Of a DNA stretch of 64,000 nucleotides, positions 1-64,000 are shown one piece after another; position 1 is the stretch's first letter; every line of letters begins with the position of its first letter. The stretch lies in the IMG/VR virus record IMGVR_UViG_3300033475_000015. One strand, written 5' to 3'. Source of the stretch: a virus. Both the position numbers and the translations under genes were made by a program. The notes under the pieces were generated by a model. That model saw nothing but the letters and a program-made list of their open reading frames with translations. It was not told the origin of the DNA and ran no database searches.

Positions 1-166
1 CGGCGGCGTGGTTCAGGCCCTTGCAATAGGCGTTGACCACGGCGTCGGCCAGGTCGCTGGCGGCCGACTCCAGCTCGTCGTAGATGTTGTGGTCCTCGGA
101 GTGGCGCGCCGACCGCATCGTCGCGAGGATCTCGCCGAGCCGCTCGGCGCTGATGTTGAGCTCCAT
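1..166 (-). CDS. Hypothetical protein, partial (runs off the left edge)
   Basis: ATG at 166 after RBS ACCGGAGGT and the repeated leftward promoter; MELNISAERLGEILAT...; open to position 1. Confidence 0.7.
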   Translation of the reverse strand, partial: MELNISAERLGEILATMRSARHSEDHNIYDELESAASDLADAVVNAYCKGLNHAA

Positions 167-210
167 TGTCCGACCTCCGGTGTCCGGGGCGGCGGAGCCG
201 CCCTCTGAAA

Positions 211-242
211 ACCAGTCAACCATACACTTGACCCCCTGTCAA
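211..242 (-). promoter_or_regulatory. Leftward promoter TTGACA-N17-TTGACT with TTGAC-N5-GTCAA palindrome (228-242)
   Basis: Same architecture recurs at 856-870, 10389-10403, 11070-11084, 12765-12779, 14091-14105, 16266-16280. Confidence 0.65.
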
Positions 243-277
243 GTTTGACAGGGGGTCGGCGTGACTCGCGGAGCGCG

Positions 278-790
278 TCACGCCAGGTCGGCCCACTGGT
301 TCAGGAACGCGGCGGCGGCGTCGCGGTCGTACTCCTGGACGGCCCGGTCGATCGAGTCGGTGTGCTTGGTGCCGCTGGCCAGCAGCCGACGGCACTCGCG
401 CACGGCCACCTCCAGCATCCGCAGCAGCTGGGTGTCGTCAGCCTCGTCGGCCATCAGCTGGTAGATCTTCAGGTCTGCCTGGGACCGCAGCAGCGAGGCC
501 AACTGGCTGACGGTCAGGCCCAGGCCCTCGGCCAGCTTACCGGCCAGCAGGGTGTTGACCTCCTCGTTGTTGGTGACCACCCGGCGGGCGGTCCGGCGAA
601 CCGAGTGGGCCAGGAACTCGCGGTTGCGGGCGGTCTCCGCTTCCCGGGCGGACTTGCGGTCCATGGCGTCGGTGACCGCGTCGGCCAGGCTCTGCAGCAG
701 GGCGGCCGACTCCTGGTCGTTGGCGTCGCCGCTGGCGGACGACAGGACGCTGGCGAGCTGCTGGGCCAGTTCGGGGGTGAGCTCGATCAT
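278..790 (-). CDS. Hypothetical helical protein
   Basis: ATG at 790 after RBS ACCGGAGGTC; MIELTPELAQQLASVL... Confidence 0.75.
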   Translation of the reverse strand: MIELTPELAQQLASVLSSASGDANDQESAALLQSLADAVTDAMDRKSAREAETARNREFLAHSVRRTARRVVTNNEEVNTLLAGKLAEGLGLTVSQLASLLRSQADLKIYQLMADEADDTQLLRMLEVAVRECRRLLASGTKHTDSIDRAVQEYDRDAAAAFLNQWADLA

Positions 791-841
791 CTTGACCTCC
801 GGTCGCTGGGAGCGACCGGGCTGGTCGCTCTCACAGGGAAA

Positions 842-870
842 GTCAACCACAGGGGTTGTCCATACGTCAA
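842..870 (-). promoter_or_regulatory. Leftward promoter TTGACG-N18-TTGACT with imperfect operator TTGTC-N5-GTCAA
   Basis: Matches the repeated cassette promoter; followed by a 5' hairpin and RBS. Confidence 0.55.
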
Positions 871-877
871 GTTCGAT

Positions 878-1084
878 GTTGGCCGGGGAGTCCCAGTATG
901 GTGCGGCAAAGCCGCCCCGTGCTACGGTGGTATCACCGCCCGGAGCGGCGGCCCCCACCAGGGGCGACAGCCGGGGAAGGTCCGAGCGGAAGTGCCGCCG
1001 GAGTCGAGACGCAGAGTTGGGTTAGCTACCTGCGTCGAGCTTCGACAGGCACGCGCGGCGGCGTCGGGAGACGCCCCGCCCAAC
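878..1084 (+). ncRNA. Candidate structured ncRNA abutting the tRNA-Met gene
   Basis: Closing helix GTTGGCCGGGG/CCCCGCCCAAC; nested helices GTGCC/GGCAC, GTCGA/TCGAC, GACGCAG/CTGCGTC; hairpin GCGTC-GGGA-GACGC; no credible ORF. Confidence 0.4.
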
Positions 1085-1158
1085 GCGCGATAGAGCAGCT
1101 CGGTCAGCTCGCCAGCCTCATAAGCTGGAGGTCGAGGGTTCGAATCCCTCTCGCGCTA
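1084..1158 (+). tRNA. tRNA-Met(CAT), initiator-like body
   Basis: Full cloverleaf: acceptor CGCGCGA/TCGCGCT (C1:U72), D arm GAGC/GCTC, anticodon arm CCAGC-CTCATAA-GCTGG, T loop TTCGAAT; CCA not encoded. Confidence 0.9.
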
Positions 1159-1316
1159 CGACCAACCGTGGGGCGAACACGTATCGCCCGTCGACGTGGA
1201 GCGGGCCGCAGTGTCGGCTGTGGCCCCCAGATCGACGGACCGACGCGTTCCACCCTGTTCGCTGGTCGACGTGTGGGGCCTGGCCGGTTCGGACGGCGGG
1301 CCGGGCCCACACACAC

Positions 1317-1415
1317 GGGTCGATAGCTCAAATGGTAGAGCCGCGTAGTGGCGCGCCTGGTGACCTCCGGAAGCGAGCCTGCACGCGTGTGGTGGTTCGA
1401 TCCCACCTCGACCCC
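1317..1415 (+). ncRNA. tRNA-like RNA with ~36 nt in place of the anticodon loop
   Basis: Acceptor GGGTCGA/TCGACCC, D arm GCTC-AAATGGTA-GAGC, T arm GGTGG-TTCGATC-CCACC; stem CGCGT/ACGCG encloses 1347-1382. Confidence 0.7.
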
Positions 1416-1567
1416 CGGCGCACGTGGACGGATGTCCGCGCGCCCGGCTGCCCCCGAGACTGGGGGCCGGGTCTGTCACAACCCGGCACACCTAAATCGG
1501 CCAGCCGTCGACGGCCCGAGGTTGTGGTCCAACCAGCCTCGGGCCGCCGTGTCGGCACAGCCGACGC

Positions 1568-1640
1568 GGGGGCGTAGCTTAAAGGTGAAAGCAGCTGTCT
1601 TATACACAGCCGAGTATGGGTTCAAGTCCCGTCGCCCCTA
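1568..1640 (+). tRNA. tRNA-Ile(TAT)
   Basis: Acceptor GGGGGCG/CGCCCCT, D arm GCTT/AAGC, anticodon arm GCTGT-CTTATAC-ACAGC, T loop TTCAAGT. Confidence 0.88.
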
Positions 1641-1703
1641 CCCCGTGTATGTCAACGATTTAAAGGTTGACACGAAGACAATAGCCGTGCAAGAATTTGG
1701 GTC

Positions 1704-2285
1704 ATGCAAACCGACATAGAGACGCTGGTGTGCCGCGCACAGGATGGGGACGCGGAGGCGTTCGGACGGGTGTACGCGGCCACAAGAGGACTGGTCCGGG
1801 GCCGGATAGCGATCAAGCTGCGCCGGGCCACGGGAAGGGCCCCGGAAGACCTTGTGGAAGACCTGGCCGCCGACGTGTTCGTCAGCGCGTGGCGGTCCTT
1901 GGGTCGGTACAGCAACCGGGGCGCCAAGTTCGAGGCGTGGCTGACCACGATCGCCAACAACCGGGTGCTGGACCACCTCAAGTCGCACCGCACCCGGTTC
2001 GAGTTCCTGGTGCCCGAGAACGAGGACGGCGAGATCGAGCTCGATCAGCCCGCACCGGAGGTCCACCAGCCGGACAGCCGGGCCGTGGCCAAGGACGAGT
2101 GGGCCCGCGCCCTGGCAGTCCTGGGCCAGCTGACTCCGACCCAGCGCGAGGTGCTGCTGCGCCGGTACTACCTGGACCAGCCGGTCGAGGACGTGGCGAC
2201 CGCCCTGGGCGTCAAGCCCGAGTCTATAAAGTCCATGAGCCTGCGCGGTGTGAAGTCCGCCCGGCGCCTGCTCGACAACGCCTGA
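1704..2285 (+). CDS. ECF-type sigma-70 family RNA polymerase sigma factor
   Basis: Region 2 (DVFVSAWRSL...FEAWLTTIANNRVLDHLK) and region 4 (LTPTQREVLLRRYY...VEDVATALGV...SIKS). Confidence 0.88.
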   Translation: MQTDIETLVCRAQDGDAEAFGRVYAATRGLVRGRIAIKLRRATGRAPEDLVEDLAADVFVSAWRSLGRYSNRGAKFEAWLTTIANNRVLDHLKSHRTRFEFLVPENEDGEIELDQPAPEVHQPDSRAVAKDEWARALAVLGQLTPTQREVLLRRYYLDQPVEDVATALGVKPESIKSMSLRGVKSARRLLDNA

Positions 2286-2335
2286 CCCTGTCCGCCCAGT
2301 AGCCCCGTCCGACCGCCGGGGCTACACTGTTGTCT

Positions 2336-2641
2336 ATGGACACTGCCGAATCCAGCGCGTACACCGACTATCTCGGCTCGATGAACCCGGGTGGCTGGTA
2401 CGAGCGCCAGCCGGGTACGCACCCGGCCGACGGCTCGCAGGGCGTACCGGGTCTGGCCGCCCTTCCTGCGGAAGGAACGGCTGTGCGGCACGCCCGGTCG
2501 GGGGAGGGTGGTGTGGTCACGGGGTACGCGGCCAATGCCCACACGGGCGAGAGGCTGCCGACCGTGCGCTGGCAGGGCCAGCCCGCCGCTGGTTTCACCA
2601 GCGACCAGGGATACTCGCTCGATTCGCTCACCAACCCGTGA
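2336..2641 (+). CDS. Hypothetical protein, likely leaderless
   Basis: ORF; TACACT -10-like box 7 nt before ATG. Confidence 0.6.
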   Translation: MDTAESSAYTDYLGSMNPGGWYERQPGTHPADGSQGVPGLAALPAEGTAVRHARSGEGGVVTGYAANAHTGERLPTVRWQGQPAAGFTSDQGYSLDSLTNP

Positions 2642-2677
2642 CCGTGGCGGGGCCACGGTCGACGTCAGGAGTTCAAC

Positions 2678-2851
2678 ATGGTTGTGTTCTGCTATTGGGT
2701 CGCCGTGGTCAGCTTCTTCGTCGCCCTGGTGCTGTGCCTGGTCGCGCCCGCGCCGCAACCGCCCCGCTGGCACTGGGCGACGTTCGTGTGCTTGGGGCTG
2801 CTTGCCTGGGCCGTGGCGGTGGCGGCCAGCGCAAGCCACCTGGTATCGTAG
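2678..2851 (+). CDS. Small two-TM membrane protein (57 aa, below ORF-track cut-off)
   Basis: AGGAG RBS; MVVFCYWVAVVSFFVALVLCLV...WATFVCLGLLAWAVAVAAS. Confidence 0.65.
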   Translation: MVVFCYWVAVVSFFVALVLCLVAPAPQPPRWHWATFVCLGLLAWAVAVAASASHLVS

Positions 2852-3145
2852 CCACACATGCGGCAGGGACCGCCCTTGATGTGACAGCCAGACCGGGCGG
2901 GTGGGATTTGTCACCCAACCCGCTGCCGCCCTGGGCGGACCGAACCGAACGTACGGCGTAAGTAGGACGTCCAGGTTTTGAGGGCGACAGGCCGTGCGCT
3001 GGCCTAAGGTAGAGCGCCGTCGGATGAGATCCGCCGACGGTTGCCGGGAAGCCGCGCCCGGGGTAGGCCCCGGGTGAAGCCAGCGCGCGGCCTGCCGCAT
3101 ACTTGTCGGCTGCGCCGCCCTCGACCAGCGTGTTAACCTGGCGGC

Positions 3146-3379
3146 ATGACTATTGCCCACCCCTCTCCGCCTGAGCCGGGGCGTGTACCTACCTACCCGT
3201 GGGCCGAGTGGCTCAACGGCAGGGAATGGACGCTGACGCGGGGGCGCGACTACTGGGATGAAAACAAGATCATGGCCCGCCGGATCCGTGGCGCGGCCAA
3301 CAACCTGCGGATCCCGGTCGTCATCGACGACTCGGACTCCCGATTCCTGCGCGTGAAGGCGATGCCGCGTGGCGACTGA
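3146..3379 (+). CDS. Hypothetical protein (leaderless)
   Basis: TGTTAACCT extended -10 six nt before ATG; overlaps next gene. Confidence 0.7.
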   Translation: MTIAHPSPPEPGRVPTYPWAEWLNGREWTLTRGRDYWDENKIMARRIRGAANNLRIPVVIDDSDSRFLRVKAMPRGD

Positions 3380-3884
3380 TGACCCGGAGTTCAACCGGGC
3401 CGCCCTTGCCCGACGCGAGCGGGAGAAGGACGAGAACCGCCGTCTGACGCTGCAGGCCCTGGAGCTGCGCAAGAACGGCATGTCGTTCCGCGAGATCGCC
3501 GAGATCCAGCACTGCAACCCCCAGACCGCCGCCCGCCGGTATCGCAAGGGGTGCAAGCAGTACCTGCCGCAGGAGCTGGTGGAGTCGGCCCGAGCCACCG
3601 AGCTCGACCGGTTCGACGCCCTGACCCAGATCAACATCTCGTTGATCGCCGAGGCGTACAAGGCCCGCGACATCGACACGCTGCTGAAGCTCGAAGACCG
3701 CACGCTGGCGATCCACGACCGACGCAAGAAGTTGATCCCGATGGAGGTCCCGACCACCATCAAGCTGGACCAGACGATCGAGACGGTTACCGACCAGGAC
3801 AGGGAGCTGGCCGCGTTCCTGGACCAGCACGAGGCCGAGGTGGAAGCGGAGATCCGCCGGATCCGAGAGACTGCCGCGCCATGA
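3369..3884 (+). CDS. HTH protein, probable terminase small subunit
   Basis: ALELRKNGMSFREIAEIQHCNPQTAARRY HTH plus helical body; upstream of terL. Confidence 0.55.
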   Translation: MATDDPEFNRAALARREREKDENRRLTLQALELRKNGMSFREIAEIQHCNPQTAARRYRKGCKQYLPQELVESARATELDRFDALTQINISLIAEAYKARDIDTLLKLEDRTLAIHDRRKKLIPMEVPTTIKLDQTIETVTDQDRELAAFLDQHEAEVEAEIRRIRETAAP

Positions 3885-4336
3885 CCGCCTCCCGATTCGA
3901 CCGGTACTACGGTCCGGCCATCTTCGGTGCCTTTGACGGCGTGGTCACCGTGCTGGGCGCCGTGTTCAGTCTGACCCACGACAGACACGCGCTGATCCTG
4001 TCCGGCGTCGGCCTGGCCGCCTCGGGCGCCGTGTCGATGGGCGCGGGTGAGTACCTGTCCGACAGCGACGCCGGGCTGGGCGCCAGCGCCGTCATCGGCC
4101 TGACCACCGGAGCGGGCACGCTGCTGCCCGTCGTGCCGTACATGGCGGACATGCCGCTGGCCACCTTCACCTCGATCACGCTGTGCCTGTTCGTCGCCGT
4201 CGGGATCAGCTGGGTCAAGTCCCGGACCGACCGGGGCACAACGCTGTTGCGCGCCGCTGCCCAGACGCTGGGCATTCTCGGGTTGGCCACCGCGTTCATC
4301 CTGCTATGCGCGTGGGCAACCGGTGCGGTAGGGTGA
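3881..4336 (+). CDS. VIT1/CCC1-family membrane protein (short)
   Basis: AIFGAFDGVVT...GAVSMGAGEYLS signature; several TM helices. Confidence 0.75.
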   Translation: MTASRFDRYYGPAIFGAFDGVVTVLGAVFSLTHDRHALILSGVGLAASGAVSMGAGEYLSDSDAGLGASAVIGLTTGAGTLLPVVPYMADMPLATFTSITLCLFVAVGISWVKSRTDRGTTLLRAAAQTLGILGLATAFILLCAWATGAVG

Positions 4337-4340
4337 CCGG

Positions 4341-4628
4341 GTGTCTGGAGAGATCGATAGCCGAGCAGCCAACGAATTTCTGACCAACGCGGTCGACGCC
4401 TACATCGAGCAGATGGGCTGGAAGGTCGAGGACATGGCGCTGACCGACGTCATGGCCGTGTTCGTCCGGCGCGGCTGGGCGCCGGACGGCGGAAAGACCC
4501 TGATAAACGCCGTGTGCGTGACCGACACCAGCGCCATCATGGCTCTGGGCATGGTCAAGTTCGCCGAGCTCAAATTCGACTCCATCGCCCGCCAGGGGTT
4601 CGAGGCACCCGCCGACGAGGAGGACTGA
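4341..4628 (+). CDS. Hypothetical protein
   Basis: ORF in tightly packed rightward run. Confidence 0.6.
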   Translation: MSGEIDSRAANEFLTNAVDAYIEQMGWKVEDMALTDVMAVFVRRGWAPDGGKTLINAVCVTDTSAIMALGMVKFAELKFDSIARQGFEAPADEED

Positions 4629-4629
4629 A

Positions 4630-5034
4630 GTGCAACAGGCCAACCCGACAACTCCGGCGCATGCGGGGGCGGGGGTGGTGTCCCCGCTGTGGCGACGCGA
4701 CCCGGTACACGGCTGGGAGATGGTCGAGCATTCGCTCGCCAGCCCGTCCCCGACCGGAGAGGTCGCCTACTTCTTCGACGTCCTGTCGCCGCATACGCTG
4801 CCCGTCGATGCCGAGGACGGGCCGCCCATCACGTTCAACAGTCTGATCGGCCGGGCCGCCATGCACTACCTGATGGCCAGCGCCATGGGCCGCAGACTTG
4901 AGATCTCCGACGGCCCGTATCTTCAGGTCCTCGAAGACGATGGGGCCGTACCCCCGGGCTGGGTCGTGCTCAGGGCGGTCTTGTGGGCCGACGAATTTGA
5001 CCTCGTGGTGCCGACCGAGGAGGCGACGCTGTGA
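4630..5034 (+). CDS. Hypothetical protein
   Basis: ORF in tightly packed run. Confidence 0.6.
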   Translation: MQQANPTTPAHAGAGVVSPLWRRDPVHGWEMVEHSLASPSPTGEVAYFFDVLSPHTLPVDAEDGPPITFNSLIGRAAMHYLMASAMGRRLEISDGPYLQVLEDDGAVPPGWVVLRAVLWADEFDLVVPTEEATL

Positions 5035-5267
5035 CCGGCCGAGTGGTTACCGCTCCGGCCGCGCACCTGGTGGGCGTGCGGGCAGCTGACGGCGGTTTGC
5101 TGGTCGGGCACACCGCCTGCTCCGGCCCGTGGGTGTTCGTGCCCAACATGCCGGGACAGGACCACGCGCTGGCCATCGACATCGCTCAGGCGATCATCGC
5201 CCACCAGTGCCCGCCCGGCGAGGGCGACCACGGCCAGGAGGCTGAGCGGGCGGGGGTGGTGTCGTGA
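5031..5267 (+). CDS. Hypothetical protein
   Basis: GTGA-coupled to neighbours. Confidence 0.55.
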   Translation: MTGRVVTAPAAHLVGVRAADGGLLVGHTACSGPWVFVPNMPGQDHALAIDIAQAIIAHQCPPGEGDHGQEAERAGVVS

Positions 5268-5545
5268 AGCAGCGTGCGGGAGACCAGCCGTTGCCCGTCG
5301 TGAACGACGGGCCGTGCATTCAGGACCTGGTGACAGCCGACGTCGAGCAGCGCAAGCAGGTCGGGATCGAGCGGTACGGCACGCCGCTGCAACCGTTCAA
5401 CGGCCGGGACGCGCTGCAGGACGCGTACGAAGAGGCTCTCGATCTGGCGACGTATCTCAAGCAGATGATCGTGGAGCGGGACAAGGTGCGGGCCGTGGTC
5501 AACCACCCGGCGGCCCTGGCGAAACGGCTGCGCGACAGTGCCTGA
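5264..5545 (+). CDS. Conserved phage protein, possible MazG-like nucleotide pyrophosphohydrolase fold
   Basis: GIERYGTPLQPFNGRDALQDAYEEALDLATYL with EExxD. Confidence 0.5.
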   Translation: MKQRAGDQPLPVVNDGPCIQDLVTADVEQRKQVGIERYGTPLQPFNGRDALQDAYEEALDLATYLKQMIVERDKVRAVVNHPAALAKRLRDSA

Positions 5546-5753
5546 ATATGAGTCCCTGGAGGACCAGCACGAGGACGAGGGAGTCTACGCGTGCGAGGGA
5601 CTGAAGGCGGGCGAGGGCTGCATCAGCGGCAGCATTTACGGGTACTGCGGCAACTCGAACTGCGACGGGGTGTGCCTCGACGCGTTCGGGTACTGTCCGT
5701 GCCGCTGTCATGTCGGTAACGGACTTCCTCCTGAGCCGAAGGTAAAGCCATGA
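5538..5753 (+). CDS. Small Cys-rich protein
   Basis: 8 Cys in 71 aa; coupled to neighbours. Confidence 0.55.
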   Translation: MPEYESLEDQHEDEGVYACEGLKAGEGCISGSIYGYCGNSNCDGVCLDAFGYCPCRCHVGNGLPPEPKVKP

Positions 5754-6001
5754 CCGAACCTCCCGCCCTTGACCCCGACCTGCTGACGATGCGCCGGGCC
5801 GTGGCCCAGGTTGTGCAGCTCAACGACCCGCTGATCTGGGAGACTCTCGGGCTGCCGCTGGCGCAGACACTGGCCCAGATGGAGGGCTCGCTTCTGTCCG
5901 GCCAGCCCGTAGAGATCCCCGAGGCGCAGCGGTACGTGGCCGAGAACATCGACGCCGCTATCGTCTCGTTCCGCCTGATCAAGGAGTTGCACAGTGCCTG
6001 A
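5750..6001 (+). CDS. Hypothetical protein
   Basis: ATGA-coupled ORF. Confidence 0.6.
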   Translation: MTEPPALDPDLLTMRRAVAQVVQLNDPLIWETLGLPLAQTLAQMEGSLLSGQPVEIPEAQRYVAENIDAAIVSFRLIKELHSA

Positions 6002-6461
6002 CCAACGTCTTGACGGCACCCGGGTGACCACCCTGGTGCGTCAGAAGTTTGCTGCCATCAACCACGTAACAGCCGACATGCTGGACGGTGCTGGGGTAGA
6101 CATCATCGAGGACATGATGTCCGACCAGTTCGTGGCCCGGCTGTCCACGGACGTCTACGGCGAGAAGCTGGTCCCGCACGAGGCCAGCCGGACCGTCGAG
6201 TTCCCGACGACCTGGTGGCAGATGTTCCGGCGAGAGCACGCGGGGGCGTGGTGGATGCGCTGGCACGTCAAGCGCTGGCCGCTGCGGCTGGAGCAGGTCG
6301 TCTTGACGGCCGTCTGGGACAACTATGTGCTGTACCCGTGGGCCGACCTGCGCGGATTCGTTCCGCCGACTCTCGGCAACCCGGTTCGCCAGATCATGCC
6401 ACCCGTGATCCGGGTCGAGATGCCGACCTCGTTCTACCGACCGGACAGCCAGTGGCAGTGA
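5994..6461 (+). CDS. Hypothetical protein
   Basis: ORF with AGGAG RBS. Confidence 0.65.
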   Translation: MPDQRLDGTRVTTLVRQKFAAINHVTADMLDGAGVDIIEDMMSDQFVARLSTDVYGEKLVPHEASRTVEFPTTWWQMFRREHAGAWWMRWHVKRWPLRLEQVVLTAVWDNYVLYPWADLRGFVPPTLGNPVRQIMPPVIRVEMPTSFYRPDSQWQ

Positions 6462-6814
6462 CCGAACCGCGCGACTGGTACACCGCCGGTAAGCTGCTGT
6501 GGGCCCTCGGACAGGAACGTGAAGTTCCCGACAAGATCCTGATCCACCCGGCCGACCGGCACCGGCTGCTGCAGCGAATCCGCCCTCACGAGACCGGCTG
6601 GGACGGACAGTCCGTGTTCGGCGTGCCGCTGGAGACCCAGCTGGAGCGTCCCGAGCACGTTGCCGAGCTGGTGTTGCCCGGCCACCGCTGGGTGCCCGTG
6701 ATCTTCGACCCGATCGACTTCCCGGAGCCCATTCCCCTCAAGGTGTTTCCGGACGGCAGGGCCCTGGCCGAGTGGCGCAGTCGGCACGTGCTCACCTGGT
6801 CGGGCACCTACTGA
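6458..6814 (+). CDS. Hypothetical protein
   Basis: GTGA-coupled start, VTEPRDWY... Confidence 0.6.
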   Translation: MTEPRDWYTAGKLLWALGQEREVPDKILIHPADRHRLLQRIRPHETGWDGQSVFGVPLETQLERPEHVAELVLPGHRWVPVIFDPIDFPEPIPLKVFPDGRALAEWRSRHVLTWSGTY

Positions 6815-7119
6815 TGTGGCCGTTCCGGCGCCGGGGGCGGGTGGTGCTGGTCGAGCCGGACCCGGCCATGGCCGAATTCAACCGGGACGACTGGCGGGTC
6901 AGCCTGTTCAACTGCGAGGTCTACGTACCGAACGGCGTCGGACTGTGGGATCAGGCGGTATTCAGGCACGCGGGCGGGTTCTGCTCCGAGCCGATGTGGT
7001 ACGACGAGGTGGCCCGTCGCGAGGACCTGGGCACGCTGTGGCCGCACCTGGAGTCGCAGCGTCAGCTGGCCGAGGCACGGTGGCGTCACGCCAAACGCCG
7101 CGCTAAACTGATCCCGTGA
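6814..7119 (+). CDS. Hypothetical protein
   Basis: TGATG-coupled start, MWPFRRRG... Confidence 0.6.
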   Translation: MWPFRRRGRVVLVEPDPAMAEFNRDDWRVSLFNCEVYVPNGVGLWDQAVFRHAGGFCSEPMWYDEVARREDLGTLWPHLESQRQLAEARWRHAKRRAKLIP

Positions 7120-7598
7120 GTGCGCGTCGACCTGTGGGGTCCGCCGACGGTGTGGGTGGGAGCAATTCGAACGCTCCCACCCGCGACCGCATGTCCAAGG
7201 GCTGGCCGATGGACGTAGGCTCGTCCGGCCCGCCGTCCGCGCCCGCCGGTATCAACGCCCGAAGCTCGGGCAACCCGACCACGGTGCGTCCCGCCAGCGC
7301 GCTGGACTACCAGGCGTACGCGCAGACCCCGACTCAGCACGTTGTTGTCCACAACAACACACCCGTGGGCTACGTGCACCAGTACACCGACCCCGGCCAC
7401 GGCCCATTGTGGGCGGCCACGCTGGCCGACCACGTCCACGCGCTGAACACCCACCGGCCCAAGACCCAGCCCGGTTTCGTCGAGCCGACCGACGCCGCCC
7501 AGCACATCGCCGACGCGCACCGGGACGTGGCCCAGATCGAGAACGTCGGCAGCTGGCGCCCGGTCCTGGGCGCCGGGCCGAACATGCCAGGGCACTGA
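7116..7598 (+). CDS. Hypothetical protein (start uncertain)
   Basis: ORF in run. Confidence 0.55.
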   Translation: MSARRPVGSADGVGGSNSNAPTRDRMSKGWPMDVGSSGPPSAPAGINARSSGNPTTVRPASALDYQAYAQTPTQHVVVHNNTPVGYVHQYTDPGHGPLWAATLADHVHALNTHRPKTQPGFVEPTDAAQHIADAHRDVAQIENVGSWRPVLGAGPNMPGH

Positions 7599-7615
7599 GG
7601 GCAGGGGTGGTGTAG

Positions 7616-7804
7616 GTGGCCGAGGACAAGAAGGACCACGGCGGAAAGTCGCCCGGACCGATGCACAGCAAGGCCCAGTGGCGATTCTTGATGGCGACGC
7701 ACAAGACGTTTGCTCACAGGTGGGCCCACCAGGTCGAGGCCGAAAAGGGTAAGGTTACCGGATACCGCAGCCTGCCCGACCGCAAGGGCGTCAGAAAGAG
7801 GTGA
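7616..7804 (+). CDS. Small basic phage protein
   Basis: SKAQWRFLMATHKTFAHRWAH. Confidence 0.6.
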   Translation: MAEDKKDHGGKSPGPMHSKAQWRFLMATHKTFAHRWAHQVEAEKGKVTGYRSLPDRKGVRKR

Positions 7805-7808
7805 GTCT

Positions 7809-8330
7809 GTGACCGCGCTGGTTCCCGCCGCCGGGTGGATCGGACTGGTCAAGATCGATGGGTTCGTAGGAGAGGCCATCCGAATCGCCCAGTGGCTCAA
7901 CGGCGACGGATTCAAGGATTACGAACACGCGTTCGTCATGGTCGACGGCCAGACGCTGGTCGAGGCGGAGCCGGGTGGTGTCCGGACCGCTGTGCTGACC
8001 GAGTACCAGGGACGCGAGGTTCTGTGGATCCCGTGCCCGCCGCAATACGCCGCCGCCATGGTCTCGGCCGCCCTGGCGTACGTTAAGATCCCGTACTCGT
8101 ACACCGACTACGTGGCGATCGCCGCTCATCACCTCGACCTGGACCCGCTGCACCTGGCGCAGTTGGCCGTCAGTAAGTCCGGGCATGTGATCTGCAGCCA
8201 GATGGCTGCCGCGTGTGCGGCCAAGGCAGGCTGGCCGCTGATCCCGGACCACGAGTGGCCCGGCTACATCACCCCTGCGAAGCTCACCCGGTGGGCACCG
8301 AGCCCGCCGGTGCCCCAGCTGGTCGCATGA
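7809..8330 (+). CDS. Permuted papain-like (YiiX/NlpC-P60 superfamily) amidase or peptidase
   Basis: His motif (EHAFV...LVEAEPGGV) precedes PYSY and the catalytic CSQ motif, then ITP. Confidence 0.7.
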   Translation: MTALVPAAGWIGLVKIDGFVGEAIRIAQWLNGDGFKDYEHAFVMVDGQTLVEAEPGGVRTAVLTEYQGREVLWIPCPPQYAAAMVSAALAYVKIPYSYTDYVAIAAHHLDLDPLHLAQLAVSKSGHVICSQMAAACAAKAGWPLIPDHEWPGYITPAKLTRWAPSPPVPQLVA

Positions 8331-10066
8331 CAGCCACGCTGGACCAGCAGGCCACCGGAGATACCTCCGGTGGCCAGAACGGGGTATTCCCGACCCGCAT
8401 CATCTCCGCCTCGGAGTCGATCGGGTTCTTGGACGGCGAGACGTCCGAGACCTTCGACTGGAAGTCCTACGTCCGCAGCAGGGACAGGCGGTGGAAGGGC
8501 GAGAGCCTGTTGCACCCCAGCGGCAAAGCCAGCCGCGAGGTGATCCGCCAGTCGTCCCGCTTTCGTCGGCTGCAGACCCGGCGCGACCCGATGCTGTTTG
8601 CTCTGGTGTATCTGCGCGACCACCTGCGCTCCGAGGCTACCGGAGGCGAGATCACCATGTGCGACGCTCACATCGACTGGTGCAAGCAGGCCCTCGAATG
8701 GATCCGCCGATCCAGCCGACCACGTGAGAAGCGCGATGTCTACGTGGCCCCGCGTGAGCTGGGCAAGTCGACCTGGTTCTTTTTGATCCTGCCGCTGTGG
8801 GCCGCCGCCCACGGGCATCGCAAGTTCATCGCTGCCTTTGCCGACGCCGGTACACAGGCTGAGATGCACCTGCAGACATTCAAGAACGAGCTCGACACGA
8901 ACGCCCTGCTGCGCCGGGACTATCCCGACCTGTGCGAGCCCGCCGTCCGTGACCGTGGCATGACCCTGTCCGACACCAAGGGCCTGACCATCCGCAAGTC
9001 CGGATTCGTCTTCGGTGCCCGTGGCGCGGACTCGAAGACCCTCGGCATGAAGGTCGGGCACCAGCGGCCCGACATGCTCATCCTCGACGACATCGAGCCG
9101 GGCGAGGACCAGTACAGCGAGTACCAGGTCCAGGGCCGTCTGACCACGATCATCGACGTCATCTTTCCGCTGTCCGAGTACGCCCAGGTCGTGATCGCCG
9201 GAACAGTGACGTTGCCCGGCTCCATCATCCACCAGCTGGTCAAGTCTGTGACCGAGCCGGACGAGGAGCCCGCCGAGTGGATCCGCGAGCAGAATATGCG
9301 GGTGCACTACTACCCGCCGGTTATCGCGAACGACGACGGCACCGAGCGTTCGATCTGGCCCTCGAAGTGGCCCATCGAGTTCCTGCAGGCGATCCGCCAT
9401 ACCAGGTCGTTCCTTAAGAACTTCGCCAACAGCCCGCTCGGCCTGGACGGCGACTACTGGACCAAGGACGATTTCCAGTACGGTTCGCTGCCGCTGACCA
9501 CCAAGACCGTGCTGTCGATCGACCCGGCCATGAAGGACAAGAAGGCGACCGACTGGACGGGCCTGGCCGTGGTCGGCTGGATGCCGCCGCCGTCGCGCGA
9601 CCCGCGTGTCAAGGCCACCGACGCCGAGGACATCCAGTCCCGGATCCTCGGCAACTTCGGCATGTGTGAGGTCAAGTACGTCAGGGCCGTGAAGCTGATC
9701 GGCGAGAAGCTGCGGGCCGAGGTGCTGCGCATCCTGGAGATGTTCCCGGAGATCGGGCTGGTCCTGGTCGAGGTCAACCAGGGCGGTGAGCACTGGATCG
9801 ACATCCTGCACCACCTGCCGTGCAAGATCCAGCTGATCGAGCAGTCTGTCGACAAGCGCGTGCGGGCGGCCCAGCTGCTGGCGCACTACCAGCGCCAGCG
9901 GGTGCTGCACACCACCCGCCACGGGTCGGCCGAGGAGCAGATGGTCGGGTTCCCCAAGGCGCCGAACGACGACATGGTGGACGCCATCGGTTCGGCGGCG
10001 GTGCGCATGCTGCGACCGCCCAAGAAGGACTCCATGGGCGGCCGCAACATCGGGTCGTACGTCTAA
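8327..10066 (+). CDS. terL: Terminase large subunit
   Basis: Walker A APRELGKST, Walker B LILDD, nuclease SIDPA and DDMVDA. Confidence 0.92.
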   Translation: MTATLDQQATGDTSGGQNGVFPTRIISASESIGFLDGETSETFDWKSYVRSRDRRWKGESLLHPSGKASREVIRQSSRFRRLQTRRDPMLFALVYLRDHLRSEATGGEITMCDAHIDWCKQALEWIRRSSRPREKRDVYVAPRELGKSTWFFLILPLWAAAHGHRKFIAAFADAGTQAEMHLQTFKNELDTNALLRRDYPDLCEPAVRDRGMTLSDTKGLTIRKSGFVFGARGADSKTLGMKVGHQRPDMLILDDIEPGEDQYSEYQVQGRLTTIIDVIFPLSEYAQVVIAGTVTLPGSIIHQLVKSVTEPDEEPAEWIREQNMRVHYYPPVIANDDGTERSIWPSKWPIEFLQAIRHTRSFLKNFANSPLGLDGDYWTKDDFQYGSLPLTTKTVLSIDPAMKDKKATDWTGLAVVGWMPPPSRDPRVKATDAEDIQSRILGNFGMCEVKYVRAVKLIGEKLRAEVLRILEMFPEIGLVLVEVNQGGEHWIDILHHLPCKIQLIEQSVDKRVRAAQLLAHYQRQRVLHTTRHGSAEEQMVGFPKAPNDDMVDAIGSAAVRMLRPPKKDSMGGRNIGSYV

Positions 10067-10326
10067 GCTCGCTTGCGCCGTCGGTCGCCGGGGGCGGGGG
10101 TGGTGTAGCGGACGGTGTCGATCGTGTCTTTGAGGGCCCGGACCTGGCGCACGGTGTCCAGTTCGGTGTCGCCCCGGCCCAGTGCGCTCTCGATCAACCA
10201 GGTGATCTCGTCGGCGAGGCGGCCCGCGTCCTCCTGGGTCAGACTGATGACCATGCGGTCGTTGATCTTGCTGGCCACCGGGTGGCCCTGCGGGTGAATG
10301 AGCGTAAGGTTCTTGTCGTGGTCCAC
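10063..10326 (-). CDS. Hypothetical protein
   Basis: GTG after ACCGGAGGTC RBS and cassette promoter (10389-10403). Confidence 0.65.
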   Translation of the reverse strand: MDHDKNLTLIHPQGHPVASKINDRMVISLTQEDAGRLADEITWLIESALGRGDTELDTVRQVRALKDTIDTVRYTTPAPGDRRRKRA

Positions 10327-10430
10327 GTTGACCTCCGGTCGGCGGGGGCCGACCGGGTGGGCGGCCCCACAACCAGCCAAGCACACAGTTGACCCCGGGT
10401 CAAGGACCCGGGGTCTGGGGTGTTGCTGGG

Positions 10431-10805
10431 CTACTTGTAGTCGACGTCGGTGATGACCTCGGCGTCCCGCAGGTGGTGCGCCAGATACTCGTTGCCGACG
10501 TAGGACTTCACGTCCTCCCGCACCGCCTTGGCGGAGGTGTCGGTTCCGAACTCGCGCGCCCAGGCGTCGACGTCCACGGTCAGCTTGACGGTGACGGACA
10601 CTGTGATCTCGCGTGTGACGACTTTCACGAGCTTGGCGTTGACCCAGTTGGCGGTCTGCGGCACTCCCGGCCGGGTCGAGGGCTCGACGCGGAACCCCGG
10701 GGTGGTCTCATCGAGATCGGTCTCGGGGGTGCCCTCGCGCACCTCGCCCTTGGTGTAGTAGACCACGCCGTGCATCTCAACATTGTGCAGGAACTGGACC
10801 TTCAT
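10431..10805 (-). CDS. Hypothetical protein
   Basis: ATG after ACCGGAGGTC RBS. Confidence 0.7.
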   Translation of the reverse strand: MKVQFLHNVEMHGVVYYTKGEVREGTPETDLDETTPGFRVEPSTRPGVPQTANWVNAKLVKVVTREITVSVTVKLTVDVDAWAREFGTDTSAKAVREDVKSYVGNEYLAHHLRDAEVITDVDYK

Positions 10806-10834
10806 GACGACCTCCGGTGTTGAATGGGTTGATG

Positions 10835-11008
10835 TTAGCCGTGATTGTGGGCGCAGCAGCGGATGCAACGACCCTCGTAGCGGGCTACCAGGCTCGGGTC
10901 GCGGTCAGCACCGTTGTCGGTGATCGGGGTGCTGTCCGGACGGCTGGTGCACAACAAGCTCTTAGGCAGGTCATCGCGCTGGCACCTGACGCAGTATGCG
11001 CTGTCCAT
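10835..11008 (-). CDS. Small Cys-rich (CxxC...CxxC) protein
   Basis: MDSAYCVRC...CIRCC; RBS and promoter at 11070-11084. Confidence 0.6.
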   Translation of the reverse strand: MDSAYCVRCQRDDLPKSLLCTSRPDSTPITDNGADRDPSLVARYEGRCIRCCAHNHG

Positions 11009-11085
11009 CTCGACCTCCGGTGCTGCGGGCCGGACCTCCCGGCCCCGCAACACCCATTCAACCATCCTCTTGCCAACGTGTCAAG

Positions 11086-11346
11086 CTAGTAGATCTTCAT
11101 CGTCATGTCGAGGGCTGCGCACCACGCCCGTGTGTCGGTCAGTGTCGGGTCATTGATCCGGCGCTCCCACGCCGACAGTGCGGACTGACCCACGCCGATC
11201 CGGCGGGCGACGCGCCCCTGAGTCCAACCTCGCTTCTTGCGCTCTTCGACCAGACGAGTTATCAGCGGATCCTCCGGGAACCTGGCGGTGGTCCGTCCGC
11301 TGGCCAGCTTCCTAGGCACCCTCGGGCCGACCGAACGTCTCGTCAC
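11086..11346 (-). CDS. XRE-family HTH protein
   Basis: ERKKRGWTQGRVARRIGVGQSALSAWERRINDP. Confidence 0.8.
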   Translation of the reverse strand: MTRRSVGPRVPRKLASGRTTARFPEDPLITRLVEERKKRGWTQGRVARRIGVGQSALSAWERRINDPTLTDTRAWCAALDMTMKIY

Positions 11347-11614
11347 GGGTCTTGGTCAGGAACCGGACGAGCTGGCCCAGACGGGCCCTGTCCTGGCTGT
11401 CCAGGTCCACCTGGACCGTGTGCGGCCAGTCGCTGTCCCGGGCCGTGCGATCCAGCAAGAGCAGGTACTCGCTGGTGAACAGAACGAACTCCAGCTGCTC
11501 CTGGCTGAGCCGGAGCAGGGCCGTCGGCTGGATCTCGGTGCGCGGGCCGGGCATCTTTCTCCTAGGGTCGGCCGACGCCCCGTCCGGGGCGTCGGGGTTG
11601 TACAGTCTAGGCAT
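11312..11614 (-). CDS. Hypothetical protein
   Basis: MPRLYNPD... ORF in leftward run. Confidence 0.55.
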   Translation of the reverse strand: MPRLYNPDAPDGASADPRRKMPGPRTEIQPTALLRLSQEQLEFVLFTSEYLLLLDRTARDSDWPHTVQVDLDSQDRARLGQLVRFLTKTRDETFGRPEGA

Positions 11615-11637
11615 GTCGGTATCCTCGGATCTATCGG

Positions 11638-12021
11638 TTACAGCGCCAGCGCCAGTCCGGTCTCGATGCTCTCGTGCAGCCGGGCCACCTGGCTGCCCAG
11701 CGGCTCGCCCTCCGGCCCGGTCGGGCACTGCTCCTGGATCCAGGAGAGCATCTCCAGCAGTTCCTTGGCGTCGCGTCGGCTGATCTTGACCGTCCGGGCG
11801 TCCAGGTGCTGGTCCTGGGTCTTGGCCTCGACAGACCGCCAGATCTTGTCGTCCCCGACCCGGAAGATCTCGATGTCGGCCCCCCGATCCAGCTGCTCCC
11901 GGGCCCGGAGGTCGGCCACCTGCACGGACGAGCAGACGATCACGCCCTGTCCGCGCAGCCCGGACCCCGAGGGGAACTTGAACTTGACGCGGTAGGGTTG
12001 GACCTCGCCTCTCTTGGTCAT
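11638..12021 (-). CDS. Hypothetical protein
   Basis: MTKRGEVQPYRV... Confidence 0.65.
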   Translation of the reverse strand: MTKRGEVQPYRVKFKFPSGSGLRGQGVIVCSSVQVADLRAREQLDRGADIEIFRVGDDKIWRSVEAKTQDQHLDARTVKISRRDAKELLEMLSWIQEQCPTGPEGEPLGSQVARLHESIETGLALAL

Positions 12022-12086
12022 TTCAACATCCTTATCAGACGGCCCCGCCCGGCCGTCGGTGGCCGGGCGGGGGTGGTGTGGGTGGG

Positions 12087-12287
12087 TCAGGCCACCTGCT
12101 GCCAGTCGGTGGCCTGAATCTCTTCCTCGGTCAGCTGGTGCGGGGTGCGGTTCCCAGTATTGGCGTCGTGGTCGACCAGATACCCCTCCATGTTCATGCC
12201 CAGCCACTGCTGCTCCGGCCAGTCGGGCCTACGCACGAAGTTGTAGACGCTCGCGGAGACGTGACGCAGGGTCTCGGTGTAGTTCAC
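12087..12287 (-). CDS. Hypothetical protein
   Basis: GGAGG RBS. Confidence 0.6.
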   Translation of the reverse strand: MNYTETLRHVSASVYNFVRRPDWPEQQWLGMNMEGYLVDHDANTGNRTPHQLTEEEIQATDWQQVA

Positions 12288-12341
12288 TCTACCTCCAACA
12301 GTTGAAGGGCCCAGCCCGCGAGTGCGGGCTGGGCGGTGTCG

Positions 12342-12704
12342 TCACCAGTCGACGTCGGTCTCGAACTGGTACTTGGTGCCCTTGTGCTCGAAGAGGACCT
12401 TCATGAATCCGCTGTTCATCGCCAGCTCCGCCAGCCGGTTGATGGTCAGCGGGATCTCCCACATCGGGGTGCTGTCCTCTGCGGCCTTGTCCTCGGGCTC
12501 ACGAGCGTCGAATACCAGCTTGTCCCAGTCCAGCGGTCCGACTGTGGCGGGGTCGATGTCCAGGAACACCAGTACGAGCTCGCACACCCACTCGAAGTTG
12601 GTGATCTCCTCGGTCCGGTCCCCGTGCGGGCTCTCAAAGACCCGGGAAATCTCGAAGTGCCAGCCGGGGCTGACCTCGCGCTCTCCGATACGGGTAACGT
12701 TCAT
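12342..12704 (-). CDS. Hypothetical protein
   Basis: ACCGGAGGTC RBS and promoter at 12765-12779. Confidence 0.7.
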   Translation of the reverse strand: MNVTRIGEREVSPGWHFEISRVFESPHGDRTEEITNFEWVCELVLVFLDIDPATVGPLDWDKLVFDAREPEDKAAEDSTPMWEIPLTINRLAELAMNSGFMKVLFEHKGTKYQFETDVDW

Positions 12705-12805
12705 GTGTTGACCTCCGGTTCGGTGCGGGGCCGGTCGGCCCCGCACCCCCATCCAACCATACCCTTGACCGGCTGTCAAGTTGACTGACAGCCGGTCGGG
12801 GGCGC

Positions 12806-13012
12806 CTACTGGGTCGGGCTGGTCTGCTGCTTGCGGCACTCCGGGCAGTCCCTGGGTCGGTGCATGTCGTCGTCGCTGAGAGTGTACGTGGCGCCGCTGG
12901 GTGTCTTGAACTGCACCAGCCCGTAGTACCGAGTGATCATGCTCGGTCGCATGCCCCCCTGGATCAGACCGTTGTGGAGCTGGGTCTGACGGTCCTGTCG
13001 GGCAGCGGGCAT
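12806..13012 (-). CDS. Hypothetical protein (CxxC)
   Basis: Coupled to the upstream HTH gene. Confidence 0.5.
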   Translation of the reverse strand: MPAARQDRQTQLHNGLIQGGMRPSMITRYYGLVQFKTPSGATYTLSDDDMHRPRDCPECRKQQTSPTQ

Positions 13013-13434
13013 CAGCTGCCCCCCAGCGCCCGAGCCATCTCGTCGGCGACCGACAACAGGTCCTCACTGACCAGGCTGCTCTTGCCCTCCATCTGCTTGG
13101 CCACCACGATCAGGTACCCCATCGCCAGCGCGATCTGGTACTTGGTCAACGACACCTCGATCTTCTCGTCGTCCGGCTTGCGGCGCGGCGCCCTCTTGGC
13201 CGGGGCGTCGCCCTTGACCAACACCACCTTGTGACCGAACACCCCCGCCCACGCGTGCAGCACGTCCAGCCTGGGCTGCATGTCGCCCCGCTCGTACCCG
13301 CTTACCGACGACCCGGACTCGAACCCGAGTTCGGTCGCGAGCTCCGGCTGGTGCATCTTGGCGGCCAGTCGGAGCTTGCGCAGCTCGGCGACGATCGGGT
13401 CGATGTCGCGGTCCTCGGGAATCGGCTTGCTCAT
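13012..13434 (-). CDS. XRE-family HTH protein
   Basis: LRKLRLAAKMHQPELATELGFESGSSVSGYERGDMQPRLD. Confidence 0.8.
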   Translation of the reverse strand: MSKPIPEDRDIDPIVAELRKLRLAAKMHQPELATELGFESGSSVSGYERGDMQPRLDVLHAWAGVFGHKVVLVKGDAPAKRAPRRKPDDEKIEVSLTKYQIALAMGYLIVVAKQMEGKSSLVSEDLLSVADEMARALGGS

Positions 13435-13509
13435 ATTAACCTCCAGTAATTGATACACCAGTCGTTGGGCGCCCCCGCCCTGACACGGGCGGGGGCGGGT
13501 GTTGCTATC

Positions 13510-14019
13510 TCAGACGCCGCAGTCCTCGAACTGTTCGGCGTTGGAGATCTCGGCGGGCTTCTTGTCCGGGATCGTGTTGGACAGGTACCGCTTGACCGCG
13601 TAGACGATCTGGTCGGCCCAGACGGAGTCGCTCTTCGAGGCCCACAAGGACCTTTCGATCGCGACCGCCTGCTCTCCGTCCGGAGTCCAAACCTCGACAC
13701 CGCCGTGCCCGTCCGTCTCGACGGCGAACATCGGGAACCCGTGGTCCCACGCCCGGTACGCGTTGCCGCCCGGGTAGTTGCCGTCGACGTCGTTCTCGGT
13801 CAGCTGCTCGACCAGGCCCGTGTGCTGCCAGTACACCTTGATCTGGGCGGGCAGGGCCTGGGCGATGCCGAGCTGGGTGGCGGACTCCTCGACCGACAGG
13901 CCCTCGGTGGAGGGCGTCGGCGGATAGACCGCCTCCACGATCACGCCCGTGTTCTCGGTGTTGAACGGGGCGCCCGCGCGCCGGACCTGGTGCCCGACGC
14001 CCAAGTTCTTCATGCTCAT
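13510..14019 (-). CDS. Hypothetical protein
   Basis: RBS and cassette promoter at 14091-14105. Confidence 0.7.
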   Translation of the reverse strand: MSMKNLGVGHQVRRAGAPFNTENTGVIVEAVYPPTPSTEGLSVEESATQLGIAQALPAQIKVYWQHTGLVEQLTENDVDGNYPGGNAYRAWDHGFPMFAVETDGHGGVEVWTPDGEQAVAIERSLWASKSDSVWADQIVYAVKRYLSNTIPDKKPAEISNAEQFEDCGV

Positions 14020-14101
14020 GTGCGGTGACCTCCGTACTCGGGGCGGGGCCCCGACCGGGCCCCGCGCTAAGGAAAAGCCAATCAGCCGGGTTGACCGCCT
14101 G

Positions 14102-14296
14102 TCAATCCCCGGTCAACCACGCCCCGACCAAAACCAGGACGATCGGGAACCACAAGAACATGAGCATAAAGAACCAGACCGTCTTGGTGACCCACCCGAA
14201 CTTGCTGAACTGTCGGCTGTTGATGGTCGTGAACGCGAACCCGACACCGACCAGCAGGTACCCGGCTGCCAGCAGCGTCAACACCAACCGGGTCAT
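14102..14296 (-). CDS. Small two-TM membrane protein
   Basis: MTRLVLTLLAAGYLLVGVGF...FLWFPIVLVLVG. Confidence 0.6.
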   Translation of the reverse strand: MTRLVLTLLAAGYLLVGVGFAFTTINSRQFSKFGWVTKTVWFFMLMFLWFPIVLVLVGAWLTGD

Positions 14297-14730
14297 CGGG
14301 CCGCCGCCTGGGCGATGTCGTCGGCCACCTGCTCCAGGGCCGCCGCGTGGCTCTCGTCGTCCTTGTGGACCCGGGCCGCTGCTGTGAGCAGGTGGCCCGC
14401 CGCGAGGACCGCACAGGCCCTGTTCGTGACCACGACGAGGCTGTGGAGCGGCACGTCCTCGTCTCGGCTCGGGGCCGGAGTGTCGTCGGACGGCAGCGAG
14501 TTGTCCGCGACTGCCCGCTGGATCAGCGCCCGCAACCACGAATCGGGGCACAGCCCCTTGCCGTCGGCCAGGTCAGCGACCACGAGCCCCGGGTGGGTGG
14601 TCGCTTCCAGCGCCCACTCTCCGCCGTTCAGCTGCACGACCTTGGGGTTGTCGGAGCTGGGCACCCCCGCGTCCTGCAGGATCGCCACCGCTCGGTACGC
14701 CGTTGCCTTATCCATTGATTTACTCTCCAT
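14293..14730 (-). CDS. Hypothetical protein
   Basis: Coupled ORF. Confidence 0.6.
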   Translation of the reverse strand: MESKSMDKATAYRAVAILQDAGVPSSDNPKVVQLNGGEWALEATTHPGLVVADLADGKGLCPDSWLRALIQRAVADNSLPSDDTPAPSRDEDVPLHSLVVVTNRACAVLAAGHLLTAAARVHKDDESHAAALEQVADDIAQAAAR

Positions 14731-14995
14731 CCTTGATCGGCAGCCACCTCGGGCCTCGGTCGGTCGACAGCAGGTCGCACCGGACCCACTTCGAGCCCTC
14801 GTACAACTGGACGACACTGGAGCGCCAGCTGTCGCCCGGGTGGGCGGGCGTCCCGAACCCGAACGCGAACGGCGCCATACTCGCGTCGGTCGGGTGGTCG
14901 GCCACGGCCACGCACTTGAACACCATCACGGTTTCGGGCGCGCGGAACGGCTGGTCCTCCATGTACGTCTTGCCGGGTTCCATCAGGTACTTCAT
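14720..14995 (-). CDS. Hypothetical protein
   Basis: GAGGAG RBS; MKYLMEPG... Confidence 0.65.
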   Translation of the reverse strand: MKYLMEPGKTYMEDQPFRAPETVMVFKCVAVADHPTDASMAPFAFGFGTPAHPGDSWRSSVVQLYEGSKWVRCDLLSTDRGPRWLPIKDGE

Positions 14996-15084
14996 GTCAA
15001 TCTCCTCTGCAACGGGCCGCCCCCGCACCGAATGGGCAGTGCGGGGGCGGGTGGTGTGGCGACGTCTGTCCTGCTGTCAAGTAC

Positions 15085-15399
15085 CTACCTGGTCGGGTGA
15101 AGCTGCTCCGTCAGCTTCTTGACCCAGTCCGGCCAGTCGTCGCGAACGGTGGTGAACCTCTCCATGCGCTCCTCGCGACCGAGCCCGCCGTTGGCCAGCC
15201 GACGGAATCCCCAGACCACGGCCTGAGCGGCCTTGAACGGGAGGTCGTTGGCCGAGTGGTAGTTGATCGACAGCCTGTGCGGGACGATGGACTCGCGCGC
15301 GTAGTGCCGTTCGACGTCGGGAGCCGGGCCGCCGAGCTCCCTGACCAGGTCCTCCGCGTTAAGCTCGACCAGGTGGTCGTGCGTCACTCTGGTGTACAT
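15085..15399 (-). CDS. Hypothetical protein
   Basis: ORF in run. Confidence 0.6.
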   Translation of the reverse strand: MYTRVTHDHLVELNAEDLVRELGGPAPDVERHYARESIVPHRLSINYHSANDLPFKAAQAVVWGFRRLANGGLGREERMERFTTVRDDWPDWVKKLTEQLHPTR

Positions 15400-15591
15400 C
15401 TATCTGCCTTCTCTCTTCTCCTTGCGGAAGCGGCGACGGTCGCACGCCTGCAGCAACTCGACGCTCAGGTGGTCCCGGTGGCACCCCTCGTGGTGGTAGT
15501 ACGTCTTCGGCTCGACCCGGCGCCGAGGCTTTCGCGGCACGCGAAACGGGCCGCCGATCCGTACCCGGCCGATCCCGATCGACCACCACAC
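15400..15591 (-). CDS. Small basic hypothetical protein
   Basis: AGGAGG RBS. Confidence 0.55.
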   Translation of the reverse strand: MWWSIGIGRVRIGGPFRVPRKPRRRVEPKTYYHHEGCHRDHLSVELLQACDRRRFRKEKREGR

Positions 15592-15648
15592 GGTGACCTC
15601 CTGACCTGACGGCCCCCGCCCCGAGTGGGGCGGGGGTGGTGTGTGGTA

Positions 15649-16203
15649 TCAGTTCTTGAAGGTGTTCTTGGTGACGACGATCGCGCCCAGGTTCGCGGCG
15701 TTGCTGACCTCGATCATTTCCGAAATCGCCGCGCCCACCATCCGGGCCAGCTGGTTCTCGTCGACGTCCTGAGCGCACGATCCGAGGTACTGGCGGGCTG
15801 CGTCGGCGTTGATCTGGAACTGCAGCACGACCGTGTGGGTCTTGGACTGGCGGGGGGCCTTGGCCGCCTTGGCGGTGTTGCGTCCGGTGACCTGGATGGT
15901 GCAGATCGTGTCACCGTCGATCCAGGTGGTCTCGTAGGTGTACCCACGCTTGTCCAGAGCCGCAGAGATGTTGTACCGACGGTACTCGATCACCCGGCTG
16001 ATCTCGGCCTGATCGTGGATCACGTCGTTCGGGTCGGTGATCAGGATGCGGGGCCAGTCGTCGTTAAGCAGCCGGTCGCCACTGCGTACCGTGACCCCGG
16101 TGTCGCGCTTGTCGCCCGTCGGCCGAACGTGGAATCCCGCGTCCCTCTTAATCAGGGCGCTGATTGCCGCCGCCCGAGACTTCGCGCTGGCCGAGACCGC
16201 CAT
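15649..16203 (-). CDS. Hypothetical protein
   Basis: ACCGGAGGT RBS and promoter at 16266-16280. Confidence 0.7.
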   Translation of the reverse strand: MAVSASAKSRAAAISALIKRDAGFHVRPTGDKRDTGVTVRSGDRLLNDDWPRILITDPNDVIHDQAEISRVIEYRRYNISAALDKRGYTYETTWIDGDTICTIQVTGRNTAKAAKAPRQSKTHTVVLQFQINADAARQYLGSCAQDVDENQLARMVGAAISEMIEVSNAANLGAIVVTKNTFKN

Positions 16204-16276
16204 TTGGCACCTCCGGTGTCTGGGGGCCGGTCCGTCCGGCCCCACAGGACAAGTCAACCACCTCCTTGACTACGTG

Positions 16277-16546
16277 TCAAGCTTTCCCGACGGCACGCCG
16301 GTCAAGACGGCCCCGGCGGGCGCAACGGCGGTGCACCACCCGCCAGCACTCATTCCAGGTGCCGTCGGGCGGAATCCTCGCCTCGACCCCGTCCTGCCAC
16401 ATCGTCCGCTCGCAGATCCAGCACTCGGGCAGGTTGTCCCGAGCCGTCGCCAGCCGCAACCGCGCCAGCCGAGCGGTCTTCCCGAGCACGATCAGCCAGG
16501 CCAGGCAGACCAAAGACATCAGACCCCAGTACAGCGGCCCGCTCAC
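16277..16546 (-). CDS. Small membrane-anchored protein with CxxC...HxxC
   Basis: N-terminal TM then ECWICE...VHRRC; GTGA-coupled. Confidence 0.55.
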   Translation of the reverse strand: MSGPLYWGLMSLVCLAWLIVLGKTARLARLRLATARDNLPECWICERTMWQDGVEARIPPDGTWNECWRVVHRRCARRGRLDRRAVGKA

Positions 16547-17157
16547 GAGGGGCTGTCGCCCGGGTCGGGCGTCGTCGGGTCGGTCGAGGGCGCGGCCGAC
16601 CCGGTGTCCGGCGAGGTGTCGGTGCTGGTCGGGGCGGACGAGTCCGGGGCCGGGTCCGGCAGACCCCCGCCGGGGCCGCCGGGGGCGCCCCCGATGCTGG
16701 GCAGCGGGTCGGCCGACCGACGGGGGCCGGACGGGGCCGACTGAGTATCGGTGGGGACGGGGGTGGTGTCGGTGGGGTCCGTGGTCACGGGGTCTCCGGT
16801 GGGGGCGGTGGTGTCGGCCGCAACAGCGGCCCGGCGGACCAGCGTCGCTCCGTCGGTGGGCACCACTATGGTTCCCCCGTCCGACGCCGGGGAGTATGTC
16901 TGGGTCAGTCCCGTGCTGGCCGGGGCGGGCTGGTTCGTCGAGTCGGCGGTGGCCGAAAACCAGACACCACCCCCCAGCGCGCTTCCGGACAGCACGGCCA
17001 GCAGCGTCCAGCCGTACACAGACGACAGGGCCTTGCGCGATCCGGTCCGGGTCGTCGCCGGAACCACCCGTTCGACCCTCTCGGTCGGCCAGTCCGGCAG
17101 TTCCAGCTCTGCGGTGTCGAGAGCCTCCATGGGCTCGGTGTCCTGTGTGATGGTCAT
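16543..17157 (-). CDS. Membrane-anchored Pro/Thr/Ser-rich low-complexity protein
   Basis: One TM (VYGWTLLAVLSGSALGGGVWF) then P/T/S/D-rich tail. Confidence 0.65.
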   Translation of the reverse strand: MTITQDTEPMEALDTAELELPDWPTERVERVVPATTRTGSRKALSSVYGWTLLAVLSGSALGGGVWFSATADSTNQPAPASTGLTQTYSPASDGGTIVVPTDGATLVRRAAVAADTTAPTGDPVTTDPTDTTPVPTDTQSAPSGPRRSADPLPSIGGAPGGPGGGLPDPAPDSSAPTSTDTSPDTGSAAPSTDPTTPDPGDSPS

Positions 17158-17287
17158 GTAACCATGGGAGCACTCACCTTGCGTGGGTGTCAAGTACTGC
17201 GTGGTCGGGTCGCCCCGTGGCCTCGCCATGATTTCAAATGGTTCAATTGACCTAACTCTCACGAGCTCCCACAACCCCGGAGGACCA

Positions 17288-18919
17288 GTGGCCGACCCGA
17301 CCAAGGTGGTGTTGGCCACCAACCCGGACCTGATGGAGGGTCTGCAGGTGCTGGCCAACAGCCTGCCGGACTACCACCGGGCCGAGATGTATTACGAGGC
17401 GACGAACCCTGAGTTCTTCGCGTCGATCCGTCTCCGGCGGGCGCTGGAGCGTACGGGCATCACGTTCCGGTTCAACCTGGCCAAGACCCCGGTCGACGTG
17501 ATGGCCGACCGCCTGGAGATCAATGCCATTACGGTTCCGGACGACGAGGAGGCGGACCAGATCCTGCAGGAGATCTGGGACCGCAACATGCTGTCGCTGG
17601 AGTCGACCAACATCCACCGCCGGGCCGGAGAGTTCGGCGACGCCTACCTGATCGTGTGGCCGTCGGCCGACCAGGGGCAGGACGAAGACCCGGACGACCC
17701 GGAGTCCGACGATGAGGCGATGGCCGCCCTGGATTTCCAGAACGTCGACATCTTCTACAACAGTGCCAAGACTACGCGTGTCGTCTACGACCTGGAGAAT
17801 CCGCTGCGCAAGCGGTTTGCCGTCAAGAAGTGGACGATGCCCGCCCAGCTCGGCATGAAGGCCAAGCCCCCGACCCGGGTCAACCTGTACTACCCGGACC
17901 GGATCGAGAAGTACGTCAGCTCCCCGAACAGCAAGGGCAACCAGCGCCGGGACTGGATCCGGTTCCAGGACGACGAAGACGAGGGCTGGCCGGTGGCCAA
18001 CCCGTTCGGCGAGATCCCGGTGTTCCACTTTCGGACCGGGACCCCGTACGGCGACCCAGAGCACCGAGCGGGCTACGGCCCGCAGGACGCCATCAACAAG
18101 CTGATCATCACGCACGCCGCGACGATCGACTACTACGGCTTTCCCCAGCGGTACCTGCTGGCAAACCCCGACCACGGGTCGGACGAGCTGGCCGACTTCG
18201 ACACCTCGGACGACATCAACCGGTTCGAGGACACGGGACACGACTCCACGCTGCGATCCGGTCCCGGCGAGGTGTGGTGGCTCAACGGCGTGCGACAGGC
18301 GGGCCAGTTCGAGCCGCCGGACCCGGCGGTGTTCCTCAACCCGCTGGACACCTACATCCGCATGATGGCCCAGGTGACCAGTACGCCGCTGCACTACTTC
18401 GACCCTCAGACCTACACCCGTCTGCCCCCGTCGGGCGAGTCCATCCGCGCGGCCGAGGTGCCGCTGCTCAAGCGGGTGCGCCGTCGGCAGATCACCTACG
18501 GGCGCGGATGGACCGATACCATGTCGTTCGCCTTGAAGGTGGCGACCTGGGACGACGACTCTGGCACCGGCCGGATCCGGCGTCCCAACCTGACGATCCG
18601 CTGGACTCCGGCGGCCACCATCGACGACACCGCCGGGTGGCAGATGCTGCAGGCCAAGCAGACGCTCGGGGTGCCTCCGCGCCAGACCCTGCTGGAGGCG
18701 GGCTACGAGGACGAGCAGGTCGATTCGTGGCTGCCCTACGGCGGAGACGACCTGAACCAGCGGGTGGACATGTTGGTGAAGGTAGGTACCGCCGCACAGG
18801 CCCTGGCCACCGCCGCCAATCTCGGGGCGCTGGACGGCGGCACTGTCGAGTCCATCATCATGGGCATGCTCAACCTTCCGGCAGAGAAGAACACCCAATT
18901 CGACGAGGGGACATCGTGA
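17288..18919 (+). CDS. Portal protein (SPP1 gp6-like)
   Basis: NLAKTPVDVMADRLEI, NPFGEIPVFHF, QDAINK, YYGFPQRY motifs; position after terL. Confidence 0.88.
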   Translation: MADPTKVVLATNPDLMEGLQVLANSLPDYHRAEMYYEATNPEFFASIRLRRALERTGITFRFNLAKTPVDVMADRLEINAITVPDDEEADQILQEIWDRNMLSLESTNIHRRAGEFGDAYLIVWPSADQGQDEDPDDPESDDEAMAALDFQNVDIFYNSAKTTRVVYDLENPLRKRFAVKKWTMPAQLGMKAKPPTRVNLYYPDRIEKYVSSPNSKGNQRRDWIRFQDDEDEGWPVANPFGEIPVFHFRTGTPYGDPEHRAGYGPQDAINKLIITHAATIDYYGFPQRYLLANPDHGSDELADFDTSDDINRFEDTGHDSTLRSGPGEVWWLNGVRQAGQFEPPDPAVFLNPLDTYIRMMAQVTSTPLHYFDPQTYTRLPPSGESIRAAEVPLLKRVRRRQITYGRGWTDTMSFALKVATWDDDSGTGRIRRPNLTIRWTPAATIDDTAGWQMLQAKQTLGVPPRQTLLEAGYEDEQVDSWLPYGGDDLNQRVDMLVKVGTAAQALATAANLGALDGGTVESIIMGMLNLPAEKNTQFDEGTS

Positions 18920-19200
18920 ACGGCGACAGGTACACCAAGGGCGCGGCGTCGGACGCCGAGCTGCTGCACGGCTGTGGTCAGACCGGTAAAGTCATGGCGC
19001 CGGGCAACCGACACTCCGACATCACCAGCTCCACCACCAAGGGCATGGACCCCGGCATGTCGGCCACGCTGGGTCGGCCCAAGGCCAGTTCCGACTACAA
19101 GGGCTCGACCCCCGAGGACGTGAGCACAGCGCCGGGACAGCGCACGACCCAGGTCTTCGGCGCGGGCCGGGTCGCCCGTCCGAACCCCAACAACCCCTGA
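18916..19200 (+). CDS. Small head-region protein
   Basis: GTGA-coupled to portal. Confidence 0.6.
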   Translation: MNGDRYTKGAASDAELLHGCGQTGKVMAPGNRHSDITSSTTKGMDPGMSATLGRPKASSDYKGSTPEDVSTAPGQRTTQVFGAGRVARPNPNNP

Positions 19201-19239
19201 CATTGTCTTCGAGTCACTCAGTAGGATAGGCTGGTCGGC

Positions 19240-21342
19240 ATGGGCGACAACTGGGCCAAGTGGGACGCTGAGCATCCCTACATCCACCACCCCCGCGTGC
19301 GCAAAGAGGGCGAGAAGCCCAAGAGCTCGGCCGACAAGCTGGCCGAGATGATCAAGTCCACCGTGGGCAACCACGAGGGGTCCCGTGCCACCGTCCACGA
19401 GCACGGGTCCGGCGGGTCCGTCGTGCACAAGTCGGCCAAGGGCGACTTCAAGCGGCCGGTCCAGCCCAAGGGACACAAGGACCGGGCCGATAGTGCCCGT
19501 ACCACCATCCGCATGGCCGCCTACAACCGGGGCAAGAAGGGCGAGTCCCCCGAGGTCGGCAAGATCGCGCCCGAGTCTGGCAACACGGGCAAAATCCGCT
19601 CCGCCGACAGGCTGGCCGCCCAGGTTACCGGGGCCAAGACGGTTAAGGGAACCGACGGCAGCTACACTGTGTCGCACCCCGACTGGGAGGTCCGATCGGC
19701 TCAGAACCGGACCATCCGCAACAAGGCCGGGGCCGACGCGATCGGCAAGTACCAGGATGACATCTCCCGGGTGGTCAAGCAGTCCGGCGCCAAGGGTCGT
19801 CCCGGCCTGAACATCCACCAGAACGGCGACGTCTTCGACGACGACAGTGGCAAGAAGCTGGGCCACATCGAGACCCCAGGCGAGCGCAAGGCCCGTGAGG
19901 CGGGCGGGGGTGGTGTGGATGCGGGGGCCGAGTACCGGGCGCAGCGGGCCCAAAAGTACGAGGACGCCAAGTCCAAGGCCATGTCCGCCGGAGACGCCGC
20001 CAGCACGGCGCAGGAGCACCGGGCGGCAGCGGCGCTGCACGAGGTGGCCATGGAGCACGCCGCCAGTCCCAACCACCGGTCGCTGCACTACAAGCAGGCC
20101 GAGAATCACAAGAAGCAGGCCGACCTGGCGGACAAGCAGGCGGCGCGAGAGGCGGCCAAGGCGGAGCGCGCGACCCAGTCCAAGGGCAAGCCGGTGAAGC
20201 TGGTTGCCGAGTTCAACGGTCAGACCCACACCCGTACCAGCGCCCGGCCGTACACCCACGCTGCGATCTACCGCAACAGCGAGGGCAAGCACTACGCCTC
20301 GTTCCACGAGTCGCGTGCGAGCGCTCTGCGCGGCAGTGACGGCGCCCGTCCCATCGGCGTGGTTGCGGTACGTCCGGCCGACGAGGCTACCGCCGCCGAT
20401 GACGCGGCGCGCAAGCACTACGACATGGTAGCCGGGCGGGCCAAGCAGGCCAGCGACACCGCCAGGTCGGCCCGGGACCATGACGACGCGACCAAGCTCA
20501 ACCGCCGGGCCGCCGAGTTGGCTCCGACCGAGAACCACCGCAACGTGCACACCAAGCTGGCCGAGACCCACGAGAAGCTGGCCGACAACGCCCGACGGCA
20601 GGACGCTCTCAACGCCCAGAAAGAAGCCGACCGAAAGAAGGCCAGCGACGAGGCGGCCCGCAAGGTCGAGGAGGCCAAGGCCCGGGTCAACGATCGCCAG
20701 ACCAAGTACAACGACGCCCGCCAGAAGGCGTTCGAGGCCGGACGCAAGGCCGAGACCGAGAACACCCCCGAAGCGTACGAGGCGGCGTCGGCCGCCCACA
20801 CAGGTGCGGGCAACCTGGCGATCTCCGACCAGCAGCAGCGATCCCACGACACCCAAGCCAGGGCGTACCGCGAGAACGCCAAGAACCTGCGCGGCCAGAG
20901 CTCCGCCAGCAAGCTGGTAGCCGCCCGTGACAGCCGGGCCGCCAAGCCCGCCGCCCTGACTGGCCAGAATGTGCACAAGGCCCTCGAAGGTTCGGGCTTG
21001 CGGCGCAAGGTCAGCCAGGGAACCTCCACCGACTACCGGGGCCGGGTTCTGCAGCGCGGCGGCGGCATCGGTGAGGGCAAGTACGACTCCAAGAAGAACT
21101 ACGATGGTTCCTACCGGGTGGACGTCCATGGTGATCGCACCACCCCGCAGGGCGCAGCCCGTCACGACACCAACATCGCCAAGGCCCGCCAGGCCCTGGA
21201 GGCCAAGGGGTGGCAGGTCGACGAGGGTCACACCGGGATGGCTGGTCACCTGGAGGTGTCCGAGCGTAAGGCCGACGCCCAGATCGCCAAGGACCGCGCC
21301 GCGACTATCGCGAGCGTCTCGGGAAAAGCGGCAGCCCGGTAG
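19240..21342 (+). CDS. 700-aa Lys/Ala/Arg-rich head-region protein (short form of frameshift product)
   Basis: Leaderless TAGGCT -10; basic, low complexity; ends G-GGA-AAA-GCG-GCA-GCC-CGG-TAG. Confidence 0.8.
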   Translation: MGDNWAKWDAEHPYIHHPRVRKEGEKPKSSADKLAEMIKSTVGNHEGSRATVHEHGSGGSVVHKSAKGDFKRPVQPKGHKDRADSARTTIRMAAYNRGKKGESPEVGKIAPESGNTGKIRSADRLAAQVTGAKTVKGTDGSYTVSHPDWEVRSAQNRTIRNKAGADAIGKYQDDISRVVKQSGAKGRPGLNIHQNGDVFDDDSGKKLGHIETPGERKAREAGGGGVDAGAEYRAQRAQKYEDAKSKAMSAGDAASTAQEHRAAAALHEVAMEHAASPNHRSLHYKQAENHKKQADLADKQAAREAAKAERATQSKGKPVKLVAEFNGQTHTRTSARPYTHAAIYRNSEGKHYASFHESRASALRGSDGARPIGVVAVRPADEATAADDAARKHYDMVAGRAKQASDTARSARDHDDATKLNRRAAELAPTENHRNVHTKLAETHEKLADNARRQDALNAQKEADRKKASDEAARKVEEAKARVNDRQTKYNDARQKAFEAGRKAETENTPEAYEAASAAHTGAGNLAISDQQQRSHDTQARAYRENAKNLRGQSSASKLVAARDSRAAKPAALTGQNVHKALEGSGLRRKVSQGTSTDYRGRVLQRGGGIGEGKYDSKKNYDGSYRVDVHGDRTTPQGAARHDTNIAKARQALEAKGWQVDEGHTGMAGHLEVSERKADAQIAKDRAATIASVSGKAAAR

Positions 21343-21351
21343 AGTCCGGGC
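21321..21351 (+). other. Predicted -1 programmed ribosomal frameshift (GGGAAAA plus downstream hairpin)
   Basis: In-frame G GGA AAA at 21321-21327; hairpin GCCCGG-TAGAGT-CCGGGC at 21334-21351; -1 frame open to 22586. Confidence 0.75.
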
Positions 21352-22586
21352 GATCCGCCGACAAGCTGGCCGCGCAGACACGCACCACCGAGCAGGAGGT
21401 TGAGGCGGTCAAGCGTGACCACCCCAACGTGTCGTTGTCGGTGCACCGCTCCAGCGGCGGGCACATGGTGGTGTCCAAGATCGTTGTTCCCAAGGAGGAG
21501 CGCGGTAAGGGCACAGGCGGTCAAATCATGAAGCGGCTGACCGACGCTGCCGACCGCAACGGAGACACCATGGCGCTCACCCCGTCCAAGGACTTCGGGG
21601 CGTCCAGCGTCAGCCGCTTGAACACCTTCTATAAGGGCCACGGGTTCGTCGACAACAAGGGCAAGAACAAGGACTTCGGCACCAAAGAGTCCATGATCCG
21701 TGAGCCCAAGAAGGGCCCAGCGGGCGGGGGTGGTGTAAACGCTCTGCAGTCGTCGACCAAGGCACCAAGCACGGGGTCTGGACCGGCTGACATGCGCACC
21801 ACCGACGCCCAGGTAGTCCGGGACCGCAAGGCCACGGCGGCGGCGGCCAAGCCCGACGACAACACCTTTACCCAAGCGGGTAAGGATTACAAGCAGGCCT
21901 TGAAGGACCGCAACGACTCCCGGTATCGGCTGTCCACTGGGAGCAGTGCGGACGCTGACGCCGACCGGAAGACACTGACAAGCAGCGAGGCGGCCATGAA
22001 AAAGCTGTGGCCACAGCTAACCAGTCGGGACGTTGCCGAGCAGGCGGTCCGGATGGATCCGTCGGTCAACCCGGAGATCCGGCAGTCGATGGTGGACGAG
22101 GTCACCAAGCACGTCCAGTTCACGGGCAAGCACGACCTGTGGAAGAGGGCGACCATCAACCTGGGCAAGACCCCGCCCAAGGTCAACGGAACCACGATGC
22201 ACGGGGAACACATCGTGGTCGGCGATCATCTGGTCGGCAGGGACTCGTTCGGCAAGGCCAACGTCAAAAAGAACGACTTCAAAACCGGTCACCACGCCGT
22301 CGGCACCCTGGGCTCGGACGATGTCGGCGGGCACAAGGCCACCTTGGCCCATGAGATCGGCCACGTCGTGCACCACCAGGTGTACGGCGGCTCCGGCAGG
22401 ACCACTCCGGCGGTGCCCGGCACCCGGGGCACGCACAACTCCAGCTATGGCAACACCAACCACCACGAGGGTGCGGCCGAGGCGTACGCCGCCGCGTTTG
22501 CCCGTGCCCAGGGGCATCAGTACCGGAACGACCAGCTCGCCGACGTCGGCGACCAGATGGCCAAGAAGGCCCGGGAGGACAAGTGA
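21327..22586 (+). CDS. GNAT acetyltransferase plus HExxH zincin domains; probably the -1 frame extension of 19240 (fusion about 1115 aa)
   Basis: GNAT: VVPKEERGKGTGG...FYKGHGF; zincin: TLAHEIGH...EGAAEAY; first GTG at 21429 lies inside the domain context. Confidence 0.75.
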   Translation, partial: SGSPVESGRSADKLAAQTRTTEQEVEAVKRDHPNVSLSVHRSSGGHMVVSKIVVPKEERGKGTGGQIMKRLTDAADRNGDTMALTPSKDFGASSVSRLNTFYKGHGFVDNKGKNKDFGTKESMIREPKKGPAGGGGVNALQSSTKAPSTGSGPADMRTTDAQVVRDRKATAAAAKPDDNTFTQAGKDYKQALKDRNDSRYRLSTGSSADADADRKTLTSSEAAMKKLWPQLTSRDVAEQAVRMDPSVNPEIRQSMVDEVTKHVQFTGKHDLWKRATINLGKTPPKVNGTTMHGEHIVVGDHLVGRDSFGKANVKKNDFKTGHHAVGTLGSDDVGGHKATLAHEIGHVVHHQVYGGSGRTTPAVPGTRGTHNSSYGNTNHHEGAAEAYAAAFARAQGHQYRNDQLADVGDQMAKKAREDK

Positions 22587-22747
22587 CCGCCGCCCCCACC
22601 CTGGAGCAGATCGCAGCCGGGTACGGAGTAAAGCCGACCGACGTCAGTTGTTCGGGTTACGGGTCAGCGCCGGACAAGCCCCGGACCTCCGCGCAGAAGC
22701 TGGCAGACAGGATCAAGAGCAGTGGCGCAGGTCAACAGCGCCGGTAA
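22583..22747 (+). CDS. 54-aa ORF not on the track, carries KPRTSAQKLADRIKS
   Basis: GTGA-coupled; motif resembles KPKSSADKLAEMIKS in the 700-aa protein. Confidence 0.5.
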   Translation: MTAAPTLEQIAAGYGVKPTDVSCSGYGSAPDKPRTSAQKLADRIKSSGAGQQRR

Positions 22748-23843
22748 CACCCCCGCTGAGCAGCAGGCCGTCAGCGCGGTCACGACGGAGAACGCCGCCG
22801 CCGTGGCTGCGCTGCTGGTGCTGGAGAAGCAGGCTCTCGACCGGGTGACCAGCGGGCTGCGCCAGATCCTCAACGAGTTGTTCCGGCGCCTGTCGGCCAA
22901 ATACGTGCTGCTGACCGGGGCCCTGGCCAACACCACCTCCCCCCAGCAGGCCGACCAGCTCAGGCAGATCCTGATCGACGGCATCCAGGACCTGGCGACC
23001 CAGGCCCAGCAGGCTGCACAGGCTCTCGCACAGGCCGCGCAGCAGGCCCTGGCCCGGGGCCGGGAGTACGCGAACCGGTACCTGTCGGACCCGGTCGACG
23101 ACGTGTCTTTGCCTGCTGAAGTCCAGCAGCTGATCGACGGTCTGCCCGCCCAGATCGAGGCCAAGATCGACGACGCCACCCGCGCCATCGAGCAACTGGC
23201 CCTGCCCGACTGGGACAGCCTGGTCAAGGCCGTCGGCCGGGCGAACCAGGTCCCCAACTCGGTGACCCGCACCGTGACCACGGCCGTGAACCGAGCGAAC
23301 AGCAGCGCCGTCCGACAGGTCGCTGTCGAGCGGGGTGCCTCTGTCCTGTGGGTGGCCGAGCCAGACGCATGCGTTATCTGCCTGGCCTTGTCCGGCCACA
23401 TCATCGACCCGATGTCGGGCGACGGGTTCGACGAGGAGGCCACCTTCGGCCGCCCCGGGTCGGCACCTGATGTGTGGCCGCCCGGCCAGCCGCTGATGGA
23501 GCCGCCCCGGCACCCGAACTGCCGGTGTCACCCGGAACTGTGGTTTGGCCCGCACGTCGCACCGGGCGGCCCCGAGGAGACCAGCCTGTACAACCGCCCC
23601 GGAATCGGCGAGCGCGTCGATCTTGCCGCCGCACTGCGCCGGGAGGCCAAGCGCTCGGTTCTGTACGGCTGGTCCCTCGAATCCGAGTCCAACAACACCC
23701 GGCTGTATGCGGCCCGGCGCCTGCTATCCCTTGGCGCCGGACTGCCCAAGTCTGTCGAGGAGCGCGCGCACCTGGCTGTGGCACGCGGCCAGTTCGAGGG
23801 CCGTGTCCACCCGTCAAAGCGGCGTACTGCACACCGGCAATAG
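22722..23843 (+). CDS. MuF-like (phage Mu gpF) minor head protein
   Basis: ACVICLALSG...PPRHPNCRC signature. Confidence 0.8.
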   Translation: MAQVNSAGNTPAEQQAVSAVTTENAAAVAALLVLEKQALDRVTSGLRQILNELFRRLSAKYVLLTGALANTTSPQQADQLRQILIDGIQDLATQAQQAAQALAQAAQQALARGREYANRYLSDPVDDVSLPAEVQQLIDGLPAQIEAKIDDATRAIEQLALPDWDSLVKAVGRANQVPNSVTRTVTTAVNRANSSAVRQVAVERGASVLWVAEPDACVICLALSGHIIDPMSGDGFDEEATFGRPGSAPDVWPPGQPLMEPPRHPNCRCHPELWFGPHVAPGGPEETSLYNRPGIGERVDLAAALRREAKRSVLYGWSLESESNNTRLYAARRLLSLGAGLPKSVEERAHLAVARGQFEGRVHPSKRRTAHRQ

Positions 23844-23909
23844 TCGATGTTAAACTGACCGTAGCCGACGGATGTCGGCGGTCAGCATCGTCCCGGTTGG
23901 GAGCCACTC

Positions 23910-24755
23910 TTGAAGGTCAACCGCCTGATCCCCCCGCTGCTCGGCGTGCCCATCGGGTACCTGCCCAGCGGCAAGCCCGTCTACCCCGTCTTCGGCGGGG
24001 CCGAGGACCTCGACATCGAGCCGGACGGCGAGGGGGGTGAAGAGGAGGACCCCGAGGGCGAGGACGACCCGGACGAGCCCGAGCAGGAGCCCGCCGGGAA
24101 GAAGGGCAAGTACACCCCGCCCGAGCAGTCCGAGTGGCTTAAGGTCCAGAATTCCCTGATGCGGGCCAGCGGCCAGGCCAAGCAGCGCCGTGAGGCCCTG
24201 GCCGAGGCCACCAAGAAGATTGCGGAGCTGGAGGCCGAGAAGGCCGAGCGCGAGGCGGCCGACGAGCGTGCGGCCCTGCGTGAGCAGCGCAAGCCCGCTG
24301 GCGGCAAGGCCAAGGCGGGCGGGGGTGGTGTACCCGACCTGCCGGAGGGCGTGATGACCAAGGCTCAGGTTCGCCAGGCGACCCTGGCCGCAGCCAAGGA
24401 GGCGGAGGACCGGGCGGCCGACAAGTATCGGGGCATGCTGGTTGGGACCGCCGCCCGCGCGGCCCTGGTCTCCGAGGGTGTCGGCAAGGAGGCGGCCAAC
24501 CGCCTGGTGAAGCTGCTGGACCTGGGTGAGATCGAGCTCGACCCGGACAACGGCGAGATCACCGGCGGCCTGGACGAGCAGCTGGAATCTCTGAAGACCG
24601 AACTGCCGCAGTTGTTCGCCAAGCCCGAGCCCGAGGCCCCCCGGCCCCGGCGCCGTCCGGCACCTCGGGTCACCGCCGCGCCCCAGCCGGAGGCACCAGA
24701 GCGTCCCCGCTCCTCGGCCGAGCTGATGGCCCAGTCCATCCTTGGAGGGCGTTAA
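23910..24755 (+). CDS. Capsid scaffolding protein
   Basis: Acidic/coiled-coil protein directly before the capsid gene; LKTELPQLF motif. Confidence 0.75.
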   Translation: MKVNRLIPPLLGVPIGYLPSGKPVYPVFGGAEDLDIEPDGEGGEEEDPEGEDDPDEPEQEPAGKKGKYTPPEQSEWLKVQNSLMRASGQAKQRREALAEATKKIAELEAEKAEREAADERAALREQRKPAGGKAKAGGGGVPDLPEGVMTKAQVRQATLAAAKEAEDRAADKYRGMLVGTAARAALVSEGVGKEAANRLVKLLDLGEIELDPDNGEITGGLDEQLESLKTELPQLFAKPEPEAPRPRRRPAPRVTAAPQPEAPERPRSSAELMAQSILGGR

Positions 24756-24881
24756 GCAGTTCGACGTGGTTGACACGGCCGCGACGTGGTAACATGGTAA
24801 CAGCCTGCGGATGCGGGTGGGTAGACCGGTTGGTCGACGTGATACTCACAACTCACCCCCAGCCCCAGGAGGTTCGCGGCC

Positions 24882-25928
24882 GTGCTCCGCATCAACCTGC
24901 TGAGTGGCCCCGGCGTCGCCCCCCAGACGCTCCTGGGTCACACCAGCTCCGGCAAGCCCATCTTTGCGATCGCCGGTGGCGCCCGCGACACGATGGAAGC
25001 GTGGATCCCCGAGGAGTTCGACTCCCAGGTGATCATGCGGGTCAACCAGATCTCGGGCGTCGAGGCGCTCGGGTCCCCGGTCCCCATGAACTCGGAGACG
25101 CGCTCCGTTCCCCGTTCCGCCGGTATCGGCGTGAGCGTCGTCGCCAAGGGCGGCACCTACAACGAGGACCAGTCGGTCAACGACTCGGTCATCCTGTCCG
25201 CCTCCAAGTTCGGCCAGGCCGTCCGCATCGCGGAAGAGGACATCGACGACTCGATCGCCGACGTCATCGCCACGAAGCAGAAGGACTGGGCGACCTCGTA
25301 CGGCAAGATGTTCGACAACGCCTGTCTGGCCACCTCGGCCGCCCCGGGCGCTGGCGTGCCGTTCGCGTCGGTGTACTACTCGCTCACTCAGAACGACTCG
25401 AACACCGGCTACACCGCCAACAGCAACCTGACCCAAACCGGGTCCGGCGGCACCACGTACACCACCCTGTCCAACTCCCTGGGCAACGTCGAGCGCGGCA
25501 ACTACTTCGACATCTCGGAGATGGTCTGTCTCGCCCACCCGGCGTACCGCAACCTCCTGCGGAACATCAAGGACACGAACCAGCGTCCGATCTTCCAGGA
25601 GTCGACCGGTGGCTTCCCCGGCGGCGGTATGGCCGCCTCGCCAGACACCATCTTCGGCATCCCGATCCACTGGTCGCTCGGCGCGATGACCTCCGCCACG
25701 GCGACCGCCACCCCGACCGGCAACCCGCTGCTGATCTGGGCGAACCGCAACTACATGATCGTCGGCCGCCGCTCCGGCCCGGAGTCGGTGTTCATCGACG
25801 GTCGCAACGGCCTGGCCGCCCTGACCGACGAGTCGATCCTGAAGATGCGCGCCCGGCGTGCGTTCGCGGTCGGCCACGAGGCTGCCTTCGCGGTCCACGA
25901 GGACAACAGCGGCTCGCTGCTGATCTGA
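24882..25928 (+). CDS. Major capsid protein (HK97 fold)
   Basis: AWIPEEFDSQVI, KFGQAVRIAEEDIDDS, TIFGIPIHW, LKMRARRAFAV. Confidence 0.88.
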   Translation: MLRINLLSGPGVAPQTLLGHTSSGKPIFAIAGGARDTMEAWIPEEFDSQVIMRVNQISGVEALGSPVPMNSETRSVPRSAGIGVSVVAKGGTYNEDQSVNDSVILSASKFGQAVRIAEEDIDDSIADVIATKQKDWATSYGKMFDNACLATSAAPGAGVPFASVYYSLTQNDSNTGYTANSNLTQTGSGGTTYTTLSNSLGNVERGNYFDISEMVCLAHPAYRNLLRNIKDTNQRPIFQESTGGFPGGGMAASPDTIFGIPIHWSLGAMTSATATATPTGNPLLIWANRNYMIVGRRSGPESVFIDGRNGLAALTDESILKMRARRAFAVGHEAAFAVHEDNSGSLLI

Positions 25929-26015
25929 CCTCCAGCCGAGGGCCCATGACGGGGGCGGGTGGTGTCTCAGGCGGAACACCGCCCGCCCCTTCTCGGATCG
26001 GAACAGGAGATTGAC

Positions 26016-26558
26016 ATGCCGGACTTCACCGGGGGCCAGTTCCCGTCTCTCGACGGACGCCCCGAGGACGAGGTCACCCAGCGAACCGAGGCCCCGACCG
26101 AGGGCAACTGGTTCACGCGGGTGTTCACCGTCCACAACCGCAACCACACTCGCGACCTTCCGGCCGACCACGAGTCGCACCTGGCGAACTTCGCGTCGAC
26201 CCTGCAGGACGCGCTTCAGCGGGGTCTGCACCCCAAGGCCGCGCCGGAGCTGGTCTCCGAGACCGACCACCCGGTCGACCCGAACAGCACCGACCTGACC
26301 TATCGGGTCCCGGTGGTGCCCGCCGTGGCCGATGAGGAGCCGGAGACCACGGTCACCCCGGGTGTCCTTGGTCAGGCCCTGGCCCAGTCGGCGTCCCCCG
26401 CACCCGCCACGGCGCAGGAACTGACCGAAACTGTCCAGGCTCCCGCCCCCAAGAAGGGCACGAAGACCGCCTCCGCGCCCTCGGCGGACCCGGCCCCGGC
26501 CGAGACCACCGCCGCTCCGTCCGAGGCCCCCGAGACCCCCTCCGAGCCCACGGAGTAA
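26016..26558 (+). CDS. Head-associated hypothetical protein with P/A/T-rich tail
   Basis: AGGAG RBS; follows capsid gene. Confidence 0.65.
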   Translation: MPDFTGGQFPSLDGRPEDEVTQRTEAPTEGNWFTRVFTVHNRNHTRDLPADHESHLANFASTLQDALQRGLHPKAAPELVSETDHPVDPNSTDLTYRVPVVPAVADEEPETTVTPGVLGQALAQSASPAPATAQELTETVQAPAPKKGTKTASAPSADPAPAETTAAPSEAPETPSEPTE

Positions 26559-26561
26559 CCA

Positions 26562-27413
26562 GTGACGCTCGCGACCAACCAGGGCGCGACGGCCGTTGTC
26601 CCCGCGTCCTGGTCGGTCAACGGGGCGCCGACCGATCCGTCGGCCCTGAGCATCCGCATTACGGCCAACATCGACGGCAGCACGGTGGTGCCCACCACGA
26701 CGGATGGGATCTACCACGCCTCGACGGGTGAGTACCAGTTCAGCTGGGCCGTGTCGACCTCCCAGACCGTCGGCGACTACACCGCTACGTGGAACGCCAC
26801 TCTGGCCAGCTCCGCCGCCACCCAAGCCGTCACCGTCACGGTCCAGGACGCGAATTTCGGCATGCCCGGGTTCAAGACCTGGTGCGACATCTCGCTGACC
26901 GAGGACCTGATCAACGGCCAGGGCAACGTGAACCCGGTGGACCCGGTGGTGTGGGTCAAGGCCGTGACCGGGTCGACCCTGACTCTGGACCAGATCCAGC
27001 AGGCTCAGCAGGTGCTGAACATGTTCAGCAACTACACTCCTGAGAGCTCAGGGTTTAACATGCAGCCGTTCGACCTGATGTGGCTGCGCTACGGCCTGGC
27101 CTATCAGGGCTCCTGGATGCTGGGCCAGCCGGGCCTGCTGCAGCGCGGGACCATCAAGCAGCTGTCGCAGGACGGTCTGTCGACCACCTGGGACACCGAC
27201 CAGGGCACAGAACGCGCCCTGATGCTCGGCCCGCTGGCGCTGCGCTCTCTCAAGCAGCTGAGCTGGCAGAAGTCCCGTTCGCTGCGTGTCCGCACGCCGT
27301 TCATCGACGACCAGACCCCGATCTCGTCCGACCCCGACGCCGAGGCCAACGACCTGTACGAGCGCTGGGTGGACATGTACAACTTCGGCTATCGAGGGAG
27401 CTCAGTTCCCTGA
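26562..27413 (+). CDS. Head-to-tail adaptor with N-terminal Ig-like domain
   Basis: Beta-rich N-terminus (GEYQFSW...GDYTATW) plus adaptor-like C-terminus; synteny. Confidence 0.6.
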   Translation: MTLATNQGATAVVPASWSVNGAPTDPSALSIRITANIDGSTVVPTTTDGIYHASTGEYQFSWAVSTSQTVGDYTATWNATLASSAATQAVTVTVQDANFGMPGFKTWCDISLTEDLINGQGNVNPVDPVVWVKAVTGSTLTLDQIQQAQQVLNMFSNYTPESSGFNMQPFDLMWLRYGLAYQGSWMLGQPGLLQRGTIKQLSQDGLSTTWDTDQGTERALMLGPLALRSLKQLSWQKSRSLRVRTPFIDDQTPISSDPDAEANDLYERWVDMYNFGYRGSSVP

Positions 27414-27820
27414 TGTCCAAGTCCGCCGACTCGATCGCCGCACGTGAGCAGGTCTACAACCAGCTCAGCGGGAAGTTCCCGAAGGACGCCATCACCTGGG
27501 TCAAGACCGTGCGCTGGGACCCCCCGGCAAAGTACGACCTGGACGAGTTCGACACCGACGACGCGTCGGACTGGTCCGCCAGCAAGGACCCGAAGCGCGT
27601 CGACCACGAGATCGAACGCTGGCAGTCCGGCAGGGCTCACCCGATCGTCACCGTTCAGGTGGGTGATGGCCCGCTGATCATCGTCGACGGCCACCATCGG
27701 TTCTTGGCCCGGGAGCGGATGCATAAGGGCCGGGCGCTGGCGTTCGTCGGTCACGTGCCCAACACCACCGGCCCCTGGATGGACACACACCTGTCCCAGA
27801 AGGGGGGCGACTCCGCATGA
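27413..27820 (+). CDS. ParB/Srx-like nuclease-fold protein
   Basis: PIVTV...IIVDGHHRFLA motif; TGATG-coupled. Confidence 0.7.
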   Translation: MSKSADSIAAREQVYNQLSGKFPKDAITWVKTVRWDPPAKYDLDEFDTDDASDWSASKDPKRVDHEIERWQSGRAHPIVTVQVGDGPLIIVDGHHRFLARERMHKGRALAFVGHVPNTTGPWMDTHLSQKGGDSA

Positions 27821-28149
27821 CGATGTTCTGGCCCACCACCACCGTCAGCATCCTGCGCGGGACGGCCACCAACGACGCCGGGGACGTGATCGACGCCGAC
27901 ACGGCCGTCTACACGGGCGTGCTCGCGTCGGTCATGGAGCGTAACCGCACCACCATCGACACCCAGACCCAGGACCCCCGCGTCGTGCGCACCACCACTA
28001 TGCGCGTCGCGGCCGGAACCGACATCCTGGATACCGACCGGGTTCGGGACGAAGTCACCGGCAAGGTGTACGCCGTGGCCGGTGTCTCTGTCCTGTCCAG
28101 CCCCGTCCACACGCCCGACCTGCGTGTGGACCTGAAGTACGTCAACTGA
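27817..28149 (+). CDS. Head-closure/stopper protein
   Basis: DILDTDRVRDEVTGKVYAV; synteny. Confidence 0.65.
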   Translation: MTMFWPTTTVSILRGTATNDAGDVIDADTAVYTGVLASVMERNRTTIDTQTQDPRVVRTTTMRVAAGTDILDTDRVRDEVTGKVYAVAGVSVLSSPVHTPDLRVDLKYVN

Positions 28150-28311
28150 AGGGAATAAGCCTAACGAATAGCCGAACTGACCAGATCCATACAATTTAAC
28201 GGGTGTCTGCAGCCATGTGCCGGTCCGGTTAAACCTATGTCTACTGCAGGTTGAGCACCGGTCCGGTAAAATTGATGTCCAGAAACAGACAAACTCAGGG
28301 ACGGAGTTACC

Positions 28312-28536
28312 ATGGCCAACATCCCCGACCTGGGGACCAAGGACCCGGTCAGCGCGAAGATGCCCGCCAGCCACGCCTCCAACGGTGTCGCGCCGGGTCA
28401 GACCGCCCAGCTGCTCAAGGGCCAGGGCGCCATCGGCGGTGCGCAGGAGGCGAACCACCAGCCGACCAAGGTGCCGCACCCGCACGGCAAGTTCGTGGAC
28501 CGCGACGGCAGCCGATTCGACGTCAAGTCTCAGTGA
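28312..28536 (+). CDS. Small hypothetical protein
   Basis: GGAG RBS. Confidence 0.6.
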   Translation: MANIPDLGTKDPVSAKMPASHASNGVAPGQTAQLLKGQGAIGGAQEANHQPTKVPHPHGKFVDRDGSRFDVKSQ

Positions 28537-28646
28537 CCGACGCAGGACCCGCCCGCAACAACTGAACCCCAACACCACTACACCACCCCCTGCCGAAGGG
28601 GTAGACCCGAGGGCGGGTGGTGTAGCCGCCCAACGTAGAGAAGGGT

Positions 28647-29018
28647 GTGGCGGTGGTAGCCGAACTTGTGATGGAATCCGGCTGGCCTGAAGAGCTGGCC
28701 CCTTACATCAACCGCATGGTCATGCGCATGACCGAGGCGGTTCGCGACGACGCCCAGAAGATCTGCCCTGTCGACACGGGCGCTCTCAAGGCGTCGCTGA
28801 CGGCTATCAACGCCGCACCCGGTGTCGGTCGGGTCATCTCGGACCTGCCCTACGCCGCCGCCGTCGAGTTCGGATTCGATGGCGAGGAGATCGTCAGCGC
28901 CCACATGCGGCTGGGCCGCCCGGTACGCGAGCACACCCGCCACGGCAGGTCCCCGGAGCAGCCGTACCTCCGTCCGGCCCTGTACCGCGAGCGCGACGAG
29001 TCGGGCGGGACGATCTGA
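28647..29018 (+). CDS. HK97 gp10-like tail-completion protein
   Basis: PVDTGALKAS, YAAAVEFG, QPYLRPAL. Confidence 0.8.
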   Translation: MAVVAELVMESGWPEELAPYINRMVMRMTEAVRDDAQKICPVDTGALKASLTAINAAPGVGRVISDLPYAAAVEFGFDGEEIVSAHMRLGRPVREHTRHGRSPEQPYLRPALYRERDESGGTI

Positions 29019-29482
29019 TGACCGTCCCGAACCGGGCCAACACCGAGCTGGTCGCCCAGGCGTGGCTGGCCAGCCTCCCGTTCCTGAACACGGGCATGGT
29101 CAACCCCCGGCTGCCCGAGGGTATCGAGAAGGACACGACCGCCCAGGCCAACGGGTTCGTGACTCTCATGGGCACGGGCGGCACACCCAACATGTACGTG
29201 CCCGAGCGTCAGCCCGTTGTGGGCCTGAAGGCCTACGGGTTCCCGGCTCCGGGCAGCCGCAAGGCCCCGTTCAACGTGGCCAACCGCCTGCTCGAAAACA
29301 TCATCGCGGCTACCTACGACACAGCAAGCTTCAACGCCACGCTGTCTCTCGGCAACGGGTACCCGACCGCCCGGGTCCACTCGGCTCACGCGATCTCCGA
29401 GATCCGACCCTCGTACGGTGACTCGGCCTACTGGGCGGTCTACACGCTCGATCTACAGATGTACTGGGTGGAGTTGCCATGA
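29018..29482 (+). CDS. Tail terminator
   Basis: Synteny, size, C-terminal YTLDLQMY. Confidence 0.65.
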   Translation: MTVPNRANTELVAQAWLASLPFLNTGMVNPRLPEGIEKDTTAQANGFVTLMGTGGTPNMYVPERQPVVGLKAYGFPAPGSRKAPFNVANRLLENIIAATYDTASFNATLSLGNGYPTARVHSAHAISEIRPSYGDSAYWAVYTLDLQMYWVELP

Positions 29483-29709
29483 GCCGACGTTACGCCCTCA
29501 AGGGGTCGGTGTCCGGCGAGCTGCTGACGTTTGGCGGGCTGGTCCTGGTCCACGGCGATCGAGCCGAGATGGAATACCTGTTCGCCGGGACCCAGGTGGT
29601 CGAGATCGGGCCGCAAATTCCCGAGTGTGACACGATGTTGCTGGCCCAGCACCCAGACATCGCGGGCAAGATCCGTTTCCCGCTGAGGCGAGAGGACTTC
29701 GTGCAATGA
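29479..29709 (+). CDS. Hypothetical protein
   Basis: Coupled ORF. Confidence 0.6.
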   Translation: MSRRYALKGSVSGELLTFGGLVLVHGDRAEMEYLFAGTQVVEIGPQIPECDTMLLAQHPDIAGKIRFPLRREDFVQ

Positions 29710-29948
29710 CCCACCGCATCACGACCACGATGCAGCCGGGCAGGGTGGTGGAGGTCAGCGACACCGAGTTGGTCGACCTGACCCGGATGGGTGTGGTCGC
29801 CAGCGAGGTGCTGTACACCCTGGACGACCAGCCCGCACCGACCCCCCTGGTCAGCTCCATGCAGGCCGGGGTGGATTCACAGGAGGTGGAAGATGGCAAA
29901 GAGCAAGAAGCTGACGGCGGCGGATCGCCGCAAGCTGCCGTCCAGTAG
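29706..29948 (+). CDS. Hypothetical protein
   Basis: Coupled ORF. Confidence 0.5.
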   Translation: MTHRITTTMQPGRVVEVSDTELVDLTRMGVVASEVLYTLDDQPAPTPLVSSMQAGVDSQEVEDGKEQEADGGGSPQAAVQ

Positions 29949-30138
29949 CTTCGCTCTGCCGGGTAAGGACCCCGACGTCAAGGGCGCCAAGGGCACCTAC
30001 CCGATCGACACGCCGGGGCGGGCACGCGCCGCCCTGGGCAAGGCCAAGGTCAACGCGACCCCGGCCGAGCAGGCCAAGGTCAAGAAGGCCGTGGCCAAGA
30101 AGTACCCGGGCATCAAGGTGTCCAAGAAGTCCAAGTAA
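29896..30138 (+). CDS. Small Lys-rich phage protein (DUF6582-like)
   Basis: LTAADRRKLPSSSFALPG...YPIDTPGRARAAL; AGGAGG RBS. Confidence 0.65.
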   Translation, partial: AKSKKLTAADRRKLPSSSFALPGKDPDVKGAKGTYPIDTPGRARAALGKAKVNATPAEQAKVKKAVAKKYPGIKVSKKSK

Positions 30139-30187
30139 CCCGCCACCCCGGACCGCCTGCCGGGAAGCTACCAACTGAGGAGGCACG

Positions 30188-30763
30188 GTGTCCGTCACCG
30201 TCACCAACCTGATCCTCGGTCCCGGCACCCTTTACACGGGCCTGTTCGGGGCCGTCGAGCCCACCGATGCCACGGTGAACGTGTCGCCCCCGTCCTCCTC
30301 CTGGGCGGACGTCGGCGGCACCCTGAACGGCGTGGTCCTGTCGGTCGACCAGACCTACACCGAGCTCCAGGTCGACCAGCTGGTCGACTCGATCGGACGC
30401 CGTCTGACCAAGCGCGAGTTCACGGTCACCACTCAGCTGGCCGAGCCCACGCTGACCAACATGTCGCTGTCCCTGAACGGGTCGACCCAGTCCTCGGGGT
30501 CGATCACCTCCGGCGGCAGCTACCAGACGCTGGAACCGCTGTTCGCCACCTCGGCCACCCAGCCGACCTACATCGCGCTGATGCTGGACGGGTTCGCGCC
30601 GAACTCGTTCCGCCGCCGCGTGATCGTCCGCCGGGCGCTGTCGACCGCCAAGGTCGACACCTCGATGGACAAGTCCAAGCAGACCGTGTTCACAGTGACT
30701 TTCAACGGCCACTACGTGAGCTCGGTCATCGCCCCGCTCCACATCGTCGACCAGGTCTCCTGA
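30188..30763 (+). CDS. Major tail (tube) protein
   Basis: ILGPGTLY...WADVGGTLNGV...VDQLVD; precedes chaperones. Confidence 0.8.
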   Translation: MSVTVTNLILGPGTLYTGLFGAVEPTDATVNVSPPSSSWADVGGTLNGVVLSVDQTYTELQVDQLVDSIGRRLTKREFTVTTQLAEPTLTNMSLSLNGSTQSSGSITSGGSYQTLEPLFATSATQPTYIALMLDGFAPNSFRRRVIVRRALSTAKVDTSMDKSKQTVFTVTFNGHYVSSVIAPLHIVDQVS

Positions 30764-30811
30764 CCCGACGTTCGAACCCTCGTCTCCGCCTGACCCGATA
30801 GGACCAGCTCA

Positions 30812-31165
30812 ATGACCGCCAAGACGCGCAAGCACACCACCCCGCCCCCACCTGAATTTGTGTTCGAGGCGGCCGACGGCGCCGAGGATCAGCCGGTCGA
30901 CACCGTGCCGCTGTTCCAGGTGGGCGACAAGGTGTACACGATGCCTGCCGTCCCGGGCCAGGCGGACGCCGTCCGCATGCTGCGCGAGATCCGGCTGCGC
31001 GGCGTCGCGTTCGCTTCGGAACTGATGCTGTCGATGTACGTCGGAGACGAGGGTGTCGACGCCCTGATCAACTCCAAGGGGTTCGATGTGGACCGCTGGA
31101 ACGATATCACCTCCAAGGTCACCGCCCGGATCTTCGGGGCCAGCGACCAGGGAAAAGAGGACTAG
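30812..31165 (+). CDS. Tail assembly chaperone (gpG-like)
   Basis: Between tail tube and TMP; slippery GGGAAAA at 31150-31156. Confidence 0.85.
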   Translation: MTAKTRKHTTPPPPEFVFEAADGAEDQPVDTVPLFQVGDKVYTMPAVPGQADAVRMLREIRLRGVAFASELMLSMYVGDEGVDALINSKGFDVDRWNDITSKVTARIFGASDQGKED

Positions 31166-31470
31166 ACCGGATCGCCGAGCTGTTCTGGGTCCTGAGATAC
31201 CTCAAGGACCTGGAGTCCGATCTCAGCGTGTATCACCGCATTGACGACGTAGAGTCGATGCCGTCGGCCAGGTACTTCGAACTGGCCGAACGGGTCGGGG
31301 CGTACGGCGGGGTGATAGCGCTGCGGATGCGGACCCAGGACCGGCGAGAGACTCAATCGGCCCCGACCCCGGCGGTTCCGGTCGAGGCTCCACCCGGGGC
31401 GCGCCAGGTCGAGTCAAGCCGGGCGGCCCTGACCAATTCAGACATCGGCGACATGTTCAGCTGGGGGTAG
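31150..31470 (+). CDS. Tail assembly chaperone -1 frameshift extension (gpGT-like, about 219 aa total)
   Basis: -1 frame from G GGA AAA open to TAG at 31468. Confidence 0.8.
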   Translation, partial: GKRGLDRIAELFWVLRYLKDLESDLSVYHRIDDVESMPSARYFELAERVGAYGGVIALRMRTQDRRETQSAPTPAVPVEAPPGARQVESSRAALTNSDIGDMFSWG

Positions 31471-31485
31471 GGGCAGGTGGTGTAG

Positions 31486-34275
31486 GTGTCCGACGAGGGG
31501 TTCCGGATCGCGTCGGCTTATGTCGAGATCCATTCGAATACGGGTGGTCTGGCCGAGGAGATCCGCACCAAGTTGCGGGCGGCGGTGGACGAGGGTACCG
31601 CCGACATCGGCAATGTTGTAGGTGCCAACCTGGGCGCCGGGGTGCAGCAGTCCCTGGACGGATTCGTCCAGGAGACCCTGCCGGGCCTCGGGGACGACAT
31701 CGGGCAGACTCTCGGGGACGAGATGGGCCGGGGCGTCCGTGAGGGCCTGGAAGCGGCCACGGAGGACGCTGTCCCGGCCGTGGGCGACGAGATCGGCCGG
31801 TCGCTCGGGGATGGGATCGACAAGGGCATCGAGGACGCCAAGCCCAAGATCCAGGACTCCGGCCGTAAGGCGGGGCAGGCGGCCGGTGAGGGCGCGTCCG
31901 AGGGACTGTCTCCGCTGATCGTGACGGCGATCGCCGGGGCCGCCGCCCTGGGCGCGCCGCTGCTTCTGGCCGGACTCGGTACGGCGTTCGTCGGCATCAC
32001 CGCCTTGGCCCTGAAGAACAACAAGGTCATCGCCGACGACTACTCCGAGTTGGGCAAGACCGCCAAGGCGGCCATCCAGGAGGCGACGGCGCCTCTGGCC
32101 GGGGACATGCACCAGGCATTGCAGACCGTCGACGGAGACGTCAAGGCCCTGCAGCCCGACCTCAACAGCCTGTTCGCCCAGGTCGGGCCCGACATCGACT
32201 CGGTGGCCGCCGGGATCGACAACTTCGTGTCCGGCGTGCTGCCGGGCCTGGCCACCGCCCTCGGTGGGTCGCACCAGATTGTGTCCGACTTCGCGTCGGG
32301 ACTGGGGTCGCTTGGGTCCGGTGTCGGGTCGTTCTTCGCCAACCTGACCCGGGACAGCTCGACCACGGGCGCGGCCCTGCAGTCTGTCATGGGGCTGCTC
32401 GGCAACACCCTGTCCACCGTCGGCTCGATCGTGGGATCGGCGAGCGCGGCCATTGGTACCGACCTGCTGGCGCTGGACCCGATCCTGTCGGGCCTGATGA
32501 CCACCATCCGGAACCTGGCCAACCCCGCCACGGTGGGCGCGCTGGCGGGCCTGTTCGGCGCCATGAAGTTCGGCGACTCGATCGGCTCGGGCCTGGACTC
32601 GGTCGCGGGCAAACTCAAGAACTTCGCCGGGGCCCAGAAGGACGCCGAGGGGCTGATGGGCGGGCTCGGCTCCGCCGCCGAGGGTGCGTCCGGCATGCTT
32701 GGCAAGATGGCGGGGGTGGTGTCCGGGCCGTGGGGTCTGGCCATCGGCGCAGGTGTGGGCCTGGCCTCGGGCCTGATCGGGTCTCTGATCAACATGTCGC
32801 ACGCCACCGACGCCGTCACCCTCTCGACCCAGGGGCTTCAGCAGGCGGTCCAGGCGGACAGCGGCGCGTTCGGCGAGAACACCGCCGCGTTCATCGCCCA
32901 GCAGGACGCGGCGAACGGACTGGCCGACACGGCCAAGTCCGCCGGGGTCAGCATCGAGACGCTGACCGCCGCCATCGGAGGCAACGGTCAGGCTCAGGCC
33001 GCACTGACCGCCGCCATCTCCAAGGCCAACCAGGCCCAGGTAAACAACAAGCTGGCCACCGACAGTGCGGCCAAGGCCAACAGCCACGCCGGGCAGGATC
33101 TGCAGGGTGCCACGGTGGCAGCCGACGGCGCCCGCGCGGCCAACAACACCTTGACCGACGCGAACCTGAAGCTGGAGAACTCGGTAAAGGCCCAGATCCA
33201 GCAGGTGTCCCAAGCGATCACCAAGCAGCAGCAGATGACAGCGGCCACCACCGCCCTGAACAACACCACCCAGGTGTTCAACGCCACGCTGAAGGCCGAC
33301 TATACTCAGATGGTGGCCAATGCCACCCAATCCTCGACCAACACCGTCGCCGCCCTGAACCTGGGCACCCAGTACACCGACTTGAACCAGACTCTGCAGG
33401 AGCAGGTTAGCCGGTACCAGCAGACTCAGCAGCAGGGTAACGCCTACGCTGCTGTGGTCCAGTCCCTGAACAACACGACGCAGAACAGCCTGTCGACCCA
33501 GGCCAACTTTACGCTGTCCCTGGGGAACATCTCCAGCCAGGCTCAGTCCGCCGGTACCAGCCTGGACATCGCCAACCAGAAGGGTGCCCAGAACATTCTG
33601 GTGTTCACCCAGGCCGCTCAGGCGGCCGATGCCTCGGCCGAGGCCCTGTACAACAGCGAGTCCAGCACCAAGGGAGCCTCGACTGCGTACAACGACGCCA
33701 ACAACAAGTTGGCCACCCAGAAGCAGGCCTTTATCGACGCGGCCGACAAGGCGGGCTACAACAAGGGCCAGGTCCAGCAGCTGGCCAACCAGCTGTTCCA
33801 GCTGCCCAAGACCGCCTCGACCGCCATCGACGCGAACACCAACCCAGCCAAAAATAAGCTCAACTCCCTGATTAACGAGATCGACAATTCCAGCGGCACC
33901 GTGACGATCTACACCAAGACATCGCCTACCAACCTGAAGGGCTACGCCCGGGGCGGTCAGCCTCCCCTGAACGAGCCTGTGATCGTCGGTGAGGAGGGGC
34001 CCGAGGTGGTCATGTTCGGGTCTCAGGCGACGGTTGTGCCCAACGACCAGCTGCCCAGGTTGGAGCCGTCTGGGGAGATGCTGGCGGGGCAGGGTGGTGT
34101 GGCCGGAGCGGCGTCTGGGCCGACCTACGCTGTCAATTTCGGCGATATCAACATCCAGGGTATCGTTGATCTGACCAACCCGCGCGGCATGACCACGGCG
34201 GCCAAGCAGATGGTCTGGCAGCTTCGCAACGCCATCAAGGTCGTCGAGCAACAGTATGGGGTGAGTGTCGGATGA
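31486..34275 (+). CDS. Tape measure protein
   Basis: 929 aa A/G-rich; starts FRIASAYVEI; C-terminal GYARGG...IVGEEGPEVV. Confidence 0.88.
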   Translation: MSDEGFRIASAYVEIHSNTGGLAEEIRTKLRAAVDEGTADIGNVVGANLGAGVQQSLDGFVQETLPGLGDDIGQTLGDEMGRGVREGLEAATEDAVPAVGDEIGRSLGDGIDKGIEDAKPKIQDSGRKAGQAAGEGASEGLSPLIVTAIAGAAALGAPLLLAGLGTAFVGITALALKNNKVIADDYSELGKTAKAAIQEATAPLAGDMHQALQTVDGDVKALQPDLNSLFAQVGPDIDSVAAGIDNFVSGVLPGLATALGGSHQIVSDFASGLGSLGSGVGSFFANLTRDSSTTGAALQSVMGLLGNTLSTVGSIVGSASAAIGTDLLALDPILSGLMTTIRNLANPATVGALAGLFGAMKFGDSIGSGLDSVAGKLKNFAGAQKDAEGLMGGLGSAAEGASGMLGKMAGVVSGPWGLAIGAGVGLASGLIGSLINMSHATDAVTLSTQGLQQAVQADSGAFGENTAAFIAQQDAANGLADTAKSAGVSIETLTAAIGGNGQAQAALTAAISKANQAQVNNKLATDSAAKANSHAGQDLQGATVAADGARAANNTLTDANLKLENSVKAQIQQVSQAITKQQQMTAATTALNNTTQVFNATLKADYTQMVANATQSSTNTVAALNLGTQYTDLNQTLQEQVSRYQQTQQQGNAYAAVVQSLNNTTQNSLSTQANFTLSLGNISSQAQSAGTSLDIANQKGAQNILVFTQAAQAADASAEALYNSESSTKGASTAYNDANNKLATQKQAFIDAADKAGYNKGQVQQLANQLFQLPKTASTAIDANTNPAKNKLNSLINEIDNSSGTVTIYTKTSPTNLKGYARGGQPPLNEPVIVGEEGPEVVMFGSQATVVPNDQLPRLEPSGEMLAGQGGVAGAASGPTYAVNFGDINIQGIVDLTNPRGMTTAAKQMVWQLRNAIKVVEQQYGVSVG

Positions 34276-35513
34276 CCCAGTACGGGACGATCCAGGTTGG
34301 CCGGTTGACTCTGGTCGAGCTGCCCAAGTCTGCGGCCGTTGACCAGTTCTCGGACCGCGACACGTACGGACGGACGCTGGCGATCCAGGGCCAGGAGTCC
34401 GTACCCGGGTTCTTCAACACCACCCTGCCCCAGCTCAAGGCCAAGATCGACGACCTCGTAGGCAATGTCAACAGCTTTGTCCCGGTGTCCTTCACCGACA
34501 AGTCCGACCGGAATGGGTACTACACCATCTCCCTGGCCCAGGTCAATGAGGTCAACTGGGAGGGCGAGATGGCGTCGGCCACCTGGTCAATCACGCTGAA
34601 TCGGATCGGAGCCGACAGTGAGATCGACCTGCAGTCCCGCCTGACCGGGGCACAAACCCGCAACACCAGCGGGGCGGCGTCCGGGTCCACGGGCGTGCGC
34701 ACCCACACCCCGCCGATCGGGGCGTACGGCTACTGGTCCGGACCGACGATCCCGTCCCAGATCAACAGGCCGAGCGCCGACGGCACGGTGATCACGTACT
34801 CCGGCCTGGCCATCACAAGCACCGTCCGTTGGGGATGCGCGGTGGGGAACTACCCCGGGGGCCGGGTGAGGTTCCTGGACGACAACGGCGTCGAGCGCTC
34901 CGGCACCCAGTTCCCAGCGCCCGCGCCGTCCGCCGCCTGGTCCTTCAGCAACGCGCTGGTGAACGTCGCCCCACTCACGTCCGGCGGGGTGCTGAACGTG
35001 TCGGCGTACACCTCCGGCGCCTACCAGGCCAAGAGCTGGGACCTGCAGGTCAACGGGTCCACCCTCGGCGTACCGCTGAGCATCAAAATGCTGCACAACG
35101 AGTACGAGATGGGCGTGCTCCGGATGACCTGGAATTCGACCAACGTTGGACGGGTGACCGCCGACCTGACTCTGCGGCGCGGGTCCAGGCTGCTGGAGCT
35201 GTATTTGCAGACCGAGTCGTCCACCACCATCAAGGTGGTGCGGTCCTCGGCCGAGATCGGCACCAGCACATTGACCTACGTCTCGGCGTCCTCCAACGAC
35301 GCGGCGGGCAACCGGTACATCGTCGGATCTGCCCACGCAGACACCGCCGACGTGGCCAACGGGGGCGTCTCCGTGTCGGCGTCAGTAGCCATGGACGCGT
35401 TCATCGGGGTGGTCGCGGGCGGGTCCGGCGCGATCGTCGGCGACCGGGCCTCGGACCTGTTCGGGCAGTACCTCGGTTTTCCGGCCGAGCAGGTTACTGG
35501 CGTGATCCGATGA
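34272..35513 (+). CDS. Minor tail protein (distal-tail region)
   Basis: Directly after TMP; beta-rich. Confidence 0.7.
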   Translation: MTQYGTIQVGRLTLVELPKSAAVDQFSDRDTYGRTLAIQGQESVPGFFNTTLPQLKAKIDDLVGNVNSFVPVSFTDKSDRNGYYTISLAQVNEVNWEGEMASATWSITLNRIGADSEIDLQSRLTGAQTRNTSGAASGSTGVRTHTPPIGAYGYWSGPTIPSQINRPSADGTVITYSGLAITSTVRWGCAVGNYPGGRVRFLDDNGVERSGTQFPAPAPSAAWSFSNALVNVAPLTSGGVLNVSAYTSGAYQAKSWDLQVNGSTLGVPLSIKMLHNEYEMGVLRMTWNSTNVGRVTADLTLRRGSRLLELYLQTESSTTIKVVRSSAEIGTSTLTYVSASSNDAAGNRYIVGSAHADTADVANGGVSVSASVAMDAFIGVVAGGSGAIVGDRASDLFGQYLGFPAEQVTGVIR

Positions 35514-35532
35514 GGGCGGGGGTGGTGTAGCG

Positions 35533-38448
35533 ATGCCGGTGACAGAGGTCATCCAGGGTCCCGGGCAGTGGTCGGTGACCCTGTCCGAGAACACCCCGCG
35601 CGATCTGCTCGACAAAATCCAGGCGGCGTACTTCGGGCACATCGCGATCAGCGCAGGGTGGAACGACCCCCGCGTCGCCGGAGACAGCCTGTTGACGTCG
35701 GCCCGGTACGTGGGCCCGATGACCGGCGTGTCCCTGGTTGACGGTACCGGATTCCAGCTGTCCGGGTCGGGCATGTGGACCTGGCTGACCGGTCCAAACG
35801 GCGTGGGCTCGACGGCGTACGAGACTGCGCTGAACATCACGTCGAAGAACTTCAGTCAGGCGATCTCTGCCGCCCTGGCCCCGGTCTCCTCGGTCAGGGT
35901 CGGCAACCTGACCAACCCGTCCAGCGGCCTGCTAACCCAGTCCTACCAGTTTACCGACCCGGCCACTGTGCTGACCAGCATCGGGTCCCTGATGGGCGGT
36001 CTGATCCGGGTCAATGGCAACGGGACTGTGGACGCCGGACCGCCGTCGGCCATCTTCAACACCATCCCGACCGCCCTGATCGTAGCCAACGACTCCGGCG
36101 GAGATATGGGTCTGACCGCCATCCAGGGGTTCAACTCCCTGAATGAGGACGTGACCGACTGGACCAGTCGCGTGGTCCTGCTGGGGGACAACAACGGAAC
36201 CACTGTCAGTTCTGGAACGGCCAACCTGGCGGACATCGGGTCGTCCAACCCGTACAAGGACCTGTTTGGCAACCCCGTGGCGCGCGTGCGCACGGCGTCC
36301 GACTCGTCCACCGACAGTACCAACGTCACCGCCCAGGCCCAGGCCCTGCTGCAGCAGTACGACACCCCGGTCGATCAGATCCTGCTCAACAGCATGGAGT
36401 ACGACATCCGGGGCACGTTCGCCGTCGGTGACTACATATTTGTGTACGACCCGGAAGCCGACCTGGTGGACCTCACCAACGAGATCACCTTCCACGGTCA
36501 GCGGATCAACCCCCTGAAGATCCAGTCGACCGAGGTGGACTGGCCGATCACACCGGGGATGGGGGTGGCGTTCCGCGACGGCGCGGGGGTCTGGTACGAC
36601 CTGACCCCGTACGTGATCTTCGAAGACGACACCACCAACATCGTGGTGGGTGGCCTGAACCGACCGTTGGTCAGCGGGGGCGAGTCGGTCACGCTGCGCA
36701 CCTCGACTGGTACGGTAACCCCGTCCGTACCCGGCGTGCCCGTGTTCGGGGCCTTCACCACCGCCGCCTACCAGTCCGCCAGCGATGGGTCCACCAAGGC
36801 CCAGATTCAGGCCACCTGGTCCACGCCCCTTAACGTCGACGGGTCCACGATCACCGACGGCGACCACTACGAGATCCAGTACCGCCCGGACTTCGGTGTG
36901 TTCACCACCAACCCGAGTCACAACCAGCTCAACTCCGCCGGATACACCCACGCCCAACTGGCTGCCCTTGGTGGTACTCTCAATCAGCTGATCCCGCTGC
37001 CGATCACCCAGTGGAAGGTTACTTATGTGGCCTGGGGGATCAACACCCTGCTGATTCAGGAGTTGACCCCGGGAGTCAACTACGACTTCCAGATCAGAGC
37101 CGTGAACTCCGCTCTTCCGCCGGTCCCGGGCGCGTGGTCTGCCACCACCACGGTACAGGCACAGACGGACATCATCGCCCCGCAGACGCCCGACGCACCG
37201 ACGGTGGCGGCCAACATGGCGTCCGTACAGGTGACCTGGGACTGTGGGTCGGCATCGGGTGGGTCATTCAACCAGGCTGTGGACCTGAACCACATCGAGG
37301 TGCACGGGTCGTACGAGCCCCTGTTCACCCCGACCAACGATACAAAGCTAGGCAACGTCGGGGCCACGATCGCCAATATCGCCGGACAGATCCCGGTGGT
37401 AGCCAGCTTCACCATCCCGCCTGGTCAGCCCCCTGCACAACAGATGTACATCAAGATCGTCGCTGTCGACACGTCGGGCAACAAGTCCAGCCCATCGGCC
37501 GCTGCCGGAGCCACCGCCCAGTTGTGGTCGGACGCTTATATCACCGACTTGAACGTCAGCAAGATCACGGCCGGTACGCTGACCGCCTCGGTGATCATGG
37601 GCGGCACGATCGCTACGGCCCTGTCCGGAGTCCGCGCGGGCATGGACTCGTCCGGGTTCTGGGCGTACGACGCCGACGGAGACCAGACGTTCTTTGTGAA
37701 TGCAGCCACCGGACAGGTAACTCTGTCCAGCAGCGGACAGGGCCAGCGTATCTCTCTGAAGACCGGGGTCGACCTGACCCCGTACGCGGGTCCCGGGTCG
37801 GCCGACGCCCTGGAGTTCTGGCCGGACAGCTCGGTCACCAACCCGCCGCTGATCGCCGGGTACGACCTGCACGCGGGCGGATCGGCCATCACCGCATTCA
37901 GCGGTATCGTCCCCGACACCGTGTTCGGGGTCTCCAGCAACTACGTATGGGCGATGTCCCTGCAGGGGTCTACCGCCGGTAACGGCAACGCCCTGATCTC
38001 TTATCTGGACACCGCCACCAACGCCTTCAACGGCGGGGCGGTTCAGGTGGCCAGCTCGTTCGCGTTCGTGGGTGTGGCCAACGAGGGCGGGATCGCCGGA
38101 GGGTTCCTGTCCGCCCTGTCCCCGCCCTCGTCCTCGACCGATATCAAACTGGAGCAGGTCGGCTATTACGGCGACAATGGCCAGGTCGGTCCCAACCTGT
38201 CCGACGCCGTTATCCACGGCAACATCACACCGATCTCGTCCTCCCTGACCACCCAGCCGTGGTCGTACGGGCCGACGATGCTGTCTACTCCGATGGTGCT
38301 CTGCAACGCCAGTTGTGGCACCAGTGGCGCCCCCGCCGTCGGTGGTGTCAACACGAGTCTGTCAACCACCGGATTCATCTACAAGATTTCGGCCGCGATG
38401 CCCAGCAACTGGTCCCTGTTCTTCTTTGGTGTGAGGACGCGAGCATGA
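35533..38448 (+). CDS. Large minor tail/baseplate-hub protein with FnIII-like segment
   Basis: 971 aa; LTPGVNYDFQIRAVN; ITAGTLTA-type repeats. Confidence 0.75.
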   Translation: MPVTEVIQGPGQWSVTLSENTPRDLLDKIQAAYFGHIAISAGWNDPRVAGDSLLTSARYVGPMTGVSLVDGTGFQLSGSGMWTWLTGPNGVGSTAYETALNITSKNFSQAISAALAPVSSVRVGNLTNPSSGLLTQSYQFTDPATVLTSIGSLMGGLIRVNGNGTVDAGPPSAIFNTIPTALIVANDSGGDMGLTAIQGFNSLNEDVTDWTSRVVLLGDNNGTTVSSGTANLADIGSSNPYKDLFGNPVARVRTASDSSTDSTNVTAQAQALLQQYDTPVDQILLNSMEYDIRGTFAVGDYIFVYDPEADLVDLTNEITFHGQRINPLKIQSTEVDWPITPGMGVAFRDGAGVWYDLTPYVIFEDDTTNIVVGGLNRPLVSGGESVTLRTSTGTVTPSVPGVPVFGAFTTAAYQSASDGSTKAQIQATWSTPLNVDGSTITDGDHYEIQYRPDFGVFTTNPSHNQLNSAGYTHAQLAALGGTLNQLIPLPITQWKVTYVAWGINTLLIQELTPGVNYDFQIRAVNSALPPVPGAWSATTTVQAQTDIIAPQTPDAPTVAANMASVQVTWDCGSASGGSFNQAVDLNHIEVHGSYEPLFTPTNDTKLGNVGATIANIAGQIPVVASFTIPPGQPPAQQMYIKIVAVDTSGNKSSPSAAAGATAQLWSDAYITDLNVSKITAGTLTASVIMGGTIATALSGVRAGMDSSGFWAYDADGDQTFFVNAATGQVTLSSSGQGQRISLKTGVDLTPYAGPGSADALEFWPDSSVTNPPLIAGYDLHAGGSAITAFSGIVPDTVFGVSSNYVWAMSLQGSTAGNGNALISYLDTATNAFNGGAVQVASSFAFVGVANEGGIAGGFLSALSPPSSSTDIKLEQVGYYGDNGQVGPNLSDAVIHGNITPISSSLTTQPWSYGPTMLSTPMVLCNASCGTSGAPAVGGVNTSLSTTGFIYKISAAMPSNWSLFFFGVRTRA

Positions 38449-38900
38449 CGGACATTATCGTCAAAAATGTGACCCGGGTGTCGATGCTGCCTAACGGGGC
38501 CTGGATGGTCGAGTACGACGACGCGAGCGGTCACGGGTTTCCGCCAGAGACCCTGGCCTGGCGGGCGGCCGAGTACGGGATCGACCCGACAGACACGGCG
38601 ACCCTGTTGGAGATCGTGCTGCACGAACCGCACGTCAACCTCCAGCACACCGACCCGACATTCTTGTACAACATCGACCAAGACACGGCCCGCAAAGCCC
38701 ACCTGGAGCGGGTGGGAGCGTCGCCGACCCGGGTGTCCGACCCGCACGGACACCTGGACCGAGTCCACAAGCACCACCTGGCCGCGCACACACCCGAGGC
38801 TCACGCCGAAAAGGTGTGGATGGTGGCCCAGGTCCGGAAGGGCAACCACGCCCCGCACCACCGCCACCAGATGTCTGTGAAGCCGAAGGAGCGCCGGTAA
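38445..38900 (+). CDS. Tail-region hypothetical protein
   Basis: Coupled ORF. Confidence 0.6.
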   Translation: MTDIIVKNVTRVSMLPNGAWMVEYDDASGHGFPPETLAWRAAEYGIDPTDTATLLEIVLHEPHVNLQHTDPTFLYNIDQDTARKAHLERVGASPTRVSDPHGHLDRVHKHHLAAHTPEAHAEKVWMVAQVRKGNHAPHHRHQMSVKPKERR

Positions 38901-39998
38901 ATGGCTGACTCGAACACCGCGAATCTCGGCCTGTTCCTGCCGGACCTGAACGACACGTACAACTTCTCCACCCAGGTGGAGACCAACTTCACCACCCTCG
39001 ACACCTTCATGGGTGCAGTGGACTGCACGAGCACCTCGCGGCCGTCCAACACCTACAAGGGCCAGATCGTCTACGAGCATGACACCGGCCGGTATGCGCA
39101 GAACACGGGCACAAAGGCGTCGCCCGTGTGGACCTACACATCCCACGCGGCGGCGGCCACCCTGTCGACCACGCTGCCGACCTCCGGTCTCAGCAACGGA
39201 TTCATGGTCTACGCCACCGACACCAACGCCCTGCTAGTCAGCGACGGCGGCGTCCTGCGGTACAAGACCATCGTCTCCTGCACCAGCACAACCAGGCCCG
39301 CGTCGGGCACGGTCGAGACCGGCGCCGTGATCTACGAGACCGACACGGGCCAGCTGCTGGTCTGGTCCGGCAGCGGCTGGGCTCACAAGACCAACAACAA
39401 CTTTGTGTGCACCAGCACCACGCACCCATCTTTCGCGTTCCAGGGACTCGACATCTACGAGACCGACACGGGAATGAGTGCGATCTACTCGGGCTCTAAC
39501 TACCAGTACCAGCTGCAGCAGATCGCCCCCACCCAGACCGTGTCCGGCGCGTCCAGCGTCACGTTCAGCAGCATCCCGGCGGTCAAGCGACTGCTGGTGC
39601 TTTGGCGCGCCCGCTACGGGACCACCGGGTCCACCGACCTACTGATCCAGATGGACGGCGACACCACCGCACACTACGCCTGGTCCAAGCTGACCGGACG
39701 CGGTGCGGCAGCGAGTGCGTCCGACAGCGCCGGGGCCGTGAACAACGGTCGAGTCGGAGTTATCGGAGGAACCACGGCCAGCTACCCCGCCAACGGTGCG
39801 GTCTGGATCGACGGGTGGAACCAGTCCAACACGTTTGCCACTTACACCGGCAATAACGCGACCTGGGACACGGCCACCTCGTATTGGAACGAGATCTACA
39901 GCGGGATCTATGGCGTAGCCGGGCCCCACAACTCGATAAAGCTGTTTTTGTCTTCCGGAACGATGACCGGCGAATTCTCGATCTACGGAGCGATGTGA
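38901..39998 (+). CDS. Tail fibre/minor tail protein with four internal repeats
   Basis: Repeats of CTSTxxP...G..(I/V)YETDTG. Confidence 0.65.
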   Translation: MADSNTANLGLFLPDLNDTYNFSTQVETNFTTLDTFMGAVDCTSTSRPSNTYKGQIVYEHDTGRYAQNTGTKASPVWTYTSHAAAATLSTTLPTSGLSNGFMVYATDTNALLVSDGGVLRYKTIVSCTSTTRPASGTVETGAVIYETDTGQLLVWSGSGWAHKTNNNFVCTSTTHPSFAFQGLDIYETDTGMSAIYSGSNYQYQLQQIAPTQTVSGASSVTFSSIPAVKRLLVLWRARYGTTGSTDLLIQMDGDTTAHYAWSKLTGRGAAASASDSAGAVNNGRVGVIGGTTASYPANGAVWIDGWNQSNTFATYTGNNATWDTATSYWNEIYSGIYGVAGPHNSIKLFLSSGTMTGEFSIYGAM

Positions 39999-40225
39999 TG
40001 AACGCACCCGACCAGCCGCACCACATGCTCCACGACGTTGCCACGGGAGCCACCACCTATGTGCTACTGACGGAGCGGGAGCTGGCGGAAGACGCCGCCC
40101 GGTCCGCTGCGGCAGCGAGGACGGCCGAGGAGGCCCAGAAGGAGCGCGAGGACCTCCGTGCGGCCGTAGAGGCCCACGACGACCCTGTGGTGAAGGCCCT
40201 GGCCAAGCTGGCAGGCCTGGCATGA
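39998..40225 (+). CDS. Small tail-region protein
   Basis: TGATG-coupled. Confidence 0.6.
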   Translation: MNAPDQPHHMLHDVATGATTYVLLTERELAEDAARSAAAARTAEEAQKEREDLRAAVEAHDDPVVKALAKLAGLA

Positions 40226-40431
40226 CCGAGCAGCCGGACACGGTGCCCTTCCAGTTCGTCATCGCCGAGCTGGAGGAGCGGTTGCGCCAGAGAGAGGCCG
40301 AGGTGGTTCTGGCCAGGGCCCAGGGCCGCCAACAGGCCGAGGAGATCAAATTTCTGAAGGAACGCAACACCGAGCTGCTGGCCCACCTGAACAGGCGGCC
40401 CGCAGACACAGACCCGCCCGCACCGGAATAA
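40222..40431 (+). CDS. Small coiled-coil protein
   Basis: ATGA-coupled. Confidence 0.6.
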   Translation: MTEQPDTVPFQFVIAELEERLRQREAEVVLARAQGRQQAEEIKFLKERNTELLAHLNRRPADTDPPAPE

Positions 40432-40526
40432 CCGGGCGGGCGGGGGTGGTGTAGTCGCCGACCCTACCCGGAGAGGGGGCGCGGTCGGCCAGACAGCCGG
40501 TTTGACAGGGTGGAGCCGGACCCATC

Positions 40527-40757
40527 CTAGGCGGATACCAGCTCGAACTTCTTGATCACGTCCTCCGGAGTGATCGCGCTCTCCGGCTGGTCGGCGTCGG
40601 TGCGTACGTGCAGCCCGTCCCAGGTGCTCTGCACCCAGCTCCCGTCCAGCCAGATCAGGTACTGCGTCCCGTCGGGGCACTGGATCTGGCGCACCGGGTA
40701 GCGCAAGTCGTGGTCGCGCAGCGGGGCGGGGGTGGTGTCGGTGTCGATCGACGGCAT
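40527..40757 (-). CDS. Hypothetical protein
   Basis: MPSIDTDTTPAPL...; GAAGGG RBS-like. Confidence 0.55.
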   Translation of the reverse strand: MPSIDTDTTPAPLRDHDLRYPVRQIQCPDGTQYLIWLDGSWVQSTWDGLHVRTDADQPESAITPEDVIKKFELVSA

Positions 40758-40851
40758 CGGGGGTGTTTCCCTTCGCGGTGTGGGGGCTCTGTGGGGCCGG
40801 TTAGGCCCCACTAACTCCAGCAAACCATGGGGATGTCACCGGGACAAGACC

Positions 40852-41196
40852 CTACTCGGGTGTGTCTGGTAGCGCGTCCGGGCCCTCGTGCGCCTCCCCC
40901 ATCAGGACAGCCTCCAGGGCCGCCACCCGGGCCTCTGCGGCCAGCCGTCCGGCGCGCTCCTGCTCGAATGCCACCTCCAACATGGCGCTCTCGTGCACCA
41001 TTGCGGCGATCAGTCGAGCGTTCTTGACCTGGGTCGCCCGCTGAACCGCCGCCGGGTCCACATTGACCTGAACTCCGTCCGCCTCGATCCTGACCGGCTC
41101 GGGGTTGACCGAGTCCACGGCGATCGCCTCGGTAGCCACCGCCTCGACCGCGTTGGTCGGGGTCGGCTTGGGCACCGCCCTCTTCTTGGTGCTCAC
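40852..41196 (-). CDS. Hypothetical coiled-coil protein
   Basis: GTG after AAGGAG, coupled to GT gene. Confidence 0.55.
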   Translation of the reverse strand: MSTKKRAVPKPTPTNAVEAVATEAIAVDSVNPEPVRIEADGVQVNVDPAAVQRATQVKNARLIAAMVHESAMLEVAFEQERAGRLAAEARVAALEAVLMGEAHEGPDALPDTPE

Positions 41197-42056
41197 TGGG
41201 TCTCCTTCTCGGCGATGCGCCGGTACCGGTCGAGGATGTCCGTCTTGCGGACGACCTGTCCTTGCGGGTAGAACGTGTAGTGGCTGACCAGCGCGTCCCC
41301 GATGATGTCGTTGGTCTTGCCGACCAGCGGCGGCCGGTGCACCGTGATCCAGTGCTCCTCTTCCGGGTAGTCCAGTACACCCGGGGTCGGCAGTTCGCAG
41401 AAGTCCGCGCCGTCGATCACGTGGCAGCTGACGCTGAACTGCTGGCGCGGGGCCAGCGGGTAATTCTGGTAGAAGTACGCCCGCTCCGGCGTGCCCTGCT
41501 CGATCCAGTCCAGCAGCAGCCGGTGAATCTTCACGGCGAACTGTCCGTCGCCCCAGCCGACCGGGTCCATGCAGAACGGGGACTGCACGACCCCGTACGA
41601 GGTCGGGATGATGTCCAGCTTCTGGGCGTACCAGCTGATGATCGCGTTGTTCCACATCAGCGCGAACGCGGCCAGCGTCCCGGGCAGCGCCACCTTGGCC
41701 TTGCACATCCGCTCGACCGCGTCCCGGTGCACATACACGATGTCGTCGTCGAACCGGACGAACAGGGTGTCGGGGTCGGCCATGTACCGGTAGGCGTACC
41801 CGGTGTTGCGCTGCTTGGGCGCCAGCTGGGGACACTCGGCCGGGCGACTGATCAGCCGGATGAACCCCTTGTACTGCTTGGCCAGCCGGTAGGCGTAGGC
41901 CAGGTCCCCGACCTGGCTGGGGTCGGTGTTCAGGTAGAGCCAGTATTCGTCGACGATCCCGCGCTCGTGTTCGCGCAGCAGATATTGCAGCAGGATGCTG
42001 ACAGTCGCCTCCCGACCGTACGGAGTCCAGGCGACAACCTTCTTGCCGTCGATCAC
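41193..42056 (-). CDS. Glycosyltransferase (GT-A-like, DDD motif)
   Basis: VVAWTPYGRE...LFVRFDDDIVYV. Confidence 0.7.
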   Translation of the reverse strand: MIDGKKVVAWTPYGREATVSILLQYLLREHERGIVDEYWLYLNTDPSQVGDLAYAYRLAKQYKGFIRLISRPAECPQLAPKQRNTGYAYRYMADPDTLFVRFDDDIVYVHRDAVERMCKAKVALPGTLAAFALMWNNAIISWYAQKLDIIPTSYGVVQSPFCMDPVGWGDGQFAVKIHRLLLDWIEQGTPERAYFYQNYPLAPRQQFSVSCHVIDGADFCELPTPGVLDYPEEEHWITVHRPPLVGKTNDIIGDALVSHYTFYPQGQVVRKTDILDRYRRIAEKETQ

Positions 42057-43075
42057 GGGCGGTCTCCGAACAGCAGGGGCGCCCACAGCCGGGCGGCCAG
42101 TCTCTCGATGGTGTATTCCTGGGCGACCTCGCGGGCCGCCGCGCCCATCTGCGCGCGCAGTTCGGGCTCGTTGATCAGAGTTCTGATCGGGGTCTCCCAA
42201 TCTCCGCCGGGCGGGACGAGGAACCCGGTCACCCCATCGCGGACAAAGGCCCGGTAGGGGATGGTGTCGCTGGCCACGATCGGGATTCCTAGGAACGCCG
42301 CTTCGAGAGCCTTGGTCGGGGCCTTGGCCTCGTTGTACCGGGTCCGGCGGTACGGCGCCACCCAGATGTCGAAGTCGACCACGTCCAGATACGCGTAGCT
42401 GTCGGGCACCCATCCGGTGATCGAGACCCCGGGCCGCGCCAGCCCGATCTCGCGCATCTCGTGGAACGGTACCCCCACAGTGTGCAGTTTCCCGCCCATA
42501 TCGCCGACCTTGGACAGGACTTCCTTGACGTCGTTGGTCAGCTCCCATTTGGTGAACGCGGTCCCAGCCCAGCCGACCGTCGGCCCGTCCTTGAGGGAAA
42601 GCGGGTCCAGCTCGTAGCGGGCGGGCTGGTCCAGGTACGCCTTGGGCAGGCCGTTCGGCACAACTACCGTGTTGGTGCAGTAGTCCGCGAACATCTCGGC
42701 AATGACGGGGGATACGCAGGTGGTGAACGTGCTCATGCCCGCGTTGGCCAGGATCCTGGTCTGCAGGCGGGTGTTGCCGTACTCAACCGCCGATCGGCCA
42801 AACTCCGGGTGCTCTGACAGATGGAAGTAGTCATCGTCGGCGTCGAACAGCGTCCTTTTGGCCTGCTGGAAGTTGAACCTCGACCACAGGATCGAGGGTC
42901 CGGGGGAGCTGACCCGCTGGCCCAGGACCGCGTCGCAGTCGCCGTAACCCTCGTGGTCGAACTCCAGGCCGGACCCGACGTCGTGACCCAGGGCGCGCAG
43001 GGCCTCCGCGACGATGACGGTGCGGTACCAGCCGCACCCGCCCTCGTCGGCCGACCACAGCCACGCCTTACCCAC
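42053..43075 (-). CDS. Glycosyltransferase (GT-B, family 4-like)
   Basis: DIWVAPY...KALEAAFLGIPIVASD...VRDGVTGFLV. Confidence 0.82.
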   Translation of the reverse strand: MGKAWLWSADEGGCGWYRTVIVAEALRALGHDVGSGLEFDHEGYGDCDAVLGQRVSSPGPSILWSRFNFQQAKRTLFDADDDYFHLSEHPEFGRSAVEYGNTRLQTRILANAGMSTFTTCVSPVIAEMFADYCTNTVVVPNGLPKAYLDQPARYELDPLSLKDGPTVGWAGTAFTKWELTNDVKEVLSKVGDMGGKLHTVGVPFHEMREIGLARPGVSITGWVPDSYAYLDVVDFDIWVAPYRRTRYNEAKAPTKALEAAFLGIPIVASDTIPYRAFVRDGVTGFLVPPGGDWETPIRTLINEPELRAQMGAAAREVAQEYTIERLAARLWAPLLFGDRP

Positions 43076-44066
43076 GAGACGGCTCGGTCACGTAGGCGCC
43101 CCCGCCGTGCAGCTGCTGCCCAGCCCGCCAGGTCGGCAGCCACCGGTCCAGGTACCAGTCGACCGTGACCTGGATGCCCGCCTCCAGGTCGGTCAGGTAG
43201 TCCGGGTCCATCCCGATGCTGTGCATCGTGTCGTTCAGCGCCACCACCCGCGCGCCCGGGGTCTCGCCGGGGCGCATCGGAGCGTGCACCAGGCCCGCCC
43301 CCTTGTGTCCCCGACGCTCGGCCGCCTTGATCACCAGCTCGGCCACCTCGTTCACGGTACGGTGCTCGGTCGGCCCGACCTCGATCACGTGCTTGAACAC
43401 GTCGCCTGCAGCTGCGAACTCCAGGGCGTTGACCAGAGCCGTGGCCACGTCGGTCACGAACACACAGTCGCTGACCTGCTCGCCGTCGCCGTAGATCTCG
43501 ATCGGCTGACCGGTCAGGGCCCGAGCCACGAACGCGGGCATGATCTTGCGGACCTTGCCGACACCGTATGGAGCGGCCATCAGCTGGCGCGGGCCGTAGG
43601 CGTTCACCACCCGCACCTGGTTGATCTTCGCCCCCCGATCCCGCACATACATGTGCCCGAGCGATTCGACGCAGGTCTTGGACGCCGAGTAGGGGTTGGA
43701 CATCCCGTGGTTGCCGACGCAGATGTTGACGGCCGGGATGCCGTACTGGACCGCCGCCTCCATCACGTTCATCCCGGCGATGACATTGGTCATCACGGCC
43801 GGACGCGGGTTGTGGACGGTCTCCTGTGTGCCCAGCACCGAGGCGAGGTGGATGATCCCGTCGCAGTGGGCGGCCAGTTCCGTGACCGCCACGTCGTCCC
43901 GTACGTCCCCGAGCGTCACCGGGACGAAGGACCGCTCGTCCATCGGGTGAGTGTGCGGGCGGTCCTTGCGGTTGTCGAAGATCACCGGAATGTGCCCCCG
44001 ATTGATCAGTTCGTCGACGACGTGGCCGCCGATGAACCCGGCGCCCCCCGTAACCGCGATCTTCAT
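43068..44066 (-). CDS. NAD-dependent sugar epimerase/dehydratase (extended SDR)
   Basis: VTGGAGFIG, HLAS, YSASK, NAYGPRQ, IYGDGEQ..DCVFVTDVA. Confidence 0.92.
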   Translation of the reverse strand: MKIAVTGGAGFIGGHVVDELINRGHIPVIFDNRKDRPHTHPMDERSFVPVTLGDVRDDVAVTELAAHCDGIIHLASVLGTQETVHNPRPAVMTNVIAGMNVMEAAVQYGIPAVNICVGNHGMSNPYSASKTCVESLGHMYVRDRGAKINQVRVVNAYGPRQLMAAPYGVGKVRKIMPAFVARALTGQPIEIYGDGEQVSDCVFVTDVATALVNALEFAAAGDVFKHVIEVGPTEHRTVNEVAELVIKAAERRGHKGAGLVHAPMRPGETPGARVVALNDTMHSIGMDPDYLTDLEAGIQVTVDWYLDRWLPTWRAGQQLHGGGAYVTEPSRG

Positions 44067-44193
44067 GCGCGCTCTCCTAAACAGACTGTCAAGCCATTCG
44101 GCCGAGCGTACCACGTCGGTTCAACCCAGCCAACCGGGCAAGGGGGAGGGGTGGTGTATGGCTGGCGCGGCGCGTCGATGTTAACCTGGGGGC

Positions 44194-45090
44194 ATGACAG
44201 ACACTGTGCTGATCGGTGACAGTGCCTACCCGCCTGCCACCTACCCCACGTCGTTCAACGGTAAGCCGTTGTCCGGCTGGATGGTCTATATCGGGGGGAA
44301 CACCCCGCACCCGTGGACGGATGCGGAGATCGAGCACCTGAAGTCGCAGCCGTGGTGCCGTTACATCGTCCCGGTGTTCACCCGGTCCAACCCCACAGCG
44401 TCCGGCGTGTCAGCCACGGCCGACGCCGACGAGGCGATCGCCTGGTCCCGCGCGCACGGACAGACCCCCGGCACCAAGATCCTGTGGGACGGCGAGACCG
44501 CCGTCGCCAGTGCGTACTACACCGCCGTCGATCAGCGGCTGCAGTCTCAGGCCGGTCTGCACGAGATCCTTTACGGATCTAAGGCCACCGTCGTCAAGAA
44601 CGCCCGCCCGTCCGGCGGGTACGACGAGGCCGCGTGGACCCAGACGGACTACGCCCCGGCCGACGAGGCCAACCAGTTCGGCAGCTGGACCGCCTACGAC
44701 CTGGGCGAATTCAAGGTCGACGAACTGTGGGACCTGCGCCCGACCGCCACACCACCCGCCCCCGCCAGTCCGGAGGATGACGACATGGCACCAGCAGTAG
44801 ACGGAATCGCGACCCTGTCCTGGTCCGAGGGGACCCGCCATATCGTCCAGGTGGCGTGTAACCTGTACTCCGGCTCGAACCAGCCCGTGCTGAACGTGGT
44901 GCTGCTGCTGGAGGGCGGCCCCGTCGAACTCGCGGGTGGCGGCAGCGGCAACCCGCCGTGGAAGCCGGACTACACCGCCGAGGGCAAGGTGTTCAGGTTC
45001 CCGGACAACTTCAAGGACAAGGCGTACGGCATCGAGCTCAGCCCGTCCGAGGGGTCCAAGCCCGCTCGCTACGCGGCCAGCGTGTCCTGA
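44194..45090 (+). CDS. Endolysin, glycoside hydrolase (DUF1906/GH25-like) plus C-terminal domain
   Basis: WMVYIGG, ILWDGET, Q-containing TIM-barrel end; precedes membrane genes; leaderless TAACCT. Confidence 0.55.
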   Translation: MTDTVLIGDSAYPPATYPTSFNGKPLSGWMVYIGGNTPHPWTDAEIEHLKSQPWCRYIVPVFTRSNPTASGVSATADADEAIAWSRAHGQTPGTKILWDGETAVASAYYTAVDQRLQSQAGLHEILYGSKATVVKNARPSGGYDEAAWTQTDYAPADEANQFGSWTAYDLGEFKVDELWDLRPTATPPAPASPEDDDMAPAVDGIATLSWSEGTRHIVQVACNLYSGSNQPVLNVVLLLEGGPVELAGGGSGNPPWKPDYTAEGKVFRFPDNFKDKAYGIELSPSEGSKPARYAASVS

Positions 45091-45093
45091 GCC

Positions 45094-45414
45094 GTGACTG
45101 TTAACCTGGCTGCTGGCAGCAGCCCGTGGGTGCTGCTCGGCATCCTGGTTGGAGTCCTGGTAGGACTCGGATGGGCCCGCATGTGGTTGGGGGAGATGCG
45201 GGGACTGGTTGACCTGGTCCGCCTGGCGCGGGACGAGGAAAGGGAGGGCCGAATCAAGGCGGAGAGGCAGCGAGATGAGCTCCTGGCAAAGTACGGAAGC
45301 ACTACAGTCCAGGTTCTCTCCGCGCTCCCCGTCGCCACCAACCCCGACCCCGGCGGGCCACAGCTCCAGGCCCTCCAACCTGGAGGTGGCCCCGATGCGC
45401 CTTTGGCCGCGTAG
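45094..45414 (+). CDS. Membrane protein, holin or lysis accessory
   Basis: N-terminal TM plus coiled coil; follows lysin. Confidence 0.55.
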   Translation: MTVNLAAGSSPWVLLGILVGVLVGLGWARMWLGEMRGLVDLVRLARDEEREGRIKAERQRDELLAKYGSTTVQVLSALPVATNPDPGGPQLQALQPGGGPDAPLAA

Positions 45415-45628
45415 GGGAATCCGTAAGCAGTTGAAGGCGGAGCAGGCCGAGGCTCGCGAGATGATCGCCGAGTCTCAGGCCTCCCGCCGCCGAGTAGAGG
45501 CCAAGGACCCTCATGTCCGCCACATGGTCGGCCGACTGGAGTTCCTGAGCGAGCGCAACGGGTTCGCCGACGCGTTTGAACGAATGCTGAACGAGGGGAG
45601 GGGTGGAAACCATGCGGGTGGAGGCTGA
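45395..45628 (+). CDS. Small lysis-region protein
   Basis: GGAGG RBS; ...NGFADAFERML. Confidence 0.55.
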   Translation: MRLWPRRGIRKQLKAEQAEAREMIAESQASRRRVEAKDPHVRHMVGRLEFLSERNGFADAFERMLNEGRGGNHAGGG

Positions 45629-45926
45629 CTTTCTGGCTGCCGCGTTCTGGTACGCTTGGGGCTGCGGCTGGCTGTTCCTGGTCGGGTACTCCCGTATGAC
45701 GCCCTGGTGGGAGCGGCGGGCGGGTTGGGTCGCCGCGTCTCACGGCGTCGCCGACCTGTGTTTCACCACCCCTTTTCTGCTGCACTACCTGTGGCACTGG
45801 GTGGGCACCGAGTCGTGGTTCCTGTGGTACTTCGTGGGCTCGGAACTGATGGCCGGATCCATCGAGTTGGCCCGCCTGTACCTGGTCTGGTCACTGCAAC
45901 CGGGTCGACGAAAGAGCAATCCATAG
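45612..45926 (+). CDS. Putative holin (three hydrophobic segments)
   Basis: FLVGYSRMTPWWE motif; hydrophobic segments. Confidence 0.55.
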   Translation: MRVEADFLAAAFWYAWGCGWLFLVGYSRMTPWWERRAGWVAASHGVADLCFTTPFLLHYLWHWVGTESWFLWYFVGSELMAGSIELARLYLVWSLQPGRRKSNP

Positions 45927-45959
45927 CCCGTCGGGCAAGACCCGTGCTAGTATAAGGGT

Positions 45960-46265
45960 ATGGACAGCTCCACCAAATCTCCCCAGTCACAGCCGCCCCC
46001 GAGCGGCTGGGCCACAAACACCACGTTCGCCCGGACGGTGGGTGTACACTTCACCACGGCCAGCCGCTACCGTAACGGGGAGCGGGTGCCGTCCACAGGC
46101 GTGGCCCAGCGCATCGCCGCCGCCTACTCCCTCGACCCGGGCGATCTGCTTCAGGCGATTGTCGACGGTCGCGAGGCGTTCGGCCACTTCATGCGCATGA
46201 ACGTATTCGGCCCCGAGCCGAAAGTCGACCTCAACGAAGACGGAACCGAAAGGCTGGCTGCCTGA
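45960..46265 (+). CDS. XRE/Cro-like HTH protein
   Basis: FARTVGVHFTTASRYRNGERVPS; leaderless TAGTAT. Confidence 0.75.
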   Translation: MDSSTKSPQSQPPPSGWATNTTFARTVGVHFTTASRYRNGERVPSTGVAQRIAAAYSLDPGDLLQAIVDGREAFGHFMRMNVFGPEPKVDLNEDGTERLAA

Positions 46266-46559
46266 ATGACTACCAAAACGTACGAGTCCCGGAACCTGAC
46301 CCCCAGCCAGCGGGCCGACCTGGCGCAGCACACGCTCTCGGCCGTTCGCCTGGCTCTGCTCCAGAACGGCTGGGCCCAGGTCCGGCCGGACCGGTTCGAG
46401 CGGGGCCCCGAGGGAGCAGAGACGAGATACGTGTACGGACAGTCCCGGGTGGCCGTGTGGGCCACCCGACGATCCGTCAGCCCGGTGGCCGAGTTCAGCT
46501 TCGTCGGCCAGCCTCGGGACTCGGCCGAGATGGACCGGTTCAAGACCCTGATCAAGTAG
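46266..46559 (+). CDS. Hypothetical protein
   Basis: ORF in run. Confidence 0.6.
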   Translation: MTTKTYESRNLTPSQRADLAQHTLSAVRLALLQNGWAQVRPDRFERGPEGAETRYVYGQSRVAVWATRRSVSPVAEFSFVGQPRDSAEMDRFKTLIK

Positions 46560-46623
46560 TTCAGCAGGCTGATGCGGGCGGGGGTGGTGTAAGCACCACC
46601 TCCGCTTTGGTGTCTTCGTCCCC

Positions 46624-46652
46624 TTGACAACAGGGCAACCCCGTGATTGGAT
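46624..46652 (+). promoter_or_regulatory. Rightward member of the cassette promoter class (TTGACA-N17-TTGGAT; TTGAC-N5-GGCAA)
   Basis: Followed by RBS CCGGAGGTC and ATG at 46694. Confidence 0.6.
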
Positions 46653-46693
46653 GGGTGTTGCAAGGGCAGGCAACCAACCCGGAGGTCAGGCTC

Positions 46694-47470
46694 ATGGACA
46701 CCACGCTGGAGTACGAGATGGCGACGGACGCGCTGGCCGTTCTGACCGCCGCTGGCAAGGGGGACACCCCCCTGGCCGCTCGGGCCCGCGAGCTCCAGGC
46801 CAAGTACCAGACCACGGCAACGAGCACGGGATTCGGGGTGGCGGATTTGGTCCGGCTGAGCAACGGCGAGAAGCCTGCCAAGAAGACCGACGGCGGTCAG
46901 AAGGCCACCGGGTCCTCCAAGCGCGGGGGCGCGACCGACAAGCAGCGCGACTTCGCCAAGAGCCTGATGAACGACCGCGACTTCGGCAGCCTGTTCTACA
47001 CCCACCCGCTGCTGCACGAGGCGGGCACCCGGCTGCAGGGCGACGGGCCGATCGACTGGCAGACCTGCTCTGAGCTCATCAGCGTCCTGAAGGAGACCGC
47101 CTACCGCGCGGACTACGTGCCCAAGGCCCAGCGCTCCACCACCACCACCTCCCCCCGCGCCCCGCGCGAAGTCCGCGTGGAGGAGGGAATCTACCTGCTG
47201 GGCGACGATTACGTGAAGGTCGTCCACAACCAGGACCACACCCGCCTGTACTCCAAGGTCTGGGACGGCGAGTGCTGGGACTACGAGCAGGGGCGCAACC
47301 TGATCTACAAGCTGACCCCGGAGATGGCGCTGACCGCCGAGGACGCGCATGAGTTCGGGGACCTCTACGGCGAGTGCTGCTTCTGCGGCCTGGCACTGAC
47401 CGACGAGCGGTCCATCTCCGCCGGGTACGGCCCGACGTGCGCCAGCAAGCACGGCCTGCCCTGGGGCTGA
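46694..47470 (+). CDS. DUF6011-like Zn-finger protein
   Basis: C-terminal GECCFCGLALTDERSISAGYGPTCA. Confidence 0.75.
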   Translation: MDTTLEYEMATDALAVLTAAGKGDTPLAARARELQAKYQTTATSTGFGVADLVRLSNGEKPAKKTDGGQKATGSSKRGGATDKQRDFAKSLMNDRDFGSLFYTHPLLHEAGTRLQGDGPIDWQTCSELISVLKETAYRADYVPKAQRSTTTTSPRAPREVRVEEGIYLLGDDYVKVVHNQDHTRLYSKVWDGECWDYEQGRNLIYKLTPEMALTAEDAHEFGDLYGECCFCGLALTDERSISAGYGPTCASKHGLPWG

Positions 47471-47539
47471 CCGCCCCCCTGATTTCTCGGACCCGCCCTC
47501 GACCGAGGGGCGGGCCCTACGACCCCGAGAGGTAAACCT

Positions 47540-48349
47540 GTGAACGAGCAGCAGCGTACGCCCGAGTGGACCGTGACCCCGCTGTCACGGCACGTGGCCG
47601 TCTGGCCGCACACCCTGGGCGAGTTCGAGAAGTTCCCCGACGCGGTGGCCACGGTCGCCGACAACGGCGCCCTCCACATCTGGCGCCAGAACCCGACCGG
47701 CGCCCCCGACCGCAACCTGCCCCCGCTCAAGGTCTACGCCCCGGGGTACTGGGCGACCGTGGAGCACGTCGGTGACTGGTCCGAGCTGCAGCCGCCGCTC
47801 CGCACTCCGGCCGAGCGGATCAAGAACTTCGTGAACAACTACAGCGTGTCGGGGGAGAAGCTGGCCAGCCTGGACCCTCGCCCGGATTCCACGCAGGAGC
47901 TGCCCCCGGTCCCGGCCGACCCTTTCGAGGAGCTGGACCCGGACAAGCTCGCGGAGACCAACGGGGACGTCTCGCGCAACTCCGGGGTGGGACACATCCC
48001 GCCCTACCCCACAAGGGCCGGGGAGGGCCCGGAGGAGCCCGGGGAGGGGGTGGTGTCGCAGCCCCCAAAAGCCGGGATGTCGGACGACACCGAAGAGTCG
48101 CCCGACACGGACATGAGCGTCGCCCTGTTCGTGCTCGGCGACTGGTGGGGCAGGCTGCTGCGCTGGCGGCCGGAGCGGCTGTCGGGCTGGTTCCGTGGCG
48201 CGGCGCGCTCCCGTCGCGGGACCGAGTCGCCGACCCCGGCGCCCACGCACTCGCTCTCCCCGGACCAGCGCAAGTCGTACTTGCCCGTGCTGGTGAGTTC
48301 GGCCGCATTCTGTTTGGGACTGCTGACCCTGACGCAGATGCACCTCTGA
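47540..48349 (+). CDS. Hypothetical protein with C-terminal TM
   Basis: GAGG RBS; acidic linker. Confidence 0.55.
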   Translation: MNEQQRTPEWTVTPLSRHVAVWPHTLGEFEKFPDAVATVADNGALHIWRQNPTGAPDRNLPPLKVYAPGYWATVEHVGDWSELQPPLRTPAERIKNFVNNYSVSGEKLASLDPRPDSTQELPPVPADPFEELDPDKLAETNGDVSRNSGVGHIPPYPTRAGEGPEEPGEGVVSQPPKAGMSDDTEESPDTDMSVALFVLGDWWGRLLRWRPERLSGWFRGAARSRRGTESPTPAPTHSLSPDQRKSYLPVLVSSAAFCLGLLTLTQMHL

Positions 48350-48418
48350 TCCACTCGGTCACGCTGCCGCTGTGACCGCCCTGACTTACCTACAGAAAGT
48401 AACCGGAGGTTGCCTGAG

Positions 48419-49150
48419 ATGACTGTTGTGACCACAACTGCCGCCGACACCGACACCGACCACCGGGCCGGGACCAGCTTCGAGGACGACGGCAGGTGGT
48501 GCACCCCCTGCGGCTGTGGCAAGAGGTTTACCAGCGACAGCCCCAGCAAGGCCCAGGCGCGCCAGCGCAAGCACGCCGAGGAGGAGCGCGAGAAAACTGG
48601 CAAGGTCGCGCCCAGGCCGCACACTCCGGTCGCCCGTGCCAAGGAGTGCGGGTGCGGGTGCGGACAGGCCCTGGCCCCCAAGGCGGGCGGTCTGTTCCGG
48701 TCCGGCCACGACGCCCGTTTCAAATCCATGCTGACTGTGGCCCACGCCAGCGGGGAGCAGCTGCCGCACCCACTGAGCAAGGAGCCGATGTCGGCGATGG
48801 CCATTGCGGTGTGGCTGGACGAGCGTCGCGGGGGAGGTTCGTTCTGGCAGGACAAGGTGGCGGCCGGGCACAAGCCCGCGCCGGAGCGCAAGCCTCGGGT
48901 GCCTCGGCAGGCCACCCTGTCGGCCGAGGAGCGGGGGGAGGCTCGTGCCGCCCGGCTCATGGACGCGCTGGCGTCCCGGCGTCCGGCAGCCGGTGAGGTC
49001 GGCATGGTCACCCTGCGGTCCGGCAGTCAGCACGGGGCCCGGGTGGTCAGCCGCAAGGACCACCAGAGTCTGGTGGTCAGGTTCCTGGACGGACCTAGCT
49101 GCAACCAGGAGGTTGTGGTCCTGGACCACAGGTTCACCAAGAAGAAGTAG
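48419..49150 (+). CDS. Hypothetical Zn-binding protein (CGCG motifs)
   Basis: CTPCGCGKRF; CGCGCGQ...FRSGHDAR; ACCGGAGGT RBS. Confidence 0.65.
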   Translation: MTVVTTTAADTDTDHRAGTSFEDDGRWCTPCGCGKRFTSDSPSKAQARQRKHAEEEREKTGKVAPRPHTPVARAKECGCGCGQALAPKAGGLFRSGHDARFKSMLTVAHASGEQLPHPLSKEPMSAMAIAVWLDERRGGGSFWQDKVAAGHKPAPERKPRVPRQATLSAEERGEARAARLMDALASRRPAAGEVGMVTLRSGSQHGARVVSRKDHQSLVVRFLDGPSCNQEVVVLDHRFTKKK

Positions 49151-49236
49151 CCGCACCGGCAAGCCGCCGGGTAGCGTGGGGCGCGGTTCCGTATCTCGGG
49201 ACCGCGCCCTAACCACGCTCCCGAGGAGGTACCCGC

Positions 49237-50124
49237 GTGACCAGTGCGGGCCGAACTCTCAAACCGGTCACTATCTCGTGGTCGGAGGTCGATACCTATC
49301 GCCAGTGCCCTCACAAGCACCAACTGACGTACAAGGAGCGCTGGGTCGGCAAGACCACCAGCCCCAGCCTGCAGAGGGGCTCGCTGTACCACAAGGTCAT
49401 GGAGGGGCACTACCGTTCACTCATGGAACGGCCCGGGGATCTGGTGGCCGCCCGCCGACAGGCGGAAACCTGGTGGGCCGAGTGGCGCCAGGAGTGGGGC
49501 GACGAGGAGACCGCCGAGCTGGTCTGGTGGATGTATGAGGGGTACATCGACCTGTACGGCGCCGACGATGACTGGGACATTCGGGGCGTTGAGCAGAAGC
49601 TCGAAGTGCCGCTGCTGACAGCGGGGGGCAACCGGTCCCGGTTCACGCTGAAGATGCAGATCGACCTGATCGTCCGAGACCGGTCGATGGGCAACAAGCT
49701 GCTGATCATCGACCATAAGACCGGCGCCGACCTTCCGTCGCGCAAGCAGCTAGACATGGCCGATCAGTTCGGCTTCTACCTGTGGGGGATGCGCCAGCTC
49801 GGGCACGACGTATTCGGCGGAGTCTGGAACGGCGCCCGCACACGCCGCTTGAAGACAAAGGAGCAGCCGCTTCGCGAGCGGTTTTCCCGGCCCATGCTGG
49901 CCCGGACCGACCACGAGCTGACCACGATCGCCCAGGAGGCGTACCAGACCGCCCGCAAGGCATACGCGGCGGGTGCCGTGGCCGAACGGCACCCGGACGC
50001 CGACACCTGCCAGTGGAAGTGCGGGTTCCTGGAGGCGTGTCTGCTCGGGCGCAAGACCAGCGACGCCAAGGAACGCGAGTTCCTGGAGGATTCCGGCTAC
50101 GTGGTCGACCACACCCGCCACTGA
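49237..50124 (+). CDS. PD-(D/E)xK (RecB/Cas4-like) exonuclease
   Basis: YRQCP, EQKL, IDLIV, IIDHKTG, CQWKCGFLEAC. Confidence 0.85.
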   Translation: MTSAGRTLKPVTISWSEVDTYRQCPHKHQLTYKERWVGKTTSPSLQRGSLYHKVMEGHYRSLMERPGDLVAARRQAETWWAEWRQEWGDEETAELVWWMYEGYIDLYGADDDWDIRGVEQKLEVPLLTAGGNRSRFTLKMQIDLIVRDRSMGNKLLIIDHKTGADLPSRKQLDMADQFGFYLWGMRQLGHDVFGGVWNGARTRRLKTKEQPLRERFSRPMLARTDHELTTIAQEAYQTARKAYAAGAVAERHPDADTCQWKCGFLEACLLGRKTSDAKEREFLEDSGYVVDHTRH

Positions 50125-50160
50125 CCGAAGACTTGGGTCTCCACCTATAGACACGGTGTC

Positions 50161-50460
50161 TAATCGTGTGGCAGGATTTCCCTTGTCGCCATCACGGGCG
50201 TCGAGACGCGGTGCCTGGCCTGTCGGGCGCGGTCGTTCATGGGTGGCTGAGAGGTGGCTGGGTCATGCGGGAGCTTGAGAACTCCGCCCGCACGGTCGGT
50301 ACAGGCGGATTCAGAACTTGGGAATCGGCAGCAACACCCTGTGGCAGCAGGGGCCCCGCGCCAACGGGGCAGGCCGGACTCGGGGGACCTTTCCCGTCGC
50401 TAAGCCCGTTGAATTCGGGCTGCCTCTCAGCCGTTAAATGACAGGCAGAGACTAGACAGA
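50161..50460 (+). ncRNA. Candidate structured intergenic RNA
   Basis: Long-range helices GCCTGTC/GACAGGC and GGCTGAGAGGT/GCCTCTCAGCC plus several hairpins; no protein-like ORF. Confidence 0.4.
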
Positions 50461-50470
50461 GAGACTGAAA

Positions 50471-51397
50471 TTGACCAGTACCAAACTCCGGACCTACAGC
50501 GGGTCGCTCGACGACGCGCCTGAGTTCCTGAACGTGCTGTACTACGGCGAGCCCGGGTCGGGCAAGACCTCGAACGCCGCATTCATGGCCCTGCTGGGCA
50601 AGGTCTACCTGGTGGACGTCGAGTCCGGCGCCAAGGCCAAGGCCCTTCGCGGCCTGGGCATCCCCACCAAGAACATCGTTCTGGTCCCCGTCAACAGCTA
50701 CCAGGATCTGGACGACTTCTACTGGTCGGTCAAGAACGAGTTGGCCACCGACCCGGACAGCGTGGCCGGGATCATCTTCGACTCATACTCGGAGATCCAC
50801 GACCAGCTGATCCGCGAGCAGGTCGACAAGCGCCACGCCAAGGCCGTCCGCAAGGCTACCAACGCCCAGGGTACGCTGGTCATGGACGTCGACGACAACG
50901 AGTTCTTGGTCGAGCTGTCGGAACGCGGCATCGTGACCGAGCAGCTGCGGACCCTGACCCGTCGATTCCGGGACCTGCCGTGCCACTGCGCGTTCGTGGC
51001 GCTGGCCAAGCGCGATGTCGATCCGGATGGGGGCGGGGTGGTGTACCTGCCCCAGCTGCCGCCGAAGTTCGGTGCCCAGCTGCGCGGGTTCGTCGACATC
51101 GTGTGCTACACCTCTCAGGCCGAGGGCATCGACGAACCCTCGGGATACCTGGGTGTGTGCCGCGAGCTCGGCAAGTACCGGGGTAAGGATCGACTGGGCG
51201 GGACCCTTCCGGTCACCGCGTTCCCCTCGTTCGACCGGCTGGTGTCCGTCGTGTTCGACGATATGGACCTGACCAAGGACCCGATCCAGCTGCGGTACAT
51301 GAACCGGGTGAGGTCGGCCATGGCCAGTACGGCTGATCAGGACCAGGACGAGCCGGACACGGACCAGACCCCGGTCTACGCGCCGGTCGACCAGTAG
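50471..51397 (+). CDS. AAA ATPase (AAA_24/Sak4-like recombination protein)
   Basis: YGEPGSGKT, LVDVESG, IFDSYSE; between nuclease and SSB-like gene. Confidence 0.8.
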   Translation: MTSTKLRTYSGSLDDAPEFLNVLYYGEPGSGKTSNAAFMALLGKVYLVDVESGAKAKALRGLGIPTKNIVLVPVNSYQDLDDFYWSVKNELATDPDSVAGIIFDSYSEIHDQLIREQVDKRHAKAVRKATNAQGTLVMDVDDNEFLVELSERGIVTEQLRTLTRRFRDLPCHCAFVALAKRDVDPDGGGVVYLPQLPPKFGAQLRGFVDIVCYTSQAEGIDEPSGYLGVCRELGKYRGKDRLGGTLPVTAFPSFDRLVSVVFDDMDLTKDPIQLRYMNRVRSAMASTADQDQDEPDTDQTPVYAPVDQ

Positions 51398-51462
51398 CGC
51401 CCGGCTACCGCACAACACCGGGCAGAAGAAACCAAACAAGCAGACCAGAGAGCAGGAACACC

Positions 51463-51921
51463 ATGCCCAAGCTGACCAGCAACGTCGCCCAGAAGACGGC
51501 CGAGGCCGAGGGCGGCAACTTCGAGCCGCTGCCGGAGAACACCTACCTGGCGGTGCCCGAGGAGGTCACCATGGAGCCGGGCGGCGCCAACGGCCCGTAC
51601 TGGAAGTGGACCTTCAAGATCGCCGAGGGCCAGGAGTACGCGGGCCGCAAGCTGTTCATGAACACCTCGCTGTCCGAGAAGGCCCTCTGGAAGCTCAAGG
51701 AGACCTTCGAGGCGTTCGGGGTCTCGACCGACACCGACACCGACGACCTGATCGGCAAGCCGGTCAAGCTCTACGTGGTCCAGCGGCCGATCGAGCAGGG
51801 CAAGCGCAAGGGCGAGATCGGCAACGAGATCCGCAACCTGCTGCCTGCTGACGGCACCAAGGCCGCCAGCGCGTCCGGCGCCAAGGGCGCCGCCAAGGCG
51901 GACGACGTCCCGCTCTTCTAG
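51463..51921 (+). CDS. DUF669-like ssDNA-binding protein
   Basis: FEPLPENTY, YAGRKLF, LIGKPV; C-terminal DDVPLF. Confidence 0.75.
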   Translation: MPKLTSNVAQKTAEAEGGNFEPLPENTYLAVPEEVTMEPGGANGPYWKWTFKIAEGQEYAGRKLFMNTSLSEKALWKLKETFEAFGVSTDTDTDDLIGKPVKLYVVQRPIEQGKRKGEIGNEIRNLLPADGTKAASASGAKGAAKADDVPLF

Positions 51922-52039
51922 GCCCGCGCAGGGCGCGACCCTGCTTGCTGAACCTGGCCCCGTTGTCCTATACGCAGGACAGCGGGGCCAGCTGTCTTAT
52001 ATGCTTGGTGCGAATCTCTATCAATAAGGCGGTGGCTAC

Positions 52040-54499
52040 GTGCTCAACGCGGCGGTCGAGGCCCAGTGGCGCGAGCTGGCAGGCCAGGGGGCGTATGTTT
52101 TCCCCCTGCCCGAGGGTGGCAAGAACCCGGGGGAGCTGGGCATCAAGTGGAAGGAAGGCTGGATCAGCCGAGGGCGCAACCCCTGGCCCCAGCTGGTGTC
52201 CGTCCACTTCGAGGCGACGGGGTTGTGGCTGGCCACCGGCCAGGTGTCCAAGCGGGTTGTGCTGGACATCGACAAGCCCGAGGCGGGAGACTACTGGCGC
52301 GACAAGATCGGCGCTGACATCTTCGACAGGGCCCTGCGAGTGACCACTGGCAAGGGATACCACCTGCACTTCCGCATCCTGGCCGACGACGACCGGGTGT
52401 GGGACAGCCATTCGGACAACGAACTGGGGTACGACCTGAGAGGGGACGGGGGTGGTGTAGTAGTCCCGCCGTCCGTCCACCTGTCTGGGCGCCGGTACGA
52501 GTGGGCCGGGGGTGAGCTGCTGGACGTGCCCGAGGTGCTCCGCCACCCGACCAAGACCAACGTGTCGTCCCTGGAGCGCGCCCGAGAGAAGCGCAAGCCC
52601 GGGTCGACACTGGCGGGCCTGCTGTCCGACCCGCCGGAAGAGGGCGGTCGCAACAACTGGCTGACCCGGGTCGGCGGGCACCTGGCCAAGTTCTGGCCCG
52701 GCCCGATGGAGGACGGATACGCCGAGCTGATGCAGTACATTGGCGGGCGCCTCGACTCTCCGATGGACGAGGAGGAGATCGCCAAGACGGCCAAGTCGGT
52801 GTGGGCCAAGGAGAAGGACCACGCCGGGGCCGATCACTGGTCGGACGAATCAGGCCAGCTGGTCGGCCGGGATGGGAAGCTGTACACCCGGCGCAAGGGC
52901 GAGGATGGGAACTATTACGTCACCGAGTGGGCCGACTTCGATATCAAGGCCCGCCGCGTGATCCAGGAGGGCGAGGAGCGCGTCTTTTACGTCGACATCG
53001 AGACCTCGCACACCACCTACGCCAACGAGCCGCTGAGGGCCGAGGTGCTCGGCAGCATCAATAGGCTGAACGTCTGGACCGCCGCACACCACTGCTCCGT
53101 CATCGGCCACCCGGCGGACCTGTGCAAAATGGCCTACGGCACCCGGCTGATGCGCTACCTGTTGTCCCAGGAGCCGGACGCCAGCCAGACCGCATTCTTC
53201 TACGGCCAGCAGGAGGACGGCACCTTCCTGACCCCGGACGGGCTGCTGGAGGGGGGTGGTGTCACGCCGTACCGGGGCACCATCCCCGCTGCTCACCTGC
53301 CTGGATGGGTCAACTACAGGTACGGCACCTGCCCGACCGACGAGGCGGTCGGCGTGTTGCGTGAGGTGATGACCTTCCAGGAGGAGACTGCCGCCTCGGT
53401 ATTCGGAGCCTGGTGGGCGATGGCCCTTCTCAAGGGACGCTACCAGTCCTCGCTGTTCCCGTTCATGCTGCTGGAGGCGGGCTCCGAGTCTGGCAAGACC
53501 ACCGGGTTTTTCGCGATGATGGTGGCGCTGGCCGGGTCCCTGGACGGCGCGGGGCAGAACACGCTGGCCGGGTTCCGTGACTCGGTGGCCGCCCACCGCA
53601 ACGGCGTTGCCTGGCTGGACGACATGACCGAGATGTCGGCGGGTCAGGTGATCGACATCATCCGTCAGGCGACATCCGAGGGATCGCGGGGAAAGAAGGG
53701 CGGGGACAACAAGACCACCGAGCGGGTCACCCTGCTGTCCCCGATCTTGGTGTCCGGCGAGGGCTCTGGGTCGATGATGTCCGAGAAGGCCATGTCGGAC
53801 CGATCGGTCCAACTGAGGTTCGGCAGTCCCAAGGGCCGCCGGTCCCTGCACGACCCCGACCGCCCACAGTGGGACGACATCCTGGCGCTGGAGGCCCGCT
53901 ACGGTGGCCGCACGGCGGGCCTCACGGCGGTCTCCGGGACGCTCGTGGCACAGATCCTGGCCAGGGCCCCCCTGCTGGACCAGATGGCCTCTCTGCGGCC
54001 GGACGCGGGCCGTGTGGCGGACAAGTGGGCGATTCTGCGGATGGGTGCCCGGGTACTGGATGACCTGCTGGGCGGACAAGATCACGCTATTCGGGTCGAC
54101 AAGTGGGTCTCCGAGCAGGTAGACAACGGGGCGGCCAACCTCGCCATCAACGAGATCATTCCATGGGCGCTGCGCAACACGGGGGGCGGTGTGGCCGAGT
54201 CCCCTCTTGGCTGGCAGCCCGCCTACTTCAACCCCCGCACCAAGACGGTCTGGATCTCGATTCCCCGCCTGGCCGACCGCTGGCTGGATCGTAACCACAT
54301 CACGGCCCGTGAGCGTCAGCTGGGGTCCGAGGACGCGATCCGAACCGAGCTCAAGGCTATCGGGGCCGAGACTTCCGGAAAGGTCCGAGAGGTGGACCAC
54401 AAGGACGGCAAGGCGGTGGGCCGCCGATACGTAGAGGTCCCGGCCGAATGGACCGCCCGGCTGCTGGCGGCGGCCGGGGCGGAGGTCCCCGAGGACTAA
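52040..54499 (+). CDS. Bifunctional primase-polymerase with PriCT and helicase-like domain
   Basis: VVLDID, GYHLHF, DLRGDGGGVVVPPS, GGRNNWLT, Walker A GSESGKTT. Confidence 0.85.
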   Translation: MLNAAVEAQWRELAGQGAYVFPLPEGGKNPGELGIKWKEGWISRGRNPWPQLVSVHFEATGLWLATGQVSKRVVLDIDKPEAGDYWRDKIGADIFDRALRVTTGKGYHLHFRILADDDRVWDSHSDNELGYDLRGDGGGVVVPPSVHLSGRRYEWAGGELLDVPEVLRHPTKTNVSSLERAREKRKPGSTLAGLLSDPPEEGGRNNWLTRVGGHLAKFWPGPMEDGYAELMQYIGGRLDSPMDEEEIAKTAKSVWAKEKDHAGADHWSDESGQLVGRDGKLYTRRKGEDGNYYVTEWADFDIKARRVIQEGEERVFYVDIETSHTTYANEPLRAEVLGSINRLNVWTAAHHCSVIGHPADLCKMAYGTRLMRYLLSQEPDASQTAFFYGQQEDGTFLTPDGLLEGGGVTPYRGTIPAAHLPGWVNYRYGTCPTDEAVGVLREVMTFQEETAASVFGAWWAMALLKGRYQSSLFPFMLLEAGSESGKTTGFFAMMVALAGSLDGAGQNTLAGFRDSVAAHRNGVAWLDDMTEMSAGQVIDIIRQATSEGSRGKKGGDNKTTERVTLLSPILVSGEGSGSMMSEKAMSDRSVQLRFGSPKGRRSLHDPDRPQWDDILALEARYGGRTAGLTAVSGTLVAQILARAPLLDQMASLRPDAGRVADKWAILRMGARVLDDLLGGQDHAIRVDKWVSEQVDNGAANLAINEIIPWALRNTGGGVAESPLGWQPAYFNPRTKTVWISIPRLADRWLDRNHITARERQLGSEDAIRTELKAIGAETSGKVREVDHKDGKAVGRRYVEVPAEWTARLLAAAGAEVPED

Positions 54500-54551
54500 C
54501 CGCCGCCCCAACGGCCCCGCGCCGTTGGGGCGGTCCCCCCGCCTGTTATGA

Positions 54552-54760
54552 TAACTCCCCGTGACTGTTGTAGTCACGGGGAGTTACTGTGCACCCCCAT
54601 CCTACACACTCATAACACGTTATACTCTATCTACTAACAAGAAGATATGTTATGTCTTGCACCCCTTCTGACCGGCCTGTTGTGTCCTGGATAACGCACT
54701 AACGCCTTTCCGGGGAGCGTGTTCACGTGTGCGCGCTGGCGTGTGCACACGCACGCGCAA
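54552..54760. other. Putative replication origin
   Basis: 15-bp perfect inverted repeat (54552-54586), AT-rich tract (about 54598-54660), alternating purine-pyrimidine tract; directly after primase. Confidence 0.5.
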
Positions 54761-54820
54761 CCCCCATTCTCTCGCCGGGGGCCGTTATCTCCGCCCCAAG
54801 ACGGGGGGTAGACTGCCCCC

Positions 54821-55330
54821 ATGACAAGATCCGACATGTTCGAAGACGCAGTGCAGCATGAGACAGAGATCCGCTGGCACGACGACCCCGCCCGGTACCC
54901 GTACCTGCGCCAGCAGATCATGGGGCACACCTCCCGGTCCCGGGTGATCGGAGCGGGTGACCGCTGGTCGCTGGGCAAGCGCATCGTGGGCTACGCCGTA
55001 CTGGGTCCCAAGTCCCCTCCGGGACGGTTCGATCGTCGAATATTCTGGTGCAAGATGGTCGATCGGGACGGCAGTCGGGAGGACCCACCCTACAACGAGG
55101 CGGTGGATCCCCGGCTGATCCGGGCGGGGGTGGTGTGCCCATGGCTGTTCGGCTACTCCGTGCCTCTGGAGGACTGCGCCAGTTGGCTGGCTGCTCGCCG
55201 CAAGGAGATGGGGCTGGCCGAGGGGGAGCGGGCCGCTGCCGCCCCACCGAAGCGGGTACCCCCCATGACCAGGCAATCTTCGGTTTCACCCGGCGTTGCT
55301 CGATTGACAAGCCAACGCGGGGCACGGTAG
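54821..55330 (+). CDS. DUF6009-like protein
   Basis: EIRWHDDPARYPYLRQ...VGYAVL...FDRRIFW; leaderless TAGACT. Confidence 0.6.
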   Translation: MTRSDMFEDAVQHETEIRWHDDPARYPYLRQQIMGHTSRSRVIGAGDRWSLGKRIVGYAVLGPKSPPGRFDRRIFWCKMVDRDGSREDPPYNEAVDPRLIRAGVVCPWLFGYSVPLEDCASWLAARRKEMGLAEGERAAAAPPKRVPPMTRQSSVSPGVARLTSQRGAR

Positions 55331-55333
55331 TCT
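55304..55333 (+). promoter_or_regulatory. Sigma-A-type promoter for the Y RNA cluster
   Basis: TTGACA-N18-TAGTCT, 7 nt before the first Y RNA stem. Confidence 0.7.
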
Positions 55334-55339
55334 GGTACA

Positions 55340-55414
55340 CAGATCGAGCCGAACGGCAGCGGGTTACCCTTTCGCTAAGAGACAACCCCGCCGCCAACCA
55401 ACTCGCCCGATCTG
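55340..55414 (+). ncRNA. Y RNA-like 1 (short)
   Basis: Stem CAGATCG/CGATCTG; GCCGAACG Ro-binding motif; 3' ACCAACTCGCCC. Confidence 0.7.
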
Positions 55415-55428
55415 CGCACAATCGTCCT

Positions 55429-55512
55429 GGCGCCCGAGCTGAACGACCGTGGGTTACCTTTCACTCTGGATGAAACAAGTCACCCCACAGTCACCCCACT
55501 TGCCCGGGTTCC
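55429..55512 (+). ncRNA. Y RNA-like 2 with anticodon-like hairpin (CTG, Gln)
   Basis: CGAGCTGAACG; TTTCA-CTCTGGA-TGAAA; 3' ACCCCACTTGCCC. Confidence 0.7.
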
Positions 55513-55539
55513 TGGACGCGGCACCACTTGCTGGGCCTC

Positions 55540-55742
55540 GGCCGAGCGAGCTGAACGACCGTCGGTTATCGCCTCTTAAGCGGGTGGTTGCGGGTTCAAG
55601 TCCCGCCGAAGGCAGTACGACCGTGAGCCGGTGAACGGACGTTACGACGATCCGACCCGGGCAACCTCACGGCTCCACCTCCCTCGTAGCTCAATTGGCA
55701 GAGCACCTAAACACCGGCAGTCACCAACTCGCTCGCTCGGCC
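55540..55742 (+). ncRNA. Y RNA-like 3 (YrlA-type) with permuted tRNA module and 66-nt insert
   Basis: 12-bp terminal stem; anticodon loop CTCTTAA, T arm GCGGG-TTCAAGT-CCCGC, then D arm GCTC-AATTGGCA-GAGC. Confidence 0.8.
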
Positions 55743-55761
55743 GGGACCCAGTTGGTGGACC

Positions 55762-55894
55762 GCGCGAGCTGAATGAGAGTCGGTTATCTCTTTAGAAAAG
55801 GGCCGGTCCGGGTTCGAACCCCGGCGTCTCCACGTGGGGACGTAGTGTAATTGGCAGCACGGTAAACACCGACGATCAACCACCTTGCCCGCGC
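55762..55894 (+). ncRNA. Y RNA-like 4 (YrlA-type) with permuted tRNA module
   Basis: CGAGCTGAATG; T arm CCGGG-TTCGAAC-CCCGG; acceptor CGTCTCC-ACGT-GGGGACG; D arm GTGT-AATTGGCA-GCAC. Confidence 0.82.
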
Positions 55895-55996
55895 ACCCCA
55901 GTCCGGCCCCGATCCGTTTGGCCCCCCCGGCGGATCGGGGCCGGGCCCATCCTCGCCCGATGACTGCGTCATCGAGCCGAATGCTAGGAGATCGAC

Positions 55997-57691
55997 ATGA
56001 GCAACGCTTTGTCTCGCCACGGCCAGACACACTCGACCCCCCAGACGTCCCCGATCCCGGGCCGCGAGCCCGACATGGTCCAGAACGCGGCGGGCGGCTA
56101 CGCCTTCGCCAAGGACCTGTTCGAGCGACTCCAGGACTTCCTGATCCTGGGCACCGAGGGCAACACCTACTACGCCGACGAGAAGTCCCGCACCCTGCAG
56201 AACGTGCAGGTGGTGCACGACGCGATCCGGGCCGACGGTCTGCGGGCTGTCAAGCTGGCCGTCGAGATCTCCACGGCCCGTCCGGCCCGTGCCGTCAAGA
56301 ACTTCCCGGCCCTGTACACGATCGCCGCTGCGCTGTGCTCGGACGACCTGGCCACCCGCCAGGCGGCGGCGGGCTCGACCCACCTGGTCGCCCGAACCAC
56401 CGACCATCAGGCCCACCTGTTCGGCTACGTCAAGTCGATGAAGGGCAAGCCCGGCGGGCGCAACGGCCGGTCCCCGTCTGTCGGCGGTCCCGTGTTCAAG
56501 CGTGCCTGGACCAACCTGTTCGTCCAGGACCGGGCCGACGCCGTGGCGTACCGGTACCTCAAGGCCCGGTCCCGCAAGACCGGTGACGGCGAGCCCTTCT
56601 CTCCGCGCGACCTGCTGCGCATCGCCAAGCCCGTCCCGAACAGCGAGGTCCAGAGCACCCTGTTCGGCCTGATCTCTGGCAAGGTCAGCCCCATGGAGGC
56701 GAGTGGTGCGCTGGCCTCGTGCAAGTCGTTCTATGAGGCTCAGCTGGCCGACACCCCGGCCAAGGCGGTCCGGGCGATCAACGCCTACCACGTCCCGTGG
56801 GAGTTCCTGCCCACCGAGGTCCTGAAGCACCCGGAGGTCTGGGAGGCCCTGGTCCCGCACCTGGGCATGACGGCCCTGATCCGCAACCTGTCGCGGATGA
56901 CCCAGATCGGAACCCTCGGCCCCTTCAAGCGGGCCAACCGCCGGGTGGCCCAGCGGCTGACCGACCAGGCCGAGCTGCACGCGGCCCGGATCCACCCGTT
57001 CGACCTGCTGCTGGCCCTGAAGGTCTACGAGTCCGGCGCGGCCCAGCCGAATCTTAAGGCACCGGTCCGCACCTGGGACCCGGTGCCCGAGATCGTCACC
57101 GCCTTGAACGAGGCCTACGTCAAGTCCTTTGCGGTCTGCGACAAGATCCCCGGCAACCTGCTGGTGGCCGTCGACAGCTCGGGCTCGATGCAGGGCACGA
57201 ACGTCCAGCACGGCGGGTCAAATCTGGGGTCGGCCTATCGCATGGCCCTGGCGTTCGGCCAGATCCTGATGCGCACCTGGGGCGGCCAGGTCCACATGGT
57301 CGACTTCGACCAGGAGCTGCGCCGCAGCCCGCTGCGGGCCGACATGACCCTGTCCGAGATCAACCGTCTGCACAACGGCCGGGGCTGGGGTACCGACGCC
57401 TCGGTCGTGATGCGCTGGGCCACCCAGCACCGCCACTTCGTCGACGGGTTCGTCCTGATCACGGACAACGAGTCGTGGGCCGGGGACCGCCACGCCAGCC
57501 AGGCCCTGACCGAGTACCGCCGTACGGTCAACCCCAACGCCCGCGTGATCTGGGCGGCCACAGTCCCGAATGGCTACAGCCTCGGCGACCCGACCGACCC
57601 CGGCATGCTGAACGTCCAGGGGTTCGACAGCAACCTGGCCACCCTGGTCTCCTCGTTCATCGGGCCCGCCGTGCGGGCGCCGATGGGGTAG
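55997..57691 (+). CDS. rsr: Ro60-related TROVE-domain RNA-binding protein with vWA domain
   Basis: QNAAGGYAF, FLILGTEGNTYY, MTALIRNLSRM, RIHPF, VAVDSSGSM, GTD, ITDNE, DPGMLNVQGFD. Confidence 0.93.
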   Translation: MSNALSRHGQTHSTPQTSPIPGREPDMVQNAAGGYAFAKDLFERLQDFLILGTEGNTYYADEKSRTLQNVQVVHDAIRADGLRAVKLAVEISTARPARAVKNFPALYTIAAALCSDDLATRQAAAGSTHLVARTTDHQAHLFGYVKSMKGKPGGRNGRSPSVGGPVFKRAWTNLFVQDRADAVAYRYLKARSRKTGDGEPFSPRDLLRIAKPVPNSEVQSTLFGLISGKVSPMEASGALASCKSFYEAQLADTPAKAVRAINAYHVPWEFLPTEVLKHPEVWEALVPHLGMTALIRNLSRMTQIGTLGPFKRANRRVAQRLTDQAELHAARIHPFDLLLALKVYESGAAQPNLKAPVRTWDPVPEIVTALNEAYVKSFAVCDKIPGNLLVAVDSSGSMQGTNVQHGGSNLGSAYRMALAFGQILMRTWGGQVHMVDFDQELRRSPLRADMTLSEINRLHNGRGWGTDASVVMRWATQHRHFVDGFVLITDNESWAGDRHASQALTEYRRTVNPNARVIWAATVPNGYSLGDPTDPGMLNVQGFDSNLATLVSSFIGPAVRAPMG

Positions 57692-57814
57692 CGCTCACCG
57701 CCCCGACTCTCGGCCCCTCCGGTTCCGCCTCCCGGAGGGGCCGAGGCGTACCCGGGGCGGGGGGTGGTGTGGGGCTGGCCGGGGGCAACATCGGCCTTGG
57801 GTTGACTCAGTCCC

Positions 57815-57844
57815 TTGACACACAGGCAACGGTCGCCGTAAGAT
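57815..57844 (+). promoter_or_regulatory. Sigma-A-type leaderless promoter of the helicase gene, overlapping TTGAC-N5-GGCAA
   Basis: TTGACA-N18-TAAGAT; ATG 6 nt later. Confidence 0.7.
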
Positions 57845-57850
57845 GGTTGC

Positions 57851-59839
57851 ATGACGACGATCAAGACATGGCACCAGGCCGAGGCCCGGCTGGCCGAGGT
57901 GATGCCCGGATTCCGGTCCCGGCCCCAGCAGCAGGAGCTGGGTCAGCGGGTGGCACAGGCGGTCTCCGGCAACTCCGCCCACCCGGTCCTGATGTCTCAG
58001 GCCGGGTGCGGCGTGGGCAAGTCCCTGGGCTACCTCATCCCGGCGATCGCTGGCGGCGGGCGCACCATCGTTGCTGTCAGCACCAAGGCCCTGCAGGACC
58101 AGCTGATGGGCAAGGACCTGCCGATGCTGCACGACACCCTGTTCCCCGCGCTGACCTTCGCGTCCCTGAAGGGACGATCCAACTACGTGTGCCAGCGGGC
58201 GGCCGACAAGAACAACCTGACCGCCGCAGTCACCCCCGGCTCGGCCGGTGAGCGACAGGACCTGCTGCGCCCGGTCGACGACAAGACCTGGTCCGAGATC
58301 AGCGTCGACGCCGAGGGCTGCGTGGGCAAGGGCTGCCCGTTCCGCTCGGAGTGCCACTCCGAGCGCGCCCGACAGAAGGCCCTGAATGCCCGAGTGGTCG
58401 TGGTCAACACCAGCCTGCTGACCCAGGACCTGCGTCTTCGGGGCATGACCAAGGGCAACGCGTCCCTGCTTGGCGACTTCGACTTCCTCGTGGTCGACGA
58501 GGCCCATGAGATGCCCGACATCGTCTCGGGCGGCCTGTCCACCCGGGTCAGTCTGCGCCGGATCGTGGACTGCGCCAGCAAGCTGACCTACCACCTGTCG
58601 GCGGACAAGTCCGCTGCCTGGGTGAGCGAACTGGTGGACGAGGCGACCGCCTACTTCGACGGCTGCTCGGCCTGGTTCAAGTCCCAGGACGAGCGCACCC
58701 GCACCGCTGAGCTGGCCGAGGAGGACTTCGCCACCCTGGCCCGGCTGTGCACCCTGCTGGACCCGCTGCACAAGGCCACTCAGGACGCCGACTGCTCGTG
58801 CGAGCCGGGCGAGTCCCCCGACGGCGAGATCGTCGAGGGCTGCGAGTTCGCCCGCCGTATCGCCTCTCTGGCCACCGACCTCGAACTGTTCGCCCGGTCC
58901 GAGGGCTCGATCAACGTGGTCTGGATGGAGCGCACCCGCGCGGGCCAGGTTGCCCTGATGTCCAGCCCGGCCGAGGTCGGCGGATTCCTGGACTCGACCC
59001 TGTGGCACCCGAACTGGCGCAAGCCGGAGCGGGGGGAGGGTGGTGTGCCAGTCACCCGGGCGGCTCTGACCAGCGCCACTCTCGCCGTCGGCGGGGACTT
59101 CACCTACCTCGCCCGGCGCCTGGGCCTGAAGAACTACGACTCGATGGACGTCGGCACCCCCTTCGACTTCGAGCGGCAGGCCCGGACGTACCTGGCCTCG
59201 GCCGACGCCCCGAACCCCTCGAAGGAGTACGGGCGCTGGAAGATGTGGGCCCAGCGCGAGACCACCGCCCTGGTCAACTCGGCTGGCGGGGGCGCCCTGC
59301 TGCTGTTCACCTCGACCGCCGCCATGCGCGAGTCCTATGACGCCCTGCGCCAGCGGTTCGCCAACAGGGGCTGGCACTCCAAGATGCAGGGTGACGGCCT
59401 GACCAACCGGGAACTGTCCGACTGGTTCCAGCGCGACACCCATGGAGTGCTGTTCGCGACCCGCTCGTTCATGACCGGTGTCGACTTCGCTGGGGACACC
59501 TGCCGCCTGGTGGTCTTGGACAAGATGCCGTTCCCCGTGCCCGACGAGCCCGTATTCAAGGCCCGGTGTGCCGCCGTCGACGCCAGGTTCGGCGAGCGCA
59601 GCAGCTTCGGCCGGGTCTCGGTCCCCGAGATGTCGCTCGTGCTGATCCAGGCCTACGGCCGTCTGATCCGCACCGTGGACGACACGGGCGTGGTCGCCAT
59701 CCTCGACCCGCGCATGCGCGCCGGATGGGCCGCCCCGATCCGCAGGAGCCTGCCCCCGGCGCCCGTCGTGGGCTCTTCCGACGACGTGGCGGCCTTCTAC
59801 GGGACGCTGGCGCTCCGAACGTCCGGGAGGGCCGCGTGA
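57851..59839 (+). CDS. dinG: DinG/YoaA-family Fe-S helicase
   Basis: Q motif RPQQ, QAGCGVGKSLGY, four Cys, VVDEAH, TSATL, LLLFTS, GVDF, DKMPF, LIQAYGRLIR. Confidence 0.92.
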   Translation: MTTIKTWHQAEARLAEVMPGFRSRPQQQELGQRVAQAVSGNSAHPVLMSQAGCGVGKSLGYLIPAIAGGGRTIVAVSTKALQDQLMGKDLPMLHDTLFPALTFASLKGRSNYVCQRAADKNNLTAAVTPGSAGERQDLLRPVDDKTWSEISVDAEGCVGKGCPFRSECHSERARQKALNARVVVVNTSLLTQDLRLRGMTKGNASLLGDFDFLVVDEAHEMPDIVSGGLSTRVSLRRIVDCASKLTYHLSADKSAAWVSELVDEATAYFDGCSAWFKSQDERTRTAELAEEDFATLARLCTLLDPLHKATQDADCSCEPGESPDGEIVEGCEFARRIASLATDLELFARSEGSINVVWMERTRAGQVALMSSPAEVGGFLDSTLWHPNWRKPERGEGGVPVTRAALTSATLAVGGDFTYLARRLGLKNYDSMDVGTPFDFERQARTYLASADAPNPSKEYGRWKMWAQRETTALVNSAGGGALLLFTSTAAMRESYDALRQRFANRGWHSKMQGDGLTNRELSDWFQRDTHGVLFATRSFMTGVDFAGDTCRLVVLDKMPFPVPDEPVFKARCAAVDARFGERSSFGRVSVPEMSLVLIQAYGRLIRTVDDTGVVAILDPRMRAGWAAPIRRSLPPAPVVGSSDDVAAFYGTLALRTSGRAA

Positions 59840-59967
59840 GGGCCCGCGTGGCCGTCCTGGTGGCCGCCCTGGTCTGTGGGCTGCTGCTGTCCGCCGGGGC
59901 CTGTGACCCAAGCTGCACCGACAAGGTCCACCCCGTATCCAGCGGTCCCGAGGTCCGCTGCAACTGA
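59836..59967 (+). CDS. Small putative lipoprotein
   Basis: Hydrophobic leader ending LSAGA-C; GTGA-coupled. Confidence 0.4.
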   Translation: MRARVAVLVAALVCGLLLSAGACDPSCTDKVHPVSSGPEVRCN

Positions 59968-59999
59968 AAGTCGGCCGACCGGCCGGGAAGGAGCACCGA

Positions 60000-60482
60000 A
60001 TGACCACCGCACGGGAGCTGGCCAGGCTCGAACCCCCGCCCCCCATCGACTACGCGTACGCCACCCGGCGCCGGACCCTGGCCAACCTGATCGCCGACGA
60101 CCTGGGGTACCGCATCGTCTCGGGTCAGTACGGCGAGGGCGAGGTCCTGGACCTGCCCGGTCTCGAACGCCAGTTCGCCGTCTCGCGCAACTCCATGCGC
60201 GAGTGTCTGATCGCGTTGACCAGCAAGGGTCTGATCCTGAGCACCCCCAACACGGGCACGGTGGTCCGGCCCCCGTCCCACTGGCACCTGCTCGACGCCG
60301 ACGTGGTCCGCTGGATGCAGCTGTCCAACACCCTGACCGAGTCCGGCCGCGACTTCCTGCAATTCCTTGACACCGACCCGTGGGTGACCGAGTCCCTGGC
60401 CGGTGGCAACATGTTGGTGGTTCACCTGGTCCGGCTGCTCAAGGGCCTGACGGGACAGGGGGTGGTGTCGGGTGTCGAGTGA
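60000..60482 (+). CDS. GntR/FadR-family regulator (wHTH, truncated effector domain)
   Basis: RIVSGQY...LERQFAVSRNSMRECL...KGLI...GTVVRPPSHWHLLD. Confidence 0.85.
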   Translation: MTTARELARLEPPPPIDYAYATRRRTLANLIADDLGYRIVSGQYGEGEVLDLPGLERQFAVSRNSMRECLIALTSKGLILSTPNTGTVVRPPSHWHLLDADVVRWMQLSNTLTESGRDFLQFLDTDPWVTESLAGGNMLVVHLVRLLKGLTGQGVVSGVE

Positions 60483-60765
60483 GCTTCCGACCGTCTGCAC
60501 GTCCGGCCTGCTGGTGCTGTGGGCCCGGCACGGACAGGACCGCCCCGTGCTGGCCGAGTCGGTCGAGGTCTTCGGCCGCCCGATGGTGATCGTCCACCGC
60601 ATGATGAGCGATCAGGCCAAGGTGATCGAGTCCTGTGTCGACGGCTGGCTCGACATGGAGTACGACGCCGACCGCCGCCGACTGACCCTGAATCCGACCG
60701 ACAAGGGCCGAGACTGGCTGGTCGGCTGGCACGCCCGCCGGGGGGTGCACTCTCCGTGGTCCTGA
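60472..60765 (+). CDS. Hypothetical protein
   Basis: Overlapping ORF in run. Confidence 0.55.
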   Translation: MSSELPTVCTSGLLVLWARHGQDRPVLAESVEVFGRPMVIVHRMMSDQAKVIESCVDGWLDMEYDADRRRLTLNPTDKGRDWLVGWHARRGVHSPWS

Positions 60766-60929
60766 CCGTCGGTGCCCTGGGCGTGGTCATGATGGGCTGC
60801 GGCCTGCTGATGGTGCTTCGCGGCACCGACGACAAACTGATCGAACACCCCGTCCTGTTGCTGGCTGGCGAGCTGGTCGGGTTCCTCGCCGTGATTGCGG
60901 GCGGCGTGGTGGCCGTCCGCTCTGCCTGA
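60759..60929 (+). CDS. Small two-TM membrane protein
   Basis: VVLTVGALGVVMMGCGLLMVL...LLLAGELVGFLAVIAGGVVAV. Confidence 0.5.
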   Translation, partial: VLTVGALGVVMMGCGLLMVLRGTDDKLIEHPVLLLAGELVGFLAVIAGGVVAVRSA

Positions 60930-60940
60930 AAGGAATTGGT

Positions 60941-61594
60941 ATGCCCGTTACCGCAAGGGACGTCCTGGGTCCAAAGGACCTGAATTCCAGGTACTTCGAC
61001 TGCCTGCTGCACCTGCCGCGCGAGCCGTACACCGTGCTGACCCTGCGTGACGCCAACTGGTCTCACCGGGGCCGCTGGCACCTGTCTGGCTCGATGCACG
61101 GCCTGGCCGAGGACAGATTCGATCTGGCCATGTCGGACGGCTGCCAGATTCTGTACCAGGACGGATCGCGCGAGTCGGTCGACTTCTACCTGGTCAAGGG
61201 CAACCCGATCTATCAGGTCACCGAGGTGCACGGCCGGTTCGGCGTATTCATCAAGGGCGTGCCCCGGTACCCCAGGGGCAAGTCGGAGGAGCGGCAGGCC
61301 GGGGTGGAGGTCACCACCCGCCTGGTGCCCGAACTCCACCAGCTGCTGACCAAGTACCTTGGCGAGATCGACATGCAGCGCCGTACCTGGCTGGTCGAGC
61401 AGCTGCAGGCCCTGCGCGACCGGGAGGTGGCCGCCAGCTCCGCCCGCCTGGCTCGCCAGTGCGCCGACACCCTCGACCGCCTGAACGACCTGAAGATCCG
61501 GGTCGGCGAGGCCGTCCAGGACTGGCACGAGGGCGACGCCCACGACGAGGTGTTCGACCGCATCCAGAAGCTGCTCCACGCCGACGGATCCTGA
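60941..61594 (+). CDS. Hypothetical protein
   Basis: AAAGGA RBS. Confidence 0.7.
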   Translation: MPVTARDVLGPKDLNSRYFDCLLHLPREPYTVLTLRDANWSHRGRWHLSGSMHGLAEDRFDLAMSDGCQILYQDGSRESVDFYLVKGNPIYQVTEVHGRFGVFIKGVPRYPRGKSEERQAGVEVTTRLVPELHQLLTKYLGEIDMQRRTWLVEQLQALRDREVAASSARLARQCADTLDRLNDLKIRVGEAVQDWHEGDAHDEVFDRIQKLLHADGS

Positions 61595-61683
61595 CTCATC
61601 AGGACCCTGACGCCAAGGCTATCACCCGGCCCAACCCGGGTGATAGCCTGTCCTTTACACCCCCATTACCGAAAGGCAACCTC

Positions 61684-61899
61684 ATGCGCGAGTTCTGCGC
61701 CTTTGTCAGTATGCTGTTCGCGGCCGTCTGCGGGGCGGCCCTCGTCGTCGGCTGGAAGCTGCAGGACTGGCACGCCGCTGTCGTTCTGGTCGAGTGCGCG
61801 GCCGTGATGGTCGGAGGGGCGGGGGTGGTGTGGGGCGCCCTGTGGGGAGCTTGCGCTTTGGGCCGACGGGCCATTCTTGCCCGTCGCGCAAGCCGTTAG
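61684..61899 (+). CDS. Small membrane protein
   Basis: MREFCAFVSMLFAAV...; GAAAGG RBS. Confidence 0.55.
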   Translation: MREFCAFVSMLFAAVCGAALVVGWKLQDWHAAVVLVECAAVMVGGAGVVWGALWGACALGRRAILARRASR

Positions 61900-61912
61900 G
61901 TAGTCTGCCCCC

Positions 61913-62314
61913 ATGACCACCCCAGGGCGTCTGTATCAGCCCCTCGGCGACCGAGAACTGCAGATGGTCCGCCTGATGTGTGAATTCGGTTCCGACCTGA
62001 AGACCATCGCCGCCGTCATGGGCATCAAGATGACCACGGCCAGATCGATGCGGTACCGGATCGCCACCAAGCTCGGAGCGGTGAAGTCTGGACAGATGGG
62101 CGCGGGCTCGTCCAGCTGCCTGATGGTGGCCAATGCGTTCCGGTCCGGGCTGCTGAACGACGTGCCCCCGTTCGCGGCACCCTCTCCCGAGTACGCCCGG
62201 GAGAGGGCTGCCAACCCGTACGTGATCCGGTATGGGCGAGCCGGGACCGACATCGAGACCGTCAGCTACTGGCTGACCAGAAGGCCGATGCACGAGGAGA
62301 CAGACAGTGAGTAG
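61913..62314 (+). CDS. LuxR-type HTH protein
   Basis: LGDRELQMVRLM...KTIAAVMGIKMTTARSMRYRIATKLG; leaderless TAGTCT. Confidence 0.75.
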   Translation: MTTPGRLYQPLGDRELQMVRLMCEFGSDLKTIAAVMGIKMTTARSMRYRIATKLGAVKSGQMGAGSSSCLMVANAFRSGLLNDVPPFAAPSPEYARERAANPYVIRYGRAGTDIETVSYWLTRRPMHEETDSE

Positions 62315-64000
62315 CACACTGGTCGGGGGCGTCGAGCTGCCCGACCTGCCGCCGGGCACCCCGGTGGCGTTCGACACCGAGACGTGCGGGCTGTACGTCG
62401 ACGGAGACCCCAGCGGGGAGACCGGGGACTCGGGAGCTCCGCCCGCCCGCGTCAGTGCGGCGTCCATCGCTTACCGCGACCCCGAAACCGGTGTCCTGGT
62501 CAAGCATGCTTGGGGATTCGACCAGGGCCCGCACCCGGACAAGCAGGGCCGGGCGCTGCGGCCCAGCGAGGGCGGCGGGTTCGAGACCCTCGACGTCGAC
62601 AAGATGCTGTTGAACCTGGCCAAGGCCAAATTCAACAGGGGCACCAAACCCAGGATCTCGCCCAAGACCGGTCGAGAGCTCAAGACCCGGGACCCGATCC
62701 CGTACACCTGGCAGGAGTGCTACGAGGCCATCGGCCTGCAGCACTGGGTCAACCTGCTGAAATGGCTGCGTGACCGGGACCTGATCGTCAACCAGAATTT
62801 GAAGTTCGACATGCTGACCACTCACGCCGGAATGCGCGAGGAGCTGGTCCGTCGGGAGATCGACAGCAACCCATCCGTGTGGGACGCGTTCCGGCCGGGT
62901 GCGGCCAGCCTGGTCCTGAGCCACCTTCGCCACGGTAAGACCGCCGCGCAGTTCTTCGCCTGCGACCTGGACTACCTGTCCGACGGCGCCACACTGCGCC
63001 CGGTCCGGGGATTCTGGGACACCATGTTGGTCCAGGCGATGTTCGAGCCCCTGAAATCGGTGGCCCTGAAACCGACGGCCAAGCGGCTGTTCGGAGTCGA
63101 CGCCGACCAGGCCCAGCAGGACCTTAAGGCCGCGATGTCCAAGCAGGGCAAGGGCCTGACCAAGCGGTACGACCTGGTCCCCTGGTTCATCATGGAGCCC
63201 TACGCCGCCGACGACGCCGAACTTGCGCTGCTGGTCTACGAGTACCAGCAGCAGTGCATCGCCGAGGGAGACCACCCCGAGAACCTCGACTACCACCTGG
63301 ACCTTGAGTTCGAGCTGATGCGGACCCTGTACCGCATGGAGCGCCGGGGCGTGCCGTACGACGTGACGGGGTCACGCCGTGGGGCGGACAGACTCCGGGC
63401 CCGGATGGCCGAGGTCCGCAAGACCCTGCCCTTCGACCCGTCCAAGACCGACGAGGCCAAGGCCTACTACTTCGGCCCGAAGCCCGACGGGCTGGCCCTG
63501 GCCCCCCTGAAGGTCACCGAGGTACGCAAGGACCCGTGCCTGGACGAGTCCCAGCTCCGGGTCTGGATGGAGCAGTCCGTTCCGCCGCCGCACGTCGAGG
63601 CATATGACGAGTGGTCCCACTGCAACTCGGCCCTGGGCAAGTGGTACCGGGGCTGGGCCGAGCGCACCGGACCGGACGGCAAGCTCCGGTGCGTATTCCG
63701 CCAGTGCGCCCAGGACGAGGGCAAGGCGGGGGGGAGGGGTGGTGGAACGATCAGCGGACGGCTGGCCGTGTCCCGTGTCCAGCTGCAGGCGATTCCGCAC
63801 AACAACCAGCTGCCCAAGCAGGTCGAGGATCTTCCCATCCGTGCCCTGATCGGCGATGAGGACGACTTCGAGCTGTGGGAGATGGACCTGCCGCAGGGCG
63901 AGGTCCGGATCGCCACAGCCATCGCCAACTGCTCCGGCATGTGGGACGCGATCGAGCGGGGCGACGACCTGCACGGTGCCAACGCCAAGCGCGTCTGGGA
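62307..64000 (+). CDS. polA: Family A DNA polymerase, partial (runs off right edge, so absent from ORF track)
   Basis: Exo I AFDTET, Exo II NLKFDM, Exo III YAADDA, GRLAVSRVQLQAIP, motif A DLPQGEVR. Confidence 0.9.
   Translation, partial: MSSTLVGGVELPDLPPGTPVAFDTETCGLYVDGDPSGETGDSGAPPARVSAASIAYRDPETGVLVKHAWGFDQGPHPDKQGRALRPSEGGGFETLDVDKMLLNLAKAKFNRGTKPRISPKTGRELKTRDPIPYTWQECYEAIGLQHWVNLLKWLRDRDLIVNQNLKFDMLTTHAGMREELVRREIDSNPSVWDAFRPGAASLVLSHLRHGKTAAQFFACDLDYLSDGATLRPVRGFWDTMLVQAMFEPLKSVALKPTAKRLFGVDADQAQQDLKAAMSKQGKGLTKRYDLVPWFIMEPYAADDAELALLVYEYQQQCIAEGDHPENLDYHLDLEFELMRTLYRMERRGVPYDVTGSRRGADRLRARMAEVRKTLPFDPSKTDEAKAYYFGPKPDGLALAPLKVTEVRKDPCLDESQLRVWMEQSVPPPHVEAYDEWSHCNSALGKWYRGWAERTGPDGKLRCVFRQCAQDEGKAGGRGGGTISGRLAVSRVQLQAIPHNNQLPKQVEDLPIRALIGDEDDFELWEMDLPQGEVRIATAIANCSGMWDAIERGDDLHGANAKRVW

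What the first reader, a model, noticed from the sequence alone, without database searches (positions are those of the whole stretch)
55808..55860. Y4 acceptor stem carries the alanine identity set G3-U70 plus A73, closed by a 4-nt loop
Seen: GGGGACG (55836-55842) pairs with CGTCTCC (55825-55831), giving G1-C72, G2-C71, G3-U70, with A at 55832 as discriminator. Known: G3-U70 is the AlaRS determinant, used by tmRNA including permuted two-piece tmRNAs. Inference: opening the loop and adding CCA would give an alanylatable RNA tethered to Ro, a possible ribosome-rescue or tagging device. No tag ORF is evident.
Basis: partly seen in the sequence, partly recalled or inferred. Interest (0 to 1): 0.68.

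Follow-up and report, generated by a model that had tools for sequence, protein, structure and literature searches.

The report
Alanine-marked phage Y RNA
This phage makes a small back-to-front tRNA look-alike (a Y RNA, partner of the Ro60 protein) whose sealed end carries the exact mark read by the cell's alanine-loading enzyme; the same mark is kept, far more often than chance, in a minority of such RNAs in many other phages, so they are probably cut open and loaded with alanine, but they are not tmRNA and the loading is untested.

Summary
Observation confirmed: 7-bp stem with G1-C72, G2-C71, G3·U70, A73, C74, closed by a 4-nt loop. It lies in the last of four Y RNAs upstream of a phage Ro60 gene. 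Y4 (55760-55896) is a YrlA-type RNA: a whole tRNA permuted at about 28/29, with a Ser-like AGA loop and an alanine acceptor. The mark is not universal: 4 of 12 orthologue loci, 6 of 125 unselected YrlAs (0.44 expected), 0 of 47 bacterial ones. But it behaves as a selected unit. In 78 phage YrlAs, A73 accompanies G3·U70 in 22/24 versus 17/54 otherwise (p 1e-6; 9e-4 after clustering); G·U is absent from pairs 4-5; pairs 4-6, T/D stems and anticodon loops vary, and no loop is Ala. M. smegmatis YrlA is known to be RNase P-cut and CCA-added, so alanylation is plausible (about 0.55) but unshown. It is not a tmRNA (no tag, has a D stem); ribosome rescue is unlikely. Cultured Streptomyces phages (Gilson, Comrade, Faust) carry the same subclass, so it can be tested directly. 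The scan noted alanine marks on other Ro60-linked RNAs before.

The parts
55304..55333 (+). Likely promoter of the Y RNA-Ro60 operon (TTGACA, 18 nt, TAGTCT)
   Evidence: Seen in sequence; a similar -35 box sits at the same place in L001 and L002; below the threshold of the sigma-70 scan; inferred
55340..55415 (+). Y1: Ro-handle hairpin RNA without T/D arms (YrlB-like)
   Evidence: Fold z -3.3; GNCGAAN-G motif
55432..55509 (+). Y2: Ro-handle RNA ending in one anticodon-like hairpin
   Evidence: Fold, motif
55539..55743 (+). Y3: YrlA-type RNA with Lys(CUU) anticodon hairpin and a 66-nt insert in a poorly paired acceptor stem (no alanine set)
   Evidence: Rfam YrlA 29.6 bits; fold z -3.7; un-permuted form called tRNA-Lys in several registers, tRNA-Leu in others
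55760..55787 (+). Y4 5' strand of the Ro60-binding handle (motif variant 55768-55775; conserved GGTTAT 55782-55787)
   Evidence: motif definition in PMC4201824
55788..55802 (+). Y4 'V' hairpin = anticodon stem-loop mimic, 7-nt loop 55792-55798 with U33, AGA (Ser-like), A37, A38
   Evidence: Fixed-register test across YrlAs; ARAGORN on the un-permuted sequence gives tRNA-Ser(aga), score 121.8
55808..55824 (+). Y4 T arm; U55807 can form the A15-U48 Levitt pair
55825..55833 (+). Acceptor 3' strand (66-72), discriminator A73, C74
55834..55835 (+). Two linker bases predicted to be removed; predicted RNase P cut between 55835 and 55836
   Evidence: Inference from M. smegmatis YrlA processing (PMC4201824)
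55836..55842 (+). Acceptor 5' strand (1-7) with G3 of the G3·U70 pair
55843..55860 (+). U8, A9 and D arm (4-bp stem, GG in the loop)
55861..55896 (+). Positions 26-28 and 3' strand of the Ro60-binding handle
   Evidence: Fold
55903..55944 (+). Strong GC hairpin between Y4 and the Ro gene (processing or stability element; no T run)
   Evidence: not terminator-like
55997..57691 (+). Ro60/Rsr gene (TROVE + vWA_Ro60, 564 aa)
   Evidence: Pfam PF05731 and PF25045 over cut-off; homologues

Best explanation
Y4 is a YrlA-type Y RNA bound by the phage's own Ro60 and belongs to a minority 'alanine-marked' subclass. Steps: (1) the four Y RNAs and Ro60 are transcribed together and Y4 folds as an L-shaped permuted tRNA on a Ro-binding handle (anatomy shown; binding inferred). 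(2) Host RNase P cuts before G55836; two bases are trimmed and CCA is completed on A73-C74, giving a two-piece RNA (inferred from M. smegmatis YrlA). (3) Host AlaRS, which reads the acceptor and not the anticodon, loads alanine (inferred from selection on G3·U70 with A73). (4) Purpose, least certain (about 0.3): alanine is the simplest way to charge a mimic whose anticodon arm is interrupted and fast-changing. The charged end is shielded from 3' exonucleases and from sensors of uncharged tRNA and can bind EF-Tu, so Ro60 displays a stable aminoacyl-tRNA look-alike as a tether or as bait for host tRNA-attacking defence enzymes. It does not tag proteins.
For: YrlA anatomy and position 100 nt before Ro60. 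Exhaustive IMG/VR pattern scan with pair 3 and base 73 left free: 78 distinct RNAs; A73 in 22/24 with G3·U70 vs 17/54 without (Fisher 1e-6). The coupling holds for Ro-adjacent RNAs only (12/14 vs 9/30, p 9e-4) and after clustering bodies at 80% (p 9e-4). Among A73 stems G·U occurs 22 times at pair 3, 0 at pair 4, 0 at pair 5, 7 at pair 6. The same coupling appears in sets found without any acceptor constraint (6/9 vs 5/116). The 24 G·U RNAs have 11 different pair-4-6 combinations, 21 T arms and 5 D stems, are no more alike than to the others (58% vs 57%), and none has an Ala anticodon loop. Rate 22/39 exceeds that in real tRNAs of the same context (14/54, all Ala; p 0.005). In cultured Loccivirinae phages the stem stays fixed while anticodon loop, T stem and D stem change. 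[quoted passage not shown] G3·U70 as AlaRS determinant: PMC9976931.
Against: No RNA data of any kind. Only 4 of 12 orthologue loci keep the set (W, L009, L019, L024); the closest Ro relative L005 lacks it, and L186, near-identical to the Gilson RNA, has G3-C70. Most subclass members have 6-7-nt loops; 4 nt is rare (1 of 24). The M. smegmatis-size RNA L517 has G1·U72 and G3-C70, so opening does not imply alanine. G·U wobbles are also common at pair 6. Sequences are not fully independent. Step 4 has no direct support.
Confidence: 0.55

Rival explanations
1. Ordinary closed-loop YrlA: the alanine-type stem is a relic of a tRNA-Ala or tmRNA ancestor, or recent drift; the loop is never opened or charged and the RNA only tethers or gates Ro60 through its elbow.
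For: Most YrlAs have closed, variable acceptor stems (bioRxiv 10.1101/312249). 8 of 12 orthologue loci and 47 of 47 bacterial YrlAs lack the set. The identical stem occurs in 3 real tRNA-Ala genes of the loci, and linear tRNA-Ala genes sit beside YrlAs in this phage group. The tight 4-nt loop may hinder RNase P.
Against: A relic should decay by one transition to G-C or A-U. Instead G·U persists while pairs 4-6, T, D and anticodon loops change, and it is tied to A73 and specific to position 3. The anticodon loop next to the 3' strand is never Ala.
Confidence: 0.25
2. Opened and CCA-added, or bound by acceptor-reading proteins, but charging is not the point: G1, G2 and A73 are kept for RNase P and the CCA enzyme, and G3·U70 serves as bait or docking site for AlaRS or DTD-type readers without lasting alanylation.
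For: A73-C74 also occurs with G3-C70 and A3-U70 stems (7 and 4 cases). G3·U70 is also a DTD determinant (PMC9976931).
Against: A CCA-bearing stem with this set is expected to be an AlaRS substrate by default; no evidence for a blocker.
Confidence: 0.12
3. Ribosome rescue or alanine tagging: the charged RNA enters the A site of stalled ribosomes (or split 50S subunits) and accepts the nascent chain, either without a tag or by reading Ser codons as Ala through its AGA loop.
For: The acceptor branch resembles permuted tmRNA (RF04321 partial, 24.5 bits). All tRNA parts are present. Ro60 operons are linked to RNA repair.
Against: No tag frame, pseudoknot or SmpB-type D loop. No SmpB, RtcB or similar gene among the 20 window proteins scanned (other ORFs not scanned). 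The Ro handle and a 60-kDa ring sit in the anticodon stem, which should clash with the decoding site (inference). Anticodon loops vary without pattern.
Confidence: 0.07
4. Permuted tRNA gene: the handle is excised and the ends ligated, as in algal and archaeal permuted tRNAs, giving a mature Ala-charged tRNA with an AGA anticodon.
For: The un-permuted sequence is a canonical cloverleaf; the possibility is raised in bioRxiv 10.1101/312249.
Against: No bulge-helix-bulge junction seen, no such splicing enzyme known in bacteria (same paper); the product would mistranslate Ser codons; the handle motif is conserved.
Confidence: 0.02

Closest known systems
Mycobacterium smegmatis YrlA (Rfam RF02553; Chen et al. 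2014, PMC4201824)
   Same: Upstream of Ro60/Rsr with sister Y RNAs; T arm before D arm; 7-bp acceptor closed by a short loop; the only YrlA shown to be RNase P-cut and CCA-added. Its fragment sizes (147, 82 with added CA, 65) imply about two bases lost, as predicted here.
   Different: Aminoacylation was only speculated. Y4 is phage-encoded, has a Gln/Glu-type D arm and scores far below the Rfam cut-off (19 vs 69 bits).
Salmonella Typhimurium YrlA (PDB 6CU1; bioRxiv 10.1101/312249)
   Same: L-shaped tRNA mimic with a closed acceptor loop, tethered to Rsr.
   Different: 6-bp acceptor, not cleaved, no anticodon-like hairpin; Y4 has 7 bp, the alanine set and a 7-nt anticodon-type loop.
Two-piece (permuted) tmRNA (RF04321; PMC3985003)
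   Same: Gene order T arm, acceptor 3' strand, linker, acceptor 5' strand; G3·U70 and A73; same proposed maturation by RNase P and CCA addition.
   Different: No tag-coding region, no pseudoknots, a real D stem, 2-nt rather than about 25-nt linker, Ro60 handle instead of SmpB partner.
Circularly permuted tRNA genes of Cyanidioschyzon and Thermofilum (PMC3978253)
   Same: 3' half before 5' half; acceptor loop removed by RNase P and RNase Z; linkers as short as 1 nt exist.
   Different: Those are spliced and religated into decoding tRNAs whose acceptor matches the anticodon; here acceptor (Ala) and loop (Ser-like) disagree and the break carries a protein-binding handle.

Membership tests
YrlA Y RNA | Within 4 kb of a Ro60/TROVE gene, same strand | tested here: met
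   Ro gene starts at 55997; PF05731 and PF25045 over cut-off
YrlA Y RNA | T arm 5' of D arm with an acceptor stem-loop between them; tRNA tertiary bases present | tested here: met
   (U8, A14, A15-U48, G18, G19, T loop)
YrlA Y RNA | GNCGAAN0-1G Rsr motif on a 5'/3' handle, YUAY before the V hairpin | tested here: inconclusive
   Handle and TTAT present; the motif has U for C at its third position in Y2-Y4, canonical in Y1
YrlA Y RNA | Rfam RF02553 gathering score (69 bits) | tested here: not met
   19.0 bits, E 0.08; other clear phage YrlAs also fall short (29-47 bits), so the model is narrow. Filed as a variant, not a scoring member
YrlA Y RNA | Expressed and bound by Ro60; pseudouridine 55 and dihydrouridine | not testable with these tools
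   No RNA holder listed
tmRNA (one- or two-piece) | Acceptor with G3·U70 and A73, T arm | tested here: met
tmRNA (one- or two-piece) | Tag reading frame with resume codon, flanked by pseudoknots | tested here: not met
   Only about 60 nt follow G1, all used by D arm and handle; no tag-like frame; ARAGORN none
tmRNA (one- or two-piece) | Deformed, stemless D arm for SmpB | tested here: not met
   4-bp D stem; feature per PMC3985003
tmRNA (one- or two-piece) | RF00023 or RF04321 gathering score (47 bits) | tested here: not met
   8.8 and 24.5 bits, partial
AlaRS substrate | G1-C72, G2-C71, G3·U70, A73 | tested here: met
   determinants per PMC9976931
AlaRS substrate | Free 3' CCA end | not testable with these tools
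   Not encoded (A73, C74, then G, U and the closed loop); depends on processing
Spliced permuted tRNA gene | Processing junction and acceptor identity matching the anticodon | tested here: not met
   Ala acceptor with Ser-like loop; no Ala loop in any of 24 relatives

The most novel reading that the evidence does not exclude
Phages keep an alanine-charged, two-piece, complete tRNA mimic on Ro60 that works at the ribosome: it accepts stalled nascent chains, or supplies alanine at codons whose tRNAs a host nuclease has destroyed. That would be a tagless, phage-encoded rescue system distinct from tmRNA.
Probability: 0.07. Interest if true: 0.9.

Novelty: new variant of a known kind. Interest (0 to 1): 0.6.

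Why it matters
Chen et al. 2014 left open whether any Y RNA is aminoacylated and judged it unlikely to be general. The comparative signal here names the subset in which it should happen, the amino acid, and the single base that should abolish it. If confirmed it would be the first charged Y RNA that I could find described, a further natural alanine acceptor beside tRNA-Ala and tmRNA, and a clue to what phage Ro60 does in infection; a Ro60-like protein of phage Bas63 is reported to counter the Ppl defence (PMC11482910). The same subclass sits unannotated or misannotated in cultured Streptomyces phages with laboratory hosts, so the test needs no new isolate.

Tried and rejected
No whole genome held for the window. 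No RNA holder listed; the one DNA run laid covered only Y3's tRNA-Lys-like part through real tRNA genes of other organisms. Neither bears on expression. The pair count on alignment A2 was misregistered by MAFFT and is not used; counts come from register-based scripts. The first detector missed D arms and was rewritten. The M. smegmatis YrlA sequence could not be obtained (no supplement; two reviews not held), so L517 is only a size-matched stand-in from an unnamed mycobacterial genome. The Ro tree cannot separate one gain with losses from several gains. Mutual exclusion of alanine-type YrlA and linear alanine RNAs in the phage group (4 and 4 of 14 loci, never both) is not significant (chance about 0.2 by hand calculation). 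tmRNA and spliced-tRNA readings rejected as in the membership table.

Full report
OBSERVATION. The stem is as described: 55825-55831 pairs with 55836-55842, with G3·U70, A73 at 55832 and C74 at 55833, and a 4-nt loop. The module folds as T arm, acceptor, D arm; six acceptor pairs have probability 0.99 or more in full Y4. The 'CCA' visible at 55830-55832 is C71-C72-A73, not a CCA tail.

CONTEXT. The window is phage DNA (portal, capsid, DNA polymerase A, sigma factor). The gene at 55997-57691 is Ro60 (TROVE + vWA). Its nearest relatives are from a group of contigs, several about 75 kb long, at 53-66% identity, then Actinomadura and Nonomuraea proteins at about 50%, so an actinobacterial host is likely (inference). 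Four Ro-handle RNAs precede it. Y3 and Y4 have the YrlA layout of Chen et al. 2014 (PMC4201824).

WHAT Y4 IS. The hairpin that the literature draws as a variable arm lies at the spacing of an anticodon arm. Across YrlAs a Y32-U33-N3-R37 loop on a 3-bp stem occurs in 25/131 and 52/105 cases at offsets 9 and 10 from the T stem, against 6/145, 0/74 and 1/51 at offsets 8, 11 and 12. Joining Y4's halves in tRNA order gives a 75-nt cloverleaf that ARAGORN calls tRNA-Ser(aga), score 121.8. So Y4 is a complete tRNA opened near 28/29, where the Ro handle is attached, with an alanine acceptor on a Ser-like loop. Rfam gives only weak partial matches: YrlA 19 bits, permuted tmRNA 24.5 bits.

IS G3·U70 CONSERVED? 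Not generally. In the phage group the Y4-type RNA has the full set in the window, L009, L019 and L024, with different pairs 4-6 each time. It lacks the set in L001/L017, L002, L005, L008, L013, L022, L026 and L037. On the Ro tree the four carriers are not one clade. In sets collected without acceptor constraint the full set is in 6 of 125 stems and in 0 of 47 YrlAs from bacterial loci.

IS IT SELECTED WHERE PRESENT? Yes, by three tests. (a) With G1-C72, G2-C71, A73 and C74 fixed and pair 3 free, a complete IMG/VR scan gave 33 distinct RNAs: G·U 18, G-C 7, A-U 4, C-G 3, U-A 1. (b) With base 73 also free (110 stretches, not truncated; 78 distinct RNAs after filtering out true tRNAs), A73 goes with G3·U70 in 22/24 against 17/54, p 1e-6. 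Among A73 stems G·U counts at pairs 3, 4, 5, 6 are 22, 0, 0, 7; among non-A73 stems 2, 4, 4, 2. The link survives clustering (p 3e-5 at 85%, 9e-4 at 80%) and restriction to Ro-adjacent RNAs (p 9e-4). (c) In the unselected sets the full combination is about 14 times more frequent than independence predicts (6 vs 0.44). The G·U carriers are not a tight family (58% body identity among themselves, 57% to others), show 11 versions of pairs 4-6, and none has an Ala anticodon loop. Real tRNAs in the same context have G3·U70 in 14/54, all tRNA-Ala. Where an array was visible, one member carried the set (5 of 5; also the window). Caveats: shared ancestry is reduced, not removed; wobbles are common at pair 6 in both orientations; L186, nearly identical to the Gilson RNA, has G3-C70.

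CULTURED EXAMPLES. The subclass occurs before Ro in Streptomyces phages Gilson, Comrade, Faust, Sham and Kenrey. Eighteen records match the U70 version of the core and none the C70 version. Across them the anticodon loop, T stem and D stem change while the acceptor stays. Gordonia phage Mareelih has one with a degenerate D arm, like L024.

CAN IT BE OPENED? M. smegmatis YrlA, with a 7-bp acceptor, is cut by RNase P and gains CA to end in CCA; YrlAs with other stems are not cut. The reported sizes imply a loss of about two bases, hence about a 4-nt loop (my arithmetic). A YrlA from an unnamed PPE-bearing mycobacterial genome has a 65-nt 3' part and a 4-nt loop starting A73-C74 (L517). So a 4-nt loop need not block processing, though most alanine-type relatives have 6-7 nt. 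L517 has G1·U72 and G3-C70, so processing and alanine identity are separable. Permuted tRNA genes elsewhere have linkers down to 1 nt (PMC3978253).

MECHANISM. Shown: anatomy, neighbourhood, selection signal. Inferred: Ro60 binding (about 0.9), opening and CCA addition (about 0.65), alanylation once opened (about 0.85), together about 0.55. AlaRS depends on the acceptor stem rather than the anticodon (PMC9976931, PMC3985003), which is why tmRNA uses it. The same logic explains an alanine mark on a mimic with a broken, changing anticodon arm without any rescue function. I favour charging as end protection and disguise for a Ro60-displayed tether or decoy (about 0.3 for this purpose). Rescue or tagging gets 0.07: there is no tag, a true D stem, and the handle sits where the decoding centre would be.

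COMPARISON AND NOVELTY. It works like M. smegmatis YrlA and shares only the acceptor branch with permuted tmRNA, whose defining features fail. I found no paper describing alanine identity or charging in Y RNAs; two reviews were not available. Earlier notes of this scan report alanine marks on other Ro60-linked tRNA mimics and the anticodon-arm reading; they are unchecked leads, and I had reached both readings before consulting them (note). Verdict: real feature, new variant of a known kind, interest 0.6.

Noticed in passing
window 55607-55686 (Y3 acceptor): Y3's acceptor loop holds a 66-nt folded insert that contains its own Ro-motif-like stretch near 55627; orthologue L005 has an 83-nt acceptor region, others a plain hairpin. 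The Lys(CUU) loop is kept in L002, L005, L008, L009 and L024, with a different stem in L002.
   Followed up: partly
window 1317-1415 +: tRNA-shaped element missed by ARAGORN: complete acceptor (G3-C70, C73), D and T arms, with a long rod in place of the anticodon loop; lies between tRNA-Met (1084-1159) and tRNA-Ile(TAT) (1568-1642).
   Followed up: partly
L001 2863-2926, L017 from 2367; L025 from 2294: Linear mini-tRNA with no anticodon arm, directly before Ro. It has the full alanine set and an encoded CCA in L001 and L017, and A3-U70 with an enlarged D loop in L025. These loci lack the alanine set in their YrlAs.
   Followed up: partly
L026 881, L036 627, L037 2271: Ordinary tRNA-Ala(GGC) genes inside the Y RNA-Ro operon of related phages that lack an alanine-type YrlA; possible functional substitution, not statistically supported.
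   Followed up: partly
L031 (Gordonia phage Mareelih OP820470.1) 3490-4300: A phage tmRNA, an alanine-type YrlA with degenerate D arm (T arm at 4084) and a second YrlA lie just downstream of Ro; the annotation calls overlapping tRNA-Gln and tRNA-Leu there.
   Followed up: no
L560 (phage Sham ON645339.1) 910-971: The alanine-type YrlA is annotated as tRNA-Ser(cga); the equivalent RNA is unannotated in Gilson, Comrade, Faust and Kenrey.
   Followed up: yes
L509, second YrlA: Acceptor of 8 bp with a G·U third from the loop followed by A, next to a standard alanine-type YrlA.
   Followed up: no
L034 (Microbacterium phage SM23) 1474-3048: The Ro gene is annotated as two separate CDS under one continuous protein match; possible frameshift or annotation split.
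   Followed up: no
window 42053-44114 -: Glycosyltransferase and NAD-dependent epimerase genes on the opposite strand, next to an Rv2525c-like hydrolase gene.
   Followed up: no
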